NCBI GenBank assembly: GCA_020343875.1 | Contig: CP070811.1 | Coordinates: forward strand, 4,882,310 to 4,946,309 | From: Anaerolineales bacterium | Lineage (GTDB): Bacteria > Chloroflexota > Anaerolineae > 4572-78 > NAK82 | DNA: 64,000 nt | Reading direction: 5' to 3' | Part shown: positions 1-64,000 of the stretch, piece by piece | Position numbering within the stretch: the stretch's first letter is position 1 | How the letters are laid out: every line of letters begins with the position of its first letter | Notes under the pieces: generated by a model | Seen by the model: only the letters and a program-made list of their open reading frames with translations | What the model was told of the DNA's origin: nothing | Databases searched by the model: none | Position numbers and translations under genes: made by a program

Positions 1-58
1 GTGACCAAGGTTTAATGCTGAGCTAATCCGGTTCCGTCAAGGGGGAGATTCTAGAGGA

Positions 59-352
59 TTGTACGCTTGGGGTGAATATGCTATACTTGCAACCGTGCCG
101 AGTCCAGACTTTGATGGGGTAACCACGCCTATGAATGTATGCACGTCCTGTGGACAACGAACCAGACAAAAAGCCTGCCCGGAGTGCAACCAGAAAACCA
201 CGCCTGAAGATGCGATCCCTACCCATTGCATGGAATGCGGGGCACCTTTGACACTCTCTCCTCACTTGCGCACATCGCTGGGGCAATGTGAGGATTGCGC
301 CGACCAGCACTCGACCATCATTGGTCTGCGCGCCTGGGACGACTTACTCTGA
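59..352 (+). CDS. hypothetical small cysteine-rich protein, double zinc-ribbon-like
   Basis: 97-aa ORF (TTG start in the track; internal ATG at 131). It has four CxxC pairs (CTSC, CPEC, CMEC, CEDC). It converges on and overlaps the 3' end of the 344..4237 gene by 9 nt. No family recognised. Confidence 0.35.
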   Translation: MYAWGEYAILATVPSPDFDGVTTPMNVCTSCGQRTRQKACPECNQKTTPEDAIPTHCMECGAPLTLSPHLRTSLGQCEDCADQHSTIIGLRAWDDLL

Positions 353-3300
353 GCTCAGCGCAATTCGAAGGACGTGCACCTGGTGCGTGGCCGTGTCGGT
401 TACGAAGAGCGTGCCGGAGGCGGCATCCACGTAGATGCCCACAGGCTGGCGCAATGGCAGGCCTCCCGCCTGCGTCCAGCGAGTGAGCAGCTGCCCGTCG
501 GGCGTATAGCGCAAAATGGCGCCGTCGTCCGGGGCTGTCACCAGCAGACTGCCGTCGGGTGCCCAGGCCAGGTGCGGGCCATCGAAAGCAACGCTAGGCG
601 GGATGGGCCACTCGCTCAGGCTGTTCCCCCGCCGATCCAGGCGCTGGATGCGCTGGCTGCGCGCCTCAGCCACATAATAGGTATCGAGCCCGTCCGCCGC
701 CACATCCACCGGATCGCTCAGCTGGCCCGGCCCGCTGCCCAGGGCCCCTAGCCGCCCGGCCATATTGCCCGCCGAGTCAAAGAAGACCAGTCGCGCCCCG
801 CCTGTGTCAGTCACCACCAGCGTGTCATCTTCCAGGACGGTTAGCCCCCGCGGATGGAAAGTCTGGCTGGAAGGGCCGGCCACCCGATCCAGAGGCGTAC
901 CCTCCGCATCAAAGCGATAGATCCAGCCCGGCAGCGAATCCAGCACCAACAGCCGCCCCTGGCTGTCCACACCCAGGGCCAGTGGCTCCTCAAATGGCTC
1001 CTGCCCCCCCGACCATGCCGTTCGGAAGGCCCCATCTCGACTCAGAGCCTGCACCCGCCGGTTGCCGGTGTCGGCCACAAAGACCGTGTCGTCGAGCACG
1101 GCCACGTCACGCGGCTCCCAAAACTGTCCCTCTCCGTCGCCAGGCGTGCCCCACGTCGCCAGCCAGACCAATTCCATCGGTCCCAAGGTAGCCCCCACCG
1201 GGGGTGTCTCAGCCTGTGGGGCATAGTCCTGGATGGACTTGGCCGCCCGGCTGGGCCACAAGTATTGGGTCGGGATGATCTCCTTTTCGCCGCCGGGACG
1301 GGTCCAATACAAATGGATCTGGGAGCGATCGGTCCAATCCTGGTAGGTGATGCGCAGGTCGTGCAACCCGGCTGGCAGGGTGACGTACTCTTCGACGTAC
1401 TGGTCAGGCACTGTGGCCTCGATCACCGGCTGGCCATCCAGGAACAGGCGGGCTTCATTGACCGATTGCAGCCCCAGGGCATACACGCCGCCGTAGGGCA
1501 CATCCAATACCCCCGTCCACTCCACGCTATAGGGGCGCGGCAGCGGCGTCAAATGAAAATAGACGTTCAGAACCGGGTCTATCCGCTCCAGGGCCGGCTC
1601 GCCCTGCCAGGCAGGATCGGCATAGTACCTTCCCAGCAACCCATGCCCGCTGACCGGAAATCGGTACAGCGCCCACTGAGGGATGGTGCCCGCCTCCCCT
1701 GTCGGCAACTGCCAGGCCAGACGAACACGCCCTTCTCCACCGGCCACGTGCAATCGCAGCCCGTGATTCCCCTGGGCCAGCCAGGCGCCCACACTCAGCT
1801 GCCCCACTCCCTGGCTGACTTCGCCGTCCAGTGTCAGCGTTACCCGCCCTGGCGTTTCCACGCTCAACGCGTAGTAGCCATACTCCGGCGCGTAAAGAAC
1901 ACCATTCCACTCGGCCACAAAGGGGGGCTGGGGAGATACCGGGTCGGGCCAGCTCGTATCTATCACCGGCGAGCGGCCGCTGGCCACCGGGATTCCCTCC
2001 CCTTCCCAGTCGTCGCCGGCCCAATAGCGGAAGTCGAGCCCTTGCACGCTGGCCACGTCTTGGGGTTCCAGTTGCAAGACGTAGACAACGGGTGGTCGCT
2101 CGGAATCGGAGGGCAACGTCTCAAACGAACCGGTCAGGTACACCTGTCGTCCCAGATCGAAAACCCATGCTTCGTCCGGGTGAATGAAATACACTACCGG
2201 CCGGCCGGCCGGCTCGCGGGCGGGCAACGCATCCGGCAGGAGCATCACTTTACGCAGGTCAGCCGTCGATTCCTCTGCGGGCGCGTGAAAACGAATGCTG
2301 GGTTGATCCAGAAAGAACGGCGACAGAAAATAGACTGGCTCGTCTCCCAATTGCGCCATACGTTTGCCTACCAAGGTTTCGGCCGTGGAAAAAGCCCGCC
2401 ACACCGCAAAATCACCCGCCTGCCGCTCGAAGTACATGGCCCCGTTGCTGACGGCGATAAAGCCCAGGCCCGCCACCACCGGAATCAGGCTGTAACGGGG
2501 CCGCTTGATGCGAGCAGCCCACCTGAGTTCCAGCCACAGCGCCTCCAGGCTCAGAGCTATGAAATAGGCCACCGCCGGCAAGGCAGCTATAGAGCGCAAC
2601 GACTGGGGCGCCTCAAAATCAAGCGTAAGGATGCCGCCTGCCAATCCAATCGGCCACAATAGCAAGAAGAACGTGCTACCCGCGTCCCGCCGGGCGATGG
2701 CCAGGCCCAGCCCCAAAGCAAAAAGTACGCCCGACAGTCGATCCAACGTGGGCGCGCCCGGCAAGTTGTGACGCCCATTGACGTCACCCTGGTAATTGAA
2801 CATCAGCAGGTGTTTGCGGGCATTTCCGAGCAAGGCCCGTCCCAGGTTGGGCTCGTCACGGCTCTCGAAGATGGACACCGTGCGAGTCCGCCACCAGAAA
2901 ATATCCGGGTGCCGGGCTGCAAATTGCGCCACCGGCATCATGGCCAACCAGGCAGCCACCACTAGCAGCCCCAGACGCAGCCCAACCTGGCGCCCGCTGC
3001 CCGACTGCCGATCAGATATCTGGCCAGTTTCTCCCGATCTGCTCGACGGCCTGCCCTGCTCACCTGCAGGCAGCCAGTCTTGCCGGGCAGGTACCCCCCT
3101 ACCCCGGCTCCCCAGCCTCCTGACCAGGACAAACAGAAGCAGTGCCCCCACGAAAAGTCGGAACGCGCCATAAAAACTCAGCCCAAACCCCAGGCACAGG
3201 CCGGCCCAGACGATGGGCTGCATGCGGCCAGTGCGCAGCGCGCGCAGGCCAAAATACAGGCTGGCGAATTCAAAGAAGGGGGCATCAATCCCGGTCATAG

Positions 3301-4237
3301 CGATGCGGCTGAAATTAACGTGCCAACGCATGGTCGCCACCAGGAAGGCCAGCAGCAGGCCCCAGCCTGGCCCCTTCCATTCCCGGCCAAACAGGTAAGC
3401 AAAAAGCACGCCCCCTACCCCAAACAGAACCGGAACTACTCTCAAAGCGGGCGTGCTGACTCCAAATAGCCGAAAGGAGAACGAGAAAAGATACAGCAGG
3501 TGCGCTGGCAGATTGATAGGCTCCCAAAATACGGGTCGAAAACTGGGGTCACCCAAAATACGGCGCGCTTGGATGCCGGCTACAGCCTCGTCGAACCAGG
3601 TTCCGAATGGAAGCGAAAAGAAGTGGAAGAGGCGAAAGAAAAGCGCCAGCAGCAGAGCGCCCCACAGCAGGCTAAGGGCGGAGGAGATAATCAAGGGCCT
3701 GGGCGACGCCTGTCCCCCGTTCGAGGTTCCCTGGTGGCTGATGCGTGGCTCCGCCAGCCATATCCCGGCCCCAAAGAAGGCCAGGCTGACAACATACCAG
3801 GACCAGGCGATGCGGTTTTGCGTTTCGAACGTGAACAGACTCAGGGAGGCAAACGAAAGGATCAGCCCCGCCAGCGCCAGGCCTAAGCCCACCCAGCCGC
3901 GAATACCGGGCGCGACTCTGAGCTTCGCCTGCCAGGGGCGACGGCTCAGGGAGTATTCACGCTCAAAGGGGGCATCTGGTCCGCTGGCGGCCTTCTCCCG
4001 GGCCGCCCCGCCCCGGCTGATCTGGACCGCAAAGAGGGGAATGGCAACCGCGTACAGAACCAGTCCTTCCAGCAGGCGCTGGCTGGCAAAGAGGTTCTGG
4101 GCCAGCCAACCCAGAGCCAGCGCCCCCAGGGCCCAGGCCAGGTGATCCAGCTTGCGACGGGCCGGTAGGCCAGGCAAGGGCTGGGCAGGGATCACGTCTG
4201 CAGCTGGTGCAGACTGGGCGGGGGGAGCATCGTTCAC
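344..4237 (-). CDS. large membrane protein: N-terminal polytopic GT-C (ArnT/PMT, GT39-like) glycosyltransferase region, two PA14 domains, C-terminal six-bladed NHL-repeat beta-propeller
   Basis: 1297-aa ORF. The N-terminal half has many hydrophobic helices. There are two PA14-like segments (YWAGDDWEG..., GRYYADPAWQGEP...LRITYQD). The C-terminus has repeated NHL-like blades (FVADTGNRRVQAL, LVVTDTGGARLVFF, YYVAEARSQRIQRL, LFVTDTATHQVHVL). Confidence 0.8.
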   Translation of the reverse strand: MNDAPPAQSAPAADVIPAQPLPGLPARRKLDHLAWALGALALGWLAQNLFASQRLLEGLVLYAVAIPLFAVQISRGGAAREKAASGPDAPFEREYSLSRRPWQAKLRVAPGIRGWVGLGLALAGLILSFASLSLFTFETQNRIAWSWYVVSLAFFGAGIWLAEPRISHQGTSNGGQASPRPLIISSALSLLWGALLLALFFRLFHFFSLPFGTWFDEAVAGIQARRILGDPSFRPVFWEPINLPAHLLYLFSFSFRLFGVSTPALRVVPVLFGVGGVLFAYLFGREWKGPGWGLLLAFLVATMRWHVNFSRIAMTGIDAPFFEFASLYFGLRALRTGRMQPIVWAGLCLGFGLSFYGAFRLFVGALLLFVLVRRLGSRGRGVPARQDWLPAGEQGRPSSRSGETGQISDRQSGSGRQVGLRLGLLVVAAWLAMMPVAQFAARHPDIFWWRTRTVSIFESRDEPNLGRALLGNARKHLLMFNYQGDVNGRHNLPGAPTLDRLSGVLFALGLGLAIARRDAGSTFFLLLWPIGLAGGILTLDFEAPQSLRSIAALPAVAYFIALSLEALWLELRWAARIKRPRYSLIPVVAGLGFIAVSNGAMYFERQAGDFAVWRAFSTAETLVGKRMAQLGDEPVYFLSPFFLDQPSIRFHAPAEESTADLRKVMLLPDALPAREPAGRPVVYFIHPDEAWVFDLGRQVYLTGSFETLPSDSERPPVVYVLQLEPQDVASVQGLDFRYWAGDDWEGEGIPVASGRSPVIDTSWPDPVSPQPPFVAEWNGVLYAPEYGYYALSVETPGRVTLTLDGEVSQGVGQLSVGAWLAQGNHGLRLHVAGGEGRVRLAWQLPTGEAGTIPQWALYRFPVSGHGLLGRYYADPAWQGEPALERIDPVLNVYFHLTPLPRPYSVEWTGVLDVPYGGVYALGLQSVNEARLFLDGQPVIEATVPDQYVEEYVTLPAGLHDLRITYQDWTDRSQIHLYWTRPGGEKEIIPTQYLWPSRAAKSIQDYAPQAETPPVGATLGPMELVWLATWGTPGDGEGQFWEPRDVAVLDDTVFVADTGNRRVQALSRDGAFRTAWSGGQEPFEEPLALGVDSQGRLLVLDSLPGWIYRFDAEGTPLDRVAGPSSQTFHPRGLTVLEDDTLVVTDTGGARLVFFDSAGNMAGRLGALGSGPGQLSDPVDVAADGLDTYYVAEARSQRIQRLDRRGNSLSEWPIPPSVAFDGPHLAWAPDGSLLVTAPDDGAILRYTPDGQLLTRWTQAGGLPLRQPVGIYVDAASGTLFVTDTATHQVHVLRIALSSE

Positions 4238-4283
4238 GCGTGCGACTCTATCGCCTCCGTGGCCATGTCAGATGACGCCACGC

Positions 4284-6038
4284 TCAAAACTCGGACGAGA
4301 TCAAGAAGTAAATGCTCTCGATATCTTCTTCGCTGCCCTCGAACTTCTTGCCGTTGGTGCGGTTGGCCAGGGTAGCCATCAAATCTTCGTCGGCGTCCTT
4401 ACCATAGGCAATGGTGTAGATCTTGACACTGCTGGCCTCAGCACCGGAGGGCAGCCGGCTGAGCATATCAGCCTGGCTGGGGCCGCCCGCGACTTCGTTG
4501 AGCCCATCGGATAGTAGGACAACCCCATAGATACGCTGCTCGCCCTCCGCTTCGTGCTCTGCCTGCAAGCCATCGACACGCTCCAGCGCGTGAATGACAG
4601 ACTGGTATAGAGCGGTACCCCCGCCAGCGTACAATCCCTCAATGGTCAGTCGCAAATTCTCTGCGTTACTGCCCACCTCCCCGGCATAGGGCAACTCGAG
4701 TATCTCGTCGGAGAACACAATCACGTAAATCTCGTCAGCAGGGTCCATCTGGCCGATAAACAGGGTAGCCCCACGAACGGCCTGTTTAATTTTGGTCCCT
4801 TTCATACTACCCGAGACGTCGATCAACATCACCACGGTCGCCTTCTTCTTGACCTCGTGCCACGTGTCGATGATGTGGCTGATGATCTCGTCACTGGGAT
4901 AGGGCAGGTGTGGTACATCCTTCTGGGTGATGGCAGGCACAGCCCCGTGGGCCAGGTCTATGGGCGACTGCAACGCCACCGACTCGTCCGCGGGGCGCAG
5001 CCCCCATTTGACCGTACGCGCCTGCTGTGAGGGAGTGAGAAGATAATCGCGGAAGATCCCGGCAGCTTCAGCCTGCTCCGGGCTCACCCAATCGGCATTC
5101 AGAATGCAATAAGGATTCTGCACCCAAAAAGTGCCACCGGACGGATAGATCGCCACCAATGGGAATTGCAGTTCCTCGGCATGATCTGTATTCCACTTGA
5201 TGACGTTGCTCTCATACGAGGTAACCGCGTGCAAGTAGTCAGGCCCACGCTGGGTCATACGGGTCAGGATATCGGTGTCTGTTCTACCGTAATGGAAGAC
5301 ATTCCGTTCCACCGCGCCCACCCGCTCGGCAACCGTTTCACTTTTGACGCGCTCGACTGTCAGCCCTTCAGTTACCTCAGCCGCATCGTACACCTCGGCC
5401 ACCAGCGAGAGCATGCCCGAATTGCTATGTTCGGGGTGAGGGTGGCCGAATTTGAACTGACCCCATTCCGGGTGTCCATAAGCACCCCAGCCCTCAGGAT
5501 TATTCGATAGCGCGGCCAGGTCGTTCCAGCCGATGAGGGCATCAGGCCAACCCAAGGCGCGAGCCATTGGCTCCCACATAGCGATGGCCAGCGGCACTCG
5601 AATAGTGGCTGGGCACTCCGACTGAATCAGGTTCCGGCCGGTCCTGTCATTCCAGGTCTGGTTAATACGTGTCACCCACAATTGGCTGCCAGGGCTCCAG
5701 ACCGTAGGCAGAATCTCACCATCCAGGATGTCATTCATCGAACTGCCGGAGCCAACGTGGTAGGCTACCACCACAATCGGCCGCCCGTCGGCAACGGTTT
5801 TGCCTTCAGCGTTGAAAGACTCCACCACCTCGTTTATCCAATCCTGCTTGGTATTCGACGAGTGAAACTCGACCACGACGGCATCTTGCGGCAAAGGGGT
5901 GCCAGGCACGTCACTACCAGCAGAGGGTAGCCCCACCGGCGAGCCGCCCAAAAACGTCACCCCGGCCATGACCATCACTATCACACAAGCAAACGCCATG
6001 ATCAAAAAGAAGACAACACGTGTGCGACTGAGGTTCAC
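4284..6038 (-). CDS. membrane-anchored solute-binding-protein-like domain fused to a von Willebrand factor A (vWA) domain
   Basis: 584-aa ORF with an N-terminal TM helix. The C-terminal vWA has a MIDAS-like motif (VVMLIDVSGSMKG ... LLSDG). It lies 46 nt upstream of the 344..4237 gene on the same strand. A GGAGGGA RBS precedes the start. Confidence 0.8.
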   Translation of the reverse strand: MNLSRTRVVFFLIMAFACVIVMVMAGVTFLGGSPVGLPSAGSDVPGTPLPQDAVVVEFHSSNTKQDWINEVVESFNAEGKTVADGRPIVVVAYHVGSGSSMNDILDGEILPTVWSPGSQLWVTRINQTWNDRTGRNLIQSECPATIRVPLAIAMWEPMARALGWPDALIGWNDLAALSNNPEGWGAYGHPEWGQFKFGHPHPEHSNSGMLSLVAEVYDAAEVTEGLTVERVKSETVAERVGAVERNVFHYGRTDTDILTRMTQRGPDYLHAVTSYESNVIKWNTDHAEELQFPLVAIYPSGGTFWVQNPYCILNADWVSPEQAEAAGIFRDYLLTPSQQARTVKWGLRPADESVALQSPIDLAHGAVPAITQKDVPHLPYPSDEIISHIIDTWHEVKKKATVVMLIDVSGSMKGTKIKQAVRGATLFIGQMDPADEIYVIVFSDEILELPYAGEVGSNAENLRLTIEGLYAGGGTALYQSVIHALERVDGLQAEHEAEGEQRIYGVVLLSDGLNEVAGGPSQADMLSRLPSGAEASSVKIYTIAYGKDADEDLMATLANRTNGKKFEGSEEDIESIYFLISSEF

Positions 6039-6281
6039 CGGTCTCCCTCCTTTTTCGCCCCCCTGGTGGGCCAGTACCTCGTGCCTGTCTGAGGCGCAAG
6101 AAGCCAGGATTTACCAGTCCTTGGCCAGCAGATTCGCTGCAGTTTATTGCTGCCGCGGGGCAGCTTATTCAAATCATAGCAACAAATCAGGAGGGTGTCA
6201 AAACGGCTGTCCGGCCGGGAATTCGATCAGCCGCCAGATGCCCGACTCTCGATTCTGGCCCACACGCGTGCTGAAGTAAGA

Positions 6282-6962
6282 TTAAGCCATGGAGGCCATC
6301 ATTTCCTGCACGGCGTCCAGCTCGTCTTGGTTGATGGTATGGCCCATGTTGGGATACAACCGCAGAGTGACCTGGCCACCCAACTGCTGAAAAATGTCGG
6401 CAGAGTGGACCACCCGCTCTTTTGGAATGTGAAAGTCGACCTCACTGCAGCCCAGGAGGATGGGGGTGCCATCCAATGCGCCCGAATAGGCGCGCTGCGT
6501 GTCGCTGCTTGCATCCGGTTGTCCTGGATTGGGGCCGATCAAGCCCCCGCTCAGTCCGGCCACACCCGCGTAGCGGCGGGGATGGCGGGCAGCAAATTCC
6601 AGGGCCAGACATGCGCCCTGTGAGAAGCCCAGCAGGATGGTACGCTCAGCCGGGATGCCGGCCTGTGACAAGCGGGCCAGGGTTTCCCCGACTGCCGCTA
6701 GCGCCGAAGAAAGGAACGGTTCGTTGCTAGCGATGGGCGCCATAAATGGATGGGGATACCAGGTGTTGCCAGCGGCTTGGGGGGCCAGATACGCAAAATC
6801 TGGGTGGGCCAACTCGGCCGCCAGGGCAAGAATATCTTCAGCCGACGCCCCGCGCCCGTGAACAAGAATCATGGCCGCGCTGGCCTTTTCCAGCCTTTTA
6901 CCCGCCGCCAACACAGGCTGGCCCTGATGTGGTCCCTGCACAGAAAACTGTCCCTCGGTCAT
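6282..6962 (-). CDS. phospholipase/carboxylesterase-family alpha/beta hydrolase (MhqD-like)
   Basis: 226 aa with the nucleophile elbow GFSQGA and C-terminal D/H residues. Its start overlaps the upstream dioxygenase stop as ATGA (6959..6962). Confidence 0.85.
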   Translation of the reverse strand: MTEGQFSVQGPHQGQPVLAAGKRLEKASAAMILVHGRGASAEDILALAAELAHPDFAYLAPQAAGNTWYPHPFMAPIASNEPFLSSALAAVGETLARLSQAGIPAERTILLGFSQGACLALEFAARHPRRYAGVAGLSGGLIGPNPGQPDASSDTQRAYSGALDGTPILLGCSEVDFHIPKERVVHSADIFQQLGGQVTLRLYPNMGHTINQDELDAVQEMMASMA

Positions 6963-7918
6963 GGAGTGATTACCTCCGGCAGGGACAGGTCCGGCAATAT
7001 CTGCTCGATCTGGACACGTTGAGTTTCTAACCAGGAAGGCAACTTCAGCCCCGTGCCCAGCCGGTCCGGCGCTTCGTCCCAGGTGAAGCCAGGAGGATCA
7101 GTCGCGATCTCAAACAGCACCCCACCCGGCTCCCGAAAATAGATGGAGTGAAAGTACTGGCGATCCATGACCGGGCTGACGTGAAAGCCCAGGCTGGCAA
7201 TCTCCTGGCGCCAGGCCTGTTGCGTTTGGTCGTCCGCTGTACGCCATGCGACATGGTGTACCGTGCCGGCGCCTCCCCAGCCAGGTCCCTGGTCGGGCCG
7301 ATGTATTATGTCGAGTATACTGCCGGGTTCGCTGGATGCAGCCTCAAAGCGGGAACGGCTTCCAGCTGATTGTACCAGACGAAAGCCAAGTACCCCGGTC
7401 AGCAGCGCCGCTGTATGCTCCAGGTTCTCCTCCCATAGCGTAACACTATGAAAACCACGAATCGCGGCCTCTGGAGGAACCGGTCCACCTGCCCACGGCC
7501 TGCGCGACTCCACTCCGGCCTCAGCCACGAGCTCGAGCTGCATTCCGTCGGGGTCAAGGAAAACCAGTGCTTCTTCGTCAAACCGGCGGCTTGGCTCGCC
7601 AACGAAAATTCCAAGCCGCCCCAGGCGTTCCTGCCAGTAACCCACGGCCCCCTCCGGGATCGAGAAAGAGGTAACTGATGCCTGGCCGTTTCCAGGTCGG
7701 CCGCGGCGCGCTCCGCGCCAGGGGAAGAAAGTCAGAATCGTGCCTGGCTGCCCTACCTCATCGCCGTAGTAGAAATGGTAAGTACCCGGATCGTCAAAAT
7801 TAACCGTTAACTTAACCAGCCGGAGTCCAAGCACATGGGTGTAAAAATCGATATTTTGCTGCGGGTCACTGGCGATGGCTGTTACGTGATGGATACCAAA
7901 TATCTCTTGACTCACCAA
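6959..7918 (-). CDS. ring-cleaving dioxygenase of the glyoxalase/VOC superfamily (MhqO/MhqE-like)
   Basis: 319 aa with a duplicated VOC fold. The N-terminus (GIHHVTAIASDPQQNIDFY..LGLRLVK) is typical of this family. Confidence 0.85.
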   Translation of the reverse strand: MVSQEIFGIHHVTAIASDPQQNIDFYTHVLGLRLVKLTVNFDDPGTYHFYYGDEVGQPGTILTFFPWRGARRGRPGNGQASVTSFSIPEGAVGYWQERLGRLGIFVGEPSRRFDEEALVFLDPDGMQLELVAEAGVESRRPWAGGPVPPEAAIRGFHSVTLWEENLEHTAALLTGVLGFRLVQSAGSRSRFEAASSEPGSILDIIHRPDQGPGWGGAGTVHHVAWRTADDQTQQAWRQEIASLGFHVSPVMDRQYFHSIYFREPGGVLFEIATDPPGFTWDEAPDRLGTGLKLPSWLETQRVQIEQILPDLSLPEVITP

Positions 7919-8002
7919 TTCTGCTCCTTTATCTGCACTATGTCACACGCACTTCGATTATTGCTCAATGCAACTTCACCTCAATTCACACCTGCATCCG
8001 TC

Positions 8003-8344
8003 TCATTTGCCGTTGTACTTGGCCTGCTGTTTCACAGCCAGTTCAAACGACTGCCGAAGTAATGCAATGGCCAGCTGGATATCTTTTGATTCCTTGATTC
8101 GAAAGCTGACCCATCCACTCTCCGGCAACACATGATGCGCTTGAGCATGGCCAGCAGCCACTACCTCATCTCGCACTGTTCTGGGGAAGGGAATGTCTAC
8201 CAGATAGTCACCGTGAGTATGACCAAGTTCCCGCCTTCCCAGGCGATATTCGGTACCCCCAAAACGATGTGGATGCGCAGTCACACCTTCCCAATTCAGG
8301 ACGATCTGGGTGATTTGTTCTCCTGCGCCACGGATTGGCATCAA
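8003..8344 (-). CDS. small conserved protein, luciferase-domain/DUF5519-like
   Basis: 113 aa. The motif pattern HRFGGTEYRLGRRELGHTHGD..D.PFP...RD resembles this family from memory only. Confidence 0.55.
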   Translation of the reverse strand: MMPIRGAGEQITQIVLNWEGVTAHPHRFGGTEYRLGRRELGHTHGDYLVDIPFPRTVRDEVVAAGHAQAHHVLPESGWVSFRIKESKDIQLAIALLRQSFELAVKQQAKYNGK

Positions 8345-8362
8345 CGAGCCTCCTTGCGAGTC

Positions 8363-9448
8363 TCAGAATAGCTTGCGCCGACGAGTGATCGGGGATAAAC
8401 GAAATGTCGACGCACGGTCCCCCGTCCAGGGGGAGGAAGGCACGCCGATCAGGCCAGCCACGTCAAGGAGCACACTGTCGTAGTTGACGCGCCAGCCAGC
8501 GAAGTCACGCCAAGCTTGATCGCGGTCGCGCTTGAGTGGGACCCCATCAGATGCAAGCCGCTCACAGGCCGCATCGTACTCCTCCCGAGTCACGCTAATG
8601 GGCTGGGTAGGATCAGGATCAGGGCTATATGGTATGCGGAAGTAATCAGCAATATGACGCAAGGCCAAGTATCCTGCCCGGATGCACAGAGCTGCCCGGG
8701 AGTCGCTGGGGATATCCACCGCCGACAGGGTCAGCGAAGCAGCATCAAGCACTGCTCCTGCGGCTGTGACCCAGGAATGCTCAGCACGCGGCGACCGGAA
8801 GAAGGCTACTGCCGGCAAAGAGGTATGACTCTCTTCAATATCCGCGAACCACGCCTCCCATACTTCCCATTGCTCGCTCAACCGATCCAGTCCCTGGATC
8901 CGGTGGAAGCGCAAGATCATCTCTACGGCCGAAGGGGGGTTACCTGCACGCACCTCGAGCAGGGTGACGGCTGCCTCGCGGCGTGAAAAAGCTGCATACA
9001 TGGTGGGCAGATAGGCTATCAGCAACGCGACCAAGACCAGGCCGATGGTTGCCTCGGAGAATACCAGGATTGTCTCTGGCAAGTCATCAACGGTCGCGAA
9101 GCCAAGAGTAAGCAGCGACGAACCGCTGACACGAAATGCCTCGTACCACGGCTCGACGCCCAGCCCCCAGAACATGCCAGTATATCCTAGCGTTACCAAG
9201 CTGAGCCAGGCGGGAGGTAACAGCAGCAGGCTGATTGGAGCATAGAAAGCCAGGACTTGATCTCGCTCGGCATAGGAACCTGCCCCCCGCACTCGGGCTT
9301 CAAACAAGGACCGCACGGTTACGAACACAGCGCGGGAGAGCAGATCAGGTGCGCTGCGCGGAAGCACCAGGGTTTTGATAGCGGACAACAGCGCGCTGTA
9401 CACCACAACAACGCCAATCACAAAAGACAGGACTCGCAAGAATAGCAT
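8363..9448 (-). CDS. hypothetical membrane protein
   Basis: 361-aa ORF with 3-4 N-terminal hydrophobic helices and a soluble C-terminal half. It lies 18 nt upstream of 8003..8344 on the same strand. No confident family. Confidence 0.6.
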   Translation of the reverse strand: MLFLRVLSFVIGVVVVYSALLSAIKTLVLPRSAPDLLSRAVFVTVRSLFEARVRGAGSYAERDQVLAFYAPISLLLLPPAWLSLVTLGYTGMFWGLGVEPWYEAFRVSGSSLLTLGFATVDDLPETILVFSEATIGLVLVALLIAYLPTMYAAFSRREAAVTLLEVRAGNPPSAVEMILRFHRIQGLDRLSEQWEVWEAWFADIEESHTSLPAVAFFRSPRAEHSWVTAAGAVLDAASLTLSAVDIPSDSRAALCIRAGYLALRHIADYFRIPYSPDPDPTQPISVTREEYDAACERLASDGVPLKRDRDQAWRDFAGWRVNYDSVLLDVAGLIGVPSSPWTGDRASTFRLSPITRRRKLF

Positions 9449-9469
9449 GGTTATACACTCGACGATTTC

Positions 9470-10054
9470 TCATTTGGCCTGACGAGTAATGGATGAAAGC
9501 CATGCTCGCGCTCCGCCAGTGTGTATACTGGATTCGAATCTGGCCTCTCGGATGTAGTTGATCTTCCATCCTTCCTGAAACGAAGAACGAATCTCCGCCC
9601 GTGATACACGTCTTGGCCCGCCTGGGCCGAGCTCCCGTTCACTGAAACAGAGCGCATAGTATGTTCCCCCTGGACGCAGCACATGTGCCAGGCTTTTGAC
9701 AAACAGAGGGCGCTCCTCATCCGAAAAGGTGTGGAATAGTCCAGAATCTATGACCGTGTCGAATGTCCGCCCCAGGCGCTGCAGCTCAGTTGCGTCGCCA
9801 ACCAGGAAATTTGCCGCCAGCCCGCGTTCTTGAGCTTTGGTCTTGGCCTTTTCTATGGCGGCGGGGGCCGAATCGACTCCCCAGGCCTCCTGGCCCAATT
9901 CGGCCAGGTAGAGCACATGCTCGCCTGTCCCGCACCCTACGTCAAGCACGCGCCCTCGGATTTCATTGGCCTCCGAAAGGCGCACAATTTCTGCCTGGGG
10001 GCGGCCGATGTCCCAAGGTGGCGTGCCCGCATAAGCCGAATTAAAAGAACTCAT
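9470..10054 (-). CDS. class I SAM-dependent methyltransferase
   Basis: 194 aa with motif I VLDVGCGTGEH and the following acidic loop. Confidence 0.85.
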   Translation of the reverse strand: MSSFNSAYAGTPPWDIGRPQAEIVRLSEANEIRGRVLDVGCGTGEHVLYLAELGQEAWGVDSAPAAIEKAKTKAQERGLAANFLVGDATELQRLGRTFDTVIDSGLFHTFSDEERPLFVKSLAHVLRPGGTYYALCFSERELGPGGPRRVSRAEIRSSFQEGWKINYIREARFESSIHTGGARAWLSSITRQAK

Positions 10055-11040
10055 AAATGGATTTCCTCATCATCTAGTTAACTCGAAATAAGTAATGCGC
10101 ACTTTTGGGCCTACCGATAGGGGAAAGAGCGGGCAAAACTTCTTTCGGCTTAATTAGTATGGAGTTGGTGCGCTCTTCCTTGTTGCAAGGACCTGGCTAC
10201 GCCCGGTGCCCCCTTGCTGATCTAAATTCTAGCCAGCCAGTCATCGCGCAGGCACGGCAGTTTCGCCAGGTCTGCCTGCGCGCTGTCAGGGCACGCAAAA
10301 CCAACCAGAAATTGTTGGCCCATTTATTTAAGACAACGCGCTGCGGCGATTTCTTACCTTGCCTGTGCCACATTGGGGGAAAGTCATCGGGCATGCCGGC
10401 TGGAGCACAGCCCATCCGCAACCGACCCTATCCCTGACACGCCGTCCTGGAAACGTGTTTTGAACCAAGCGCGGACTGGCGGAACCCGCAGAGTGAGGAA
10501 GCTAGATCGATCTGAGGCTGGTTGAAGGGTACTTCGAGCACGGTGAGGGGGCGGCTGCTGAGGAAATCCTGGCCTAGGCGGAGGCCCAGCTGGCAGGCGA
10601 GGAACGACAAGGCTTAAGGGTATGGGCCACGTGGATACGCATTGCGCTACACCACCAAGAACAGGGTAGCTGCCTATGAGGTGTAGATACGCAAGACCGG
10701 GGTCAGGCTCTCAGGTGGCCCGTCCTCCTGCCGGCCTAACTACCAACCGACACTTCTGCCCGAGCCAAACCAAAACGCAACCGACACAGGGTATACAGGC
10801 AAATACCCAACCCAATTGCGTTCGAGCGAGACAACCAACACGGAGGCTGAACAAAAGGATGAGGGGTGTGCATAGATGCCACTTCTGGGGAGTTAGATTG
10901 CCCCAAATCGTGGCTTAATTGGCCCCCCCTCGGCATAAAAGGATGCCGTGCTCGCGCCTCTTCCGCCCACAACTTGCGCAAGTCTAAACTATGCACACCC
11001 CTCAGACAGATAATCAAAGCCTACTGCTGGAGAGCCAGGG
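10055..11040. ncRNA. 986-bp ORF-poor region; candidate large structured RNA, or a decayed/non-autonomous element. Strand unknown.
   Basis: No ORF longer than 110 aa in any frame, and the translations are R/P/Q-rich nonsense. Several nested helices are present: 10593..10609 with 10718..10733, 10623..10629 with 10714..10720, 10774..10780 with 10816..10822 enclosing 10789..10794/10803..10808, and 10860..10875 with 10989..11004. Flanking genes are both on the minus strand. Confidence 0.3.
10860..11004. repeat. perfect 16-bp inverted repeat (TGAGGGGTGTGCATAG / CTATGCACACCCCTCA) closing a 113-nt interior with hairpins
   Basis: Read directly: 10860..10875 is the exact reverse complement of 10989..11004. 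Interior hairpins are GCCAC(10878..10882)/GTGGC(10910..10914) with an inner TGGGG/CCCCA, and CGGCAT(10931..10936)/ATGCCG(10943..10948). Confidence 0.9.
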
Positions 11041-11559
11041 CTAGCGGCGCAATGCCCGCCGCGTTCCCTGGAACGCCAGCGCAACTACCAAGAGCGCAGC
11101 CAGCGCAGCCGTTATGGTGAAGGTAGTACCAGGCAATGTGCCGGTCACAGGCAATAGGGCATTGCCGCCACCAACCTCAAAACCTACCCACCAGTAGTGT
11201 ATCAATCCACCGCCTTCGTTACGCTGTTCGGCACGGACCGCGTAACTCCCATCTGCCGTCCCCTCGGGGACGTTTATGGTGGTTGAGAAGGTGCCGTCAT
11301 CGGCCGGATCAGCCTCTACCTCCGCGATGGCTCCCTCGCCTGTATCGCCATTGGTCACGATCATCACCTTGACCGGCAATTCGGCCTTAGCCCCTTCGCC
11401 AGTCACAGAAATGTCGGTGCCAGGATCGCCGTTGATGGGGCTAATACTGATGCGCAGAGTCGTCTCCGTTTCGCCGCCAGCAACAGCTGTGGACGCAGGC
11501 AACAATAGCACAGCAGCCAGAGTAATCACGCTCACAAGTCGCAAGGACATAGCCAACAC
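11041..11559 (-). CDS. secreted cell-surface protein with C-terminal LPXTG sortase sorting signal
   Basis: 172 aa with an N-terminal signal peptide. The C-terminus is LPVTG, then a hydrophobic stretch, then an RRALRR tail. Confidence 0.75.
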   Translation of the reverse strand: MLAMSLRLVSVITLAAVLLLPASTAVAGGETETTLRISISPINGDPGTDISVTGEGAKAELPVKVMIVTNGDTGEGAIAEVEADPADDGTFSTTINVPEGTADGSYAVRAEQRNEGGGLIHYWWVGFEVGGGNALLPVTGTLPGTTFTITAALAALLVVALAFQGTRRALRR

Positions 11560-11776
11560 CTCCTGTTACTGGAGCACATTCTAATTATGGAAACTGATTA
11601 TGTCCACGGCTATTATACCTTGAATTGGTTTATATGTCAAGTTTGATTTTTATGTCTAGAAATCGCCTCAACAAGGGGGTAAGGTGCCCTGCTGCCTTTT
11701 CACTTTGGGGGCATGAATGCGTCAGGGGCGATCACGTGAGGGTGCATGGAGATAGTGGGATTATCTGTGGGCGAAG

Positions 11777-12967
11777 CTATCGGATGGCGAACACTTGGAT
11801 TGCCTCACCCACCAACGCCAGGCGTTGTGGTGAGGCCGATCCGTCGGCCGGAACGCGCCAGATTCCAGCCGCCGACTGGCCCGGCGTACTGTGGCGCACA
11901 AAGACGAGGATTGCACCGTCGGGCGTCCAATCTGGGCTGCTTTCGACGTACTGGTCCGCAGTGGTGAGGGCGCGAGCCTCCCCGGTTTCCACGTTGACGA
12001 TTTCAAGGACCGTGTCGCTGCCGCGTAACGCAACATAAGCAACCTGGCTTGCCTGCGGAGACCAAGTTACCTGCGCTACCGGGAAATCAGCCAGCAACCT
12101 ATGCTCGCTGCCATCGGCTTTGACCAGCCACAGACGATTGGACTCGTCCTGGTAGGTCAAGCTCTGTCCATCAGGGGACCAAGCGTGGTTGGTTGGGCTA
12201 GTTCCAGCCCCTATCTGAACAGGGCTGCCTCCTGACACGTAAAAGGCAAAGGAGGGTTCACCGAAATCCACCAGAAAGCGAGTGCTATCAGGAGACCAGG
12301 CGATTATATCAGGGCACAAACCTCGTTCCGTTGATTCGGGAGCGGTAGTTCCCAGCGTACGCCAGCCGGTACCATCTGATTGGATCAAGATCACGTTGAA
12401 AACATCGGGATCGCTTGTGGTCTCCAAGAATGCAATGTATTTGCCATCAGGAGACCAGGTGGGGAACAGATAACGCCGCCCGCCGACTGCCAGGGCCTGA
12501 GGTGGCTGAGACAAGTCGAGCCATTGAGCATAAACATCATCATTTAGCGTATATACCACGCCGCTGCTATCCGGGAACCAAGAAACTGACCCAGCTATGG
12601 CGTCGCTCACCATGCTCGGCGCGCCCCCCGCAGTGGCTGTTACCCACAGACCATCCTCGGCTTGTCGGAAGGCTATCCATTGACCGTCGGGGGAGACGTA
12701 ATACGGGGCACATTCAGTCGGTTCCAGGTCGCGGGCCAGCAGAGTGACGCTGGTGCCATCCGTATGCATCATATTCAGGCTCTTGCCATCCAAATAGGCT
12801 ATTCGGACTGCTGAGGGTGGTGGGGTGGTTTCATACTGGGGGACCTGCGGCGCCTGACAGCCAACTGCCAGCAGAGCAACCGCCAGACTCGGCCAGAAGG
12901 ACCAAATCAAAGAACGCCTCAAGTTGTTTGAGAGCCTCTGCAAACCCCATATATAGGCTTTTGGCAT
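11777..12967 (-). CDS. TolB-like/PD40 (WD40-like) beta-propeller lipoprotein
   Basis: Repeated WSPDG/WTPDG/VSPDG motifs. I trimmed the track ORF (to 13072) to Met36, which gives a lipoprotein signal (LLAVGC). Confidence 0.8.
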   Translation of the reverse strand: MPKAYIWGLQRLSNNLRRSLIWSFWPSLAVALLAVGCQAPQVPQYETTPPPSAVRIAYLDGKSLNMMHTDGTSVTLLARDLEPTECAPYYVSPDGQWIAFRQAEDGLWVTATAGGAPSMVSDAIAGSVSWFPDSSGVVYTLNDDVYAQWLDLSQPPQALAVGGRRYLFPTWSPDGKYIAFLETTSDPDVFNVILIQSDGTGWRTLGTTAPESTERGLCPDIIAWSPDSTRFLVDFGEPSFAFYVSGGSPVQIGAGTSPTNHAWSPDGQSLTYQDESNRLWLVKADGSEHRLLADFPVAQVTWSPQASQVAYVALRGSDTVLEIVNVETGEARALTTADQYVESSPDWTPDGAILVFVRHSTPGQSAAGIWRVPADGSASPQRLALVGEAIQVFAIR

Positions 12968-13073
12968 TGCTCGCTGCCCCAGCAGCCAAGTGGTCAAAAC
13001 TCGATAAAGCTTGACGAGCGGGGCATAAACCAACTCGCAGGCGTCCTCTTGATTCGTTGTTGAAGCTGACAAG

Positions 13074-13208
13074 TTATGTTACCGTGTGATCCGTTTCTTC
13101 TTCATCCAGTGAGAGTTTGCCGATCGTGCGTACGACGCCACGCTGCCACTGAGCATATGCTACCCCGATTAACATCAGCAGCAGCACTGATACCAGCAAG
13201 AACTCCAT
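13074..13208 (-). CDS. possible 44-aa small membrane protein (below the ORF-track cutoff)
   Basis: My own translation: MEFLLVSVLLLMLIGVAYAQWQRGVVRTIGKLSLDEEETDHTVT. It has one TM helix and an acidic tail. AAGGAG/GAAGAGGG lies upstream. It sits between the HK and the TolB-like gene on the same strand. Confidence 0.3.
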   Translation of the reverse strand: MEFLLVSVLLLMLIGVAYAQWQRGVVRTIGKLSLDEEETDHTVT

Positions 13209-13373
13209 AGCCCTCTTCTACTCCTTACCAGAGATATTGTGGGTGGTGCGACAAACCACATCCCAGTATAACCCAACGTCGTTCTGCTTGCATCAGTTAA
13301 GCTGCCTATTCTTGACCGGGCATGGCCTACGCTATTGCGCGTAGATTTGTCATAATGGATGGACTTTGGGGCA

Positions 13374-15176
13374 TTATCTAGCGGATTCAAAAACACTAAA
13401 CTGGGAGAGCCGCAGATTGCGAGGCAGAACTACCCGTACTGTAGTACCCTGGCCCACCAGCGAGATGAGTTCCATCTTTCCTCCAAACAGCTGCGCCCGC
13501 TCTCTGAGCCCCATCAAACCCAGGCTACCTTTGCTGACAAGTTCAGTGGCTTCTTCAGGCATGGTAAAGCCAACCCCGTCATCTTGAATGGTGATGACGA
13601 CTTGCTGAGGAAGAAATTGAGCATGCACCTGCGCATGTGATGCCTGAGCGTGCTTACGAACATTGGTAAGAGCCTCCTGAACAATGCGGTAGATAGCCAC
13701 TTCCATACCGGGCGGCAACTCCTCAGGCACACCTTCCACACTTAGCTTAACATCAATTGTATCCCGCTGAGTGATTTCGTTGGTCAGATGTTGCAAGGCA
13801 GGTACCATGCCCAAATCTTCCAGAACGGTGGGGCGCAGGTCGCGACTGAACTGGCGCACGTTGTCAATGGTGTGGGTGACCATTTTGCGCAGCTCGCGTA
13901 GTTTCTCCCGGGCTACTTCGGGATTCTCGGCGATTGCTTCACGGGCCAACTCCACCCGCTGACCAATGGCAATCAGGGACTGAACAGTATCGTCGTGCAG
14001 GTCACGAGCAACGCGCTTGCGTTCTTCCTCCTGAATATAGGTGATGGCGGCCACATATTGGCGCAAGCCAGCCTGGTAGCGAGCAATCTGCTCCACCATT
14101 TGATTAAAATCGCTGGCCAGATCACGCAATTCACGGATATTGCTGGGAATGACCTGCGCCGCGTAGTTTCCAGCGGCGACTATCCGGGAACGAGCAGCCA
14201 GCTCAGCAATGGGCCGGATCACCCGCTGAACCCCCCGCGAGACGATGGCAGCAACCAGCCCCACCCCGATCAGCAAAGCCAAGATAATCGGTCGCAAGGA
14301 AATGCGAGCAGGGGCTACGACATCAGACCAAGGCTCTTGTATCACCAAACCCCAACCGGTCACATCAACAATCGCATAACCAACCACCTGGCGCGCCTTG
14401 CCTGGCTCTTGGGTGATGATCGCTCCCTCCCGTTCACCTCGCATGAGGTTGAACACGGAAACACGCTGAGCGAAGTCGGCGCTGATGAGTGAATAGTCGG
14501 GGTGATAGATGACGCGTCCGTTCCGGTCGATGAGGTAAGCCTCGCCTGCATCGCTGACTTGTAGCTTCTGGATCTCTTCGCCAATACGTTGAAAGCGCAC
14601 ATAGAAGCGGCCGACCAGTATGCCTAGAAAGATATCATCCTTTGAAATGATGGGTACAGCTACCACGATGATATCTTCACCTGATCCTGATTCCTGGATA
14701 ATGTCGGAGAAGGTGAACGAGCGAAGGGCACGAGTATTCTGGAAGTAAGATCGGGTCGAAAAGTCCTGGCCCTGAAGGTCGGGACGGTATGGTTCTGTAA
14801 CCGTCACGATGCCTTCAGCGTTGAGGATCAGGGTGCCGCCATCGAAGTCATTAAGCAAGTTGCGGGCCTGGTTAAGCGCATTCTTCTGCGCGGCCGGGTC
14901 GCCGCTGCGGACCAGATCCAGGTTTGAAAGGGTGGTCAACACCCGTACGAAGCCACCCATATTCTCCGATAGGCGGTCGGCCGACACACGGGCCAGTTCC
15001 TGATCGCGACTGCGAGCCAGCTCTTCAGCTACTTGCTGGTAGGCATAGAATACCGAGCCCACGGCCAAGGCCAACATAATAGCCAGGGGTAGAATGGTGA
15101 ACAGCAGGGCCTGCACACGCAGGCTGCCCCAACGATCGAAAAGGCTGCCCCAGAATTTGGACGGTGCGTTGGACAT
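13374..15176 (-). CDS. sensor histidine kinase (NarL-partner type): TM, Cache-like periplasmic domain, TM, HAMP, HisKA_3, HATPase_c
   Basis: 600 aa. H-box ERKRVARDLHDDTVQSL. C-terminal N/G boxes (EALTNVRKHA, DDGVGF, GLMGLRERA). Confidence 0.9.
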   Translation of the reverse strand: MSNAPSKFWGSLFDRWGSLRVQALLFTILPLAIMLALAVGSVFYAYQQVAEELARSRDQELARVSADRLSENMGGFVRVLTTLSNLDLVRSGDPAAQKNALNQARNLLNDFDGGTLILNAEGIVTVTEPYRPDLQGQDFSTRSYFQNTRALRSFTFSDIIQESGSGEDIIVVAVPIISKDDIFLGILVGRFYVRFQRIGEEIQKLQVSDAGEAYLIDRNGRVIYHPDYSLISADFAQRVSVFNLMRGEREGAIITQEPGKARQVVGYAIVDVTGWGLVIQEPWSDVVAPARISLRPIILALLIGVGLVAAIVSRGVQRVIRPIAELAARSRIVAAGNYAAQVIPSNIRELRDLASDFNQMVEQIARYQAGLRQYVAAITYIQEEERKRVARDLHDDTVQSLIAIGQRVELAREAIAENPEVAREKLRELRKMVTHTIDNVRQFSRDLRPTVLEDLGMVPALQHLTNEITQRDTIDVKLSVEGVPEELPPGMEVAIYRIVQEALTNVRKHAQASHAQVHAQFLPQQVVITIQDDGVGFTMPEEATELVSKGSLGLMGLRERAQLFGGKMELISLVGQGTTVRVVLPRNLRLSQFSVFESAR

Positions 15177-15273
15177 TCAGTACCTTCGACGTTTCGATTT
15201 AGGGTGGCCATGCCGCCCTGCTAGCGTTCCAGCCACTCCAGAAATCCGAGATGCAAGCCTGTGCAATACGAGT

Positions 15274-16635
15274 TCACGGTCGATCTTCCGAGCGCGCCTT
15301 GAACTGGTCGGCTTGCTCTTGGGCTGCGTGTAGCGCGTCAGCCGGGTCAGCACCGTAAAAGGCAGCCTTAACGGCGTCAGCAAAAGCGCGTTCCACCTCG
15401 GGGAATGCATCCAAACGATACGGTCGTGCAGCATCAAGTTGAAACAAGAAGGGCTTGAGCAAGGGATTGCCCGCAAAATGCGGTGTGCTTTGCAGCCAAG
15501 CACGAGCCGGGTAATGTCCCAGGCGACGAGCCATGGGCAGCGCATAGCGATCACTGGTGGCCCATTTCATGAATTCAAAGGCAGTTTGGCGGTGCCGGGC
15601 GCCCCGTGGGATAAAAAGAGCCGTGCTACCCAGCGCCGAGGCCGCTCCTGCGCCAGCCGGAGTTTCGGGCAACTCCGTCACTGCCAGCGGGAAGTCGGGA
15701 GCCTGGCTTTGAATATAATGAATATCCCAGGGGGTGCCAAAGAACATGCTAATCTGACCCTTCAAAAAGAGTTTGCGCGGATCTTCATAATCACGGGGAC
15801 GCGAAGTCGGCAGTGGCCCGTAGCCATTGCGAGCCATAGAAGTCAGAAAACGAAGGGCCTCAATATTGTTTGGGTCATCCAAGGTAAAGTTGTACCCGAT
15901 AAAGGCATCCCCCACCAGCAAGTCTCCACCAGCCTCGGCCAGCCAAGCAAACACATACCACGGTTCAACCGTGAAGCCCAGTCCATACCTTGATCCATCA
16001 CCGCGAGTGAGGGTAACCGCGTCTTGCGCGAATTGCTGCCAGGTGTAGCCAGCGTCAGGATACGGAAGGTTGGCTTCTTCAAAGTGGGCCTTGTTGTAAA
16101 TCAACACCAGAGTGTAGATGTCCAGAGGAACACCATATTTCACGCCATCCCATGTCACTTCGTCCATTGCCTGCGACATGAACTCAGCTTCGGCATCCCA
16201 TTCTGCCCACAGATCATCGAGGGGCTCAGCGACTCCTTGCGCCGCCATAGCAAAGGCGTGTCCCTGAACCAAATCTGGAGGATTGCCTACTTGGAGGGCG
16301 GCTTGTACTTTGCCAGGTATTGTCTCGCGCACAAACGCCTGAATATTCACGTCGACGTTGGGATAGGCGCGCTCGAAGTCAGTGGCCATTTCACGGAACA
16401 GAGGGTCACCTGCCACAAAATCAAGATCTAGCCACACATCTAGGGTGATAGGTTCGGACGAGATAGCCGGGTTGGGCGGAGGGGCATCACCCGGGACCTC
16501 CCCGTCGGAAGCACTCCGATCCTGTGCACACCCCGCTACTAGCAGGGCAATAGCCAACAGAAGAGCACCCAGCCGATGGCGGAGCAAGTGTGGACACCCA
16601 GGGTGTATCACTTTCCTTCTCCGGCTGAGATCCAA
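15274..16635 (-). CDS. ABC-type extracellular solute-binding protein (family 1, sugar-type) lipoprotein
   Basis: 453 aa with lipobox LLVAGC and typical SBP_bac_1 length and composition. It overlaps the upstream response-regulator gene by 28 nt. Confidence 0.85.
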   Translation of the reverse strand: MDLSRRRKVIHPGCPHLLRHRLGALLLAIALLVAGCAQDRSASDGEVPGDAPPPNPAISSEPITLDVWLDLDFVAGDPLFREMATDFERAYPNVDVNIQAFVRETIPGKVQAALQVGNPPDLVQGHAFAMAAQGVAEPLDDLWAEWDAEAEFMSQAMDEVTWDGVKYGVPLDIYTLVLIYNKAHFEEANLPYPDAGYTWQQFAQDAVTLTRGDGSRYGLGFTVEPWYVFAWLAEAGGDLLVGDAFIGYNFTLDDPNNIEALRFLTSMARNGYGPLPTSRPRDYEDPRKLFLKGQISMFFGTPWDIHYIQSQAPDFPLAVTELPETPAGAGAASALGSTALFIPRGARHRQTAFEFMKWATSDRYALPMARRLGHYPARAWLQSTPHFAGNPLLKPFLFQLDAARPYRLDAFPEVERAFADAVKAAFYGADPADALHAAQEQADQFKARSEDRP

Positions 16636-17285
16636 CCCCGCCGGACCGCATGCATGACCGCTTCGGTACGAGAGCCAACACCCAACTTGGAAAAGATGTT
16701 CGACAGATGAGCCTGCACTGTGCGATCACTTATGTAAATCTGTTGGCCAATCTCCTTGTTAGTCAGTCCTTTGCCCACCAGCCTCAGAATCTCCAACTCC
16801 CGCTCCGTGAGCCCGTCATATTCGTCTTTGACCCCGGCCAGGGCATCGGGTAGAGGCCGCCCGCTGGCAAACTGAGCGACGACCTTGCCAGCCACCGATG
16901 GGTCCAACGTCGACTGCCCGGCCGCCACCGTACGGATGGCTTTAACCAGCTCCTCCATTTCAGCCGTCTTTAGCAAATAACCGTTGGCACCGGCTTGGAG
17001 CAGTGCGAAGACATACTCGTCGTCATCGTGGGCGGTCAGCACCAACACCGCCACTTCTGGGGCTTCCGCCTTGATGCGACGAGTTGCCTCCACGCCTGAC
17101 AACTTGGGCATCCGAACGTCCATAACCACCAGATCTGGCCTGAGCTCCTTGGCCAACTGTACGGCTTCCTCCCCATCGGCAGCCTCGCCAACGACACGCA
17201 GATCAGGTTGGCGTTCCAGCAATTGGCGAGTGCCAGCTCGGACCACGGCATGGTCGTCAGCCAGAATAAGGCTTATGGTGTTCAT
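16608..17285 (-). CDS. two-component response regulator, NarL/LuxR family (REC + HTH)
   Basis: 225 aa. REC motifs (LILADDH, DLVVMDVRMP, LTAHDD) and a LuxR HTH (LTERELEILRLVGKGLTNKEIGQQIYISDRTVQAH). Confidence 0.9.
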   Translation of the reverse strand: MNTISLILADDHAVVRAGTRQLLERQPDLRVVGEAADGEEAVQLAKELRPDLVVMDVRMPKLSGVEATRRIKAEAPEVAVLVLTAHDDDEYVFALLQAGANGYLLKTAEMEELVKAIRTVAAGQSTLDPSVAGKVVAQFASGRPLPDALAGVKDEYDGLTERELEILRLVGKGLTNKEIGQQIYISDRTVQAHLSNIFSKLGVGSRTEAVMHAVRRGWISAGEGK

Positions 17286-17395
17286 GCATTTGCTCCTGTA
17301 ACACTGTCAGAAAGCCCGTCCGGGTTACCCACAACCGCACAAAGATAAGCAGCAAGATTGTGTGTTCAGTCTACCTTGTGTGGATTCAGTATTCC

Positions 17396-17424
17396 ATTAT
17401 ACCAGCGATGGAGAGGTGTGACAA
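17396..17424 (-). promoter_or_regulatory. sigma70-type promoter for the RR-SBP-HK operon: TTGTCA-N17-TATAAT with an extended -10 TG
   Basis: Minus-strand read: TTGTCA cacctctccatcgctgg TATAAT. About 100 nt upstream of the RR start. Back-to-back with the plus-strand promoter, with the two -35 hexamers 6 bp apart. Confidence 0.6.
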
Positions 17425-17430
17425 AGATCA

Positions 17431-17459
17431 TTGACATGACACAACCTTGGTGATATAAT
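17431..17459 (+). promoter_or_regulatory. perfect consensus sigma70 promoter TTGACA-N17-TATAAT
   Basis: TTGACA at 17431..17436, a 17-nt spacer, TATAAT at 17454..17459. The next plus-strand gene starts at 17771, giving a ~305-nt leader. Confidence 0.75.
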
Positions 17460-17770
17460 TACCAAGTAGACATATTGCTTCCCATTTTCTCCAACCTTAA
17501 AAGCACCATTATCGCCTCGAACGACAACACCACCCCACCATATCCATTTCTTGATGACGAGAGGGGACTACCACGCCAGGGCCCACAGCCGATGCGTGCC
17601 TGCTGGCAAGCTGCGCTGATCTGGAGGTGGGCCTCCTGGAGAATGCGTTGCCCTTTCTCGGCTGCCCCTACCACCAAGGGTGGTTCGACATACATTCCGT
17701 CTTTCGGGAATTGATGGCAGATATGGCAGCGCCAATCTATGCCAGATGATGCCCGGACAACAGTGTAACC

Positions 17771-20700
17771 ATGGCTGACACAAACCGATCCTCCAATCTC
17801 AGTCTTCTTGAGCAACCCGACCGTGCTGACGAGTTTGCCGCCTCCCCCCTGGAGCAGGCACGCACGATGCTCGATATGCTCCGAGTGGGTAGATCAGGTG
17901 GACTGGCTATCGCCCAGTGCGACGATTTTGGCCTGCGCTCTCAACTCTTTGCCCACTTCAAGCATCGGCTGGCTGAATACGATGTTTATCTGTTCCCCTA
18001 TAGGGTGACCGATAGGGACTTGAATCTGGGACGCACTTTGTATGATCTGAGCCTGCATCGGTTCAAGCGCCTGGAATCAACTGTGAGATTCAAGTCGATC
18101 GTCATTTTCGTTTACGGGATTGAGAGTTACAGCGAAGTACAGAACTCTCAGTTCCTCAACGGGCTCAATTCCTTGCAGGATTCATTGAGGGCGATCGAAC
18201 AGCCAGTGGTCATTTGGGGCACCAGCGAGTTCTGCGCCCAGTTAGCCCGCTCTACCCCTGATCTTTGGGACTCGAAAGAAATGCTATTTTCCTTTCCCTA
18301 CACGGCCCTGGAGCGAGTAGAAAGGGAAGAAACAAATACGCCACCCAAAGGGCCACGGCACCGGTTTCCGTTTCTAACACGTTATCTGCAGATGGTAGTC
18401 AAAGACCCTGAATACGCCATCTGGCAGGATCTGTATCTACCACTCAAGGCGACCCGTGTCACGGACACGACTAGATTGGTACCCCCGCGGCATACCCTGA
18501 CCGACAGCGAGATGGCCCAGCTTCAGCAGGCTATCGTCGACACAGATACTCGAGCAGCCGGGGAAATTATCTTTGAGCGGGGTGCACCCGGTGAAACGTG
18601 TTACATCATCGTCGCCGGCGAAGTAGAGGTTCTGGTGCCTGATGCGCTGGGCAGCCAGGTCGTGGTCTCAACCCTGGGGCCAGGGGATTTCTTTGGCGAG
18701 ATCGCCCTACTGGAGAGCGTGCCGCGCACAGCAACTGTCCGGACCACGCAACCTTCTCACTTGCTGGTACTCGACCGCCGCTCGTTGGGAACGGTTTCGC
18801 AGGTGGCTCCCTCCGTCGCAGAGATGTTGATGCAGATTAGTCGGCGCCGGCTGGAAACCCGGATGCGAGATCCACAAGAGCTGGTATCACCCCTGCGTCG
18901 CTTCGCCCTCGAAGGTCACAGCCTGATCCGGCAGAGGCCAGTTGATGTGCGCCAGCTTATCAGCAACGATCAGTACGCGATGGTGCTAGGCGAGGCCGGC
19001 GCCGGCAAGACAACTGTGCTGCGACGCATTATGCTCGACCTGGCCAACGAGGGCCTTCACTCCCTCGCGGAGCCAGAAGGAACGGGCGTTGTCCCTTTCT
19101 TCATAAGGTTGAATATGCTTACCCCCGATCGACAAGTAGAAGATCTGATCCTCGAGTCGTTGCGAAACTATGGCCTTCCTGACTTCGAGGCCAGTGAAGA
19201 CTTAGAAGTACTCCTGAAGGAGCAAGGCCCTGACAACTATCTAGCTGGCAGCTTTGTCTTCTTGATGGACGGCCTGGACGCAATGGACAACCAATCGGCG
19301 GTTAGGCAAGATCTAAATCGGTTCATCCAAGATTATAGCCATCACCGATTTGTGATGGGCTGCCGAGTAGAAAACTACGTACCCGTCGCCCGTTTTCGCC
19401 CAGTTATGCTTCAGCGCTTGACTGGATACGATATCGAGGACTTCCTGACCAGATATATTGGACCGGACCAGGGACAGCGCATCGCCCGTGAGATTTACGG
19501 CGATACTCAACTAGAAGATCTAGCCCAAACCCCGCTGGCCCTTTATATGTTCGCTCAGATCTTCAAGAACGGTGAGGCAGCCCTTCCCAAGAACCGGGGC
19601 ATCCTATTTGAGCGATTCACCAACAACCTATTGGAGCGTGCCGACACCGAATGGTGGAAAATCTACGGCCGGTCAAAGAGCCGAGTACCTTTGACGGTCC
19701 GCCGCGCTGTACTGGCTTCACTGGGCCTGCGGATGCAAGGAAACGAGGTGTGGTCCCTTCCAAGCAGTCGCTGGATGGCGACTGTTACCAACGAGCTTGA
19801 CCTCTTCCGTGAGAAAGCTTCACCAGAAGAACGAGAAGCCACACGCACTGTGTCGCCTCATGACGTGATAGAAGAGATTATGTATAGCGGACTGCTTCGG
19901 TACTCCGGTGGTCGTGAGTGGTTAGAATTTGCCCACCATTCATTGCAGGAATTCTTCGCGGCATTGGCTCTGCGTGGTCAAAAAATAGACCTCGAACTAC
20001 TTGTGCAAGGGGCCGAGAATCGCCACCAATGGTCAGGAACCATTGTGTTGCTGTACGGCATCTCCAATTCCAAGACACCTCTCTTCTTCAAGATCTTGGG
20101 GAACGGCAATGATTACAGTCGGATCTGGTTGGACGCCGCATGTCTGTCCAGTGCTGGGGAGCACATTGCGTATGTCGCCGAGGACTTAGAAACAGCGCTG
20201 TCCAGTGGGGACATCCTTGACGAGCAACAAAGATTTGGTGCGCTATTTAGCGTGGGCCTGGCCTACCGACAATTGGAGCGTTATCCAGAAGCCTTGACCT
20301 ATCTGCATCGCGCTGCGGATTCGCAACCCGATTCGGCCGAGGTGCAATACGAACTTGGCTCTCTATATCGTCTCGTGGATCAACATGATCGTGCCATCAA
20401 GCACCTGGAAGAAGCCATTCGCATACGGCCTGACTTTGTGGACGCCTATAATCAGCTTGGCATCACATACTACGACCAGGGCAAACACGCTGAGGCATTA
20501 ACCATCTTCCGAGCGACGGCCCAGCTTGAGCCGTCCAATCCTCTTCATTACCACAATTTGGGCAGTGTCCTCAAGTTGCTGCGCAACTATCCCGCCGCAC
20601 GAGATGCTTTTCAAACGGCTATCGAACTCAAAGCGGACTACATAGAAGCACTCACCCAGCTCGATATTCTGGAAAAGGCACTGGCTTCCGGGGTGATTCA

Positions 20701-21751
20701 AGTTCTCGACCGCATTCCCCTTCTCAGCCGGCTAACACTGGAGCAAAACATGTTGCTTGCCAACCGGCTCAAGGTCATCGAATACAAGCCGGGGCAGATT
20801 GTATTTCACATGGGAGAGATGGGTGACACCTTTTATATTATCGAGACAGGTGAAGTAGAAGTGCTGGCACCTGACGTGAAAGGCTCGCCAAATGTACTAG
20901 ACCGATTGGGGCCAGGCGACTTCTTCGGAGAGATTGCATTGCTGCGAGCGGTTCCCCGTACAGCCACCATTCGAGTCGTTGCGCCGGTCCGACTGCTGGC
21001 GCTCAGCCGCGCAGATTTCAACGACGTACTGACACGCTACCCATCTCTAGCACATCGGCTGGAAGAGTCGTCAGGCGAACGGCTGCTGCGTGATCGCCAC
21101 CGGGGTCGAACCACAAGCCTGGACCGCTACTACGACCCGGCATATATTGAAGAGCTGGTCCAGCAGAAAGAGGTCACGGTGGTGATGGGCGACATCCATG
21201 GCTCGACCTTTCTTACCCACGCAATTGGGCCGGAACTCATGGTGGAATTTCTGGATGAGTACCTCAAGCGCATGTCTGCCATCATCGTCCAAGCTGGGGG
21301 AGCCATGGATCGTAGCCTGGGTGACAGTGTCATGGGAGTTTTCGGCTCTTTCCACCAACGATATGGGGACAGGGAAACGAGTTCCGGCACCCGAGCCCTG
21401 CTGGCTGCCCTTCATATGCGTCAGGACTTCTCAAACCTGCGTGCCAAGTGGTCCGAACAAAATCCCGAGTTTGCACAGACCGGTATGGGCGTTGGCCTCA
21501 GTACAGGCTCAGTGGCTAAAGGAACCATCGGCTCGGAAACAGCAATGGTTGGTTCAGCCGTCAACTTGGCGAACAAGCTCTCCAAGCTAGCCATCAAGGG
21601 CCGTCAGGAGAGTGAGATCTACGCGGATGAACGCACCTGCCAGATGCTGGGGGATTCTGTCATCGCTGAACTACTCGACCCGGTTTACACTTCACGTAAG
21701 GCCGGCGGCGTGCTGCTCAGAGCATACCGCATCATTCAGCGGCGGGGGTAG
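17771..21751 (+). CDS. multidomain STAND signalling protein: unassigned N-terminal domain, cNMP-binding, NACHT P-loop NTPase, TPR, cNMP-binding, class III nucleotidyl cyclase
   Basis: 1326 aa. cNMP domains are at nt ~18503..18850 (FFGEIALLESVPRTATV) and ~20693..21055 (FFGEIALLRAVPRTATI). NACHT is at ~18968..19450 (Walker A GEAGAGKTT, Walker B FVFLMDGLDA, MGCR). TPRs are at ~20228..20665. The cyclase is at ~21167..21748 (VVMGDIHGST, LGDSVMGVFG, SAVNLANK). Confidence 0.9.
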   Translation: MADTNRSSNLSLLEQPDRADEFAASPLEQARTMLDMLRVGRSGGLAIAQCDDFGLRSQLFAHFKHRLAEYDVYLFPYRVTDRDLNLGRTLYDLSLHRFKRLESTVRFKSIVIFVYGIESYSEVQNSQFLNGLNSLQDSLRAIEQPVVIWGTSEFCAQLARSTPDLWDSKEMLFSFPYTALERVEREETNTPPKGPRHRFPFLTRYLQMVVKDPEYAIWQDLYLPLKATRVTDTTRLVPPRHTLTDSEMAQLQQAIVDTDTRAAGEIIFERGAPGETCYIIVAGEVEVLVPDALGSQVVVSTLGPGDFFGEIALLESVPRTATVRTTQPSHLLVLDRRSLGTVSQVAPSVAEMLMQISRRRLETRMRDPQELVSPLRRFALEGHSLIRQRPVDVRQLISNDQYAMVLGEAGAGKTTVLRRIMLDLANEGLHSLAEPEGTGVVPFFIRLNMLTPDRQVEDLILESLRNYGLPDFEASEDLEVLLKEQGPDNYLAGSFVFLMDGLDAMDNQSAVRQDLNRFIQDYSHHRFVMGCRVENYVPVARFRPVMLQRLTGYDIEDFLTRYIGPDQGQRIAREIYGDTQLEDLAQTPLALYMFAQIFKNGEAALPKNRGILFERFTNNLLERADTEWWKIYGRSKSRVPLTVRRAVLASLGLRMQGNEVWSLPSSRWMATVTNELDLFREKASPEEREATRTVSPHDVIEEIMYSGLLRYSGGREWLEFAHHSLQEFFAALALRGQKIDLELLVQGAENRHQWSGTIVLLYGISNSKTPLFFKILGNGNDYSRIWLDAACLSSAGEHIAYVAEDLETALSSGDILDEQQRFGALFSVGLAYRQLERYPEALTYLHRAADSQPDSAEVQYELGSLYRLVDQHDRAIKHLEEAIRIRPDFVDAYNQLGITYYDQGKHAEALTIFRATAQLEPSNPLHYHNLGSVLKLLRNYPAARDAFQTAIELKADYIEALTQLDILEKALASGVIQVLDRIPLLSRLTLEQNMLLANRLKVIEYKPGQIVFHMGEMGDTFYIIETGEVEVLAPDVKGSPNVLDRLGPGDFFGEIALLRAVPRTATIRVVAPVRLLALSRADFNDVLTRYPSLAHRLEESSGERLLRDRHRGRTTSLDRYYDPAYIEELVQQKEVTVVMGDIHGSTFLTHAIGPELMVEFLDEYLKRMSAIIVQAGGAMDRSLGDSVMGVFGSFHQRYGDRETSSGTRALLAALHMRQDFSNLRAKWSEQNPEFAQTGMGVGLSTGSVAKGTIGSETAMVGSAVNLANKLSKLAIKGRQESEIYADERTCQMLGDSVIAELLDPVYTSRKAGGVLLRAYRIIQRRG

Positions 21752-21815
21752 GTACTTTCGCAATTGCGATAAGGCGCAGGCAGATATCCATCCCAGTCAC
21801 GCGCTGGCCCTCAAT

Positions 21816-22016
21816 CTACCGAGCGGCAGGCTTGCCGACTACAAGCTCGCTGTCCTCGCTTAGCTCAATAACATTCTTCTGACCGCAAACCGGGCAGCCC
21901 ACCCAATAACGAGGCACTCGTTGGCCCTGGATCAGGCCATCCCGGTACGGATGAAGCGCCTCCAAGTCAAGGGGAAAATCGTCCCGACATTTGTAACAGC
22001 GCACAGCAAGGGGCAT
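21816..22016 (-). CDS. small zinc-ribbon protein (66 aa from the internal Met)
   Basis: [10 protein letters not shown]...CPVCGQ contains two CxxC pairs. The ATG overlaps the pdp stop as TGATG at 22014..22018, which suggests translational coupling. The track's longer form (to 22070) would overlap pdp by 55 nt. Confidence 0.5.
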   Translation of the reverse strand: MPLAVRCYKCRDDFPLDLEALHPYRDGLIQGQRVPRYWVGCPVCGQKNVIELSEDSELVVGKPAAR

Positions 22017-23341
22017 CAGCGGATAATTTTGCGAGTACGGGGAGGTGGTGTAACGGGTTCGTCGCTCCAACGGATGGCTGAGCGCAGTCGCCCGCGGGCT
22101 TGAACCAGGCTGCTTTTGTCATTCGCATAGATGGTCAGCAGTGGTTCTCCCTCTTCGACCCGGTCACCTACCTTCTTGTGATGCACGATTCCCACTGCAT
22201 AGTCAATAGGATCACCCTTCTTCTCACGCCCACCGCCCAATAGCACAGCTGTCTTTCCCACCTGGTAGGCATCTATTGCAGCGATGTTACCGGCACGGGG
22301 AGATAGCAAATCTTCGACCAGAGAGGCGCTCGGCAGCAAGCCAGGTGCTTCGAGTATAGCCCGGTCCCCCCCCTGCGCAGTGATCCACTCTACGAATTTA
22401 TGCCAGGCGGAGCCATCGTCAAGCGCACCGACCAGAACAGCCCGGGCTTCGTCCAAGTTGGATACTTTCTGACCGGTGTGCGGTACAGTGCCAGCCAGAA
22501 ACAGCATCATGCCAGCCACGGTCAGACAATGGTCGCGGAAGTCGGGCGGACCACCACCGTGCAACGTCTCAATAGCCTCGCGCACTTCGAGGGCATTGCC
22601 AACTGCGTAGCCCAGAGGCTGATTCATATCAGAGATGACAGCCGCCACCTGGCGGCCCACCCTGCGGCCGATAGCTACCATAATCTCAGCCAGTTCCTCA
22701 GCCTCGGCCTCCGTCTTCATAAAAGCCCCTTTGCCCACTTTCACATCCAGGACGATGGCATCGGCACCAGCCGCAATCTTCTTACTCATTATGCTGCTGG
22801 CGATGAGAGGCATACTCTCGACTGTGCCCGTAACATCCCGCAAGCTGTAAAACTTGCCATCGGCTGGAGCCAGCTCGGCTGATTGTCCAGCAACCACGAT
22901 GCCGTGGTCGGTAAGTTGTTGCATAAACTGTTCTTGGCTGAGGGTGACAGTGAAGCCTCTGATGCTCTCCAGTTTGTCTAGAGTGCCACCAGAGAAATCC
23001 AGCCCGCGTCCGCTCATCTTGCCGACAGGTAGCCCCTGGCTGGCGACCAGAGGAGCAACCACCAGGGTGGTCTTGTCGCCTACCCCTCCCGTCGAGTGCT
23101 TATCAACCACGAACGGGGCAATCTGGTGAAGATCTAATGTGTCTCCCGAGTGCGCCATGGACAGGGTTAGTTCAGTCGCCTCGCGATGTGTCATGCCTCG
23201 CAACAGCACCGCCATACACCAAGACGCGGCCTGGTAGTCGGGAATTTCACCCTCAGTGTAGCCTCGAACGAAGAATTGAATCTCCTCAGCTGTCAGTTGG
23301 CCGCCGTCTCGCTTCTTGGTGATGACGTCTACGGCACGCAT
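22016..23341 (-). CDS. pdp: pyrimidine-nucleoside (thymidine) phosphorylase
   Basis: Family-typical N-terminus [37 protein letters not shown] and [10 protein letters not shown] trimmed 35 codons from the track ORF; a GGAGG RBS precedes the ATG at 23341. Confidence 0.9.
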
Positions 23342-23482
23342 CCTATGGCCTCCAAATCCGAATATCAGCGTTGCTGAGTGACAGGCAAATAGTATACCTT
23401 TAAACGAGTGGGCAAGCAAGAGGCGGGGCCTCTGAACCAGACGCACACCAGACCTGATCGCAGGTAAATCGATTCAGCAGAG

Positions 23483-23511
23483 TTGCTTTTGGGGCCGCGT
23501 CCGCTTATAAT
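23483..23511 (+). promoter_or_regulatory. sigma70-type promoter TTGCTT-N17-TATAAT
   Basis: Read directly. About 40 nt upstream of the nitrilase-family gene start (23550), which has a CAGGAGAA RBS. Confidence 0.55.
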
Positions 23512-23549
23512 GTATGATACAAATGTTCTAACTCAGGAGAAAATAACCT

Positions 23550-24362
23550 ATGCGTGAAATCACAGTGGCCGCCGTGCAGATGAAACCTAAACTCTACGAG
23601 ATGGGCGATAATCTCACGCGCATGACAGATTTCGTAGAGAAGATTTGCCTTCAGCAGCGGGTAGACCTCATCGTCTTCCCGGAATTGATTACCACTGGTT
23701 ATGAGTGTGGCGTTCGCTTCACCGACCTGGCGGAGAAAGCGCCTGGCCACACCGTCAACCTGATGGCTCAACAGGCCGCCGAATTCAACACTCACATCGT
23801 TTTTGGAATGGCGCTCAAGGAGAAGGTGGAAAGCATTATCTACAATGCAGCCATCATGGTCGGTCCCGACGGGGAACTAGTTGGTGATTACCGCAAGGTA
23901 CATCTGCGCGGCGAGGAGCGACTGGCCTTTCGGACTGGATTCCGCTACCCTGTGCTGGAAACCAACTTTGGCATGGTGGGCCTGATATTGGGCTGGGATA
24001 TGGCCTTCCCTGAAGTCGCGCGTTCGTTGGCCCTGGATGGCGCCGAACTCTTATGCCTGTGCGCAAGCTGGGAGCGACCTCATACCAAGGAATGGCATGC
24101 CTTTTCACTGGCGCGTGCCTTTGAGAACTCTATCTTCCTGGCCGCTGCCAATCGGATCGGTGAGGAGCCCAGCTACACTTTCTTTGGCCAGAGTATGATC
24201 GTCGGTCCGCGCGGTGACGTATATGCCTCTATGGACGAAGAAACCGAAGGCTATGCACTAGCCCAAGTCGATTTGGACGAAGTACGTCGCTTGCGCGAGG
24301 AATATCAACTCATTCAACTCCGCCAGCCAGCCACCTATCGGGCAATTGTGCGCAAGTATTGA
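23550..24362 (+). CDS. carbon-nitrogen hydrolase (nitrilase superfamily)
   Basis: 270 aa. Catalytic E-K-C context (VFPELITTGY, YRKVHL, LCLCASWE). Confidence 0.85.
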   Translation: MREITVAAVQMKPKLYEMGDNLTRMTDFVEKICLQQRVDLIVFPELITTGYECGVRFTDLAEKAPGHTVNLMAQQAAEFNTHIVFGMALKEKVESIIYNAAIMVGPDGELVGDYRKVHLRGEERLAFRTGFRYPVLETNFGMVGLILGWDMAFPEVARSLALDGAELLCLCASWERPHTKEWHAFSLARAFENSIFLAAANRIGEEPSYTFFGQSMIVGPRGDVYASMDEETEGYALAQVDLDEVRRLREEYQLIQLRQPATYRAIVRKY

Positions 24363-24413
24363 GATATTTCCCCTATCTATGCCTCGTCTAGACACATCCC
24401 TCGGAGCATAAGA

Positions 24414-26351
24414 ATGAGGCTAAGGCCAGGGCTCTGGGCTGCAGCCCTCTGCCCTATTCTGATTCTAAGTGGATGCCAGCCAGCCTCCGACTGGCGCTGG
24501 CAACCCGCCGAGAACGGCCTGCCCCGTCAGGCAGTGATTCTGACACTGGCCGCCGACCCGAACAACCCTAACCATCTCTGGGGCGGATATTACGCGCCTG
24601 GCGGTCTGGCTATCAGCCACGACGGTGGCCAGACGTGGACCACCAGTGCCCAGGGGTTAGCCGACAACCCCGTGTTTGATTTGCTCCCGCTCCCCGCCGG
24701 CCCCCTTTGGGCAGCTACCCGCGATGGTCTTATGGAGAGCTCCGACGGCGGGATGACATGGACACCAGAGCTCGCTGGATTGCCTTCGGCCTCAGCCTTC
24801 GCCCTGGCGGCAGGCAGAGACGGGCGAGTCTACGTGGGCATGGATGACTTCGGGCTTTACGTTCAAGCGCCAGGCAGAGACGGCTGGATATCGCTGAATC
24901 AAAACGAGCGGCTAGCCACAGCGGCTGTCCTCTCACTGGCGGTCTCCCCTGGCGGCACCCAGCTCTATGCGGGTACCGCCGGGCGGGGGCTGTTTGCCAG
25001 CCAAGATGCCGGGTCCACATGGACCGTTGCCTTTTCCAACAGCTACATCCCTAATCTGGCTCTCAGCCCCTCCCACCCTGGGACAGCCATAGCCAGTCTC
25101 CGAGACCGGCTGGCCCGCACGCAGGATGGAGGGAGATCATGGGAGCTACTACCCACCCCCTGGGCGCGGCACGAGGTGACATCTCTTCTGTGGCTGGCTG
25201 ACTCCCGGGCCGAGGCGGCCCCTCAACTGGAGGCAAGTGAGACAATTTTGGCTGGCAATGGGCAAGGCCAAATCTATTGCAGCCCAGATGGCGGAGACTC
25301 CTGGCTGGAAATGGAAGCCCCGACACGAATCCGGGGTGGCGTGCTGGCTCTTATGAAGAACAGCGATCAACTCTTGGCCGGCACCTGGACTGGGATCTAC
25401 GCCAGCCCTGCACCGGTGCGATGTGCAAACGGCCATAATACCTGGACCTATATCTCGCCCTCGCTGGGCACTCCATACGCCAATGCATTTGTTGAGAGCG
25501 AGGCCGGATTGCTGATCGGTACCCGAACTGGCCTCTTTCGCTGGCAGCCAGCAGTGCGCCACTGGATAGAGGTGGCGCTGGAAGACATTCCAGTAGGGGG
25601 CGTGGCAGCCCTAGGGGTTGCTCCATCGGATGGGCAGGTAGTCTACGCCGGGACAGCCTCTGGCGGGCTGTATCGCAGCCAAGATGGAGGCGTCAACTGG
25701 TCAAGAGTGCCTTCGGACCTGGAGATTGGCATCCGGGCACTGGCCGTCGCCCCAGACGGCGCTGATCACGTCTACGCCCTGGCTAACTGGGAACGGATAT
25801 ACGAAAGCAGAGACGGCGGGCTCAGCTGGCAAGCCGGCTGGACAGGGCTAGAGTTAACCACCGAGGCGATCAGCCTGATGATAGATCCATTGGATCCCTC
25901 GACCCTATATCTGGGCGCCGATACAGGCCTCTATCGCAGTCACCACGGCGGTAAGAACTGGCGGTCGGTGGGCCGCCCGCTGGACGACCAGACAGTGCTG
26001 ACCCTGGCTGCCCGCCCCGCCCCAAATGCCGAAGGAAAATCATCGATCCTATACATTGGAGCAACGCAGGGCGCCTATCGCAGCCAAGATAGTGGCACCA
26101 CCGTGGAGCCGTGGGGTGGCGAGCTGAAGAACGTTTCGGTAACGGCCTTCTTGTTTGACCCGAGCGACTCGCAGACCATCTATGCAGGAACAGCCTTCGC
26201 CGGTCTCTACCGGTCAATGGATGGGGGCGAGACGTGGAGAAAGATAGGTCCCCCGCATTTGGCGCAGGAGGTAGTGGAGGCAATGGCCTGGGGGCCCGGG
26301 GGCGAACTGTTCGTCGCATCGCCAGGAGGCGTGTGGGCAGGCAAGGAGTAA
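24414..26351 (+). CDS. BNR/Asp-box repeat beta-propeller lipoprotein (Ycf48/sialidase-like fold)
   Basis: 645 aa with lipobox ILSGC. It has about ten SxDxGxTW-type Asp boxes (SHDGGQTW, SSDGGMTW, SQDAGSTW, TQDGGRSW, SQDGGVNW, SRDGGLSW, SMDGGETW and others). Confidence 0.85.
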   Translation: MRLRPGLWAAALCPILILSGCQPASDWRWQPAENGLPRQAVILTLAADPNNPNHLWGGYYAPGGLAISHDGGQTWTTSAQGLADNPVFDLLPLPAGPLWAATRDGLMESSDGGMTWTPELAGLPSASAFALAAGRDGRVYVGMDDFGLYVQAPGRDGWISLNQNERLATAAVLSLAVSPGGTQLYAGTAGRGLFASQDAGSTWTVAFSNSYIPNLALSPSHPGTAIASLRDRLARTQDGGRSWELLPTPWARHEVTSLLWLADSRAEAAPQLEASETILAGNGQGQIYCSPDGGDSWLEMEAPTRIRGGVLALMKNSDQLLAGTWTGIYASPAPVRCANGHNTWTYISPSLGTPYANAFVESEAGLLIGTRTGLFRWQPAVRHWIEVALEDIPVGGVAALGVAPSDGQVVYAGTASGGLYRSQDGGVNWSRVPSDLEIGIRALAVAPDGADHVYALANWERIYESRDGGLSWQAGWTGLELTTEAISLMIDPLDPSTLYLGADTGLYRSHHGGKNWRSVGRPLDDQTVLTLAARPAPNAEGKSSILYIGATQGAYRSQDSGTTVEPWGGELKNVSVTAFLFDPSDSQTIYAGTAFAGLYRSMDGGETWRKIGPPHLAQEVVEAMAWGPGGELFVASPGGVWAGKE

Positions 26352-26426
26352 GCATACGCTGCGGTCAGGCTTTGCCCTTGCTTGAGGGGAGGCCAATTTG
26401 AAAGGGAAGAGATGGCTTAACAAGCA

Positions 26427-26459
26427 CGCCCCCTGCCATCTGAAGACGGGCAGGGGGCG
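26427..26459. terminator. GC-rich hairpin between convergent genes (11-bp perfect stem, 11-nt loop)
   Basis: CGCCCCCTGCC at 26427..26437 pairs with GGCAGGGGGCG at 26449..26459. It lies between the BNR gene (+) and the CSD gene (-). No strong U tract on either side. Confidence 0.5.
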
Positions 26460-26502
26460 GCTATTCACATTCGAGGCACGACATCACTACGTAATCGCCT
26501 AA

Positions 26503-26862
26503 TTATGCCGGAGTCACGCTCACCGCCTGGGGCCCCTTGATGGTCTCCTCCACCTCAAATTCTACCGCCTGGCCCTCGTTCAGGGTACGGATTCCCTCAG
26601 CCAAGCCGGTTTTATGCACGAAAACCTCTTCCCCGCTCTTCAAGGTGATGAAACCATATCCCTTCTGAGTGTTGAACCACTTCACGACACCCTGCGCCTT
26701 GCCCGCCGCATTAGTAAGAGGCATTAGTTCTCGGCACCGGGGACAATACTGGGGCGGTGTCATTGGCAACCCTTTGTCTGCCAGCGCCCGCTGGGCGGTG
26801 ACGGTGAACACGAACTCCCTCCCGCATTGCTGGCAGGTTATCATCGTATCTGAATAGTTCAT
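26503..26862 (-). CDS. cold-shock-domain protein with N-terminal zinc ribbon
   Basis: 119 aa. N-terminal CQQC...CPRC, then a CSD ([15 protein letters not shown] ... FVH). The start overlaps the gyrA stop as ATGA at 26859..26862. Confidence 0.85.
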
Positions 26863-29453
26863 TTCGTGCTCCTCTTCTTCCGGGCAGTCGAGGGGGAGGC
26901 AGATCTTTTGCGCCTCGACCTGGCTTGGCTGGTTTTCGCCCTCGCGTCACTGCTAGGAGCACGAGAGGAGCTTTTTGAGCTGGCTGATTTGACCACTTCG
27001 GTCGTTTCTGGAGTCAGCACCAGCAGGGTCATCAACCTGTCACGTCCGCGGATGGCTACTACCTCTCTGCCTTGGGTGGCCCGGCCAGCCTTAGGCAGGC
27101 TACGGGCGTAAACGGCTTTGCTGTTACCTTTCTCCGATAACATCAAAAGACGGTCAGAGGCACTAGCCACCACACCGGCTGCCAGTTGGCCTGTCTTGGC
27201 TGACAAGTTAGCGGTAGCCACGCCCGCCCCATAGCGTCCCTGGGTAGGATACTCGCTCAGAGCGCTGCGCTTGCCGACTCCCATCTCGGAAATGACCACC
27301 ACATCGCCTCGGGGCCGGTAGAGTCCCATCCCCACCACCTTGTCATCTTGACCCATCTTCACCCCAAGCACCCCGCCTGCCGGCAACCCCATAGGCCGGA
27401 CATCCTCCTCAGAAAAGCGAATGGCCTGGCCGTTAGACACAATCAGGATCACCTCTTCTCGGCCGGCTGTGCGTACGGCCCAACCCAGCTCGTCTCCTTC
27501 GTCCAACTTCATCACCGTGATTTCAGCAGTGCGAGCGGCAACCAGATCAGCCAAAGCGATTCGCTTCACGCGCCCCCGGCGGCTGGTGAGGAAGAGGTAA
27601 CCAGGCGGAGCTTCGGCCTCATTCTCCATGGACAAAGCAGCCACCACCCTTGCTTCAAACGACAAGCCGGCCAGCTCCGCAACGGTCAGGCCCTCGCCGG
27701 GAGCAGAGCCTGGCGGAATCTGGTGTGCGGGCACCAAGATCGCCTTACCTCCCTCACTAAAGAGATACAGATTATCACGCGTATTAGCCACAGCTGCAGC
27801 CAGCAACTGGTCCTTGCGACGACCACGGACCGGGCCGACCCCCTGCTCGGCAGGCCAGCGGCAGGCCCGGCCGCTCCGGCTGACTGCCACAACGATGTTT
27901 TCCTCCGGCACCAGGTCACGGGTGGTGAAGTGCCCTTTCTCGCCAGCCACGATATGGGTTCTGCGCGGCGAGTCGTATTGTGTCTTGAGCTCCAGCAGAT
28001 CATCTTTAATGACACCCAGAATCTTTTTGGGACTGCGCAGCAGATTTTCCAGCTCTTTGATGCGCTTGAGTGTCTCTTTGTATTCGACCTCGATATTCTT
28101 GCGCTCCAGAGCAGCTAGCCGGCGCAGCGGCATGTTCAGAATCGCCTGAGCCTGGATTTCAGTCAGTTTGAACTTGCGTCGAAGGTTGCCACGAGCTGTG
28201 TCCACCGTACGTGAGGAGCGGATGGTGGCGATGACCTCATCCAGGCTAGCCAATGCTACCAGCAAACCCTCCAGCACATCGGCACGTTGACGGGACTTTT
28301 CCAACTCGTGGAGGCTGCGGCGAGTAATTATCTCCTGCCGATGCTCAATGAAAAGCTGCAAGGCCCGCTTAAGAGACAGGAGGCGCGGTTCGCCGTCCAC
28401 TAGAGCCAGCATATTCATACCGAAGGTCTGCTGCATTGGGGTCAATTTGAAGAGCTGCTGCAGCACCTGGCGTGGCTCCACAGTGCGAGTCAATTCAATG
28501 ACGATGCGCATGCCCTGGCGATCGCTTTCGTCGCGCAGGTCCGTGATGCCTTCGATCTTTCCATCCCGAACAATCTCAGCGATGCGCTCGATGAGGTTAG
28601 TCTTGTTAGTTTGATACGGGAGTTCAGTGATGACAATGCGATGCCGGTTGCGCGTCATCTCTTCGATGTGCGCATTGGCTTGCACTGTAAAGCGGCCACG
28701 CCCTACGGCGTACCCACTGCGGATGAGGTCAGCGCTTTCATCGCCTGCATCAGCCCCTTCCGCATAGCGGTAGACAATACCCCCGGTAGGAAAATCTGGC
28801 CCCTGCACAAACTGGAGCAAGTCTTCCACCGATACCGTGTCCGCTTTGCCCATCACCATCCGGCCAATCATAAAGACAAGGGCATCGCAGATTTCACCCA
28901 GGTTGTGAGGAGGCACGTTGGTCGCCATCGCCACGGCAATGCCCGAAGCGCCGTTAATCAGGAAATTCGGGAGCTTGGCAGGCAAAACTTTAGGCTCTGT
29001 CAGGCTGCCGTCGAAGTTCTCGACGAAATCCACTGTCTCTTTTTCGATGTCTGCCAGCATCTCCCGAGAGAGTGGGGTTAGGCGCGCCTCTGTGTATCGC
29101 ATGGCAGCAGGAGGATCACCATCAATCGACCCAAAGTTTCCCTGGCCATCGACCAACGAGGCGCGCATTGAGAAATCCTGTGCCATTCGGGCCATAGCCT
29201 CGTAGACCGCGGCATCTCCGTGGGGATGATACTTGCCCAGCACTTCACCCACAATCCGCGCGCTCTTCTTGTAAGCGGCGCCAGGGTGAAGCCCCATGTC
29301 ATGCATGGCATACAGAATACGGCGATGGACCGGCTTCAGTCCATCACGTACGTCTGGCAGAGCACGCGATACGATGACACTCATGGCGTAGTCCAAGTAC
29401 GCCTCTTGCATTTCTCTTTCAATGTCCACAAGCCGAACAGTACCAATTTCCAT
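26859..29453 (-). CDS. gyrA: DNA gyrase subunit A
   Basis: [32 protein letters not shown], the active-site region AAMRYTE, and a C-terminal beta-pinwheel. Start is uncertain: GTG 29465, ATG 29459 or ATG 29453. I chose 29453 because a GAGGA sits 5 nt upstream. Confidence 0.95.
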
Positions 29454-29475
29454 GAGCATCCTCACTTGTCAAAAG

Positions 29476-29506
29476 CAGAGGGGGCGATTACCTCACGCCC
29501 CCTCTG
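29476..29506 (-). terminator. 11-bp perfect GC-rich hairpin plus CUUUU, immediately upstream of the gyrA RBS
   Basis: CAGAGGGGGCG at 29476..29486 pairs with CGCCCCCTCTG at 29496..29506, with a 9-nt loop. On the minus strand it is followed by CTTTTGACAAGTGAGGATG. It lies about 180 nt downstream of the rpsU stop. Confidence 0.45.
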
Positions 29507-29684
29507 ACTAGATAGACCGATTGGATGTGGGTCGTCTCAGCGTGGACTTCGACGCTTCTAGACAAGACCTGCAAAGACGTCCCAACGTGCATCCGGTACC
29601 CTGTCACAAAACAATGACGAGACAAAGGCCGCACCCATAAAGGCTGAGTCTAACTAACCCAGATCACTTTGGCGGGGCACAGAG

Positions 29685-29894
29685 CTACCGACTCTGTCGT
29701 TTTGCCATCCGTCGCAGCATCTTGCGCCGCGCCTTGCGTGCCGCGCGTTGCTTCGCCAGGCGGCGCTGTTCGCTCTTGGAAACATACCAGCGTTTCTTAC
29801 GATAAGTGCTGAGAATGCGTCCTTTAACCACTTCCTTGCGGAATCGCTTCAGTAAGCTTTCTTGCGATTCACCCGGTCGCAATTTCACAGTCAT
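29685..29894 (-). CDS. rpsU: 30S ribosomal protein S21
   Basis: MTVKLRPGESQESLLKRFRKEV... basic 69-aa protein. An AAGGAGGTGA RBS precedes the ATG at 29894. I trimmed 33 codons from the track ORF. Confidence 0.9.
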   Translation of the reverse strand: MTVKLRPGESQESLLKRFRKEVVKGRILSTYRKKRWYVSKSEQRRLAKQRAARKARRKMLRRMAKRQSR

Positions 29895-30056
29895 TGTCTT
29901 GGTCTCACCTCCTTTCGTAACCGGGGGATCAACTTGAGAACCATAATGACTTGCACACAACTTTTTGGAAGCCTGCCTGCACCTGTGCCACACTGACCGG
30001 TGCAGTGACCAACCCTGGCCTGCCCACCCACGCAGGCCACAGGATGTACAGCCCTC

Positions 30057-33000
30057 CTAAATCATTTCGAGTTCATCGCCCTCGGCATCCTGCATATCTA
30101 GCTCTTCGGCTTCCCTGTACAAGTCGCCTTCCATAGCTTGGTCGAAGATGCCTTCCACATCCAAGTCAATGTCATCCTGACCGTTTCCCTGGCCGACGAT
30201 CACTTCTTCTTCGCGTTCTTTGTGCTGGTGATAACCCGTACCGGCAGGGATAAGCTTGCCAATGATAACATTCTCCTTAAGACCAAATAGTTCATCTTCC
30301 TTTCCTTCGATAGCAGCTTGCGCCAAAACGTTGATAGTATGCTGGAAAGACGCAGCTGACAGGAAGCTATCGGTATTGAGGGCGGCTTTGGTGATGCCCA
30401 ACAACACAGGCCGCCCGTTTGCAGGCCGCTTGCCAGCAGCGAGAAGTCGGTCATTCATCCTCTGAAACCTTAAGCGGTCAATCAGTTCACCTGGCAAATA
30501 GTCACTGTCGCCACTTGCGGTGATTCGAACTTTGCTGGTCATCTGGCGAACGATAAGCTCGATGTGTTTGTCGTGAATGGATACACCTTGCGAACGGTAG
30601 ACTCGTTGAACTTCCTCTAACATGTACACCTGCGCCGCTTCACGGCCCAAGATACGCAAGATGCGGTTGGGATTCTTGGAACCTTCAGTCAGCTGCTGCC
30701 CGGAGGTGACCCAGCTGCCAGGTTCGACGCGCAAGCGCGCTGCCGAAGCCACTTCGTATTGAAACTCATCTTTGTATTCCCCGCGAACGACTATTGTCCG
30801 CCCGTCTCGCTGAACCACCCCGGCGTGCTCGGCCAAAGTCTCTTTATCACCACGCTTGGCAAGCTGGGCACGTGCGGCGACTTCATCCCCGTCTTCCACC
30901 GAGATTGCCCAGTTACCGGGAACTTCATACACGTCCTCGCGCATCTCCGAAAAGGTCACCTTGAGCATACGCGCGCCATCTTCACTGGTCAGCAGCTCTA
31001 CACGCCCATCAATGTCAGAGATGATCGCTTCACCCTTGGGATTTCGAGCCTCAAAAAGCTCTTGAACCCGGGGCAAACCGTGGGTGATATCCTCGACACC
31101 TGCTACGCCACCCGTGTGAAAGGTTCGCAGTGTGAGCTGGGTTCCAGGCTCACCAATGGACTGTGCAGCGATAATGCCTACCGCTTCACCCACCTTCGCC
31201 AACCCTCCTCGGGCCAGGTCACGCCCGTAGCACATCGCACAAACGCCCTGCTCCAGCTCGCACACCAATGGAGTTCGCACGTACACATCAACCCCAGCCT
31301 TAAGGATAGCGTTTGCTTTGTCCTCCTCAATCATCTGGTCGCGATCAACGATGATCTCCCCCGTCTTCGGATCAACAACCGAGGCAGCGGCGAGGCGTCC
31401 TATAACACGCTCGTCCAAGGACTCGCCCATCCCCCTCGAGGAATCGGATTGAACCCACATGCCGGAATGGGTACCACAGTCAATGGCATTGACGATCAAG
31501 TCCTGTGCCACATCCACCAGCCGGCGGGTGAGGTATCCAGCGTCTGCGGTGCGCAACGCCGTATCGGCCAACCCTTTACGCGCGCCGTGGGTAGAGATAA
31601 AGTATTCTAGCGCAGTCAGGCCCTCCCGGAAATTGGAGCGGATCGGCAAAGGGATAATGCGGCCGGACGGGTCAGCCATCAAGCCACGCATCCCGGCCAA
31701 CTGGCGGATGGGCTGAAAGCCACCCTTGGTCGCACCTGAATCGGCCATAATGCGGATAGGGCTCTGCGCATCAATGGATTGGCGTACCGCTTCAGTTACA
31801 TCATCAGTTGCCTGGGTCCACAGTTCGACTGTCTTGACGTATTGCTCGTCTTCTGTAATAAGCCCACGCCGATACTGCTGCTCGACCTTCGCAACCTGCT
31901 GACTCACCTGCTCCAGAATCTCTTTCTTGATACTGGGCACCGTAATATCCGACACCGCAATTGTAGTGCCCGACTTGGTGGCATACTTAAAGCCAATGCT
32001 CTTAATGTCGTCCACCAGCTTGGAGGTTGCTTCTGAGCCCAGCTTCTGATAGCAGGTGCCCACCAAGTCCTGCAATTTGCCCTTTTCGAGCACTTCGTTA
32101 ACGTAGCGCAGCTCGTCGGGCAGGATCTGGTTGAAGAGCGCCCGGCCGACGGAAGTCTCGACAGGATACTTGCGGGCGATCCGTCTTTCCGTCACCTTCA
32201 TTACCTTGATTTTGGCATGCAGATCAACTTTGCCCAGGGCGTAGGCCAGGGCAACTTCGTCCAAGTCGGCGAAGACTTTTCCCTCCCCTCTCTGACCTTC
32301 TTCGGCCATCGTGAGGTAGTAGACGCCCAACACCATATCCTTGGTTGGACCCACCACCGGCTTACCGTTAGCTGGCAACAACAAGTTCTTGGTGGAGAAC
32401 ATCAGCTCACGGGCCTCTTCTACCGCCCTCCTTGACAAGGGAATGTGGACTGCCATCTGGTCACCATCAAAGTCAGCATTGAAAGCCGTGCACACCAAGG
32501 GGTGAATCTGGATGGCGTTGCCTTCGACCAGCACCGGCTCAAAAGCTTGGATGCCCAGCCGATGCAAGGTAGGCGCCCGGTTTAGCAGAATGGGACGGGT
32601 CTGGATAACCTCTTCCAATACTTCCCATACTTCAGGGCGTTGCTGCTCAACGATGCGCTTGGCTCCCTTGACATTGTTGGCATAGTTGTATTCCACCAGC
32701 TTCTGGATTACAAACGGGCGGAACAGCTCCAAGGCCATTCCCTTGGGCAAGCCAGCTTGATGCAATTCCAGGTCGGGGCCGATGACAATGACAGAGCGTC
32801 CCGAATAATCCACACGCTTGCCCAGCAGGTTGCGACGGAACCGTCCCTGCTTGCCCTTGAGCATATCGGAGAGTGATTTGAGCTGTCGTCTGCCCCGTGA
32901 CGAGACTGCTTTGCCACGGCGGCTATTGTCTATGAGGGAGTCTACCGCTTCCTGCAACATACGTTTTTCATTGCGCACAATAACGTCAGGCGCGCTTAGC

Positions 33001-34352
33001 TCCAACAATCGCTTCAGTCGATTATTGCGATTGATGACACGCCGATACAGATCGTTCAGATCACTGGTGGCAAAACGCCCACCGTCGAGCTGGACCATAG
33101 GCCGCAAATCGGGCGGGATGACAGGCAACACAGCCAGAATCATCCACTCCGGTCGATTCTTACACTTGCGCAACGATTCTACCACGCGCAACCGCTTAAC
33201 GGCTTTTTTCCGGACTTGCTTCGAGCGAGTGCTGCGAATCTGGGCACGTAACTCCTTGGCCAACCTGTCCAGATCCAATTCAACGCAGATATCACGCAAG
33301 GCCTCAGCGCCCATGCCCGCCTTAAATATATGCCCCCAACGTTCATCCAGATCACGGTATTGAACTTCGGTGAGGAAGTCCATCTGCTGGAAACTCAAAA
33401 GCTCGTCGCGCTGGTCTTCCAAACGCCCGCCCAGGTCAGTCAGCTCCTGCTCAGTCGTCCTTGCCAAATTGTCAATTTCTTGGTCGGTGGTAAAACGCAG
33501 ACGGTCAATTTCGGCCTCAATCACGTCTGTCTCTCGGGCCAACTCCTCCTCGATCTCGGCTTTGATCTCATTCAGCCGTTCCTCAACCATCTCGTTCAGT
33601 CTGACCAGGTGCTCCTGGCCTATCACGTCATCTACTTCGGCCACCGGGGTGTCAGCCTGTGTGAAGGCAACATGCTCAGTCAGCTTCATGCCCAGCTGCT
33701 TCTCCAGCTTCTGCTGAACTGACTGCGCATCCTTCATCACCGCCTCGATAGACTGGGTCTGCCGCTCATCAAGATGCTGCTGGATAGCTTTTTGCTTGTC
33801 GCGCAAGTTCTCGATTTGGCTGTCAAGCCCCTCACGCAAGGTGTCAATTTGCTCCTGCTGGGCCCGCTCCATGCGAGTCCGCTCACGACTGAGCTCCTCG
33901 TCGAGCCGCTTAAGCGCCTTCGCCCGCGCCTGTTCGTCAACCCGAGTGATGATGTACTGGGCAAAGTAAAGTACGCGATCCAAGTTACGCCGCGATATAT
34001 CAAGCAACAACCCTAGATAAGAAGGCACCCGCCGCGTATACCAGATGTGGGCCACGGGGGCCGCCAGCTCAATGTGTCCCATACGTTCTCGCCGCACGGC
34101 GGAACGTGTCACGAGTACCCCACACTTTTCGCAAGTAATGCCCTTGTAACGAATTTGCTTATACTTGCCACAATAACACTGCCAGTCCTTGGTGGGGCCG
34201 AAAATGGCTTCGCAGAAGAGCCCGTCTTTTTCAGGCCGCAATCTTCGGTAGTTGATCGTCTCTGGCTTGGTGACCTCACCATATGACCAACCGCGAATCT
34301 CCTCTGGTGAAGCTAAGCTGATGCGCAACGCGCGAAAGTCCTTTACTTCCAA
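30057..34352 (-). CDS. rpoC: DNA-directed RNA polymerase subunit beta-prime
   Basis: Zinc-binding [24 protein letters not shown], and trigger-loop/bridge-helix regions. Probable TTG start at 34352 (LEVKDF...) with a GGAGG 6 nt upstream; the track extends to 34391. Confidence 0.95.
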
Positions 34353-34458
34353 GGTAAGCCTCCAAAGTCTCCAAGTCTGCAAATCTCCCAACCTGCAATG
34401 ACCCGCATCCTGCTAACGAAACACGGGGCGCCGCTAGTTGATTTGCCCATCACCGATG

Positions 34459-35334
34459 TCATAATTCACTAATGTAACGAGTCGTAGTAGCCAGGTTCTG
34501 ATGCCCCAACCGTTCGGAAACCAGCGCCAGGTCGCCCGTTCTGGCCAGCAATCGATTGGCGTAGGTACGACGCAAAGCCTGGGGTGATACACCCTCCAGC
34601 CCAGCAGCCCGGGCGCGGCTGCTCACAATACGTTGCACACTGCGTGCAGAAAGAGAGCGGCCTTCACGACTCAAGAACAGATGAGATTCTCCCTCAACAT
34701 TGGGGCGCACTGCCAGATATTCGTAAAGCACGTGTCGTACTTCGCCTTTCAGGGGAATCTCCCGAGTTACACCGTTCCGTCCATCCTTGATCAATAGGTG
34801 AGTACCAGGATGATCAAACCGGACGTCATCCAGGCGCAATTCCACTAATTCATTAACCCGTATTCCAGTGTGCAGCAAGAGCATAAGGATGGCTGTGGCA
34901 CGCCGTGCCAGACTGGGCTGCTCGCTCCCAGATACTTGGAGGAGTACTTCAACCTGTTTTCCGCTTAGCGGCGCGGTGCGAACACGGCCTTCATCCTGAA
35001 CCAGCTGGATTCCTTGGGCAGGATTAGAGTGTATCAGCCCTGCCCGCACGGCGAAAGCACCAAACTTGCGCAACGCCTGCAACCGCCGATTAATGGTGGC
35101 CGCAGCACACTGCTTCTCTTTCAGAAGGTGAGAACGATACCTCCGGATCAGATCAGGGCTAAGCGTCGCCAGTGAGAACTGTGGCCCAACGTAGTCCATG
35201 CCCCACCGCACAACAGCTCGCAAGTCAGCCAGATAATTAACGACTGTTGAAGGTGACAATTGCGTCAGGATCAGATGTTCTTCAAATTGGGACAGTAAGG
35301 CCTCGGCCGCGCCCTGGCTTGTCTGGGGGCTCAT
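34459..35334 (-). CDS. tyrosine site-specific recombinase (XerC/XerD-like integrase family)
   Basis: 291 aa. SAM-like N-terminal domain, then a catalytic domain with TGIRVNEL (Arg), LRRTYA (Arg), LGHQNLATTTRY (His, Tyr). It lies 67-106 nt upstream of rpoC on the same strand. Confidence 0.85.
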   Translation of the reverse strand: MSPQTSQGAAEALLSQFEEHLILTQLSPSTVVNYLADLRAVVRWGMDYVGPQFSLATLSPDLIRRYRSHLLKEKQCAAATINRRLQALRKFGAFAVRAGLIHSNPAQGIQLVQDEGRVRTAPLSGKQVEVLLQVSGSEQPSLARRATAILMLLLHTGIRVNELVELRLDDVRFDHPGTHLLIKDGRNGVTREIPLKGEVRHVLYEYLAVRPNVEGESHLFLSREGRSLSARSVQRIVSSRARAAGLEGVSPQALRRTYANRLLARTGDLALVSERLGHQNLATTTRYISEL

Positions 35335-35462
35335 AACGTAGCAAAAGACCGCTTAATCTACTAGCTTCTCAAGACACGACAAAAGGCGCCGACGTTAAGG
35401 GCGACGCCATCATTGCGTGCTTGCACAACTCTGGATTTTCAATCACTAGGAAACGACACGCT

Positions 35463-35491
35463 ATTATAGCATAATCCCGCACACCTGTCAA
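35463..35491 (-). promoter_or_regulatory. perfect consensus sigma70 promoter TTGACA-N17-TATAAT (minus strand)
   Basis: Minus-strand read: cacTTGACAggtgtgcgggattatgcTATAATagc. About 120 nt upstream of the recombinase start. No obvious promoter in the 34392..34458 gap before rpoC. Confidence 0.75.
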
Positions 35492-35677
35492 GTGGCATAT
35501 AATTATTGCGTATAACAAATCTCTCAGTCACGACTAGCCAGTAAACTCAGCAAAGGTTTAGAGCCCACCCCCGCCAATCATCTAGGCAGCCCGTACCGCA
35601 GACGGTGCCAGGGCAAGCCGAATTGAGTTATCTGGCATCGCAATTTCATGCTGCAGCCCATTTGAGAGGAGTCTCTT

Positions 35678-36382
35678 CTACAGCACTTTCTGTAGAAAAT
35701 CTGCCACAACACCCACCACTTCTGTCTCGTACCCGAAGAGGAAATGGTCAGCGCCGGACACGGCATGCACCATCGCGTCCCCCTTCAACCCTTGGGCGAA
35801 GGCATGCAAGTCGGGCAAGGGGCAAAACTGATCCCTTTCTCCAACGACCAACAACCAGGGGCGACAGTCGCTGATGGGGGGCAATGCCATCCAGGTGAGG
35901 GGCAACCCAATCAGAACCAAAGCACGAGCACGATCGTCGTGGATTGCATGACCCAAAGCCATCGTCGCACCAAAAGAATAGCCGACCAAAGCCACCCGAC
36001 CAGGATCCACCGCGGGTTGAGCACTCAGCCAATTAAAAGCTCCCGCTAAGTCATCCAGCTCACCCTGTCCATCATCAAAGCGCCCCCCACTATTGCCTAC
36101 ACCCCGGAAGTTAAAGCGTAGGGCCGCAATGCTAGCTTCGGCCAGCCTGAAGGCAATGGAGCGCACCAATGGCACCCTCATGGAGCCGCCAGACGGCGGG
36201 TAGGGATGACAAACTACAGCCGCTGGGAAAGGGCTGCGCCCGCTGGGTAGATGAAATCTGCCTTCTAATTTAATCGCGGGCTGGCCACTGGGAAATGTCA
36301 CGCACGACGTGTTCAAGCTACTCCACCGCCAGTTTGGCAACCGTAACCCCGTCGCCTCCCTCACCATCTTTACCAGACTCAC
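35678..36382 (-). CDS. alpha/beta hydrolase (short, YqiA/DUF-type esterase-like)
   Basis: 234 aa with GYSFGA nucleophile elbow and a C-terminal D..H. The track start overlaps the mutS2 3' end by 65 nt. An alternative GTG at 36301 would remove the overlap, so the start is uncertain. Confidence 0.7.
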   Translation of the reverse strand: MSLVKMVREATGLRLPNWRWSSLNTSCVTFPSGQPAIKLEGRFHLPSGRSPFPAAVVCHPYPPSGGSMRVPLVRSIAFRLAEASIAALRFNFRGVGNSGGRFDDGQGELDDLAGAFNWLSAQPAVDPGRVALVGYSFGATMALGHAIHDDRARALVLIGLPLTWMALPPISDCRPWLLVVGERDQFCPLPDLHAFAQGLKGDAMVHAVSGADHFLFGYETEVVGVVADFLQKVL

Positions 36383-38702
36383 AGGACGCGACTAGCGGGT
36401 GGTCCTGCAACGCATCTCGGACGGCAGCTCGCAAAACACCGGTTCCCTTGCCGTGAATAATGCGCACCCAGGGCAGGCCAACCAAGTAGGCGTTGTCCAG
36501 GTACAGGTCCAGCCGGGGTAAGGCTTCTTCTGTTGTCAGGCCACGCAGGTCGAGTTCAAGGCCTGGTGAATCCACTGCAAGCATCCGCAGGTCACTTGCC
36601 TCTGCCCCGCCCTCCCCTGGTGGGGTCTCCGCTTCCACAGCCCGCTCGTGCAATTCAACCTGGTTACGCTTGACGGTGGCCCGAAAGCGGCCTAACTGCA
36701 CCTCGACCTCCCCTCTTCGACTGCTAATGACCTCGCCCACAGCCTGGTACGGCTCGACCCACACCTGATCACCTGCTTGCAGTGGTCCACGGTATTTTGG
36801 TTCCGGCCGGAGCGGCGCCTCTTCCACGCCGACCGTCGCTTCTAAGGTTGCCAGCTCTGCCTCGGCCTTCTTTTCCAACACCGGAAGAGGAGCTTTCCCC
36901 TCTAGGGGGGGAGTAACAGCCCACTCCTGCCGCAAACGACGCAGCTCCTGCCGGACAGCTTCGATCTCACGGCGAGCATCGGCATGGGCTGAATTAAGGA
37001 TCTCACGTCGTTCTTTGTCGATGTTCGCCAGACGTTGGTTAAGTTCCCCCAGGCGGGCTTCAACCTGGACCCGAATCGCCTCGGCAGTAGCCCGCTCGCG
37101 GGTCCCCGCGTCCAGTTGAGCCTGGATGTCTCGCAGCATGGCCTCGGTTTGCAGAGCCTCGGGCGACACTACGTCTTGTGCCACCTGGATTACGCTCTCG
37201 TCCAGGCCCAGCCGACGGGCAATGGCAAACGCATTTGAACGGCCTGGCAGACCAATGGTCAGGCGATAGGTAGGTGCCAGCGTCTCGGCGTCGAACTCGA
37301 CGCTGGCATTAGTAACGCCAGGCGTGGTGTGGGCATAGGCTTTCAGCTCAGAATAATGAGTAGCCACGAAAGTCGTCACGCCATGCTCCCGCAAATGTTC
37401 CAAGATCGCGCGGGCCAGCGCCCAGCCTTCCACAGGATCGGTGCCAGCGCCCAGCTCATCAAGAACCACCAGAGACTTGTCGTCACATTCCGCCAAAATG
37501 CTCACAATGTTTGTCAGGTGCGATGAGAAGGTAGACAGCGACTGCTCAATCGATTGCTCATCCCCCATGTCCGCATAGATGCCTCGAAAGAGAGGTAATA
37601 TCGAGCCTTTGGCAGCAGGGATGTGCAATCCGGCCTGGGCCATCGCGACCAGCAACCCTACCGTCTTCAGGGTGACCGTCTTCCCTCCCGTGTTGGGGCC
37701 AGTGATGACAAGCATAAACGTCTTGGGTGGCAAGTCCACGTCAACGGGAACCACGGTTTCGGGATCTAGCAGCGGATGACGCGCAGCGAGAAGTCTGATG
37801 GAAGCACCAGCTGACTCCACCCACTCAGGCTCGACGGCATCCAGTTCGTCCGCATATTTGGCTTTGGCGAAGGCCAGGTCCAATTCAGCCAGCGCTTCCA
37901 CACTCCAGGCAATATACTTCGACTCTTGCGCCACCAGCTCGGTGAGGGCCAAAAGAACCCTGCGCACTTCTTCCTCTTCGTCTAGCTGGAGCTGATACCA
38001 CCGATTGTTCAGTTCTACGGTCGCCAGCGGCTCAATGAAGAGGGTGGCTCCACTGGCGCTCTGGTCATGGACAATGCCCCGAATGCGCCCTTTGAACTCG
38101 GCACGCAGAGGGATCACGTAACGGCCCTGCCGCTGAGTAACGAATGTCTCCTGTAAATATTGGCTGTTGTGAGGTGATTGCACGATTCTCTGCAGCCGGT
38201 CCAGAAGCCGCTGGTGCGCAACTTCCAACTCGCTGCGAACACGAGCCAACGCCGAGCTGGCTGTGTCAAGTACCTCGCCCCGGTCACTGATGGAGCGAGA
38301 AATCTCCTGGACCAGCTCCGGGCATTCCTGGATACGCCCTACGATGTCGGCCAGGCGTGGGAACTGATCAGCCAACCGACTGATAGCCTGCTTCACATGC
38401 CGGGCAGCGACCAGTGTCTGACGAATATCTAGTAACTCATTGGGAAGCAATGCCGCCGAACGGGACGCTTGTCCCAGCAACGGGCGTACATCCCGCGCTC
38501 CCCCAATGGATACATCAGGCTTGACACCGAGTAGCCGGCGGGCTTCACTTGTCTGGGACTGCATCTCGCAGACTTCAGGCAAATAGAAGGCCGGCACTAG
38601 CCCCAGAGCAAGCTCTTTACTGGCAGAGAAATCCGCCTGGCGGGCCAATCGCTCCAAGATTTTGGGAAATTCGAGGGTATACAGATGTTTGTTTAGACTC
38701 AT
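36318..38702 (-). CDS. mutS2: endonuclease MutS2 (MutS domain V ATPase plus C-terminal Smr)
   Basis: 794 aa. Walker A ITGPNTGGKT, MutS signature STFSSH, a long coiled coil, and a C-terminal Smr (LDLRG...IIHGKGTGVLR). Confidence 0.9.
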   Translation of the reverse strand: MSLNKHLYTLEFPKILERLARQADFSASKELALGLVPAFYLPEVCEMQSQTSEARRLLGVKPDVSIGGARDVRPLLGQASRSAALLPNELLDIRQTLVAARHVKQAISRLADQFPRLADIVGRIQECPELVQEISRSISDRGEVLDTASSALARVRSELEVAHQRLLDRLQRIVQSPHNSQYLQETFVTQRQGRYVIPLRAEFKGRIRGIVHDQSASGATLFIEPLATVELNNRWYQLQLDEEEEVRRVLLALTELVAQESKYIAWSVEALAELDLAFAKAKYADELDAVEPEWVESAGASIRLLAARHPLLDPETVVPVDVDLPPKTFMLVITGPNTGGKTVTLKTVGLLVAMAQAGLHIPAAKGSILPLFRGIYADMGDEQSIEQSLSTFSSHLTNIVSILAECDDKSLVVLDELGAGTDPVEGWALARAILEHLREHGVTTFVATHYSELKAYAHTTPGVTNASVEFDAETLAPTYRLTIGLPGRSNAFAIARRLGLDESVIQVAQDVVSPEALQTEAMLRDIQAQLDAGTRERATAEAIRVQVEARLGELNQRLANIDKERREILNSAHADARREIEAVRQELRRLRQEWAVTPPLEGKAPLPVLEKKAEAELATLEATVGVEEAPLRPEPKYRGPLQAGDQVWVEPYQAVGEVISSRRGEVEVQLGRFRATVKRNQVELHERAVEAETPPGEGGAEASDLRMLAVDSPGLELDLRGLTTEEALPRLDLYLDNAYLVGLPWVRIIHGKGTGVLRAAVRDALQDHPLVASCESGKDGEGGDGVTVAKLAVE

Positions 38703-38719
38703 CGAAGAAACGAGAAGGT

Positions 38720-38786
38720 GGAAGGCTGCCCCGTCCGTCGTTGGGCCCCGCTTGAGAAAGGGGCACTGAGCTTGGGCCAGCCTTCC
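38720..38786 (-). other. intergenic stem-loop between cvpA and mutS2 (9-bp outer stem, inner hairpin)
   Basis: GGAAGGCTG at 38720..38728 is the reverse complement of CAGCCTTCC at 38778..38786. An inner GCCCC/GGGGC hairpin is present. On the minus strand it is followed by a pyrimidine/U-rich run before the mutS2 ATG. Confidence 0.3.
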
Positions 38787-38793
38787 TTATCAT

Positions 38794-39411
38794 CTATTGA
38801 GCTTGTTCCACGAGCCCGGAGAAGAGACGGGGGACATCACCCGGGACCCAGATTCTCACCGACCAGTAGATATAGCGCAAGACATCATTGAACCTGGGCA
38901 CCAGCGTCGATGTGCCTATTTGCCCCTGGATGGCGACCCGGGTGCTGTTGGCGGCAGGCCAGCCAGACCCAACGGCAAACTGAAAGACGGCCAAAATCAA
39001 GCTGATCCAGACAATGGTTACCAGCAAGCCTACCAGCAAGCCAAAAAGTTGATTCAACGGCCCGGTTAGGAACCTGCGACTGCTCTTAGCCATCGCTTCC
39101 TGCAACTCACCTTTCCTCGTGCGCTTACGCTCTTCCGGCGGTGTGCTAAGATAACGAGTGAGGAAACTGAGGCCATTCACAGAGACAAGCAGAAGGAAGA
39201 CAAAGGCCAGTGATTGGCTTCCCTGAACCGACATGGCAGCCAGCAGGTTGCGAAAAAACCGGGCCAGCGGCCGGTGGAGTACAAGGGAAATGACCAGCCC
39301 CACGTACAAGCTGAAGAGACCGATCACCAATCTGCCCGCGCCACGCAGCAGTCCCCACAACATGCCGATCACAAGAAAGAATATCAACAGGAAATCCAAG
39401 GCGTTGAACAT
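38794..39411 (-). CDS. cvpA: CvpA-family membrane protein
   Basis: 205 aa with 4-5 TM helices. The N-terminus (NALDFLLIFFLVIGMLWGLLRG) is typical of CvpA. The cvpA-mutS2 synteny is known from Firmicutes. Confidence 0.7.
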   Translation of the reverse strand: MFNALDFLLIFFLVIGMLWGLLRGAGRLVIGLFSLYVGLVISLVLHRPLARFFRNLLAAMSVQGSQSLAFVFLLLVSVNGLSFLTRYLSTPPEERKRTRKGELQEAMAKSSRRFLTGPLNQLFGLLVGLLVTIVWISLILAVFQFAVGSGWPAANSTRVAIQGQIGTSTLVPRFNDVLRYIYWSVRIWVPGDVPRLFSGLVEQAQ

Positions 39412-39418
39412 CAGTGAC

Positions 39419-40981
39419 TTACCCTCCTTCTCTCAGCGCCCCAGCAATGGATCGGGCCAGCGTTCCATCGGCGATCAACTGTCGGACCGCTTCGATGTAT
39501 GGATACATAATAGCATCATTCTCCAAAAATGGCACATGCTGGCGTACCAGCTCGTAAGCCACGCGAGTCCCCCGCCCCAGTTGTGCCGATGGGCCTAGTT
39601 CTTCATGTCGGAATCCAACGCCCTGAGCGGCGGCCATTAACTCTAGAGCCAGAATCCGTTCCAGGTTATCAAGGATTTGGCAAACCTGCCGAGCAGCTGT
39701 GCAGCCCATACTGACGTGATCTTCCATGTTGGCCGAGGTAGGTATCGTGTCCACGCTGGCAGGGTGGGCCAGTACCTTATTCTCCGAGGTCAGAGCAGCA
39801 GCCGTGTATTGGACGAGCATAAAACCGGAGTTAAGGCCGCCGTGCTTGATGAGAAAAGCCGGCAAAACATGAGCATTGCTTGCCTCATCTGTAAGACGGG
39901 TGATACGCCGCTCCGAGATGTTGCCCAATTCGGTCAGGGCCATAGCCAGATAATCCATTGCGATGGCTACTGGCTCGCCATGGAAGTTACCCCCGGAGAG
40001 AACGACTACTTCGTTTCCTTCAAAGAATAGGAGCGGGTTATCGGTGGCCGCGTTTAACTCAATTTCGATGACCCAGCGGGCGTAGGCAATGGCATCTCGC
40101 ACAGCGCCATGCACCTGGGGGATGCAGCGCAGAGTATACGCATCCTGCACGTTGTAAGGATCGTGGTGGCGGGTAAAGTCGCTGCCATCCAACAACTGAC
40201 GCAAGTGCCGGGCGCAGTCAACTTGCCGCGGGTGAGGGCGAACGGCTTGGATACGTTCATCGAAGGCCAAAGAGGTACCATGCAATGCCTCCAGGCTCAG
40301 ACAACCGGCAGCGTCGGCGATGCAACTCAACTGCTCAGCCTGGTTAACGACCAAAGCCCCCAGGGCACTCATCACCGCTGTGCCATTGGTGAGCGCCAGG
40401 CCCTCTTTGGCGGCCAACACGGTCGGCATCAGACCGGCCCTCCGCAATGCTTCGGCACCAGGCCAGACCTGGCCCTCAAACTCCGCCTCTCCTTCACCGA
40501 TAAGTACCAATGCCATATGGGCCAAGGGAGCCAGATCACCGCTAGCTCCCAGCGAACCCTGGCTGGGGATGACGGGATGCACGCCCCGATTGAGCATATC
40601 CAGCAACAGGTTGAGCGTCTCCAGTCGGATCCCCGAATGGCCCTTGGCCAGGGTGTTGGCGCGGATGAGCATCAACGCGCGCACTGTGGGCCGATCGAAC
40701 GGCTCTCCTACGCCCACCGCATGGCTCATGACGATGTTGCGCTGGAGCTGCTCAACCTGATCAGGCTCGATGATCCGGTCTTTGAATGCCCCGAAGCCAG
40801 TAGTGATACCGTAGACGATTTCGCCCCGCGCAATCAACTCGATGATAGCTTGCTGCGCACGCCGTACTCTGCCCACCGCACCGGGCGACAGCACCACCGT
40901 CGCCTCCCCCGGGGTAGCCCCGGCTATAGCTGCCACTTGCTCAAGGGTCAGACTCTCGCCGTCGAGAGATAGGCTGTTCAT
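39419..40981 (-). CDS. hutH: histidine ammonia-lyase
   Basis: 520 aa. MIO-forming ASG in GSLGASGDLAPLAH. The selectivity motif MSHAVGVG (Ser-His) is typical of HAL rather than PAL/TAL. Confidence 0.9.
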   Translation of the reverse strand: MNSLSLDGESLTLEQVAAIAGATPGEATVVLSPGAVGRVRRAQQAIIELIARGEIVYGITTGFGAFKDRIIEPDQVEQLQRNIVMSHAVGVGEPFDRPTVRALMLIRANTLAKGHSGIRLETLNLLLDMLNRGVHPVIPSQGSLGASGDLAPLAHMALVLIGEGEAEFEGQVWPGAEALRRAGLMPTVLAAKEGLALTNGTAVMSALGALVVNQAEQLSCIADAAGCLSLEALHGTSLAFDERIQAVRPHPRQVDCARHLRQLLDGSDFTRHHDPYNVQDAYTLRCIPQVHGAVRDAIAYARWVIEIELNAATDNPLLFFEGNEVVVLSGGNFHGEPVAIAMDYLAMALTELGNISERRITRLTDEASNAHVLPAFLIKHGGLNSGFMLVQYTAAALTSENKVLAHPASVDTIPTSANMEDHVSMGCTAARQVCQILDNLERILALELMAAAQGVGFRHEELGPSAQLGRGTRVAYELVRQHVPFLENDAIMYPYIEAVRQLIADGTLARSIAGALREGG

Positions 40982-41094
40982 AGTAACTACCTCTGTCAGC
41001 TGATATGGCTGGATTATACCCTAGGCTTAGGCAAAAACAAAGAGCCAGTTATGCCAGCTCTGCGGAATGTGATCTGACAGCAATCAGGAGTAAC

Positions 41095-41123
41095 TTGACC
41101 CCCAGACTCTAAGGGGGTATACT
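41095..41123 (+). promoter_or_regulatory. sigma70-type promoter TTGACC-N17-TATACT
   Basis: Read directly. About 35 nt upstream of the 41160 ATG. Confidence 0.55.
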
Positions 41124-41159
41124 GAAAAGCCAGAACGGCAAAAAACGGAGAAAGACTCT

Positions 41160-41768
41160 ATGGAGATTAGACTCTACGCAACGCTTCGAGAGATCGTTGG
41201 CGGTAAGAGCGTATACATTGACAGTCTGCCAGAGATGACGATCGAGCACCTGCTGCAGGAGATCTTTATCATCCACCCAGCGCTGCGCGCCCAGATATAC
41301 GACCAGGAAGGCCAATTGCGCCCGTCCATCCACGTTTTGGTAAACGGTCGAGACACGCGGTTTCTGGCTGGACTGGACACCCCGGTACAGGCCCACGATC
41401 AGGTGTCGATCTTCCCGCCCGTAGGAGGGGGCGGCCCGAAGGCTGCTCAGCCAGCCAGCAAACTAGGCCCAGCCACCAAGCAAGGCCTGACCCGAGTCAC
41501 CCTCAAATTCACCACCCACGCCCGGGAACGTATGGGCCGCGATCGCCTGGGGTTCACCTTCGCCGGTGACACCTTGCGAGCCTTGCTAAATGACCTGTGT
41601 GCTCAATACGATGTGGGGGATCTGATTCTTGATGCGCGAGGCGAGGTCCAGCCAGGGCTGCAAGTGGTAATTAATGGCCGCTTCGCCTATTTGATGGGGC
41701 ACCTGGACGCGCCAATCCACGATGGAGACCTGGTGGTTCTGATTCACCGGTCCACAGTCGCCTTCTAA
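41160..41768 (+). CDS. tandem beta-grasp protein: MoaD/ThiS-like domain ending in an internal PPVGGGG, a linker, and a second MoaD-like domain without terminal GG
   Basis: 202 aa. Residues 1-92 look like a complete MoaD (MEIRLYATLREIVG...VSIFPPVGGGG). Residues ~110-202 repeat the pattern (VVINGRF..., DGDLVVLIHRSTVAF). Confidence 0.7.
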   Translation: MEIRLYATLREIVGGKSVYIDSLPEMTIEHLLQEIFIIHPALRAQIYDQEGQLRPSIHVLVNGRDTRFLAGLDTPVQAHDQVSIFPPVGGGGPKAAQPASKLGPATKQGLTRVTLKFTTHARERMGRDRLGFTFAGDTLRALLNDLCAQYDVGDLILDARGEVQPGLQVVINGRFAYLMGHLDAPIHDGDLVVLIHRSTVAF

Positions 41769-41843
41769 ACGTGAAGCCCCCCCAAAAAACAAACCGGGCT
41801 CCTCTAGGGAACCCGGTTTCTGAATTGTGATCGAACCAGCAAC

Positions 41844-43676
41844 CTAGGCGATGATCTCCAATTCCTTGAGCTTCTCCTCTGGAACTACTCCGTCTTTCCA
41901 GCCCCGCTTTTCATAGTATTCGGCCAGCATTTCGGCCAGCTCGCAGACTTGGCCCTCTGCGCCAGGGCCGGTAGCAGGTTCCTTCAGGAAGCGCTCCGGC
42001 AGGTAATCGGAGCCCTCGCGGAATCCAACCAGGTTGTTGTAGTATCGCTCCAGGTTGAAGACACGCTCGCCAAGTTTCAACAAATCGCCAGCTGTGTAGG
42101 TCTGACCAGTCACGGCTGAGAGCTGAGCAGCAAAGGCGTCCAGCGACTCCGCGAAGGTAGCAAACTTGCACACGTTTAGGCAGTCCGTCATGGTATGCAC
42201 ATTCTGGAAAATGATCGCGAACTCGCCCTTACCCTTCCACTCCAGCGGGTCCGTCAACGCTGTCGGGCCGAGAACGTTGGCCACGACCTCCCCAGCTGGG
42301 GTGTAGCCTCGCAGGTGGCAGGCGCCCCGGTTCGAGGTGGCATAACCAATCCCCATACCCTTGATACCGCGTGGGTCGTAGGCAGGGATGGCCATCCCCT
42401 TGACCGTCATGGCGATTTCAGGATGCCCCATTGCCTTGGCTGCTCGCTCGGTCCCCTCGGCCAGCAGGTCACCCACCCCATCGCGCATCGCAATCTTGGT
42501 GACTAGCTCGACCATGCTAGCATGATCACCCCACGCCAGACCAGAGCCGTGGCCGTTCAGATAGCCCTTCTCCGTGGCCTCCATGTACATCGAAAGGACA
42601 TTGCCCATCTCGATAGCATCAAGGCTGTAATCGTTGCACAGATCAATCAATTTGGCGATAGACGCAGCGTTGTTGTTGTCACAGTTGGCACCAAAAGCCC
42701 AGGCCGGCTCGTACTCCAGGCTCTCCATGCGCAAGCCCTTATAAGGCCCTTCCGTGATCTCCACCTCCTTTTTGCACGCCACCGGGCAGGCATGGCAGGT
42801 GGGATCACTGACCAAGATGGTCTCCTTGACCCGCTCGCCACTAATGTCTTCATGGGGCGTAAAGTAGGTGAGCTGAGAATTCTTGGTGGGCATAGCCCCG
42901 ATGGCATTCACCATATTCATCAGGACATTGGTGCCGTAGACTGACAATCCGCCCTTGCGCGGCGCCGTGACTACGTCCTCGTGCATAAGTTGCTCTAAGG
43001 CAACCTTTTGTGCTTCCTTGAAACCCTCTTTGTCCGCCGGCCGCGGCCGGTCTTCGTGTTTGCCTCGCACCACGACGCATTTCAGATTCTTGCTGCCGGC
43101 CACGCAGCCAGTGCCTCCCCGGCCAGAGGCGCGGTCGTGCTCGTTAACGATGCAGGCATAGCGCGACAGCTTTTCGCCTCCCTGGCCGATGGCCATGACA
43201 CTCAGATCATCCTCTCCATACTTGTCAAACACGGCCTTGACGGTGTCGTGCACGCCCTTGCCCCACAGCTCCGAGGCATCTTCCAGCGTCACCTCTCCAT
43301 CCTCGATGAAGACATAGGTCGGCCTTGCAGCCTTTCCCTTGAAGACGATACCGTCCAGCCCGGCCCATTTCAGGCGCGCGCCGCTCCAGCCGCCGTGATG
43401 AGAGTCAGCCACCGTACCGGTCAGTGGGGACTTGGTCACCGCCGCAATACGGCCGCTCAAGTTGACATCCGTGCCAGTCAGAGGTCCAGTCATCAGGCAC
43501 AAGATATTGTCCGGCGAAAGGGGATCCACATCGGGGCCATTGTCGAAGACGTATTTTACCCCCAAACCCCGTGACCCAACGTACTTTCGAGCGTCCTCCT
43601 CATCAATAGGCTTGTACTCGACTGCGCCTGATGTCAGGTCGACCCAAGCCACCCGGTTGTGAAACCCTCCTAACAT
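41844..43676 (-). CDS. aor: aldehyde:ferredoxin oxidoreductase (tungstopterin AOR family)
   Basis: 610 aa with an AOR_N start (FHNRVAWVDLTSG...YKPIDEE). It has the Cys ligand region CHACPVACK and family-typical length. Confidence 0.9.
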   Translation of the reverse strand: MLGGFHNRVAWVDLTSGAVEYKPIDEEDARKYVGSRGLGVKYVFDNGPDVDPLSPDNILCLMTGPLTGTDVNLSGRIAAVTKSPLTGTVADSHHGGWSGARLKWAGLDGIVFKGKAARPTYVFIEDGEVTLEDASELWGKGVHDTVKAVFDKYGEDDLSVMAIGQGGEKLSRYACIVNEHDRASGRGGTGCVAGSKNLKCVVVRGKHEDRPRPADKEGFKEAQKVALEQLMHEDVVTAPRKGGLSVYGTNVLMNMVNAIGAMPTKNSQLTYFTPHEDISGERVKETILVSDPTCHACPVACKKEVEITEGPYKGLRMESLEYEPAWAFGANCDNNNAASIAKLIDLCNDYSLDAIEMGNVLSMYMEATEKGYLNGHGSGLAWGDHASMVELVTKIAMRDGVGDLLAEGTERAAKAMGHPEIAMTVKGMAIPAYDPRGIKGMGIGYATSNRGACHLRGYTPAGEVVANVLGPTALTDPLEWKGKGEFAIIFQNVHTMTDCLNVCKFATFAESLDAFAAQLSAVTGQTYTAGDLLKLGERVFNLERYYNNLVGFREGSDYLPERFLKEPATGPGAEGQVCELAEMLAEYYEKRGWKDGVVPEEKLKELEIIA

Positions 43677-43743
43677 AGCTTACCTCCTTCTTTAATAATA
43701 GATTCTTCAGTAGGGACAGGGAATGGCCCCCAACCATCCACTC

Positions 43744-43784
43744 CCAAAACAAAAAGCGTTATGCCTAGAAAGCACAACGCTTTT
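43744..43784 (-). terminator. intrinsic terminator inside the AOR 5' leader
   Basis: Minus-strand RNA: AAAAGCGUUGUGC-UUUCUAG-GCAUAACGCUUUU (13 bp including one G.U), followed by UGUUUUGGG. It ends about 70 nt upstream of the AOR ATG (RBS AAGGAGG). Confidence 0.6.
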
Positions 43785-43942
43785 CACTACACAAATGTCT
43801 AGACCGCCAAAGGCTAGACCTCCCGCTTGCGGCAACACCCACCACGGGACAAGAGCCTGCGTCAAAACAGAAAACCGCCTTTCATTACTGGTCTTCAGCG
43901 ACAAACAGCAGTGGCGGAAACAATGGATCGGAGTGCAGTCCT

Positions 43943-43971
43943 ATTATATCACCGACAACACCGACTGTCAA
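43943..43971 (-). promoter_or_regulatory. perfect consensus sigma70 promoter TTGACA-N17-TATAAT (minus strand)
   Basis: Minus-strand read: cgtcaTTGACAgtcggtgttgtcggtgaTATAATagg. About 260 nt upstream of the AOR start. Confidence 0.75.
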
Positions 43972-44041
43972 TGACGGATAAGCGCGCACGCGAATAGAGG
44001 ATGTAAGTCTCGCGCACTGCTCAACCAGACAGACCGCACCA

Positions 44042-44076
44042 GAAAAAAACAGGGACACGCCACAGGCGGCGTGCCC
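44042..44076 (-). terminator. rho-independent terminator of rpsT
   Basis: Minus-strand read: GGGCACGCC-GCCUGU-GGCGUGUCCC (9 bp plus a 1-nt bulge), followed by UGUUUUUUU. It starts 37 nt after the rpsT stop. Confidence 0.8.
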
Positions 44077-44112
44077 GGTTGTAGTTCGCTTACCCGAGCA
44101 GAGCGATTTGAA

Positions 44113-44385
44113 TTATTCGGCAGCTTGGGCCTTGCGCAGCAATTTGACCAGGCGCGATTTGCGTCGGGCTGCATTGTTTTTATGGATAACACCCTTTTGG
44201 GCAGCCCTATCCAGCGCCCTGATAGCCGAGGCAACCTGGGCCTCAGCCTGTTCCACGTCACCGGCCTCAATCAGACGCCGTGTCTTCTTGATGCCGGACC
44301 GGGCAGACGATCGATAAATCCGATTGGCTACACGCCGCTTTTCATTCTGGCGGGCGCGTTTGATTGCCGATTTGATGTTTGCCAA
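44113..44385 (-). CDS. rpsT: 30S ribosomal protein S20
   Basis: MANIKSAIKRARQNEKRR... 90 aa, basic and helical, typical of S20. Confidence 0.9.
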   Translation of the reverse strand: MANIKSAIKRARQNEKRRVANRIYRSSARSGIKKTRRLIEAGDVEQAEAQVASAIRALDRAAQKGVIHKNNAARRKSRLVKLLRKAQAAE

Positions 44386-44500
44386 AGCTTGTTCCTCCTA
44401 TGCATAATCCAACGCATGATGATACACTGATTTCACAATTTTGTCCAATCCCGACAGTCAACGCGCGTACGCTTGAGTTGAGCCTTTCGCCACGATTGTA

Positions 44501-45607
44501 TCAACCCACTACCTTCATCCGAGTTCGATGGATCGCCTGGCCACCCTTCTCAGCCGCGCCTTTTGGCGGCAACGATGCTTCGTCTGGCTTGTCGGAAATG
44601 CCGAAAGTCAGCACCCCCGCATCTGCCATCCGCTGAGCAAGCCGGGCTACCTCACCCGTGACAAGGATTTCGCCCTTCAGCAGTTCAGCCTCAGAGGCAT
44701 CCTCAGGTAGACCATCCATGCGCGCAACGGTAGTGAAATACTCCCGATAGCGGAAGCTCTTGAACGGAGTCGGATCACCTTGCCGCAAGTTGGACGTCAC
44801 CTCGCGATGAGCCAGGGAAAGCCCCTCCCCCATGCGCTGGCTGCGACTATCACACAGGGTTACAAACTGGGTGAAGCCAGTCAGCCGCCCTGCCCCTAAA
44901 TCTGCCCACAGCTCGCCAGCAGGGAAGACGGCGCCCACCACCATCAGACAGATATAGGCCAGATAGTCCTGATTATCGGCAGTGAAATGGTGGTACTCTT
45001 GCTTGTTCAACTCATCGTAGACAGCCCGAAAGGCTGGCTCGTCGAAGTCACCGCCTAACAACTCTTCTACCGTCTGGCGCACAGCAGCTATCCGCGCGGC
45101 GTCAATCACCCCATCATTACGCCCACGTGCACCGATGAAGGTCTTGTCGACATCTATGAGCACTGCTGCCCGCTCATCGCAGGCCAATCCTTCACTCTCC
45201 ACCCAACTGGGGAAATCCGCCAGCCGCTCCCAGCGGTTGGCAATCATGAGCAATCCCTCATACTTGACCTGCTCCGCCTCTCCCAGACGATCGGCACCGA
45301 TGAAGCCACGCAGAGGCAGGTGGGCTGCCAGGTTGCGCGCCGCCGTCCCATCGTTCATATGGGTATCACCGATGAAAAGCAGGTTGCGCAACGGAGGCAC
45401 GCCGCGCGCCGCCTGGGCAGCCCCCACAAAGCGATAGACCGCGGCCGCATAGGCCGGCTCCGTCTTGCGCGGGACCCGATACGCCTCCAAGCCAATCTCT
45501 TGCCATACATCTCGCAGTGCCGGCAACGTCGAGTCCGGCGGCGCCAAGTTGCGATAGACAATCCGGTCGCCCAACCAATCAGCAAGAGTCCCTTTGGGAT
45601 GCATCAA
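44501..45607 (-). CDS. hypothetical protein, HAD-superfamily-like
   Basis: 368 aa with a DxDxT-like motif (LIDVDKTFIG) and a distal SDKPDE. No confident family. Confidence 0.55.
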   Translation of the reverse strand: MMHPKGTLADWLGDRIVYRNLAPPDSTLPALRDVWQEIGLEAYRVPRKTEPAYAAAVYRFVGAAQAARGVPPLRNLLFIGDTHMNDGTAARNLAAHLPLRGFIGADRLGEAEQVKYEGLLMIANRWERLADFPSWVESEGLACDERAAVLIDVDKTFIGARGRNDGVIDAARIAAVRQTVEELLGGDFDEPAFRAVYDELNKQEYHHFTADNQDYLAYICLMVVGAVFPAGELWADLGAGRLTGFTQFVTLCDSRSQRMGEGLSLAHREVTSNLRQGDPTPFKSFRYREYFTTVARMDGLPEDASEAELLKGEILVTGEVARLAQRMADAGVLTFGISDKPDEASLPPKGAAEKGGQAIHRTRMKVVG

Positions 45608-45628
45608 CCACTCCTATGGAAAAGCGCG

Positions 45629-46687
45629 CTAGACATTGATCATCCCTTGCGCCAGCATCAACTCAGCGTTGAGCACCGAGGCTCCAGCTGCACCGCGAAT
45701 GGTATTGTGACCCAAAGCCAAAAACTTTATGTCAAAAACTTCGCACGGGCGCACTCGCCCTATGCTGACCGCCATGCCCCGCCCAGCGTCCCGATCCAGG
45801 CGGGTTTGGGGGCGATCTGGCTCCGGCCGAACCACGATCGGTGGCTGGGGTGCAGAATGCAGATTCAACTGCTGGGGCAAAGGGTGCCAACTGCGCCATG
45901 CCTCGATCAATTGCTCAGGGGTGACCTGCTCGACCAGCGATACTGATACAGTCTCCAAATGTCCCTCCCGGGCTGGTACCCGGTTACAGTGCGCGCTGAT
46001 GGCGAAATCGGCCGGCTCAACGCTTCCCTCCTTCACCTTTCCGAGCATTCTGCGCGGCTCGAAGGATAGCTTGTCCTCTTCACCGCCAATGAAGGGGATC
46101 ACGTTGTCCAACGAGTCGAGGGATGGCACGCCTGGATAGCCAGCTCCAGACAGTCCCTGCATAGTATTGACCACAACAGAGCGCACGCCAAAGGCAGCGT
46201 GGATAGGTGCCAGCGCCATAGTCAACACGACTGCCGAGCAATTAGGGTTGGTAACAATGAAGCCCCGCTCCCACCCACGCGTATCTCGCTGAGTAGCGAC
46301 CAACGACAGATGGCCTGGATTGACTTCGGGAATAAGGAGAGGCACGTCGGGATCCCGCCGATGGGCACTGGCGTTGCTGAACACTCCGTAGCCTGCGCCT
46401 GCAAAGGCTTCTTCAACGGGCCCGGCCGGGGTGCCCGGCAGTGCCGAGAAAACCAAATCACAGTCAATGCCAGGGGCCGTTTCGCAGACGACCATATCAA
46501 TCACCTGTGGCGGCATATCGGCAGATAGCATCCAGCGGCACGCATCAGCATACCGTCGCCCGGCCGAGGCATCAGAAGCCGCCAGCGCCGACAGCTCAAA
46601 ATAGGGATGATCGGCCAACAGCTCCACAAAGCGCTGGCCTACAGCGCCCGTGGCACCCAATACGCCCACCCGAATCTTATCTCGCAT
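45629..46687 (-). CDS. asd: aspartate-semialdehyde dehydrogenase
   Basis: 352 aa. N-terminal Rossmann VGVLGATGAVGQRF and active-site NPNCSAV. Confidence 0.9.
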   Translation of the reverse strand: MRDKIRVGVLGATGAVGQRFVELLADHPYFELSALAASDASAGRRYADACRWMLSADMPPQVIDMVVCETAPGIDCDLVFSALPGTPAGPVEEAFAGAGYGVFSNASAHRRDPDVPLLIPEVNPGHLSLVATQRDTRGWERGFIVTNPNCSAVVLTMALAPIHAAFGVRSVVVNTMQGLSGAGYPGVPSLDSLDNVIPFIGGEEDKLSFEPRRMLGKVKEGSVEPADFAISAHCNRVPAREGHLETVSVSLVEQVTPEQLIEAWRSWHPLPQQLNLHSAPQPPIVVRPEPDRPQTRLDRDAGRGMAVSIGRVRPCEVFDIKFLALGHNTIRGAAGASVLNAELMLAQGMINV

Positions 46688-46705
46688 AGCTACTCCTCAG
46701 CGAAT

Positions 46706-48013
46706 CTACTGACTACTTTCTATGATCTCTTCAATCATACTCTGCACCGCGCCCAGCTCAGCCTCTACCGAAAAGGGGCGATTGGCATAAGCGGCATCAG
46801 GCCACTCGCCGGTATGATAGGCGAAAGTCGCAGTTGGGTCTTTGAGCAGGCTACCGGTCAGCACTGCCACCACCGTCTGATCGGGGTGGATGGTCCCCTC
46901 GGCAACCAATTTGCGCGTGCCGGCCACTGCTGCCGCCGACGCTGGCTCGCACCCGATGCCCACGCCATCCACCATGGCCTTAGCATCCATAATCTCGGCG
47001 TCGCTGACCTGAGTTACCAGGCCGTCGGTCCAGCCCATTGTGCGAATAGCTCGCTCGTAGCTGACCGGCGCGCCGATGCGTATAGCGGTGGCCACAGTCT
47101 CCGCCTGGAGCGTAACTCGCTCACGAAAGCCACCCTGGAAGCTCTGGTAAAAAGGGTTTGCCCCAGCCGCCTGCACCGCTGCCACTCGCGGCACGCTTTC
47201 AATTAGGCCTAGATGCTTCAACTCATACAGAGCTTTGCCAAAGGCGGCCGTATTACCCAGATTGCCGGCCGGCAGCACAATCCAGTCAGGTGGCCGCCAG
47301 CGGAAGCCCTGCACTATCTCAAAGACAATACTCTTCTGCCCCTCCAGCCGAAAAGGGTTGAGCGAGTTGAGAAGATACACATTTAACTCGTCGCAGACCC
47401 GGCGGACTAGCTGCATAGCAGCGTCGAAATCACCTGCCACCTGCAAGGTCCGCGCACCATAGGCCAATGCCTGGGCCAACTTACCAGTCGCGATTTTGCC
47501 GGCCGGGATGAAGACGATGGCCGGAATTCCGGCCAGGGCAGCATAGGCAGCCAGTGCTGCACTGGTGTTGCCCGTGCTGGCACAAGCCACCGCCTGAGCA
47601 CCTAACAGTCGGGCCTGAGTCACGCCCACCGTCATGCCCCGGTCCTTGAATGAACCTGTTGGGTTCTCTCCCTCGTGCTTCAGATAGAGGGCGTCCAATC
47701 CAACCCAACCGGATATGCGCGGATGATGATAGAGGGGGGTGTTGCCTTCTGGACGACTGACAATGGCATCGGCCATGACCGGCAAAATCAGCTCCCGATA
47801 ACGCCACACGCCGCTGTTGATAGTTGGCGCTACGTCCGGCGTGGGCGCGCCCTCAAGGCGCCCGTCGAAGAGATGCCGGTTAAGCTCTGGGCGCAGCGCT
47901 TCCAGGTCATGGCTGACGTCCAGCAAGCCACCACAGTCGCACACATAGCGCACCTGGTGAGTGGCATAAACAGCAGCGCAGCGAGCGCATTGAAGCTGGA
48001 TGGTCATAACCAA
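46706..48013 (-). CDS. thrC: threonine synthase
   Basis: 435 aa. N-terminal Cys-rich ribbon (CARC...CDCG) and the PLP lysine motif GSFKDRG. Confidence 0.9.
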   Translation of the reverse strand: MVMTIQLQCARCAAVYATHQVRYVCDCGGLLDVSHDLEALRPELNRHLFDGRLEGAPTPDVAPTINSGVWRYRELILPVMADAIVSRPEGNTPLYHHPRISGWVGLDALYLKHEGENPTGSFKDRGMTVGVTQARLLGAQAVACASTGNTSAALAAYAALAGIPAIVFIPAGKIATGKLAQALAYGARTLQVAGDFDAAMQLVRRVCDELNVYLLNSLNPFRLEGQKSIVFEIVQGFRWRPPDWIVLPAGNLGNTAAFGKALYELKHLGLIESVPRVAAVQAAGANPFYQSFQGGFRERVTLQAETVATAIRIGAPVSYERAIRTMGWTDGLVTQVSDAEIMDAKAMVDGVGIGCEPASAAAVAGTRKLVAEGTIHPDQTVVAVLTGSLLKDPTATFAYHTGEWPDAAYANRPFSVEAELGAVQSMIEEIIESSQ

Positions 48014-48141
48014 GCCCCCAGAATCTGGATGCCCAGAGTATATATAGAGGATATGAAAAAGTCAACGGCAATACAGCGTCTCCGTTGACCCCGGATCAGG
48101 GAACAGGCTCCCATGGAATCAGGACGCCAGAGGTCTTGCCG

Positions 48142-49308
48142 CTATGCCTGTTCCCCAATATCCATATTGCCAGATTCCTCAGCCTCCCAGTCCTCCCACT
48201 CATCGCCTTCCTGATCTACTAGTTCCTCATCCTCATCCGTTCCCAGGCGATATAGCCAGTACAAAAACCCACCAACCAACACAACCGCCCCCAGACCAGC
48301 CCCGCCCAGGCAGACTGCCCCCCCGCCCATCACTTCAAGAAGGCCGAGGAATGCAGGGGCTGGGGTTTCCGTTGCCGTGGGGGAAGGAGTTGGCGTCAGA
48401 GTGGGGGGCAAAGGCGTGAGCGTAGGCAATGGCGTGGCCGTATGCGTGGCCGTAGGCGGCACACTGGTCGGCGTGCTGGTTAGAGTTGCAGTCGTCGTTT
48501 CCGTAGGCGGTATCTCGAGAACCTCTGCCGTGGCGGTCTCAGTAGGGGGCAGAGGGGTGTCCGTGGGAGGAACAGACGTGGGCGTGGCCGGTACCGGGCT
48601 CGGCGTGGGCGGAATTGGGCTAGGGGTGGGTGGTTCTGGAGTTGATGTGGGCACCTCGCCAAGAGGTATCATTCCCACATCGTCAATCCAGAACTGTTCC
48701 TCCATCTGGAAGAAAACGTCAGGCACGAAGGAGAACTCATCCCGCCGATTTCGCCATGTGTCCTCAATGCGTACGAAAACAGTAATGGTTGAATTTTGGG
48801 CGACGGCAGAGACCTGGAATTCGGGGCAGATCTTGAACTCACAGCTCTCAAAGGTACGCCATAGATCCTGGCTCCATACCACAGCCGGCGACGCAGGATC
48901 GGTGCCCCCGGTTGGGTCAATACCAACCCGGCGCCCTACCGTGTTATCCAATTTGCCTGCTGGCTCATAAACCAGCCAGATGACGTTGGCCCAATAGGTC
49001 ACGCCTGGCACCGCTGGGGCCTGCTGATAGAGCCCACCTACAAACGAGCCGCTTGACACCAAAAAAGCAGCCGGGCATAGGGGTGAATGGCAAGCACCCC
49101 CATCGATGGTACTGAAGCTGACCTGACCGCTCTCGATAAACGTCTGCCAGCCACTCAGTCCCTGGCTGAAGTCGCAATTCTGCAGCACCTGGTTAGGACC
49201 TTCCAGGCAGATGTCTGGAAAGCCACCCTGGCCATCAACAGGCAACGGTTGGAACAAGGGTATTGTCAGCAGCAACAGGCAAAGCAAGGTGAAGAAACGG
49301 ATTTTCAA
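48142..49308 (-). CDS. secreted CBM_4_9-like domain protein with a long Pro/Thr-rich linker, a C-terminal TM anchor and an acidic tail
   Basis: 388 aa with a signal peptide. NCDFSQGLSGW resembles the CBM4_9 start. It has ~100 aa of PT repeats, then a Gly/Leu-rich TM and a DEDEE tail. Confidence 0.7.
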   Translation of the reverse strand: MKIRFFTLLCLLLLTIPLFQPLPVDGQGGFPDICLEGPNQVLQNCDFSQGLSGWQTFIESGQVSFSTIDGGACHSPLCPAAFLVSSGSFVGGLYQQAPAVPGVTYWANVIWLVYEPAGKLDNTVGRRVGIDPTGGTDPASPAVVWSQDLWRTFESCEFKICPEFQVSAVAQNSTITVFVRIEDTWRNRRDEFSFVPDVFFQMEEQFWIDDVGMIPLGEVPTSTPEPPTPSPIPPTPSPVPATPTSVPPTDTPLPPTETATAEVLEIPPTETTTATLTSTPTSVPPTATHTATPLPTLTPLPPTLTPTPSPTATETPAPAFLGLLEVMGGGAVCLGGAGLGAVVLVGGFLYWLYRLGTDEDEELVDQEGDEWEDWEAEESGNMDIGEQA

Positions 49309-49436
49309 CGCGGCTCTGAGGCTCCTTGGCTGAATGTACGCAAATCGGAAGTATACGCCAGCAGCCCATGAAAGTCAAAGGAGATTCTGAGAAGCTCGTC
49401 CCAAATTTCGGGGGCGTGACCGCTCAAGAAACTGTG

Positions 49437-49465
49437 TTGACAAAATCGCCCCTTTCCCCTAAGAT
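49437..49465 (+). promoter_or_regulatory. sigma70-type promoter TTGACA-N17-TAAGAT
   Basis: Read directly. About 45 nt upstream of the 49512 start. Confidence 0.55.
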
Positions 49466-49511
49466 GCATGAGCCGGTGATCCACTCACTCTGAACGCATT
49501 AGAGCGCGCTG

Positions 49512-51011
49512 ATGCTGTTGACTGCTTTGGTTCCTCCTGATCCCATCGCTACCTGGCAGGCTGCGGTGCCTCACGCACGACGGGCCGGGCTCATAATCTT
49601 CTTGTGCATTCTGGGCCTTGGCCTGGCCTGGCTTCCCCTGCCTCTGGCCGCCACCGCGTTGCTGGGGGCGATCGCAGCTGCACTGATCCTACTGCGCCCC
49701 AACTGGGGGTTGATCGCACTCGTCCCCTTCATCCCCTTTAGCTCGCTGGTCAGCCTGGATGTCGGCGGCGTCAGGGTGGGGGGTATGGAAGCACTGCTGG
49801 CTTTGATCCTGGTGGCCTGGTTGCTGAATATGGCCGCCCGGGGCCAGATCGTCGTTCCCCACCCACCGCTGCTCCTGCCTTGGCTGCTCTGGCTGGGCGT
49901 CCTTCTTCTATCCTGGTTGGGGGCCTTGTCGCTGGGCGCAGCCTTGACGGAAAGCCTCAAATGGCTAGAGATGCTGGCCCTTTACCTATTCATCGTCGCC
50001 AATGTCGAACGTCGCCACTTGCCCTGGCTGGTGGGCGCTATGTTGCTGGGGGGGGCGGCACAGGCCGCCCTGGGCATTTACCAATTCCTCTTCCGCATCG
50101 GACCAGAGGGTTTTCTCCTCTTTGGCGGACGCTTCCTGCGCGCCTACGGCACCTTCCGCCAGCCCAACCCGTACGCTGGCTACCTGGGTCTAGTTCTGCC
50201 CATCGCGTACAGCCTGGTCCTCTGGGGACTTTTGGACCGCCGCCAGTCACCAGCTGAGGCCTCGAACCACCCCCATCACCCGCTACGCTTTACGCTTTAC
50301 GCGTTGCTTTGCTTTGCTCTAATGCTGGCCGCCCTGTTCGCCAGCCAGTCGCGAGGGGCGTGGATCGGCTTTGTGGCGGCAATGATTGTAGTCAGCTTGG
50401 TGCGAGGGGGGCGAACGGCTGCCCTGTTTACCCTGGCGATCGCCATGCTGACCGGGCTGGGTGCCGCAGGCGGTTATAGAACCCTGATGCCCTCCTTCAT
50501 CAGCCAGCGCTTCAGTGACGTGCTGACTGCGCCCAGCGTCACAGATATCGCCACTATTGAGGTGACCGATGCCAACTTCGCCGCCGTTGAGCGGTTGGCC
50601 CATTGGGGTGCCGCCCTCGACATGTGGCGCGATCATCCGTGGCTGGGCGTCGGCTTTGGCAACTACGCAGTGGTCTATCCGGCCTACGCCGTTGGGCGCT
50701 GGCTTGACCCGCTGGGGCACGCGCACAACTATTATCTCAACGTTGGGGCCGAGACCGGCCTGGTTGGGTTATTGGCCTATGGCCTTTTATGGCTATGTGC
50801 TTTGGGTCTTGCCTGGCGAGCTGTGCGCCGCTCGGAAGGGTTTCAGCGAGCAATAGCCGCCGGCGGACTGGGCGTGCTCGTCCATCTCAGCCTGCATAAC
50901 ATGGTAGACAACCTCTTCGTGCAAGGCATGTATTTGCATGTGAGCGTCGTACTTGGCCTCCTATACCTGTTGCATAATACGGAAGTTGACAATCTAACAC
51001 ACCGGATTTAA
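49512..51011 (+). CDS. O-antigen ligase/polymerase-like (Wzy_C) polytopic membrane protein
   Basis: 499 aa with >10 TM helices. A conserved loop (SQSRGAW) and a distal HAHNYYL are typical of the O-antigen ligase family. Confidence 0.75.
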   Translation: MLLTALVPPDPIATWQAAVPHARRAGLIIFLCILGLGLAWLPLPLAATALLGAIAAALILLRPNWGLIALVPFIPFSSLVSLDVGGVRVGGMEALLALILVAWLLNMAARGQIVVPHPPLLLPWLLWLGVLLLSWLGALSLGAALTESLKWLEMLALYLFIVANVERRHLPWLVGAMLLGGAAQAALGIYQFLFRIGPEGFLLFGGRFLRAYGTFRQPNPYAGYLGLVLPIAYSLVLWGLLDRRQSPAEASNHPHHPLRFTLYALLCFALMLAALFASQSRGAWIGFVAAMIVVSLVRGGRTAALFTLAIAMLTGLGAAGGYRTLMPSFISQRFSDVLTAPSVTDIATIEVTDANFAAVERLAHWGAALDMWRDHPWLGVGFGNYAVVYPAYAVGRWLDPLGHAHNYYLNVGAETGLVGLLAYGLLWLCALGLAWRAVRRSEGFQRAIAAGGLGVLVHLSLHNMVDNLFVQGMYLHVSVVLGLLYLLHNTEVDNLTHRI

Positions 51012-51026
51012 GATTACGAGCTGCCT

Positions 51027-51539
51027 ATGTCTAGCCGGCAACGTTCTGACTCGCGGGACGAAATCTCCATACCAGTTGACGAGGTAACCCTATTGTCGAC
51101 CTTCTCGACCATTTTCACGCTCTACTCTGACAACCGCAAAGAATTTGTACGCTTTGTCAAGTTTGCCGCTGTAGGGGCCATCGGTGCCGTGATCGACTTT
51201 GGTGTCTTGAATCTGATGCACAAGGCCTTCGGCTGGCCCTTGCTTTGGGCCAACACGCTATCGGTCAGCGTTGCCATTCTGAGCAATTTCACCTGGAATC
51301 GCCTGTGGACTTACCCAGAATCACGAGCGCGGCGTAAGCGCAAGCAGCTCCCCAAATTCGCACTCATCAACTTTATTGGCCTGGGTATCAACAACTTGAT
51401 CGTGGTCGGGCTCGATGCCGTCTTCAGCCACTACATCCCTGACCCATGGGATTATAACCTGGCCAAAGTGATCGCCATCGGAGTCGTCCTCTTCTGGAAT
51501 TTCGGTGCCAACCGCCTGTGGACATATCGAGGGCTCTAG
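51027..51539 (+). CDS. GtrA-family membrane protein
   Basis: 170 aa with 4 TM helices. FVKFAAVGAIGAVIDFGVLN and the C-terminal NFGANRLWTYR are GtrA-like. Confidence 0.8.
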   Translation: MSSRQRSDSRDEISIPVDEVTLLSTFSTIFTLYSDNRKEFVRFVKFAAVGAIGAVIDFGVLNLMHKAFGWPLLWANTLSVSVAILSNFTWNRLWTYPESRARRKRKQLPKFALINFIGLGINNLIVVGLDAVFSHYIPDPWDYNLAKVIAIGVVLFWNFGANRLWTYRGL

Positions 51540-51687
51540 CATCGATAAGCAGCGGGGCGACAAGTCAACCAGAAGTGTGCCAACAAGTTAATCTTTAACG
51601 GGCAGTACATTTGCCTGCTGCCCATCCGTCTGCTCATAATTCGCTGCCTGTCACCCGTTACTCATCACTTTTGACCCGAACCCGACA

Positions 51688-52869
51688 ATGCGCATTGCCA
51701 TTGATTACACACCTGCCGTCCATCAGCGGGCTGGCATTGGCCGCTATACTCGCGGACTGGTAGAGGGCCTCGCCCGCCTGCAAGCCGACACTGCCCAGAG
51801 GGCACTCGGTACCTATGCGGGATTCCACGATTACACGCTGCTGGTACTGGGCAAATCCGGGGCACATTTCACTCCGAGCAAGCTGCCAGCCAATTTCAAG
51901 CTGCGCTATGCCCCCATCTCCGACCGATGGGCAACCGTCCTCTGGTATCGGCTTAACCTGCCCTTGCCGGTGGACCTTTTCACCGGCCCCGCCGACCTTT
52001 TTCACGGCCCCAGTTTCACCCTCCCGCCCAGCTTTTCCCCAAGCCTGCTGACAGTGCACGACCTGAGCTTCTTGCGATACCCCCAAGGAGCCCACCCGGC
52101 ATTGTTGGCCTGGCTAACCAAGGCCGTCCCGCGCAGTCTGCGCCGCGCCCGTCACGTACTGGCTGACTCGCAAAGCACTCGTGCCGACCTGATCGAGTTA
52201 ATGAACATCCCTTCCCAACGGATCACCGTCATTGGTGCTGGTGTGGAGAAGCGCTTCCAGCCGGTGGCCGATCCGGAGACTCTGACTCGCGTCCGCGCCC
52301 AATACCAGCTCCCCGAACGTTTTATCCTGAGTGTCAGCACCCTGGAGCCACGCAAGAACTACACTGGCCTGATTGCCGCCTTCAATCAGCTGTCGGCAGC
52401 CGGCGCCCCCTCCCCGCTGGCCGACCTACATCTGGTGATTGCTGGTGGCAAAGGCTGGCTGTACGATGACATCTTCGCTCGGGCCGAGGCATCCCCCGCT
52501 CGGGAACGGATTCATTTCGCAGGATTTGTGAACGACGAGGACCTGCCAGCCCTGTACAGCCTGGCCACGTTATTCGCCGTCCCCAGCCATTACGAGGGTT
52601 TCGGCATACCGGTGCTAGAGGCGATGGCCTGTGGGGTTCCGGTCGTCTGTGCCAACAACTCATCCCTGCCCGAGATCGCCGGGAATGCTGCGTTGCTGGT
52701 TGAAGCGACTGATATTGATGCCCTGGCCGGTGCCATGCACACTCTGCTAACCGATTCTTCACTGCGCGAAGAGCTCGTAAAGCGGGGGTTTGACCAGGCG
52801 GGAAGCTTCACGTGGGAAGCGGCCGCCCGGCGACTGCTGAAAGTATACCAGGATGTGGCTGGGGGCTAG
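51688..52869 (+). CDS. glycosyltransferase family 4 (GT-B, Glycos_transf_1)
   Basis: 393 aa with the C-terminal EGFGIPVLEAMACGVPVV motif. Confidence 0.9.
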   Translation: MRIAIDYTPAVHQRAGIGRYTRGLVEGLARLQADTAQRALGTYAGFHDYTLLVLGKSGAHFTPSKLPANFKLRYAPISDRWATVLWYRLNLPLPVDLFTGPADLFHGPSFTLPPSFSPSLLTVHDLSFLRYPQGAHPALLAWLTKAVPRSLRRARHVLADSQSTRADLIELMNIPSQRITVIGAGVEKRFQPVADPETLTRVRAQYQLPERFILSVSTLEPRKNYTGLIAAFNQLSAAGAPSPLADLHLVIAGGKGWLYDDIFARAEASPARERIHFAGFVNDEDLPALYSLATLFAVPSHYEGFGIPVLEAMACGVPVVCANNSSLPEIAGNAALLVEATDIDALAGAMHTLLTDSSLREELVKRGFDQAGSFTWEAAARRLLKVYQDVAGG

Positions 52870-52948
52870 ACCCAGCGCGACTTTACAAACCTGCCTCTTC
52901 AGGTTATCATACATTGCGCGAGCACCCCCTTCAACACACGGAGGCCCC

Positions 52949-53956
52949 ATGCCGGTGCTAATTCTGACCGAAGACGAAATCCGTCAAGCCATCTCCACTG
53001 CTGAGGCTATTGACGCCATCGAGTCTGCCTTCTCCGCGCTGTCACATGGTCGAGTCACTCTACCGGGCGTTATCAACTTCACGATACCGCCCCCATACCC
53101 GGCAGAGCCTCCGCAAGGCGATTCGCACGTCAAAGGAGCATACATCGCTGGCGCACTCGACTTCGTCATCAAAGTCGCCAACAGCTTTCCCAACAACCCA
53201 AGCTTGGGCCTGCCTGTCGGCAGCGGCTTGATGCTTGCCTTCGACGCCTTTACAGGTGCCTTGGATGCTATCCTGATCGACAATGGCTACCTCACTGATC
53301 TACGTACCGGCGCGGCTGGCGCGGTGGCGGCCCGCTACCTGGCCCCCGAAACTATCCGGCAAGCCGCCTTCATTGGCTCTGGCACTCAAGCCCGCTTCCA
53401 GTTTCGCGCTATCGCCACCGCGCGCCACATTTCATCGGTCATCGCCTGGAGTCGAAACCCGGCAAACGCCGAACGGCTGGCACGCGACGTAATGGACGAC
53501 CGTGGCTGTGACGCACAGGTGGCGCAAACCGTTGAGGAAGCAGTGCGCGGCAGTGATCTGATAATCACCACAACCCCCAGCCAGCAACCCCTCATCTCTG
53601 CCGAGTGGGTGCAGCCTGGAGCTACCCTGATTGCCGTTGGCAGCGATACCCCGCAGAAACAAGAACTTGGCCTCAGCGTGCTGGCGCGCGCCGACGTGGT
53701 CATCGCAGATAGCCTGAGCCAGTGTGCTGAATTCGGTGAGATTCATCACGCCCTGCAGGCTGGCGCTGTGACTCTCGACGACATCAGCGGTGAGCTGGGC
53801 GATGTCATTGTAGGCCAAATTCCGGGCCGCACCGCAGACGACCAGATCATTGTCTGCGATTTGACCGGTGTAGGCGTGCAAGATGCCGCCATTGCGGGCC
53901 TGGTATTAGAGAAGGCCCGCCTAAACGAACTGGGCTGGCGCCAGGAAGCACCATAG
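52949..53956 (+). CDS. ornithine cyclodeaminase/mu-crystallin family protein
   Basis: Starts MPVLILTEDEIRQAIS, with a Rossmann region FIGSGTQARFQ. I trimmed 32 codons from the track ORF; a GGAGG RBS precedes the ATG at 52949. Confidence 0.85.
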   Translation: MPVLILTEDEIRQAISTAEAIDAIESAFSALSHGRVTLPGVINFTIPPPYPAEPPQGDSHVKGAYIAGALDFVIKVANSFPNNPSLGLPVGSGLMLAFDAFTGALDAILIDNGYLTDLRTGAAGAVAARYLAPETIRQAAFIGSGTQARFQFRAIATARHISSVIAWSRNPANAERLARDVMDDRGCDAQVAQTVEEAVRGSDLIITTTPSQQPLISAEWVQPGATLIAVGSDTPQKQELGLSVLARADVVIADSLSQCAEFGEIHHALQAGAVTLDDISGELGDVIVGQIPGRTADDQIIVCDLTGVGVQDAAIAGLVLEKARLNELGWRQEAP

Positions 53957-53987
53957 CCCTGCAGAGCGGAAACTGTCCGCGTGATTA

Positions 53988-54518
53988 TTGGAGTCCAGGC
54001 CTTTGAAAGGCAAACGTGTAGAAGACAGTCAGATCACCCTGCATAATTATATGCTCCCCCAGCACGCCAACCCACTGGGCACCATCCACGGCGGCGTGAT
54101 GATGAAACTGGTGGATGAAGCAGCTGGCCTGTGCGCCATGCGTCACGCCCAGCGCCCCGTGGTCACCATCGCTATCGACTCGATGACTTTTCACTCGCCA
54201 GTGCGCGTGGGCGAAGTGGTATCCTTCAATGCCAGCCTCAACTGGGTCGGTAATACTTCAATGGAAGTAGGCGTGCGGGTCGTTGCCGAAAACCCTCTTA
54301 CCGGCGAGTGTACTCACACTACCTCAGCCTACCTGGTCTTCGTGGCCCTGGATGATGGCGGTCGACCAGTCCAGGTCCCACCTCTAACCTTGGAGACCGA
54401 TGAGGAACACCGCCGTTGGGCAGAGGCTGAAGCGCGCCAGAGTCGCCGCCTGGAGCGATCCCGAGCGAAGGTAGCCAACAAGGAGTCGGGAGTCGGTGAC
54501 AGACGATCAGAGTCATAA
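53988..54518 (+). CDS. acyl-CoA thioesterase (hotdog fold, YciA-like)
   Basis: 176 aa. MLPQHANPLGTIHGGVMMKLVDEAAG is typical of this family. Confidence 0.85.
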   Translation: MESRPLKGKRVEDSQITLHNYMLPQHANPLGTIHGGVMMKLVDEAAGLCAMRHAQRPVVTIAIDSMTFHSPVRVGEVVSFNASLNWVGNTSMEVGVRVVAENPLTGECTHTTSAYLVFVALDDGGRPVQVPPLTLETDEEHRRWAEAEARQSRRLERSRAKVANKESGVGDRRSES

Positions 54519-57123
54519 ATCGCTCCCGTCTGACCTTCTCCTCCTGGTCATCCTCGTGCTGGGAGACGGACTGCTACTGACGCCAGCCGGCAGCCCGCTC
54601 CGAGTGACTGGCGCGCTGATCCTATTCCTGCTGCCCGGCCTGGCCTGGGCCAGACGGCTGTTTCCCACCCTGGACCCTCTCACCCGCTGGACCCTTGGGG
54701 CTGGGTTGAGCTACACTCTGGCCATGGTCCTGGGGCTGATCCTGCATTACCTGCCCGGTCCCCTCCCTCTGTGGGCTGAGCTGACAGCGCTGAATGCCCT
54801 TGTCCTGATCTCTGGGTTGGCGGCCGGTGGCCGGCAATCCGCATCCCGCCGCCACTCGGCAGAGCTGAACCGCTGGTTGCTGATAGTCTTGCTTTTGGCC
54901 GCCATCTTCCGCCTGGTCAGCCTGGGCTATAGCGAGTTTCAGGGCGATGAAGCGCTGGCTATGATCACCGCAGCTGAGGCCCTGGAAGGCCACCAAGACG
55001 CCCTTTACTTACGCGGTAAGGGCCCGGGCGAGGTACTGCTGCCTATGGCTCTGTGGCGCCTGACGGGCACAATCAACGAAGCAGCTGCTCGCCTCCCCTT
55101 CGCCATAGCCGGTTTGCTGATGGTGCTGACCGTCTATTTGCTGGGGCGCAGGCTGTTTCATAGCCGCACCGGTCTGTCGAAGGGTTTGGGAAAAGAGAGG
55201 AGACATCTGGGTGAGCAGGCCGGTCTGATCGCGGCTGGACTACTGGCCCTGAATGGCTTTTTGGTCGGCTTTTCCCGTATCGTACAATATCAGAGCCTGG
55301 TGGTCTGGATGAGCGGACTGGCATTCCTCTGCGCGTGGGAGTGGCGGGCTAGTGAAGATCGGCAGGCCCCCCGCTGGGCGGGACTGGCTGGTGCTTTCCT
55401 GGCCACCGGTTTGCTAGCCCACTATGACGCAATTCTCGTCGCCCCTGCTTTGGGCTATCTGTCAGTATCAGCCATCAAATCAACCAATCAGCAAACCCGT
55501 GGACCGGCAAATCTCCAATCCCTTGCCTCCAGCTTCCTCATAGCCGCTGGCGCCCTGTTGATCATCGCGGGCCTTTTCTACCTGCCCTACCTTCTCGATC
55601 CGCAAGCAACTCGTACCGGAGCTTACCTGGGCGATCGAATCGGGGATAGCCTCTTCAAGAATAACCTGAGAAGCTTCCTGCACTTCAACATTTTTTACAG
55701 TTCATCATATTATGTCATGTTCACGGGCCTGCTGGTAATGGGATTTGTGGCCTGGGCACTACGTCACACTCCGGGGATTCAGTCCATCCCCGGAGGACGC
55801 TACTGGGTCCCGCTGCTGGCTGCCATCGCGATCCTGGGGCTGATGCTCCACCCCAACACCTTGCGCGTCGCCGACTTGGACCTGGCTGCCCTACCCTTTA
55901 CCCTGATCCTACTGGGCGCGTTGCTATCCTCAGCCCTGGACGCCGGCCAACGCGCCGTCCTGGCCTGGCTAACGGTCCCTTTTCTCGGCTATAACTTTGC
56001 GGTTGCCCTGCCCTTGACCCACATTTACACCATTGTTCCCGCCTGGACCTTGCTAGCTGGTCTAGCCGGCGCCCAACTGTGGGGCCTGATTCAATCTCGA
56101 GTATTCAAAGAATATGCCAACGTAGACGGCAAATCGCAGTCTGTTGCCCTCTATTTCCTGCTCCTGGCTGCATGCTACCTGTTACCAGCCACCCTATTCA
56201 GCGGCTACCTCTACACCGCCTACCTACGCCACGACGTGGAATTCTGGCAGGATTGGCCCAATAGCCAGCCCAGCCTATACTGGTCCCCCTACCAGGAGCT
56301 GCCCCCGGCTGGCTTCTTCGGCTTTGCGCACCGGGCTGGCTGGAAGGAAGCAGGCGCTCTTTACGCCCAGGGAACGTTGAGAGGGGATTATGGCAGCAAC
56401 GAAGAGCCTGAAGTGACCAGCTGGTATACTCGGGGCGCCCCCCGAGCCTGCGACCCGCAACCAGAATATTACTTTATCGCTGATGACCTGGTTGATCCCT
56501 GGCCGCTAGACCCGGACACTATCGAAGCCAGTTACACCTCAATTGGGCAAGTTGTCCTACCCAATAAGAAAGGACTGGCCATTTATCAAGCACAGCCCTC
56601 GACCGTCGAGCTAGGCCATCTCCCGGCCGGAACTTTGGGCCCTCTCTTCGACCGCACCGCCACCCCGGCTGCGTTCGCCCGTTCCGCGCGGGGAAGCCAT
56701 CCCGCTGACGCAAACATGGCCGGGCAGGTTCGCCTGGTTGGTTATGACCTGGACACTCGCCGCGCGTGGCCCGGTGGCCGGGTGTCGGTAACCCTCTACT
56801 GGCAGGCACAAGCCTCCCTATCAGAGGATTATCACGTCTTCGTGCACTTGGAGGCGCTTGAAGAAGCTGGGAGTGCATCTGGTATCTGGGGTCAGGCTAA
56901 TGGGCGCCCCGTTTGCTGGACCTATCCTACCTTTGACTGGCGACCGGGTCAGATCATCGCCGACCAGCACGCCATCGCGGTCAAACCTGACACCCCAACC
57001 GGTGACTATCCCATCCTGATTGGCATTTACCAGCCCGATACCGGCACCCGGCTGGATGTGTTAGATAAGGAGGGGAAGCCGGTTGCCAACTTCGTGAAAC
57101 TAGCAACGGTGTCAATCCGATGA
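54496..57123 (+). CDS. GT-C membrane glycosyltransferase (ArnT/PMT, GT39-like) with a C-terminal soluble domain
   Basis: 875 aa with >12 TM helices. The early loop YSEFQGDEA resembles the DE/DxD loop of GT39. GTG start with an AGGAG upstream; overlaps the thioesterase 3' end by 23 nt. Confidence 0.75.
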   Translation: MTDDQSHKSLPSDLLLLVILVLGDGLLLTPAGSPLRVTGALILFLLPGLAWARRLFPTLDPLTRWTLGAGLSYTLAMVLGLILHYLPGPLPLWAELTALNALVLISGLAAGGRQSASRRHSAELNRWLLIVLLLAAIFRLVSLGYSEFQGDEALAMITAAEALEGHQDALYLRGKGPGEVLLPMALWRLTGTINEAAARLPFAIAGLLMVLTVYLLGRRLFHSRTGLSKGLGKERRHLGEQAGLIAAGLLALNGFLVGFSRIVQYQSLVVWMSGLAFLCAWEWRASEDRQAPRWAGLAGAFLATGLLAHYDAILVAPALGYLSVSAIKSTNQQTRGPANLQSLASSFLIAAGALLIIAGLFYLPYLLDPQATRTGAYLGDRIGDSLFKNNLRSFLHFNIFYSSSYYVMFTGLLVMGFVAWALRHTPGIQSIPGGRYWVPLLAAIAILGLMLHPNTLRVADLDLAALPFTLILLGALLSSALDAGQRAVLAWLTVPFLGYNFAVALPLTHIYTIVPAWTLLAGLAGAQLWGLIQSRVFKEYANVDGKSQSVALYFLLLAACYLLPATLFSGYLYTAYLRHDVEFWQDWPNSQPSLYWSPYQELPPAGFFGFAHRAGWKEAGALYAQGTLRGDYGSNEEPEVTSWYTRGAPRACDPQPEYYFIADDLVDPWPLDPDTIEASYTSIGQVVLPNKKGLAIYQAQPSTVELGHLPAGTLGPLFDRTATPAAFARSARGSHPADANMAGQVRLVGYDLDTRRAWPGGRVSVTLYWQAQASLSEDYHVFVHLEALEEAGSASGIWGQANGRPVCWTYPTFDWRPGQIIADQHAIAVKPDTPTGDYPILIGIYQPDTGTRLDVLDKEGKPVANFVKLATVSIR

Positions 57124-57821
57124 GCAGGCGACAGGCCCACGACGCTTCAAACCTGCCAACCAAGCTGCCCTCTAATTCTCCAATTCCTGTTGGTTGGGGA
57201 CTGTTGGCAGGCACGCTGCTGGGGGCAGTAGGGGCTTCATTCGCGCCGTGGGTAAGCCGCCCACCCGCTGCACTGGTGCTGACTGCTCCAGACTTGGCCG
57301 AGTTTGTGAAGTTTCTGCCTGAAGTGCGCGACGGATCACTGGTGGTGTATCGATTATTGTTTCTGTTGCCTCTCTTCGTTTACACCGCTGGACTGCCGAT
57401 GATAATTTACGCCCGTCGGCTTGCCTATCCTGGCTGGATACGCTGGCCAGTTCTAGTCCTTGTCATCCCCCTCTCGCTGACTCTCTTGCCGCCAGTCTGG
57501 AGTCCCGGCGTGTTGCTGTCGGCCGAGTTTAGGGCGCAAACCGTTGCATTTGTATTCTGCCTAAGCCTGCTGGTCGCCACACGCTGGCTGGGACGTGTGC
57601 CGTTGCGCCCACTAACCACCCTGGTTGCCTTCTGTTCGGTGATAGCCCCGGCCCTGGCGTTTTGGCAGTTCTTTGTTGTGCGCGGAGCGGTTGCCCGCGC
57701 CTATGCCAGCCCCGTCAACCCTGGTTGGGGAGCGTGGGCTCTCCTGGTTGGCCTGGCTCTGATCCTTTTTGGCGCGCTATGCGTGGCGCGCGATCGCCTA
57801 GCAGAGCCAGCACCTGACTGA
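57120..57821 (+). CDS. hypothetical polytopic membrane protein
   Basis: 233 aa with ~6 TM helices. ATGA overlap with the upstream GT-C gene (57120..57123). Confidence 0.6.
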   Translation: MSRRQAHDASNLPTKLPSNSPIPVGWGLLAGTLLGAVGASFAPWVSRPPAALVLTAPDLAEFVKFLPEVRDGSLVVYRLLFLLPLFVYTAGLPMIIYARRLAYPGWIRWPVLVLVIPLSLTLLPPVWSPGVLLSAEFRAQTVAFVFCLSLLVATRWLGRVPLRPLTTLVAFCSVIAPALAFWQFFVVRGAVARAYASPVNPGWGAWALLVGLALILFGALCVARDRLAEPAPD

Positions 57822-57877
57822 GCTTGCCAATTATCCAGCCAGCCGACGGCAGTCTTAGACCAGGTTGCTTTTGAGAC

Positions 57878-57905
57878 TGCAACTTTTGCCAAGGAACTGC
57901 GTAAT
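57878..57905 (+). promoter_or_regulatory. candidate ECF-type promoter TGCAAC-N16-CGTAAT
   Basis: It shows the AAC ... CGT spacing pattern characteristic of autoregulated ECF promoters, about 65 nt upstream of the ECF sigma start. Match by eye only. Confidence 0.35.
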
Positions 57906-57971
57906 CAATAGTGCAGAGTATCCGGTACCAATTAAAAGAAAACAAGCACCACTCCCAAAAGGGGCCCGCAA

Positions 57972-58571
57972 GTGAATGACGACGAACAACTCTGGATTGG
58001 CCGCGCTCGGCAGGGGGATGATGAAGCCTTTTCCCAGTTGGTAGAGGCCTACCAGCGTCCGGTCTTTAACGTTTGCTACCGAATGCTGGGCGACCCGGCT
58101 GAGGCAGAAGATGCAGCCCAGGAGACCTTTATCCGAGCCTACACTCGGATCGATTCATATGATCCCAACCGAAAATTCTCGTCTTGGCTTCTGGCGATTG
58201 CTTCACACTACTGTATTGACCGGCTGCGCAGGCGGCGTTTCAGCCTAGTGTCGTGGGACGACTTGCCGCCTTGGCGCTGGCTGCCCGACCCCCAGCCTCA
58301 GCCTGAAGAGGTGACCCTGCGCCACGAGGCACAACGCCATTTGCATGAGTTGCTGGACCAGCTCCCGCCAGACTACAGGGCGGCAGTTATCTTACGCTAC
58401 TGGCATGAACTATCCTACGAGGAAATTGCTGAGGCGCTCAATTCGACGTTGCCCGCCATCAAATCGCGACTGTTTCGCGCACGGCAAATGTTGGCCCAAG
58501 CTGCCGCCCAAGCTGAAAGTTTGCCCGCCCTGAAACAGCCCGCGTTCGCAAACGGTGTGGAGGCCTTATGA
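57972..58571 (+). CDS. ECF-family RNA polymerase sigma factor (sigma-70 regions 2 and 4)
   Basis: 199 aa. Region 2 (FSQLVEAYQRPVFNVCYRMLGDPAEAEDAAQETFIRAY) and region 4 (LSYEEIAEALNSTLPAIKSRLFRAR). GTG start. Confidence 0.9.
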   Translation: MNDDEQLWIGRARQGDDEAFSQLVEAYQRPVFNVCYRMLGDPAEAEDAAQETFIRAYTRIDSYDPNRKFSSWLLAIASHYCIDRLRRRRFSLVSWDDLPPWRWLPDPQPQPEEVTLRHEAQRHLHELLDQLPPDYRAAVILRYWHELSYEEIAEALNSTLPAIKSRLFRARQMLAQAAAQAESLPALKQPAFANGVEAL

Positions 58572-58581
58572 GGTGAGGATT

Positions 58582-59151
58582 ATGAAATGTGATACCTACC
58601 GTGAACAGATGTCACTCTGGATTGATAGCCAACTCACTCAAGACGAGATTCGAAGAATAGAGGCGCACACAGCGACCTGTCAGGCTTGCCGTAGCGCGCT
58701 TGACGCGCTACACCGGGTGGATCGCCTGCTGGTATCGGCCCCGATGATGTCACCCGCGCCTGGGTTCAGTGCCCGCTTCCAGGTCAAGCTGGTCGCCCGC
58801 CGCCGACGGCGTCGCACCTGGGCCGGAGTAGCCACTCTGATGCTGGCCACCCTGGCTCTACTGATGGGCGCCATAATCGTGGTGGGCATCTCCGGATTGG
58901 CACTCTGGCAGAGCCTCTCAGCCAGTGGACTGCTGACCCAAGGTATTGGCTTGTTGCTGGACCTGGGCAAAGCGCTGGCAGCATCCCTCAGGCTGACGTG
59001 GCTGGTGATCGACGCACTCAGCCGAGGGCTAAGACATCCGCTATTTATCGCCTACACCGTGTTGACTGCGCTCCTCGTTGTCGCGTGGACACAAATTGTC
59101 ACCCGCCGTGTTTTCGCTCGCCGCCCGGTCACAGTCAATTCTCACGGCTAG
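58582..59151 (+). CDS. anti-sigma factor (zf-HC2 N-terminal domain plus TM helices)
   Basis: MKCDTYREQMSLWIDSQL...HTATCQACRSAL carries the H-x3-C-x2-C motif. A GAGGTGAGGA RBS is present. I trimmed 9 codons from the track ORF. Confidence 0.8.
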   Translation: MKCDTYREQMSLWIDSQLTQDEIRRIEAHTATCQACRSALDALHRVDRLLVSAPMMSPAPGFSARFQVKLVARRRRRRTWAGVATLMLATLALLMGAIIVVGISGLALWQSLSASGLLTQGIGLLLDLGKALAASLRLTWLVIDALSRGLRHPLFIAYTVLTALLVVAWTQIVTRRVFARRPVTVNSHG

Positions 59152-59172
59152 TAGACAGGAGATGATTACCCA

Positions 59173-60051
59173 ATGAGAAACAGCCTGATCATTTTGTTGA
59201 GCCTTAGCTTGCTGATGCTGCCGGCTATAGCCTGCACCATTACCCTGCCCTCGGTCAAAACTCAGGTGGGTAAGCTGCGAGAGGAGTCGGTCCAGGTGCC
59301 CCTGGAAGACGCAGCCGATGCTGAGGTGGACATCACCTTTGGCGCTGGCGAGCTACGACTACGCCCAGGAGTTGCAGAAGGGCTCCTGGAAGCAGATTTC
59401 ACCTACAACGTTGATGAACTCCAGCCTGTGTTGGAACAGGACCGACATGGAGACCGGTTGGAAGTTACTCTACATATCGAGACTGAGGGCCTATCGCTAA
59501 ACTTGGGCGACAAGACGCGCAATGAATGGGACGTCCGGCTGAGCGACCGGGTACCTATCTCCCTTGGCCTCGACCTGGGAGCCGCCAGAGGACGGGTAAA
59601 TCTGGGAGGCCTGCGCCTCACTGACGCTCATATCAGAACAGGTGCAGCTGATGTCGAAGTCGAATGGGACCAGCCCAATCCCGAATTGCTCGACCTGCTT
59701 GAGATAGACGCTGGTGCCGCTAACCTTGAAATCCACCAGCTGGGCAACGCCCACTTCGATCAGTTGAACTTCACTGGTGGCGCGGGTAACTTCAGCCTGG
59801 ACTTCTCTGGCGACTGGCAACAGTCAGCACGGGTAAGCATCAATGCTGGCTTAAGCAACTTGACGCTGATACTGCCGGAAGATGTAGGCGTAAAAGTGAA
59901 TACCGATGACAAAGCCCTGACCAACGTCAATGCCGCAGGATTCCAGCGCCGGGCTTCTGCCTGGGTGAACGACGCCTACGGCGAGAGTGATCTGGAACTG
60001 ATCATCAACGTTGACATCGGACTCGGCAACTTGATCTTGATTGAGGAGTAA
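59173..60051 (+). CDS. DUF4097/toast-rack (putative adhesin, LiaG-like) domain lipoprotein
   Basis: 292 aa with signal and Cys (AIAC). It has repetitive beta-helix-like segments (GAGELRLRPG, GAADVEVEW, GAANLEIHQ, GAGNFSLDF, GLSNLTLIL). Confidence 0.65.
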   Translation: MRNSLIILLSLSLLMLPAIACTITLPSVKTQVGKLREESVQVPLEDAADAEVDITFGAGELRLRPGVAEGLLEADFTYNVDELQPVLEQDRHGDRLEVTLHIETEGLSLNLGDKTRNEWDVRLSDRVPISLGLDLGAARGRVNLGGLRLTDAHIRTGAADVEVEWDQPNPELLDLLEIDAGAANLEIHQLGNAHFDQLNFTGGAGNFSLDFSGDWQQSARVSINAGLSNLTLILPEDVGVKVNTDDKALTNVNAAGFQRRASAWVNDAYGESDLELIINVDIGLGNLILIEE

Positions 60052-60057
60052 GGAATC

Positions 60058-61260
60058 ATGAAGAGACTACTTTACGCAACCCTATTACTGATCCTGATGC
60101 TGACTTGGGCCGCGCCAGCTTTTGCCCAGGAGGGCCACGAGCGGCCCGGTCAGGTGATCGTTGGCAGCGACCTCAGGCTAGAACCAGGAGACGTCATCAC
60201 TGGCGACGTGGTCATCTTCGGCGGCAACCTGCGAATGGCCGAAGGCAGCCGAATCGAGGGCGATGTGGTCGTCTTCGGCGGGCGTGGTGATATCAATGGG
60301 CAGCTGGAGGGTGATGCAGCTTTCATAGGCGGCAACGCCAATTTGGGACCCGCTGCCCGAGTTGAGGGGGACGTCGCATCTGTCGGCGGTACAGTGCTCA
60401 TGGAGGACGGGGCATACGTGCGGGGCGAAGTCATCGAAACCTCCAGGTTTGACCTTGGTAGAATCCCCTTGCCCCCCATCAGACCCATCCCCCCACAACT
60501 GGAATTGGACCGAGGCTTCGACTTTCAACCGGCAAACCAGTTCTTGCGCATCGTGCTTGCCTCTGTGCGAGGGCTGGTGACAGCATTGGTGATATCGGCT
60601 ATCGGCTTGCTGGTACTGCTCTTTCTGCCTGAGCATAGCCAGACTGTGGGGCGGACCATCAGACACGCAGCGCCAGTCAGCTTCCTGATAGGGCTTCTGA
60701 CCCTCGTCGTCGGCACTCTGGCGTTGCTCTTACTCATTGTCACCTGCTGCTTGCTGCCTGTGGGTCTCTTGCTGGCACTTGCCCTGATCCTGGCCACTCT
60801 ATTCGGCTGGATCGTGGTTGGGTACTTATTGGGAGGACGTATTCTGAAAGCGATCCAAAAAGACAAGGCAGAACCCACGCCGGTTGCCTCGGCGCTGGTT
60901 GGTATCTTCGTGGTGACACTGGTGCAGCAAGGGATGATGGCGCTCAGATTTGTCCCGTGTCTGGGATTCTTCTTCTGGTTGCTGGGCGCATTGCTTTGGC
61001 TGCTCATTGCCTGTACTGGACTGGGTGCGGTGGTACTAACTCGCTTCGGGACGCAGGCCTATAACGGGTCATCCTTTGCCCGCACACCGCCACCTCCCTT
61101 GCCTCCCACGCCACCACCAACCCAAATCGTGTCGCCAGACGATGCCGGACCAGAACCGAATCAGGAGGCCGCCCTTGAGCCAGAGGGCGAAGCACCTGAG
61201 GCAACCGGCACGGCCACTCCACAGGCGAGCAAGGGAGAGGAAGAAGACACAAAGGCCTGA
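60058..61260 (+). CDS. membrane protein with N-terminal bactofilin-like (polymer-forming, DUF583-type) repeats, multiple TM helices and a Pro-rich/acidic tail
   Basis: 400 aa. Repeats GDVVIFGGNLRM, GDVVVFGGRGDI, GDAAFIGGNANL, GDVASVGGTVLM, then ~5 TM helices, then PPPPLPPTPPPT. Confidence 0.65.
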   Translation: MKRLLYATLLLILMLTWAAPAFAQEGHERPGQVIVGSDLRLEPGDVITGDVVIFGGNLRMAEGSRIEGDVVVFGGRGDINGQLEGDAAFIGGNANLGPAARVEGDVASVGGTVLMEDGAYVRGEVIETSRFDLGRIPLPPIRPIPPQLELDRGFDFQPANQFLRIVLASVRGLVTALVISAIGLLVLLFLPEHSQTVGRTIRHAAPVSFLIGLLTLVVGTLALLLLIVTCCLLPVGLLLALALILATLFGWIVVGYLLGGRILKAIQKDKAEPTPVASALVGIFVVTLVQQGMMALRFVPCLGFFFWLLGALLWLLIACTGLGAVVLTRFGTQAYNGSSFARTPPPPLPPTPPPTQIVSPDDAGPEPNQEAALEPEGEAPEATGTATPQASKGEEEDTKA

Positions 61261-61280
61261 GCATAGCGCCCATACATATA

Positions 61281-61316
61281 TAGCGTGGGGACATCCTTAC
61301 GAATATCCCCACGCTA
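61281..61316 (+). terminator. 11-bp perfect hairpin 20 nt after the 60058..61260 stop (no U tract)
   Basis: TAGCGTGGGGA at 61281..61291 pairs with TCCCCACGCTA at 61306..61316, with a 14-nt loop. Confidence 0.4.
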
Positions 61317-61321
61317 CACTC

Positions 61322-61441
61322 GGTACTCGTTCAAAGATAGTTTAGCATACTTTGTCTGCGTTTGGCAGATCAGAGATGCCAAGGCGGGGGTGCGCACCAG
61401 ATTTTTGGGACGCACCCCCAGGTCGTCGATGGACGAGTACT
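61322..61441 (+). ncRNA. candidate cis-regulatory three-way-junction RNA upstream of the corrinoid protein gene
   Basis: P1 is GGTACTCGTTCA (61322..61333) with TGGACGAGTACT (61430..61441): 12 bp including 2 G.U. P2 is TTGGCA (61362..61367) with TGCCAA (61377..61382). P3 is GGGGGTGCG (61386..61394) with CGCACCCCC (61411..61419). Not recognised as a known class. Confidence 0.3.
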
Positions 61442-61579
61442 CTGCAAATTGGCGAATTCTTGCAGAACGAGTAAAATGTCTGTGAATGAAAATGGTGGTA
61501 CCTACGATGCTCATTTCTCGTGACCCAGCCCGGGTCTAACAACAAATTCCGACAGCCAACGAAAGGAGCGCAAGTCAAT

Positions 61580-62215
61580 ATGAGTCTCGAAGCCATCTAC
61601 GAAGCAGTACTCAGCGGCGATGCAGGCACGACCGAAGCCAAAGTAAAGGCCGCCCTGGAGGCCAATACACCACCCGAAGACGTCCTCTACAAATCCTGCA
61701 TCCCGGCTATGGAAGAGGTAGGCCGTCTTTTTGAAGAGGGCGAGAAGTTCGTGCCTGAGATGCTCATTTCGGCCCGGGCTATGCAGGCCGCTATGCGTCT
61801 CCTCAAGCCGCTGCTGCTGCAAGCGGACATCAAGACGCTGGGCAAAGTGGTCATGGGCACCGTGGCCGGCGACTTGCACGACATTGGCAAGAACCTGGTC
61901 AGCATGATGCTGGAGGGCTCCGGCTTCGAGGTCATAGACCTGGGCACGGATGTGTCTCCCCAGAGATTCGTGGATGCGGTGCGAGAGCACCAGCCGCAGG
62001 TGATTGGCATGTCGGCCTTGCTAACCACCACCATGCCATCCATGAGGGCTACTGTCGAGGCTCTGAAAGAAGCGGGCTTGCGTGAAGGGGTCAGGGTCAT
62101 GATTGGGGGTGCTCCCATCACCCAAGATTTCGCTGACAAGATCGGCGCCGACGGATTCGCGCCGGATGCCAGCAGCGCCACCCGCAGGGCCAAGGCATTG
62201 GTAGGTACCACCTAG
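61580..62215 (+). CDS. cobalamin-binding corrinoid protein (B12-binding_2 cap plus Rossmann B12-binding domain; MtbC/MtmC-like)
   Basis: DxHxxG motif (GDLHDIGKNLV) and SALLTTT. An AAGGAG RBS precedes the ATG at 61580. I trimmed 20 codons from the track ORF. Confidence 0.85.
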   Translation: MSLEAIYEAVLSGDAGTTEAKVKAALEANTPPEDVLYKSCIPAMEEVGRLFEEGEKFVPEMLISARAMQAAMRLLKPLLLQADIKTLGKVVMGTVAGDLHDIGKNLVSMMLEGSGFEVIDLGTDVSPQRFVDAVREHQPQVIGMSALLTTTMPSMRATVEALKEAGLREGVRVMIGGAPITQDFADKIGADGFAPDASSATRRAKALVGTT

Positions 62216-62240
62216 TACGACAATCTGTTTGCTTGAGGAA

Positions 62241-62279
62241 TGTCATTCTGCCTGCATTCGTGATGCAGGCAGAATGACA
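62241..62279 (+). terminator. 17-bp perfect hairpin 26 nt after the corrinoid gene stop (no U tract)
   Basis: TGTCATTCTGCCTGCAT at 62241..62257, loop TCGTG, ATGCAGGCAGAATGACA at 62263..62279. Confidence 0.45.
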
Positions 62280-62666
62280 GAGCCGCATAGCACTACGGGC
62301 TGATGTTTTCCCCTCGGAAAGGTCATAAAGCTGCCAGCGCGGCTCAACACGACACCACAGCATCAAGCAACAGTCAGCAAAAACCTTTCTCTTTACCTTT
62401 GCAGACTCCACTGCGTTTGCGTGGATTGGCAATCCGATCCCAAACTCTCTCCTTTCACCCATACGAATGATTGGTGACATTTGGCCTAATTGTTTATGGC
62501 AAACAACACTTGCCCTCAGGCCCACAACACGCTACGTTTACACTAAAATCTGATGGATGTTAGTCTGATAGACATTTGCTAGGCTTGCGCGACAAGCTGG
62601 CATAATTATGTCTATCTCACGCTACTTGAAGAATCCGAAGGTACGCTCCTCCAGGAGACGAGAGAC

Positions 62667-62933
62667 GTGAAACTCTGGCGTAAACCTCTCGATCAGGATC
62701 GGGTTGTAGTTCCGCGTGGCGAGATCCACCTCATCGTTGAGCGCTGCAAGGGCTGCCAACTGTGCGCGACCTATTGCCCACGTGACGTCCTGGAGATGTC
62801 TAGCCTCTTTAATACCAGGGGATACCATCCCCCTCAAGTACGCAACGCTCGACGCTGCCTTGTCTGCGGGTTGTGTACAATGCTCTGCCCCGAGTTCGCC
62901 ATCTATGTTGAAGAGGTGGGGCATGACCAGTAA
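62667..62933 (+). CDS. korD: 2-oxoacid:ferredoxin oxidoreductase delta subunit (2x[4Fe-4S] ferredoxin-like)
   Basis: 88 aa with CKGCQLCATYCP and CLVCGLCTMLCP. GTG start. It sits directly upstream of the alpha subunit. Confidence 0.8.
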   Translation: MKLWRKPLDQDRVVVPRGEIHLIVERCKGCQLCATYCPRDVLEMSSLFNTRGYHPPQVRNARRCLVCGLCTMLCPEFAIYVEEVGHDQ

Positions 62934-62974
62934 TCTGTGTCACAGCCCCTATTTGCCTCATGGGAAGGCGCCGC

Positions 62975-64000
62975 GTGAGTAACAACGGTATATTACAGGG
63001 TAGCTTCTTCATGGACGGCGACACTGCTTGCGCCGAAGGGGCTATCTGTGCCGGCTGCCGCTTCTTTGGCGGTTATCCCATTACGCCGGCCACCGAGATT
63101 GCTGAGCGCATGGCCCGCCGTCTGCCCCAGGTTGGCGGAACCTACATCCAAATGGAAGACGAGATTGCCTCTATCAGCGCCGTGCTGGGTGCTTCGTGGG
63201 CAGGCACGCGAGCGATGACCGCCACCTCCGGCCCAGGCTTCAGCCTGATGATGGAGAACTTGGGCCTGGGCATTATCACCGAGACCCCTTGCGTTTTAGT
63301 GAACGTCCAGCGGGGCGGTCCCTCGACAGGCATGCCAACCCTGGTAGGTCAGGGAGATATGATGCAGGCTCGCTGGGGATCGCACGGCCCTTACGAGACC
63401 ATCGCCCTGAGTCCCGGTTCGCCCCAGGAACTTTTCGATCTGACCATCCGAGCCTTCAACCTGGCCGAAAAATACCGCACGCCTGTGCTGGTGATGACTG
63501 ACGAGGCAGTCGGACATATGACCGAGCGAGTCGTCATCCCACCGCTGGAAGAGATCGAGTATTATGCTCGCCGCAAGCCCCAAGTACCCCCAAATGGGTA
63601 TTTGCCCTATCGCCCCGATCCGGATGGGGTTCCCCCTATGGCCTGTGCGGGGGAAGGCTATCGAATCCACGTGACGGGCCTGACACACAACGAAAAGGGA
63701 TACCCTGATACCGTCAGCGTAGAAACTCAACAGAAGCTGGTCGAGCGGCTAATTCGCAAAATACGCGCCAATCAAGATGACATTATCGAGTTACGCGAGG
63801 ATCAGGTCGAAGAGGCAGACGTAGTCGTGGTGGCTTACGGCATCTCGGCCCGGACGGCCGCGCGACCGGTCCGCATGGCGCGCGAGATGGGGTTGAAGGT
63901 AGGTTTACTCAAGCTGGTGACAGTGTGGCCTTTTGCCGAGGAGCGCATCCGAGAGCTGGCGCCCAAAGTTGAGGGATTCGTGGTACCGGAGATCAACATG
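62975..64000 (+). CDS. korA: 2-oxoglutarate/2-oxoacid:ferredoxin oxidoreductase alpha subunit (3' end outside the window)
   Basis: My own translation of frame 2: VSNNGILQGSFFMDGDTACAEGAICAGCRFFGGYPITPATEIAERMA...TATSGPGFSLMMENLGLG...VNVQRGGPSTGMPT. The frame is open to the window end. Start is uncertain (ATG 62960, GTG 62975 or ATG 63011). Not in the ORF track because it is truncated. Confidence 0.85.
   Translation, partial: MSNNGILQGSFFMDGDTACAEGAICAGCRFFGGYPITPATEIAERMARRLPQVGGTYIQMEDEIASISAVLGASWAGTRAMTATSGPGFSLMMENLGLGIITETPCVLVNVQRGGPSTGMPTLVGQGDMMQARWGSHGPYETIALSPGSPQELFDLTIRAFNLAEKYRTPVLVMTDEAVGHMTERVVIPPLEEIEYYARRKPQVPPNGYLPYRPDPDGVPPMACAGEGYRIHVTGLTHNEKGYPDTVSVETQQKLVERLIRKIRANQDDIIELREDQVEEADVVVVAYGISARTAARPVRMAREMGLKVGLLKLVTVWPFAEERIRELAPKVEGFVVPEINM

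Follow-up and report, generated by a model that had tools for sequence, protein, structure and literature searches.

A long, helix-rich non-coding gap in an Anaerolineales genome is probably a rearrangement scar holding the relic of a regulator gene

The 986-nt gap between a methyltransferase gene and a gene for a 172-aa protein, located within the 64,000-nt stretch of Anaerolineales DNA analysed here (the window), is probably a scar of rearrangement and deletion and not an RNA gene, with a 145-nt stem-closed element near its right-hand border as the probable terminator of the 172-aa gene. It is a feature of an ordinary kind, not a new large RNA as had been put forward in a preliminary description of this DNA. 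The features of the gap and its surroundings are collected in Table 1.

Table 1. Positions of the gap, its flanking genes and the features within and beside it (window coordinates)
Feature	Position	Strand	Description
Gap	10055..11040		986 nt; between the methyltransferase gene and the 172-aa gene
Methyltransferase gene	9470..10054	-	Class I SAM-dependent, 194 aa; Pfam Methyltransf_25, E 1e-23
Spacer	10055..10297		243 nt, bordering the methyltransferase gene on its upstream side; relatives have no homologue
Old spacer block	10298..10505		Homologous to the L011 spacer between regulator relic and PIG-L
Pseudogene relic	10506..10679	+	Last ~50 codons of a MalT/AfsR-like AAA/TPR regulator
A/C-rich spacer (+ strand)	10680..10859		No homologue in any relative; holds the domain 2 hairpin and the CAACCGACAC repeats
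Stem-closed element	10860..11004	-	145 nt; perfect 16-bp stem enclosing two to three small hairpins
172-aa gene	11041..11559	-	Hydrophobic N- and C-terminal segments; without family assignment
Promoter	11612..11640	-	Perfect sigma-70 consensus (TTGACA, 17 nt, TATAAT) upstream of the 172-aa gene

The scarcity of reading frames reported in the preliminary description is real, with no ORF longer than 110 aa present between the two flanking genes. The accompanying statement that neighbouring genes lie fewer than 100 nt apart holds only in part, as other gaps of about 490 to 820 nt occur in the list of ORFs of at least 150 aa, for example at 43677..44500, 29466..30056 and 17286..17770. Small protein genes were considered for the gap and rejected. 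The four longest ORFs within it gave no Pfam match, and the 110-aa ORF (10105..10437, plus strand) gave no NCBIfam match, is predicted as a gene in some same-species contigs but not in others, and carries polymorphic single-base indels at positions 10118 and 10208. Plasmid and phage collections gave no match to the gap. The product of the 172-aa gene shows 72-80% conservation in relatives. The promoter ahead of this gene is the sole promoter-like site from which minus-strand transcription could enter the gap. No sigma-70-like promoter for the methyltransferase gene was found inside the gap; a GAGGAAA ribosome-binding site is present 7 nt before the methyltransferase ATG on the minus strand, within 10055..10297.

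Contrary to the claim that no frame of the gap holds a recognisable motif, the plus-strand frame from 10506 shows homology to the C-terminal end of a TPR regulator. This frame reads IDLRLVEGYFEHGEGAAAEEILA up to an in-frame TAG (10575..10577) and AEAQLAGEERQGLRVWATWIR beyond it, closing at TGA 10677..10679, and two further stops (TGA 10494..10496 and TAG 10503..10505) lie directly upstream. By tblastn, the frame matched the C-terminus of the regulator at the related locus L015 with 58% identity over 45 aa (E 2e-11), and identity to the regulator of L105 was 50% over 48 aa, the protein-level homology to both C-termini covering 10506..10640. The intact L105 homologue matches Pfam TPR_MalT (PF17874) above the family cut-off (E 6e-16). 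Positions 10506..10650 align, at 50-58% amino acid identity, with the C-terminal end, including the final TPR helices, of the L015 and L105 proteins; these are MalT/AfsR-type STAND regulators, which comprise an AAA ATPase and a TPR_MalT C-terminal sensor region. Unlike intact regulators of this type, the window copy has no start codon, is interrupted by the in-frame TAG and keeps about 5% of the gene, more than 90% being missing.

Identity of the relic at codon positions 1, 2 and 3 was 69, 69 and 50% with L105 and 67, 75 and 58% with L011. The third positions are the most diverged, a coding-type pattern of substitution in what is a small sample of 36-48 codons. Within L105 the intact regulator gene is convergent with the 172-aa gene, the two stop codons being 284 nt apart; in the window the relic has the same convergent orientation and ends about 360 nt from that gene. 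No paralogue that could have been the source of the relic was found elsewhere in the window, and no variants occur at the relic stop codons among the five same-species contigs, from independent assemblies, spanning the whole gap. From these alignments and lesions, 10506..10679 can be identified as what is left of the 3' end of a MalT/AfsR-like TPR regulator gene whose intact counterpart is found in L105. The relic itself cannot encode a regulator. The preliminary description had itself set remnants of a known gene against its large-RNA reading, and the regulator tail recovered by tblastn is such a remnant. A heavily decayed gene, which had been offered as an alternative, is right in part, as a description of this block. 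Positive assignment to a dead gene is limited to some 170 nt out of 986, a point that counts against reading the gap as a scar.

Homology to the gap was searched for in L013, L014, L016 and L096-L099, in 80 methyltransferase loci from reference genomes and in 11 metagenome loci. Matches came only from L011, L015 and L105, each confined to the relic or the spacer beside it. L011 shares its junction with the window, with a relic, a homologous spacer, a PIG-L deacetylase gene and the methyltransferase gene following one another. Positions 434-743 of the gap on the minus strand align with positions 7-384 of L011 (nhmmer, E 5.5e-16) with large indels, and identity between the two spacers was 63% over 139 nt (blastn), compared with 60-65% at the third codon positions of the neighbouring genes. 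The PIG-L gene directly precedes the methyltransferase gene in L011, L016 and L097, and its place is occupied in the window by 10055..10297. A decayed PIG-L gene was considered as the origin of the gap and rejected, with no remnant detected in the gap by tblastn or by a five-sequence PIG-L profile with filters off; with default filters, the same profile detected no PIG-L in the whole window. The 1193-nt gap upstream of PIG-L in L097 is not similar to that of the window. For 10055..10297 and 10680..10859, a description as debris is an argument from absence, given that neither has a homologue anywhere. In four relatives (L013, L096, L108 and L109), which represent the most common layout, the 361-aa gene lies directly after the 172-aa gene. 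The stretch between these two genes has therefore been rearranged repeatedly, and the present case documents such rearrangement around them in these Chloroflexota.

A history of the gap can be proposed from these layouts. The ancestral arrangement would have consisted of the 172-aa gene followed by a convergent gene for a large MalT/AfsR-like AAA/TPR regulator, as is still found in L105, and beyond it an operon of PIG-L, methyltransferase, FMN-reductase and 361-aa genes, as in L011 and L097. A deletion in this lineage would have spared only some 50-60 codons at the end of the regulator gene and left this tail beside the old upstream spacer of PIG-L. Loss of PIG-L and of the FMN-reductase gene would have come later, in the order that we infer. 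What would remain, from right to left, is intergenic sequence (10680..11040), the dead tail of the regulator (10506..10679), decaying spacer (10298..10505) and 243 nt that are unassignable. In this scheme, the right-hand portion would be what is left of the former intergenic region between the convergent genes.

Variation within the species is high across the gap. Polymorphism amounted to 0.6-1.1%, with single-base indels present; for third codon positions of these contigs the figure was 0.17-0.67%. The gap as a whole shows no sign of constraint. Variable sites cluster in 10298..10660, most of them within 10298..10505, with only two of 17 falling in 10677..11040. This last segment could be under some constraint, the effect being marginal (p about 0.05 by our own Poisson estimate).

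The large structured non-coding RNA that headed the preliminary description is not supported, with Rfam searches, folding, conservation and polymorphism all against it. What the gap shares with the large RNAs of Rfam (OLE, GOLLD, HEARO, ROOL and raiA) is its length without coding sequence, set in a compact bacterial genome. Short complementary segments are numerous within it, and the minimum free energy (MFE) of the whole gap on the minus strand gave a z of -3.5 against 20 shuffles. Unlike those RNAs, the gap has no covariance-model match, no conserved core and no excess folding beyond one element. A cmscan search against Rfam 15 returned no family at gathering thresholds across the whole window. 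When 9900..11200 was searched at E ≤10, the best matches (E 0.31 to 7.3) were to unrelated eukaryotic and viral families, with scores about a third to half of the gathering scores, and ARAGORN detected no tRNA or tmRNA. No conserved sequence or structure was found in relatives with neighbour proteins 72-80% identical to those of the window; other sequence or genes take the place of the region there, and alignment succeeds only for the coding relic and for one block, whose identity is about that of third codon positions. Copies from the same species, at about 99% identity, are therefore uninformative on covariation. Their polymorphism, indels included, exceeds that at third codon positions and further argues against the whole 986 nt forming one structured RNA of the OLE, GOLLD, ROOL or raiA kind, which we regard as highly improbable.

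The excess stability of the whole gap resides mostly in the 145-nt element, which by our own subtraction accounts for about three quarters of it (about -23 of -30 kcal/mol). The gap without the element (805 nt) had a z of -1.96 on the minus strand and -0.64 on the plus strand, compared with a mean of -0.14 (sd 1.12, minimum -2.63) for a background of 48 windows of 805 nt. Its folding resembles that of 805-nt pieces elsewhere in the window, the minus-strand z of about -2 being somewhat better than shuffles and near the low end of the background. Sliding windows of 150 nt across the gap gave z values of -2.4 to +2.2, with the exception of the one that holds the 16-bp-closed element. This window, 10855..11004, was the sole outlier (z -4.0 on the plus strand and -5.8 on the minus strand) relative to background windows (mean z -0.09, sd 1.1). 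Comparison of synteny with relatives, coupled with folding measured against shuffles and genomic background, settles candidates of this type quickly, and the case is a clean negative in which a long, ORF-poor and helix-rich stretch of a GC-rich genome turned out, in all probability, to be a deletion scar.

The separate helices proposed for the large RNA fared differently. All segments of the first nested domain are present with several coordinates off by one, the corrected positions being 10592..10603 for GGCAGG-cg-AGGA, 10723..10732 for TCCT-CCTGCC, 10624..10630 for GGGCCAC and 10715..10721 for GTGGCCC; the positions given for the enclosed CTACACC/GGTGTAG pair were exact. As a fold, the domain does not stand, since 10592..10732 lies at chance level (z -0.5 on the plus strand and -1.35 on the minus strand), and it overlaps the dead coding sequence of the relic. 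A hairpin at about 10246..10281, described as 9 bp, exists as a 10-bp hairpin pairing 10245..10254 with 10273..10282 and reaches a z of -3 to -4 only if cut at hand-picked boundaries. The caution that only the longest helices carry weight was right; a single helix exceeds chance.

That helix is the closing stem of the 145-nt element, in which TGAGGGGTGTGCATAG (10860..10875) and CTATGCACACCCCTCA (10989..11004) pair perfectly, as the preliminary description had it, within arms whose complementarity over 25 nt is 84%. The 64 kb contains just four perfect inverted repeats that reach 12 bp with a loop of at most 200 nt, this one among them, with about 1.0 expected in shuffles. The MFE of the element was -70.8 kcal/mol on the minus strand (z -5.7) and -61.3 kcal/mol on the plus strand (z -5.0), and its 113-nt loop folds into two to three hairpins. 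On the minus strand, the element begins 37 nt past the stop codon of the 172-aa gene (11041..11043), and the U-rich UCCUUUUGUU comes directly after its stem, which ends at 10860; this tract is found on the sense strand only and is interrupted. At the same position after the 172-aa gene, relatives carry strong hairpins with U-rich tails. Because of these strong terminator hairpins in relatives, a terminator or 3' end structure is the most likely identity of the element, which is probably a terminator of the 172-aa gene's transcript or a structure protecting its 3' end. The GC-rich 16-bp stem and U-rich tract would then end, or stabilize at the 3' side, the transcript begun at the 11640 promoter.

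The likeness to Rho-independent terminators lies in the GC-rich perfect stem placed directly before UCCUUUUGUU and a short distance past the stop codon, where the strong hairpin terminators of relatives are canonical. Unlike canonical members of that class, in which the loop is 3-8 nt, the element has a large structured loop and an interrupted U-tract. The element was not among the sites reported by a consensus terminator scan, and canonical terminators are not enriched in this genome according to a simple scan for them. That the element is not a canonical intrinsic terminator counts against the terminator part of the proposed reading.

Several properties of the element are also those of a miniature inverted-repeat transposable element (MITE) or other small mobile insertion that arrived in the convergent intergenic region, with the arms as terminal inverted repeats. 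Like MITEs, it is non-coding, is bounded by perfect 16-bp inverted repeats far beyond chance, has a typical size at 145 nt and is missing from the corresponding stretch in all relatives examined. The five same-species contigs that span the whole gap all carry it in identical form, while the rest of the gap is polymorphic, and this would fit a recent arrival. Unlike MITEs, it lacks a target-site duplication, the flanks AAAAGGA and GACAGAT (...AACAAAAGGA and GACAGATAAT...) having no common direct repeat. It also lacks any further copy, even a degenerate one, in the sequence searched: none was found for the arm in the 64-kb window at up to three mismatches, nor for the element, using a covariance model, in about 260 kb comprising the window and 30 related loci. 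No similarity to plasmid or phage records was found. A scan of viral contigs with a 15-nt arm gave a single match in each of 14 contigs, with blastn identities of 15-19 nt; these matches, single 15-17-mers, are read as chance matches. The interior hairpins and sense-strand U-tract are better explained by a terminator, and a mobile insertion is considered unlikely.

A lineage-specific structured RNA on the minus strand, formed by the gap or by its right-hand third (10680..11040), was also weighed. Such an RNA would be a small RNA derived from the 3' UTR or an attenuator of read-through into the methyltransferase/361-aa operon. Read-through across the gap is plausible, given that the only consensus promoter precedes the 172-aa gene; moreover, the minus strand folds more stably, polymorphism in 10677..11040 is low, and the multi-branch shape with its 16-bp closing stem is unusual. 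Against this stand the lack of an Rfam match, folding at background level outside the element, and the relatives, in which neither a homologue nor a structural analogue was found and plain hairpins occur instead. Every copy of the element is identical, so covariation is not assessable. Taken together, these points make such an RNA quite improbable.

There is only a slim chance that the 145-nt element is new, either as a lineage-specific structured RNA of the minus strand (a conditional terminator or attenuator, or a small RNA derived from the 3' UTR) or as the first copy to come to light of a new MITE family of this Chloroflexota lineage. If it were a structured RNA, it would determine whether transcription from the 11640 promoter continues across the scar into the operon of the methyltransferase and the 361-aa membrane protein. 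As a regulator or a mobile element, it would be of modest, lineage-limited interest.

Two smaller features claimed in the preliminary description lie in the A/C-rich spacer to the left of the element. The segments of the second domain (10774..10822) are present, and the z of -3.1 on the plus strand and -3.8 on the minus strand is reached only as a hand-cut 49-nt hairpin; sliding-window z values across 10680..10859 are within background. Perfect hairpins of at least 9 bp with loops of 3-40 nt number 18 in the window, compared with about eight in shuffles. The 10-nt direct repeat of CAACCGACAC is present as described, and an exact 10-mer repeat is expected about 0.5 times by chance in 986 nt by our own arithmetic.

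The ORF-poor gap between the methyltransferase and 172-aa genes is best explained as a deletion scar. Deletions would have taken most of a MalT/AfsR-like regulator gene, with later losses of an FMN-reductase gene and of PIG-L, a deacetylase gene found upstream of the methyltransferase gene in relatives, leaving behind a dead gene tail, a decaying spacer and one terminator-like element. The gap itself is real, the longest ORF between its flanking genes not exceeding 110 aa. Because other gaps of ~0.5-0.8 kb lie between window ORFs of at least 150 aa, the region is only partly 'tightly packed', as it had been described.

Features of the gap, its surroundings and the related loci (window positions unless a locus is named)
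Feature	Position	Strand	Detail
Class I SAM-dependent methyltransferase gene, flank	9470..10054	-	
172-aa gene, flank	11041..11559	-	
172-aa gene promoter	11640..11612		perfect TTGACA-17-TATAAT
361-aa gene	8363..9448		
Regulator relic	10506..10679	+	
145-nt element	10860..11004		16-bp perfect pairing, TGAGGGGTGTGCATAG (10860..10875) with CTATGCACACCCCTCA (10989..11004)
L011 match to gap	L011 7..384		gap (-) 434..743, E 5.5e-16
L015 match to gap	L015 2379..2522		
L105 match to gap			just within the regulator's 3' end
L101 and L100 hairpin			AAAAAAGGGTGCC...GGCACCCTTTTTT
L108 hairpin			perfect 18-bp stem, then TTCCGTTTCTCC
L105 hairpin			GTGCCCC...GGGGCATTTTTC
L015 regulator	L015 2278..5451	-	SARP/AAA/TPR, upstream of PIG-L
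L097 ORF-poor gap	L097 3489..4681		1.2 kb, upstream of the PIG-L/methyltransferase operon
17-bp perfect hairpin	62241..62284		GAATGTCATTCTGCCTGCAT..ATGCAGGCAGAATGACA, 10-nt loop
Back-to-back sigma-70 promoters	17396..17459		17431..17459 (+), perfect consensus; 17424..17396 (-), 11/12 positions
44-aa ORF	13074..13208	-	between histidine kinase and PD40/Tricorn-like genes

Homology searches of the gap with nhmmer and blastn returned three loci only, all from relatives (L011, L015 and L105). In L105 (layout A), the gene that follows the 172-aa gene is convergent with it and encodes at least 525 aa, its stop lying 284 nt away. The product matches Pfam TPR_MalT at E 6e-16 and has weak matches to the NCBIfam AfsR and MalT models. 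Translated from 10506 on the + strand, the window reads IDLRLVEGYFEHGEGAAAEEILA, a stop, then AEAQLAGEERQGLRVWATWIR and onward; the regulators themselves end in IDLWLADLHLRRGERAAADEALSRAETHLVEGERQGLREWAKKLRTDLQQ (L105) and IELWLAELYLQRGERAAAEEALQRAEARLAGGERRGLQAWAERVRREFLR (L015). The relic shares the convergent orientation of the L105 gene and, by tblastn, is 58% identical to the L015 regulator over 45 aa (E 2e-11) and 50% to that of L105 over 48 aa. Identity at codon positions 1/2/3 is 69/69/50% against L105 and 67/75/58% against L011, third positions being lowest in both. A TAG interrupts the frame at 10575..10577, further stops lie directly upstream (10494..10496 and 10503..10505), the start codon is absent, and no variants occur at the relic stop codons in five independent same-species assemblies spanning the gap. 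Given this homology, the lesions and the invariant stops, the segment is, as judged from sequence, a dead 3' fragment of a regulator gene. The other residues of the L105 regulator, at least 470, have no recognisable trace in the window copy. A heavily decayed gene had been one of the possibilities first raised, and for 10506..10679, where remnants of a known gene are present, it is borne out. The regulator of L015, a high-GC relative, is readable only with at least two frame switches and was split by the gene caller into spurious small genes; either the gene is decaying in L015 as well or the assembly contains indel errors.

The methyltransferase protein is found exactly in ~30 same-species contigs, including MAG GCA_041550955.1, and the same-species gaps are 98.7-100% identical to that of the window. 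More distant relatives, Chloroflexota according to their record titles, were found through the 361-aa neighbour, the methyltransferase and the 172-aa protein. In layout B, seen in L013/L014, L096, L108 and L109, the methyltransferase gene is absent and ~360-390 nt separate the 172-aa gene from the 361-aa gene that comes next. In L011, L097 and L099, a PIG-L-first operon precedes the 361-aa gene. In L011 and L097 its gene order is PIG-L, methyltransferase, FMN reductase, and in L099 the methyltransferase is missing; L016 also carries the PIG-L/methyltransferase pair. The ORF-poor gap of L097 has no sequence similarity to that of the window. The 361-aa protein, highly conserved and apparently membrane-embedded, matches no Pfam or NCBIfam family and is the constant anchor of this rearranging neighbourhood, with ~7,900 of 8,000 candidates homologous at E <= 0.001 and the best 120 being 63-80% identical. 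Among species-representative genomes, the nearest bacterial methyltransferase is that of the Chloroflexi MAG L016 (75%). Nitrososphaerota, Thermoplasmata and Bathyarchaeia MAGs follow at 62-65% amino-acid identity and outrank other bacteria, a pattern suggesting that the gene was horizontally transferred.

In L011, the same truncated tail is followed by a spacer aligning with window 10298..10505 and then by PIG-L. The two spacers are 63% identical and differ by large indels, a level close to the 60-65% that third codon positions of neighbouring genes show between the window and L011. No PIG-L remnant was detectable in the gap and no PIG-L is present in the window; blocks 10055..10297 and 10680..10859 had no homologues anywhere searched. 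Five same-species contigs spanning the gap, each compared with the window, diverge by 0.61-1.12% in the gap, and in the flanking genes by 0.17-0.67% at third and 0.10-0.27% at first and second codon positions. The variable sites number 17; 13 of them lie within 10298..10660, and the 145-nt element has none. Polymorphic single-base indels at 10118 and 10208 also disrupt the sole 110-aa ORF, on which gene callers are inconsistent across contigs. Five independent assemblies (L003, L007, L008, L009 and L010) stop inside the gap, at ~10116/10117, 10364, 10418 and 10505; four of these ends are no more than 1 base from a position that is polymorphic (10118, 10365 or 10419), and 10505 coincides with the edge of the relic. 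Variation among strains in the gap seems to be what interrupts these assemblies.

The preliminary description had proposed a large structured non-coding RNA. Its complementary segments are present, though several coordinates were one base off. In close relatives the region is missing or not conserved, and no compensatory changes in the proposed helices were seen. Rfam gave no matches across the window at gathering thresholds and only noise (E >= 0.3) over 9900..11200 when relaxed, and no tRNA or tmRNA was found. Folding of the whole gap gave z -1.8 (+) and -3.5 (-), and a 150-nt sliding scan shows that this excess has a single source, 10855..11004 (z -4.0 on +, -5.8 on -); the remaining windows lie between -2.4 and +2.2 (background of 240 windows: mean -0.09, sd 1.1). 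Without the 145-nt element, the gap scores -1.96 (-) and -0.64 (+), inside the spread of 48 background windows of 805 nt (mean -0.14, sd 1.12, minimum -2.63). The first proposed domain, cut at its proposed boundaries (10592..10732), gave only -0.5 and -1.35; the second and a 10-bp hairpin reached -3 to -4 at hand-picked boundaries, and the window holds 18 perfect hairpins of at least 9 bp. Nothing in the gap calls for a new RNA class.

The 16-bp inverted repeat of the 145-nt element is rare, perfect inverted repeats of at least 12 bp with loops up to 200 nt numbering four in 64 kb against ~1 in shuffles. The longest in the window is the 17-bp hairpin, which has no T-tract after it on the + strand. 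On the - strand, the element starts 37 nt past the stop of the 172-aa gene, its stem closes around two or three smaller hairpins (z -5.7, MFE -70.8 kcal/mol), and UCCUUUUGUU follows directly; the + strand fold is ~10 kcal/mol weaker with no T-tract after it. Strong simple hairpins also lie downstream of the 172-aa gene in relatives. Its position and fold, the tract behind it and these hairpins suggest that the element, though unusual in form, may serve locally as a terminator or 3'-end structure. The main alternative, a miniature inverted-repeat transposable element, would fit the perfect inverted-repeat ends and the absence of the element from relatives, but no target-site duplication is present, and searches of the window, of ~260 kb of related loci and of collections of plasmid, phage and viral sequences turned up no second copy. 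Residual novelty is confined to the 145-nt element, a low-probability lead of modest interest.

No promoter-like sites were found inside the gap. Elsewhere, both of the back-to-back promoters carry an extended -10 TG, and the genes on either side of them, 16608..17285 (-) and 17771..21751 (+), are divergent. The 44-aa ORF may encode a conserved small protein; same-species contigs (L001 and L002) and the 76% relative L013 have a gene called at the corresponding position.

Follow-up and report, generated by a model that had tools for sequence, protein, structure and literature searches.

Tungsten-dependent enzymes of the aldehyde:ferredoxin oxidoreductase (AOR) family are widespread in anaerobes, and their regulation in bacteria is mostly unknown. 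The regulatory precedents are the ModE proteins and the Moco/Tuco riboswitch. In E. coli, ModE activates molybdenum-enzyme genes from upstream sites, and its site at moaA precedes the promoter. Promoter-proximal structured RNAs followed by one or more intrinsic terminators are also known from processive antitermination (put of phage HK022 and EAR of Bacillus); these RNAs need no alternative helix for read-through and serve long operons. Moco/Tuco riboswitches precede molybdo- and tungsto-enzyme genes, those of the AOR type included, and some of them use intrinsic terminators; at E. coli moaA a ModE site is combined with a Moco riboswitch in the 5' UTR (PMC2408646). ModE also activates Moco biosynthesis (PMC12327845). 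Published ModE motifs are ATCGNTATATA-N6-TATATANCGAT in E. coli and ATCGTTATgTc... in G. sulfurreducens (PMC545781), and RTTATGT-N8-RCATAAY, verified by EMSA, in M. acetivorans (PMC12327845).

We have analysed the leader of an AOR gene on the minus strand of a 64-kb stretch of DNA (hereafter, the window). Its position corresponds to that of Moco/Tuco riboswitches, which occupy the 5' UTR of genes for Mo/W cofactor biosynthesis, transport or utilisation, and a structured leader ahead of AOR with an intrinsic terminator is a feature shared with some of their representatives. The preliminary description had left the leader unclassified and had refrained from calling a Moco riboswitch, and both judgements were borne out: Rfam gave no match in the whole window at gathering thresholds, and none to any family, RF01055 included, for positions 43500-44200 at E ≤ 10 with permissive filters. 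Sixteen related AOR loci likewise contain no RF01055, the only matches being a tRNA and a CRISPR repeat, and the L007 leader returned only noise (loci are designated by L numbers). Membership of the Moco/Tuco family was rejected for want of any covariance-model match. The leader differs from that family in its architecture, a hairpin followed by a three-way junction with no detectable relation and no antiterminator found, and in occurring at AOR-family genes only, not at genes for transporters or cofactor biosynthesis.

Organization of the AOR locus

The features of the locus are collected in Table 1. A promoter, a leader of about 260 nt, a hairpin, a terminator and an AAGGAGG ribosome-binding site had been described ahead of the AOR gene, and each was found where it had been placed, on the minus strand. 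The promoter consists of TTGACA (43971-43966), a 17-nt spacer and TGA-TATAAT (43948-43943) and scores 12/12 with an extended TG in the promoter scan; transcription would start near 43936. The sequence TTGACAG...TGATATAATA is conserved in the homologous leaders L031, L033, L039, L040, L136, L116 and L001. With at most one mismatch, TTGACA-N17-TATAAT is expected 0.09 times per window by chance; there are, however, four perfect copies in the window, which makes perfect promoters habitual in this genome rather than special to the AOR locus. Because the upstream rpsT has its own terminator (44076-44053), the leader promoter is insulated from rpsT transcription.

The AOR gene product contains the domains AFOR_N (6e-74) and AFOR_C (1.5e-129), and its homologues are named aldehyde:ferredoxin oxidoreductase. 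The hairpin between terminator and ribosome-binding site has equivalents (GGGAGA...UCUCCC) in L033, L040 and L116 and is missing from L001. The MoaD/ThiS protein encoded by the convergent gene matches moaD_arch (96.9 bits) and SAMP1 (109 bits). A MoaD-like gene adjoins AOR in most of the loci compared, and, as context, the convergent gene marks the locus as a pterin-cofactor module.

Table 1. Positions of the features of the AOR locus within the window
Feature	Coordinates	Strand	Basis
rpsT, gene upstream of the leader	44113-44385		Pfam Ribosomal_S20p (S20p)
Terminator hairpin of upstream rpsT, then U run	44053..44076	-	Terminator scan; -17.9 kcal/mol, z -3.2
Sigma-70-type consensus promoter, TTGACA-N17-(TGA)TATAAT	43943..43971	-	Promoter scan and conservation in homologues
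P1 hairpin, CCGCC (43917-43913):GGCGG (43879-43875), then UUUUCUGUUUU	43875..43917	-	Alifold and pair counts
Second leader domain, three-way junction (helices 3-6)	43795..43866	-	Alifold, pair counts
Intrinsic terminator; stem of 16 bp made up of A tract, box and U tract, with a short loop and the tail UUUUUGUUUU	43746..43784	-	Folding
23-bp ModE-type box CGTTGTGCT-TTCTA-GGCATAACG, palindromic candidate DNA operator, core of the terminator stem	43757..43779	.	Pattern and PWM
Hairpin of the read-through 5' UTR, RBS-like arm and pyrimidine arm (GGGAGUGGAUGG...CCAUUCCCUGUCCC)	43712..43744	-	MFE fold
Ribosome-binding site AAGGAGG, 6 nt ahead of the ATG	43683..43689	-	Sequence
AOR-family gene, 610 aa, ATG at 43676	41844..43676	-	Pfam
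Convergent gene, protein with two MoaD/ThiS domains (pterin-cofactor sulfur-carrier family)	41160..41768	+	ThiS x2

Fold and distribution of the leader RNA

In P1, the CCGCC:GGCGG helix closes an inner helix (CUG-UUU-GUC...GAC-CAG), with the invariant block GUGAAAGGCGG on the 3' side. The three-way junction of the family comprises a closing helix UUUGAC:GUCAAG, a long P2 (GGCUCUYGUCCCG...CGGGAGGCC) and a short P3. The window version has a weak closing helix, and GUCUAG:CUAGAC as its P3. The L001 leader was found from the window leader by nhmmer (E 2.6e-19), and the set comprises nine distinct members, with an effective number of 2.5. For these RNAalifold gives 52 pairs, of which 10 show compensatory change, a number reached by only 3 of 500 shuffles; 91.4% of the cells are paired, versus 35-49% in slid controls. 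P1 (helices 1-2) has 86% of its cells paired and compensatory change in 2 pairs, and for the terminator (helix 7) the figures are 98.5% and 3. Further covariation can be followed by eye: in P1, CCGCC:GGCGG becomes CUACC:GGUGG in L116 and CUG:CAG becomes CCG:CGG in L033, neither being captured in the A2 alignment, and in P2, UCCCG:CGGGA becomes UCGUC:GACGA in L031. Taken alone, the window leader has an unremarkable folding energy (z -0.8 for 43792-43936, z -2.3 for the full 260 nt), so that the case for a leader structure is made by the comparison of homologues and not by energy. From this comparison, the first ~130 nt of the RNA are predicted to adopt a conserved fold of P1 hairpin and three-way junction, aptamer-like and covarying as in riboswitches generally.

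A covariance model of the family, R1, scores 101.7 bits against window positions 43792-43920 and 74-131 bits across the nine members, the window and all others being training members. Each of the nine leaders lies immediately upstream of an AOR-family gene, and the one in L136 precedes an AOR paralogue with 31% identity to the AOR of the window. The absence of the leader upstream of AOR orthologues, named in the preliminary description as evidence that would count against its proposal, is thus not what was observed. Most window-type members share the synteny rpsT-leader-AOR (L146 has no rpsT match upstream of the leader), and vertical inheritance therefore inflates the apparent association with AOR. 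Model R1 found no copy apart from AOR in the rest of the window or in the 0.93 Mb searched, a sample biased to AOR loci. The leader is not general to AOR orthologues: genes 57-77% identical (L002-L006, L009, L011-L014, L017-L030, L035 and L037) have neither leader nor box, and the motif is clade-limited. The idea that other AOR leader types are distant relatives of the window type was likewise rejected, as R1 finds none of them; they are treated here as putative separate families sharing the box and terminator only. An alignment of six Caldilineales leaders contains a short conserved hairpin and the terminator, and nothing more. Inspection of the leader for a leader peptide revealed no ribosome-binding site or conserved ORF. 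By these comparisons the leader motif is new, seen here only before AOR-family genes of Anaerolineae-like Chloroflexota.

The terminator and its ModE-type stem

The terminator (AAAAGCGUUGUGCU...GGCAUAACGCUUUU plus UGUUUUGG, 43784-43745) folds with -20.0 kcal/mol, versus -7.9 ± 2.2 kcal/mol for shuffles (z -5.4), and its U tract ends 68 nt ahead of the AOR ATG; a simple terminator scan did not list it. Homologous terminator hairpins have energies of -15 to -24 kcal/mol, with 7-9 of the 10 tail nucleotides being U (5 in L151), and across 21 AOR-linked loci a hairpin is followed by 5-9 U in the 10-nt tail. The element thus has the stable, G+C-containing stem-loop and U tract of an intrinsic terminator, together with selection on RNA pairing, and the predicted RNA ends at this strong terminator ~190 nt from its start.

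The preliminary description had taken the terminator for a generic one, but the stem is a sequence-conserved palindrome of ModE type, common to tupA promoters by modE-N-like genes. The fixed 23-bp palindrome CGYTRTG-N9-CAYARCG (half-site profile C-G-Y-T-R-T-G-Y-Y, from 48 half-sites) has its sole exact match in the window here, with a PWM score of 27.7; no further copies were found in the window, either weaker by PWM or with spacers of 3-8 nt. It was present in 13 of the 40 loci examined at that stage, and occurs in the window-type, Caldilineales, L007, L041, L066/L071/L121 and L151 leaders and in L038, so that several other AOR leader types missed by the window-type model carry it too. Both sequence and size of the stem stay constant from one unlinked leader type to another and between AOR clades ~31% identical, with free variation in the loops. 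At L117, L161, L163 and L164/L165 the order is a modE-N-like gene, the box overlapping TTGCNN-N17-TATGMT, and tupA(BC); here the box overlaps the -10 of the tupA promoter and has neither U tract nor perfect pairing. At L038 the modE-N-like gene is followed by the box and AOR. The modE-N-like proteins match the ModE repressor domain TIGR00637 at E 7e-23, and the TupA proteins match NF041772 at E 5e-62, both under the NCBI cut-off. Sharing of the stem with these tupA promoters suggests that at least one input comes from a DNA-binding regulator. The 64-kb window contains no modE-N-like or tupA gene, and the presence of the regulator in its genome is therefore assumed.

Where the two half-sites of an AOR-linked box differ at stem positions 1-8, the sense RNA has G.U pairs (11 cases) and no A.C or C.A, whereas mismatches of the C.A kind are tolerated in the tupA boxes, which fold with only -11 kcal/mol. 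Judged from these substitutions, the box of the AOR leaders is also under an RNA-pairing constraint, in addition to its conservation as a DNA box.

The box resembles ModE operators (inverted repeats of CGnTATAT or RTTATGT) in its inverted repeat and its CG-Y-TATG-type half-site. At related loci, though not in the window, it also shares their setting, lying over the -10 of an oxyanion-transporter promoter beside a modE-type gene; like them, it occurs before cofactor-dependent enzyme genes as well. Relative to the motifs of E. coli and M. acetivorans, its spacing is reduced by 1 bp: CG...CG spans 23 bp, versus 24 in E. coli and G. sulfurreducens, and in M. acetivorans terms the arrangement is 7+7+7 versus 7+8+7. 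The box-associated regulator differs from ModE in having the N-terminal DNA-binding domain only, with no metal-binding Mop/TOBE domains, and the AOR box differs from ModE operators in lying inside a transcribed leader, where A/U tracts make of it an intrinsic terminator with a constraint on RNA pairing. The E. coli moaA control region is similar in joining a ModE-type DNA site and a structured leader RNA in one cofactor-related operon; there, however, ModE site and riboswitch are separate, whereas the AOR leader has its DNA site built into the terminator that follows the fold.

A scan of metagenomes for the box flanked by A/U, a pattern biased towards terminators by those flanks, gave at least 11 loci with an AOR-family gene just downstream and at least 1 with modE-N and tupA among the 120 matches listed, in which no gene family besides AOR recurs downstream across lineages. 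About 46 of the 120 are two redundant terminators. The latter come from apparently common gut organisms.

Read-through of the terminator

The promoter scan found no promoter-like site on the minus strand between terminator and AOR (43744-43677), and by eye no downstream promoter is conserved; in the GC-rich Caldilineales leaders this region offers no usable -10. No conserved antiterminator was found either: alifold of the leaders cut before the 3' arm of the terminator leaves the 5' arm unpaired, and neither terminator arm pairs with the leader at better energies than in shuffles, 19 of 21 loci lying within z ± 1.7 (the strongest complementarity of the right arm to the leader is that of L041, z -2.6). 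The 3' strand of P1, GUGAAAGGCGGUUGU, resembles the 5' arm of the terminator and in 6 of 9 members can form a duplex of -10 to -15 kcal/mol with the 3' arm; as an antiterminator it was rejected, being statistically indistinguishable from chance. The mutually exclusive terminator and antiterminator pairings of a riboswitch were thus not seen. With neither an antiterminator helix nor a downstream promoter-like site, AOR is most likely expressed by read-through of the terminator. We infer that this read-through is regulated rather than observe it, since no switching structure was found. Of the attenuation layout proposed in the preliminary description, the promoter, structured leader, terminator and AOR gene are real and conserved, and what could not be recovered is a classical riboswitch expression platform; its suggestion that AOR is gated by conditional read-through gains from the lack of a downstream promoter-like site and is left without a structure that switches.

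Discussion

We give about even weight to the proposal that the interval is transcribed as the 5' leader of AOR and acts as a transcription attenuator whose stop signal doubles as a regulator-binding site. The consensus promoter would start an RNA that folds into P1 and the three-way junction and ends at the terminator, and AOR mRNA would arise only from polymerases that read through. The box would be the operator of a ModE-like, Mo/W-linked DNA-binding protein, for which it is a candidate, and AOR would share a regulon with tupA; from the shared box, membership of the locus in a ModE-like Mo/W regulon is probable. As the box lies at about +160 in the transcribed leader, a bound protein could only act as a roadblock, and repression of AOR in step with tupA would therefore be expected, layered on termination at the RNA level. 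The leader fold may set or sense the fraction of read-through without a classical antiterminator helix, conceivably through binding of a factor or ligand or through modification of the polymerase, and we infer an interplay between fold and box. A promoter-proximal structured RNA followed by a terminator is also the layout of put and EAR, a mechanistic analogy alone and not one based on comparison of sequence or structure; those RNAs serve long operons, whereas the AOR leader precedes a single enzyme gene. Against reading the interval as attenuator and operator, a DNA-bound protein cannot directly alter hairpin-driven termination, which leaves the coincidence of operator and terminator unexplained, and a roadblock predicts that AOR is co-repressed with the tungstate importer, the opposite of E. 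coli ModE.

The conserved, covarying fold has a typical aptamer size (~130 nt), is exclusively associated with AOR-family genes, a distant paralogue included, and is followed by a strong terminator; given also the Moco/Tuco precedent at tungsten-enzyme genes, in part with terminators (PMC2408646), it could be the aptamer of a classical metabolite riboswitch in which the tungsten cofactor, tungstate or an aldehyde-related metabolite decides the fate of the terminator and the likeness to ModE boxes is secondary or coincidental. We regard this as unlikely. The pairing of the P1 3' strand with the terminator 3' arm in 6 of 9 members speaks in its favour, but no Rfam riboswitch model matches, no mutually exclusive helix is conserved, the complementarity of arms and leader does not exceed that of shuffles, and an aptamer platform would leave unexplained why the stem recurs in undetected leader types and at tupA promoters. 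The leader's own strong promoter and strong terminator, and the lack of an antiterminator, would suit an independent ~190-nt sRNA, possibly trans-acting, as the preliminary description had offered as its alternative; a ModE-like protein bound at the box, as an operator upstream, would then activate a weak AOR promoter within 43745-43690, much as E. coli ModE activates molybdenum-enzyme genes. In the window, L039 and L001, A/T-rich stretches do contain -10-like hexamers (TATTAT, TCTAAT and TAAAAT, respectively) 15-35 nt ahead of the ATG. The scan nevertheless finds no promoter downstream of the terminator, and the Caldilineales-type leaders show no usable -10 by eye. A fixed activator geometry is also hard to reconcile with spacings between box and ATG of 56 to 190 nt (519 in L007) and with the loss of the intervening hairpin in L001. 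A further weakness of the sRNA reading is that the RNA was never encountered without an AOR-family gene next to it, all nine members preceding one, so that conservation independent of the downstream gene is not seen; we judge it quite improbable.

It is also very improbable, in our estimate, that the element is a constitutive insulator, that is, a leaky ordinary terminator behind a 5' UTR serving stability or processing, with AOR expressed by a fixed read-through of a very strong promoter and a ModE likeness owed to chance or to functionless shared ancestry. In its favour, no switching structure was found, perfect promoters are common in the window, and many of the metagenome matches to box and U tract are generic terminators of unrelated genes. 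It does not accommodate a stem that is invariant across unlinked leader types and AOR clades ~31% identical while the loops are free, the identical box at tupA promoters beside modE-N-like genes where terminator features are lacking, or the fact that AOR is the sole gene family recurring downstream across lineages among the matches listed.

Returning to the attenuator with an operator in its stop signal, a more far-reaching form of it can be offered tentatively, and we hold it to be rather doubtful. One sequence would be read twice, as the DNA operator of a ModE-like Mo/W regulator and as the RNA terminator of a new leader class. The fold in the window would be one of several lineage-specific ways past the terminator, either a new riboswitch with a tungsten ligand or a put-like RNA that modifies the polymerase, and AOR would integrate protein-sensed and RNA-sensed signals at the same 40 nt.

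The AOR locus would represent a third arrangement beside ModE and the Moco/Tuco riboswitch, an uncatalogued, AOR-specific structured leader in Chloroflexota whose terminator stem is a conserved transcription-factor box common to tungstate-transporter promoters. If this is true, Rfam would gain a new family of cis-regulatory RNA, and a tungsten regulon of tupABC and AOR genes, under ModE proteins without a metal-binding domain, would be defined for a poorly studied and mostly uncultured phylum. It would also provide a clear case of simultaneous selection on one sequence as DNA operator and RNA hairpin, which has rarely been documented.

Layout and conservation of the AOR leader

The features upstream of the gene for a tungsten-type aldehyde:ferredoxin oxidoreductase (AOR) are listed in the table below. 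The preliminary description had reported a consensus promoter, the P1 hairpin, a terminator, a ribosome-binding site and the AOR start, and re-reading of the minus-strand sequence bore these out as described. The leader terminator has a folding energy of -20 kcal/mol, versus -7.9 +/- 2.2 in shuffles, and is absent from the output of a simple terminator scan.

Features of the AOR leader region and perfect promoters in the window
Feature	Position	Strand	Basis or remark
rpsT	44113-44385	-	Pfam S20p; first gene upstream of leader
rpsT terminator	44076-44053	-	terminator scan; -17.9 kcal/mol
Promoter TTGACA-N17-TGA-TATAAT	43971-43943	-	score 12/12, extended TG (promoter scan)
P1 hairpin CCGCC...GGCGG, then UUUUCUGUUUU	43917-43875	-	read from sequence
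Strong hairpin AAAAGCGUUGUGCU...GGCAUAACGCUUUU + UGUUUUGG	43784-43745	-	terminator of leader
Ribosome-binding site AAGGAGG	43689-43683	-	read from sequence
AOR start codon ATG	43676	-	opens 610-aa protein; AFOR_N + AFOR_C (Pfam)
Perfect promoter	11612-11640	-	pattern search
Perfect promoter	17431-17459	+	pattern search
Perfect promoter	35463-35491	-	pattern search
Perfect promoter (AOR leader)	43943-43971	-	pattern search

Four perfect copies of TTGACA-N17-TATAAT occur in the 64-kb window, where 0.09 copies with up to one mismatch are expected by chance. Perfection is thus a habit of the genome, which uses full-consensus promoters unusually often, and no special mark of the AOR locus. Downstream of the perfect promoter at 35463-35491 lies an untranslated stretch of ~100 nt (about 35340-35462, minus strand) with a GC hairpin and U run, GGCGUCGCC...GUCGGCGCCUUUUGUCG, preceding a tyrosine-recombinase-like ORF (34459-35334) and an rpoC-like gene (30057-34391). 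This stretch, with a z-score of only -0.9 for its fold, may be a further leader or a small RNA.

Judged by its AOR relatives from genomes, the window belongs to Anaerolineae-like Chloroflexota. At L001, the closest locus (AOR identity 86%), nhmmer detects a homologous leader with E 2.6e-19. Close AOR protein look-ups and a metagenome scan, among the matches listed, gave a set of nine distinct leaders (window, L001, L031, L033, L039, L040, L116, L136 and L146), all of which keep a TTGACAG...TGATATAAT-type promoter. The RNAalifold structure of the leader, which rests on the comparison of few sequences (effective number 2.5), comprises the P1 hairpin, a three-way junction (closing helix UUUGAC:GUCAAG, long P2, short P3) and the terminator, in that order. 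Ten of its 52 pairs show compensatory changes, a count reached by only 3 of 500 column shuffles, and 91.4% of cells are paired; shifting the partners by 1-3 columns lowers this share to 35-49%. Covariation is also visible by eye in P2 (UCCCG:CGGGA to UCGUC:GACGA in L031) and P1 (CCGCC:GGCGG to CUACC:GGUGG in L116). Folded singly, the window leader is unremarkable (z -0.8), with a weak junction-closing helix. The nine members score 74-131 bits against a 131-nt covariance model (the window-type model), which finds no further matches in 0.93 Mb of collected sequence or the rest of the window.

An AOR-family gene lies directly downstream of all nine leaders, and the order rpsT-leader-AOR-MoaD-like gene is common to at least seven. 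At L136, rpsT and leader are kept and the downstream gene comes from another clade of the AOR family (MWILRLNMTDRS..., 31% identical); at L146, leader and AOR orthologue are present and the upstream rpsT match is absent. The leader is conserved upstream of AOR orthologues and of one paralogue, and so withstands a refuting condition set in the preliminary description. In other lineages, orthologues with 57-77% AOR identity are without the leader, and two of these leaderless genes (L035, L037) lie in a gamma-glutamyltranspeptidase context.

Convergent with AOR, a gene at 41160-41768 (plus strand) encodes a 202-aa protein with two tandem MoaD/ThiS domains (moaD_arch, SAMP1). Most related loci have a MoaD-like gene adjoining AOR, which points to a conserved module of AOR and a pterin-cofactor sulfur carrier. 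Beyond this pair lie an aromatic amino acid lyase of the histidine/phenylalanine ammonia-lyase family (39419-40981, minus strand) and a CvpA-like gene (38794-39411, minus strand), both syntenic in relatives; these neighbours hint at aldehydes from amino acid breakdown as AOR substrates.

A ModE-type box in the terminator stem

The core of the terminator stem is a 23-bp palindrome, CGYTRTG-N9-CAYARCG (hereafter, the box), which has a single copy in the window (43757-43779) and is present in 13 of the 40 loci first collected. Four Caldilineales-type AOR loci (L008, L010, L015, L016), whose leaders are undetected by the window-type model, have the same architecture of consensus promoter, ~150-nt leader, hairpin with U tract, 85-105 nt and AOR, with a terminator stem nearly identical in sequence to that of the window. 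The metagenome scan, unbiased and run with the A/U-flanked box as its pattern, returned at least 120 matches; about 46 of those listed represent two redundant terminators, apparently from common gut organisms. At least 11 loci have an AOR-family gene immediately downstream, including more leader types (L041, L066, L071, L121, L151) and the second AOR clade, and no other downstream family recurs across lineages among the matches listed. A matrix built from 48 half-sites found neither weaker copies nor copies with other spacers.

At L007 (3255-3780), the interval from a consensus-like promoter to AOR holds a ~125-nt element in three tandem copies. A 15-bp helix (CCCUCCCGCAGGUCA...UGACCUGCGGGAGGG) closes each copy, and the box/terminator follows copy 1. 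The element has no Rfam match at E<=10 and may be a riboswitch-like array or a repeat element. In L008, L010, L015, L016, L068 and L148, 85-130 nt separate terminator and AOR start. The Caldilineales-type read-through 5' UTRs show a striking richness in C/U and scarcity of G (e.g. CUGCCGCCCUUUUCCGCCACCCCGCCUUCGUCCCCC) and hold a CCUUCG...CGAAGG hairpin with one anti-ribosome-binding-site-like arm; they could be Rho-loading or translation-control sequences.

The box also occurs at tungstate transporter genes. In L117, a gene for a 115-aa protein is followed after 12 nt by GGCGTTATGCTTTTTAAACATAACG; a lipoprotein gene with a TTTSTADSGLLD motif begins another 26 nt on. The lipoprotein matches TupA NF041772 (E 5e-62). 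For the 115-aa protein, the match is to the ModE repressor domain TIGR00637 (E 7e-23), and both matches are below the NCBI curated cut-off. The 115-aa protein further matches residues 1-90 of E. coli-type ModE, and its homologues, named 'molybdate transport system regulatory protein' by JGI, are common in Caldilineae and Anaerolineae. The order modE-N-like gene, box, tupA(BC) recurs in L161, L163 and L164/L165. At each of the four tupA loci, a -10 hexamer (TATGCT or TATGAT) is supplied by the left half-site, 17 nt past TTGCTT, TTGCCG or TTGCGT, a geometry shared with the repressor operator at the E. coli modA promoter. The U tract is absent at the L163 and L164 boxes.

L038 has a modE-N-like gene (2477-2824), a box without U tract and an AOR 75% identical to that of the window; downstream, a gene (5472-6431) encodes a regulator with a LysR-type HTH, a LysR substrate domain and, weakly matched, PBP_like_2. 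Protein regulators replace the RNA leader in this lineage.

Published ModE motifs, namely ATCGNTATATA-N6-TATATANCGAT in E. coli and ATCGTTATgTc... in G. sulfurreducens (PMC545781), and RTTATGT-N8-RCATAAY in M. acetivorans, demonstrated by EMSA (PMC12327845), have their half-site in common with the box. The box has a spacing shorter by 1 bp, and the associated regulator is without metal-binding domains, so we use the label "ModE-type" rather than proven ModE site.

For all 21 AOR-linked boxes with a U tract, stem energies lie between -15 and -24 kcal/mol, and 5-9 of the 10 tail nucleotides are U. Half-site differences at stem positions 1-8 of AOR-linked boxes comprise 11 G.U and no A.C or C.A on the sense RNA, whereas the tupA boxes of L117 and L161 have internal C.A mismatches and fold with only -11 kcal/mol. 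Since stem sequence is conserved and stem size fixed while loops vary freely, the sequence is held operator-like; at AOR genes, pairing and U tract are under constraint too.

Known RNA families

For AOR-type genes, the precedent that comes first to mind is the Moco/Tuco riboswitch (PMC2408646). Rfam 15 returned no family at gathering score anywhere in the window, none at E<=10 with permissive filters in 43500-44200, and no riboswitch in sixteen related AOR loci. The absence of a match rules out a Moco/Tuco identity for the AOR leader, and the earlier decision not to call one was sound.

Probable read-through and alternative readings

On the minus strand of the window, the promoter scan found no promoter-like site in the interval from terminator to AOR, nor was there, by eye, a usable -10 downstream of the terminator in GC-rich Caldilineales leaders, so AOR is most likely expressed by terminator read-through. 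An independent sRNA combined with a ModE-activated AOR promoter would be an improbable account of the locus. A classical riboswitch is also unlikely, if slightly less so. The conserved fold may sense a ligand, bind a protein or modify the polymerase in a put-like way. No switching structure emerged: in alignments cut short of the 3' arm, the 5' arm is unpaired in the consensus fold. Either terminator arm pairs with the leader no better than with shuffled leaders (19 of 21 loci within z +/-1.7; strongest right-arm value -2.6, L041). The 3' strand of P1, GUGAAAGGCGGUUGU, is invariant and similar to the 5' arm of the terminator, and in six of nine members it is able to pair with the 3' arm; this strand, and a similar GUUGUGC element in Caldilineales leaders, could be an auxiliary half-site or RNA mimic. 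Least probable of all is a constitutive leaky insulator.

The reading best supported is a cis-acting AOR leader that is an attenuator whose terminator doubles as a ModE-type box.

The kinds of element involved (attenuating leader, intrinsic terminator, ModE box) are all known. To our knowledge, neither their fusion nor a leader family specific to AOR genes has been described, and the literature searched on AOR with riboswitch, structured RNA or Chloroflexi, or on ModE with tupA, holds no description of the element.

A terminator doubling as a ModE-type box would place AOR in the same regulon as tupABC. We infer both the step from box to regulator and that from regulator to effect. A protein bound at about +160 would be physically limited to roadblock action, which predicts co-repression of AOR and tupA. 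E. coli ModE, in contrast, activates Mo-enzyme genes, the opposite of this prediction. Co-repression of AOR and tupA would fit a demand-driven tungsten regulon.
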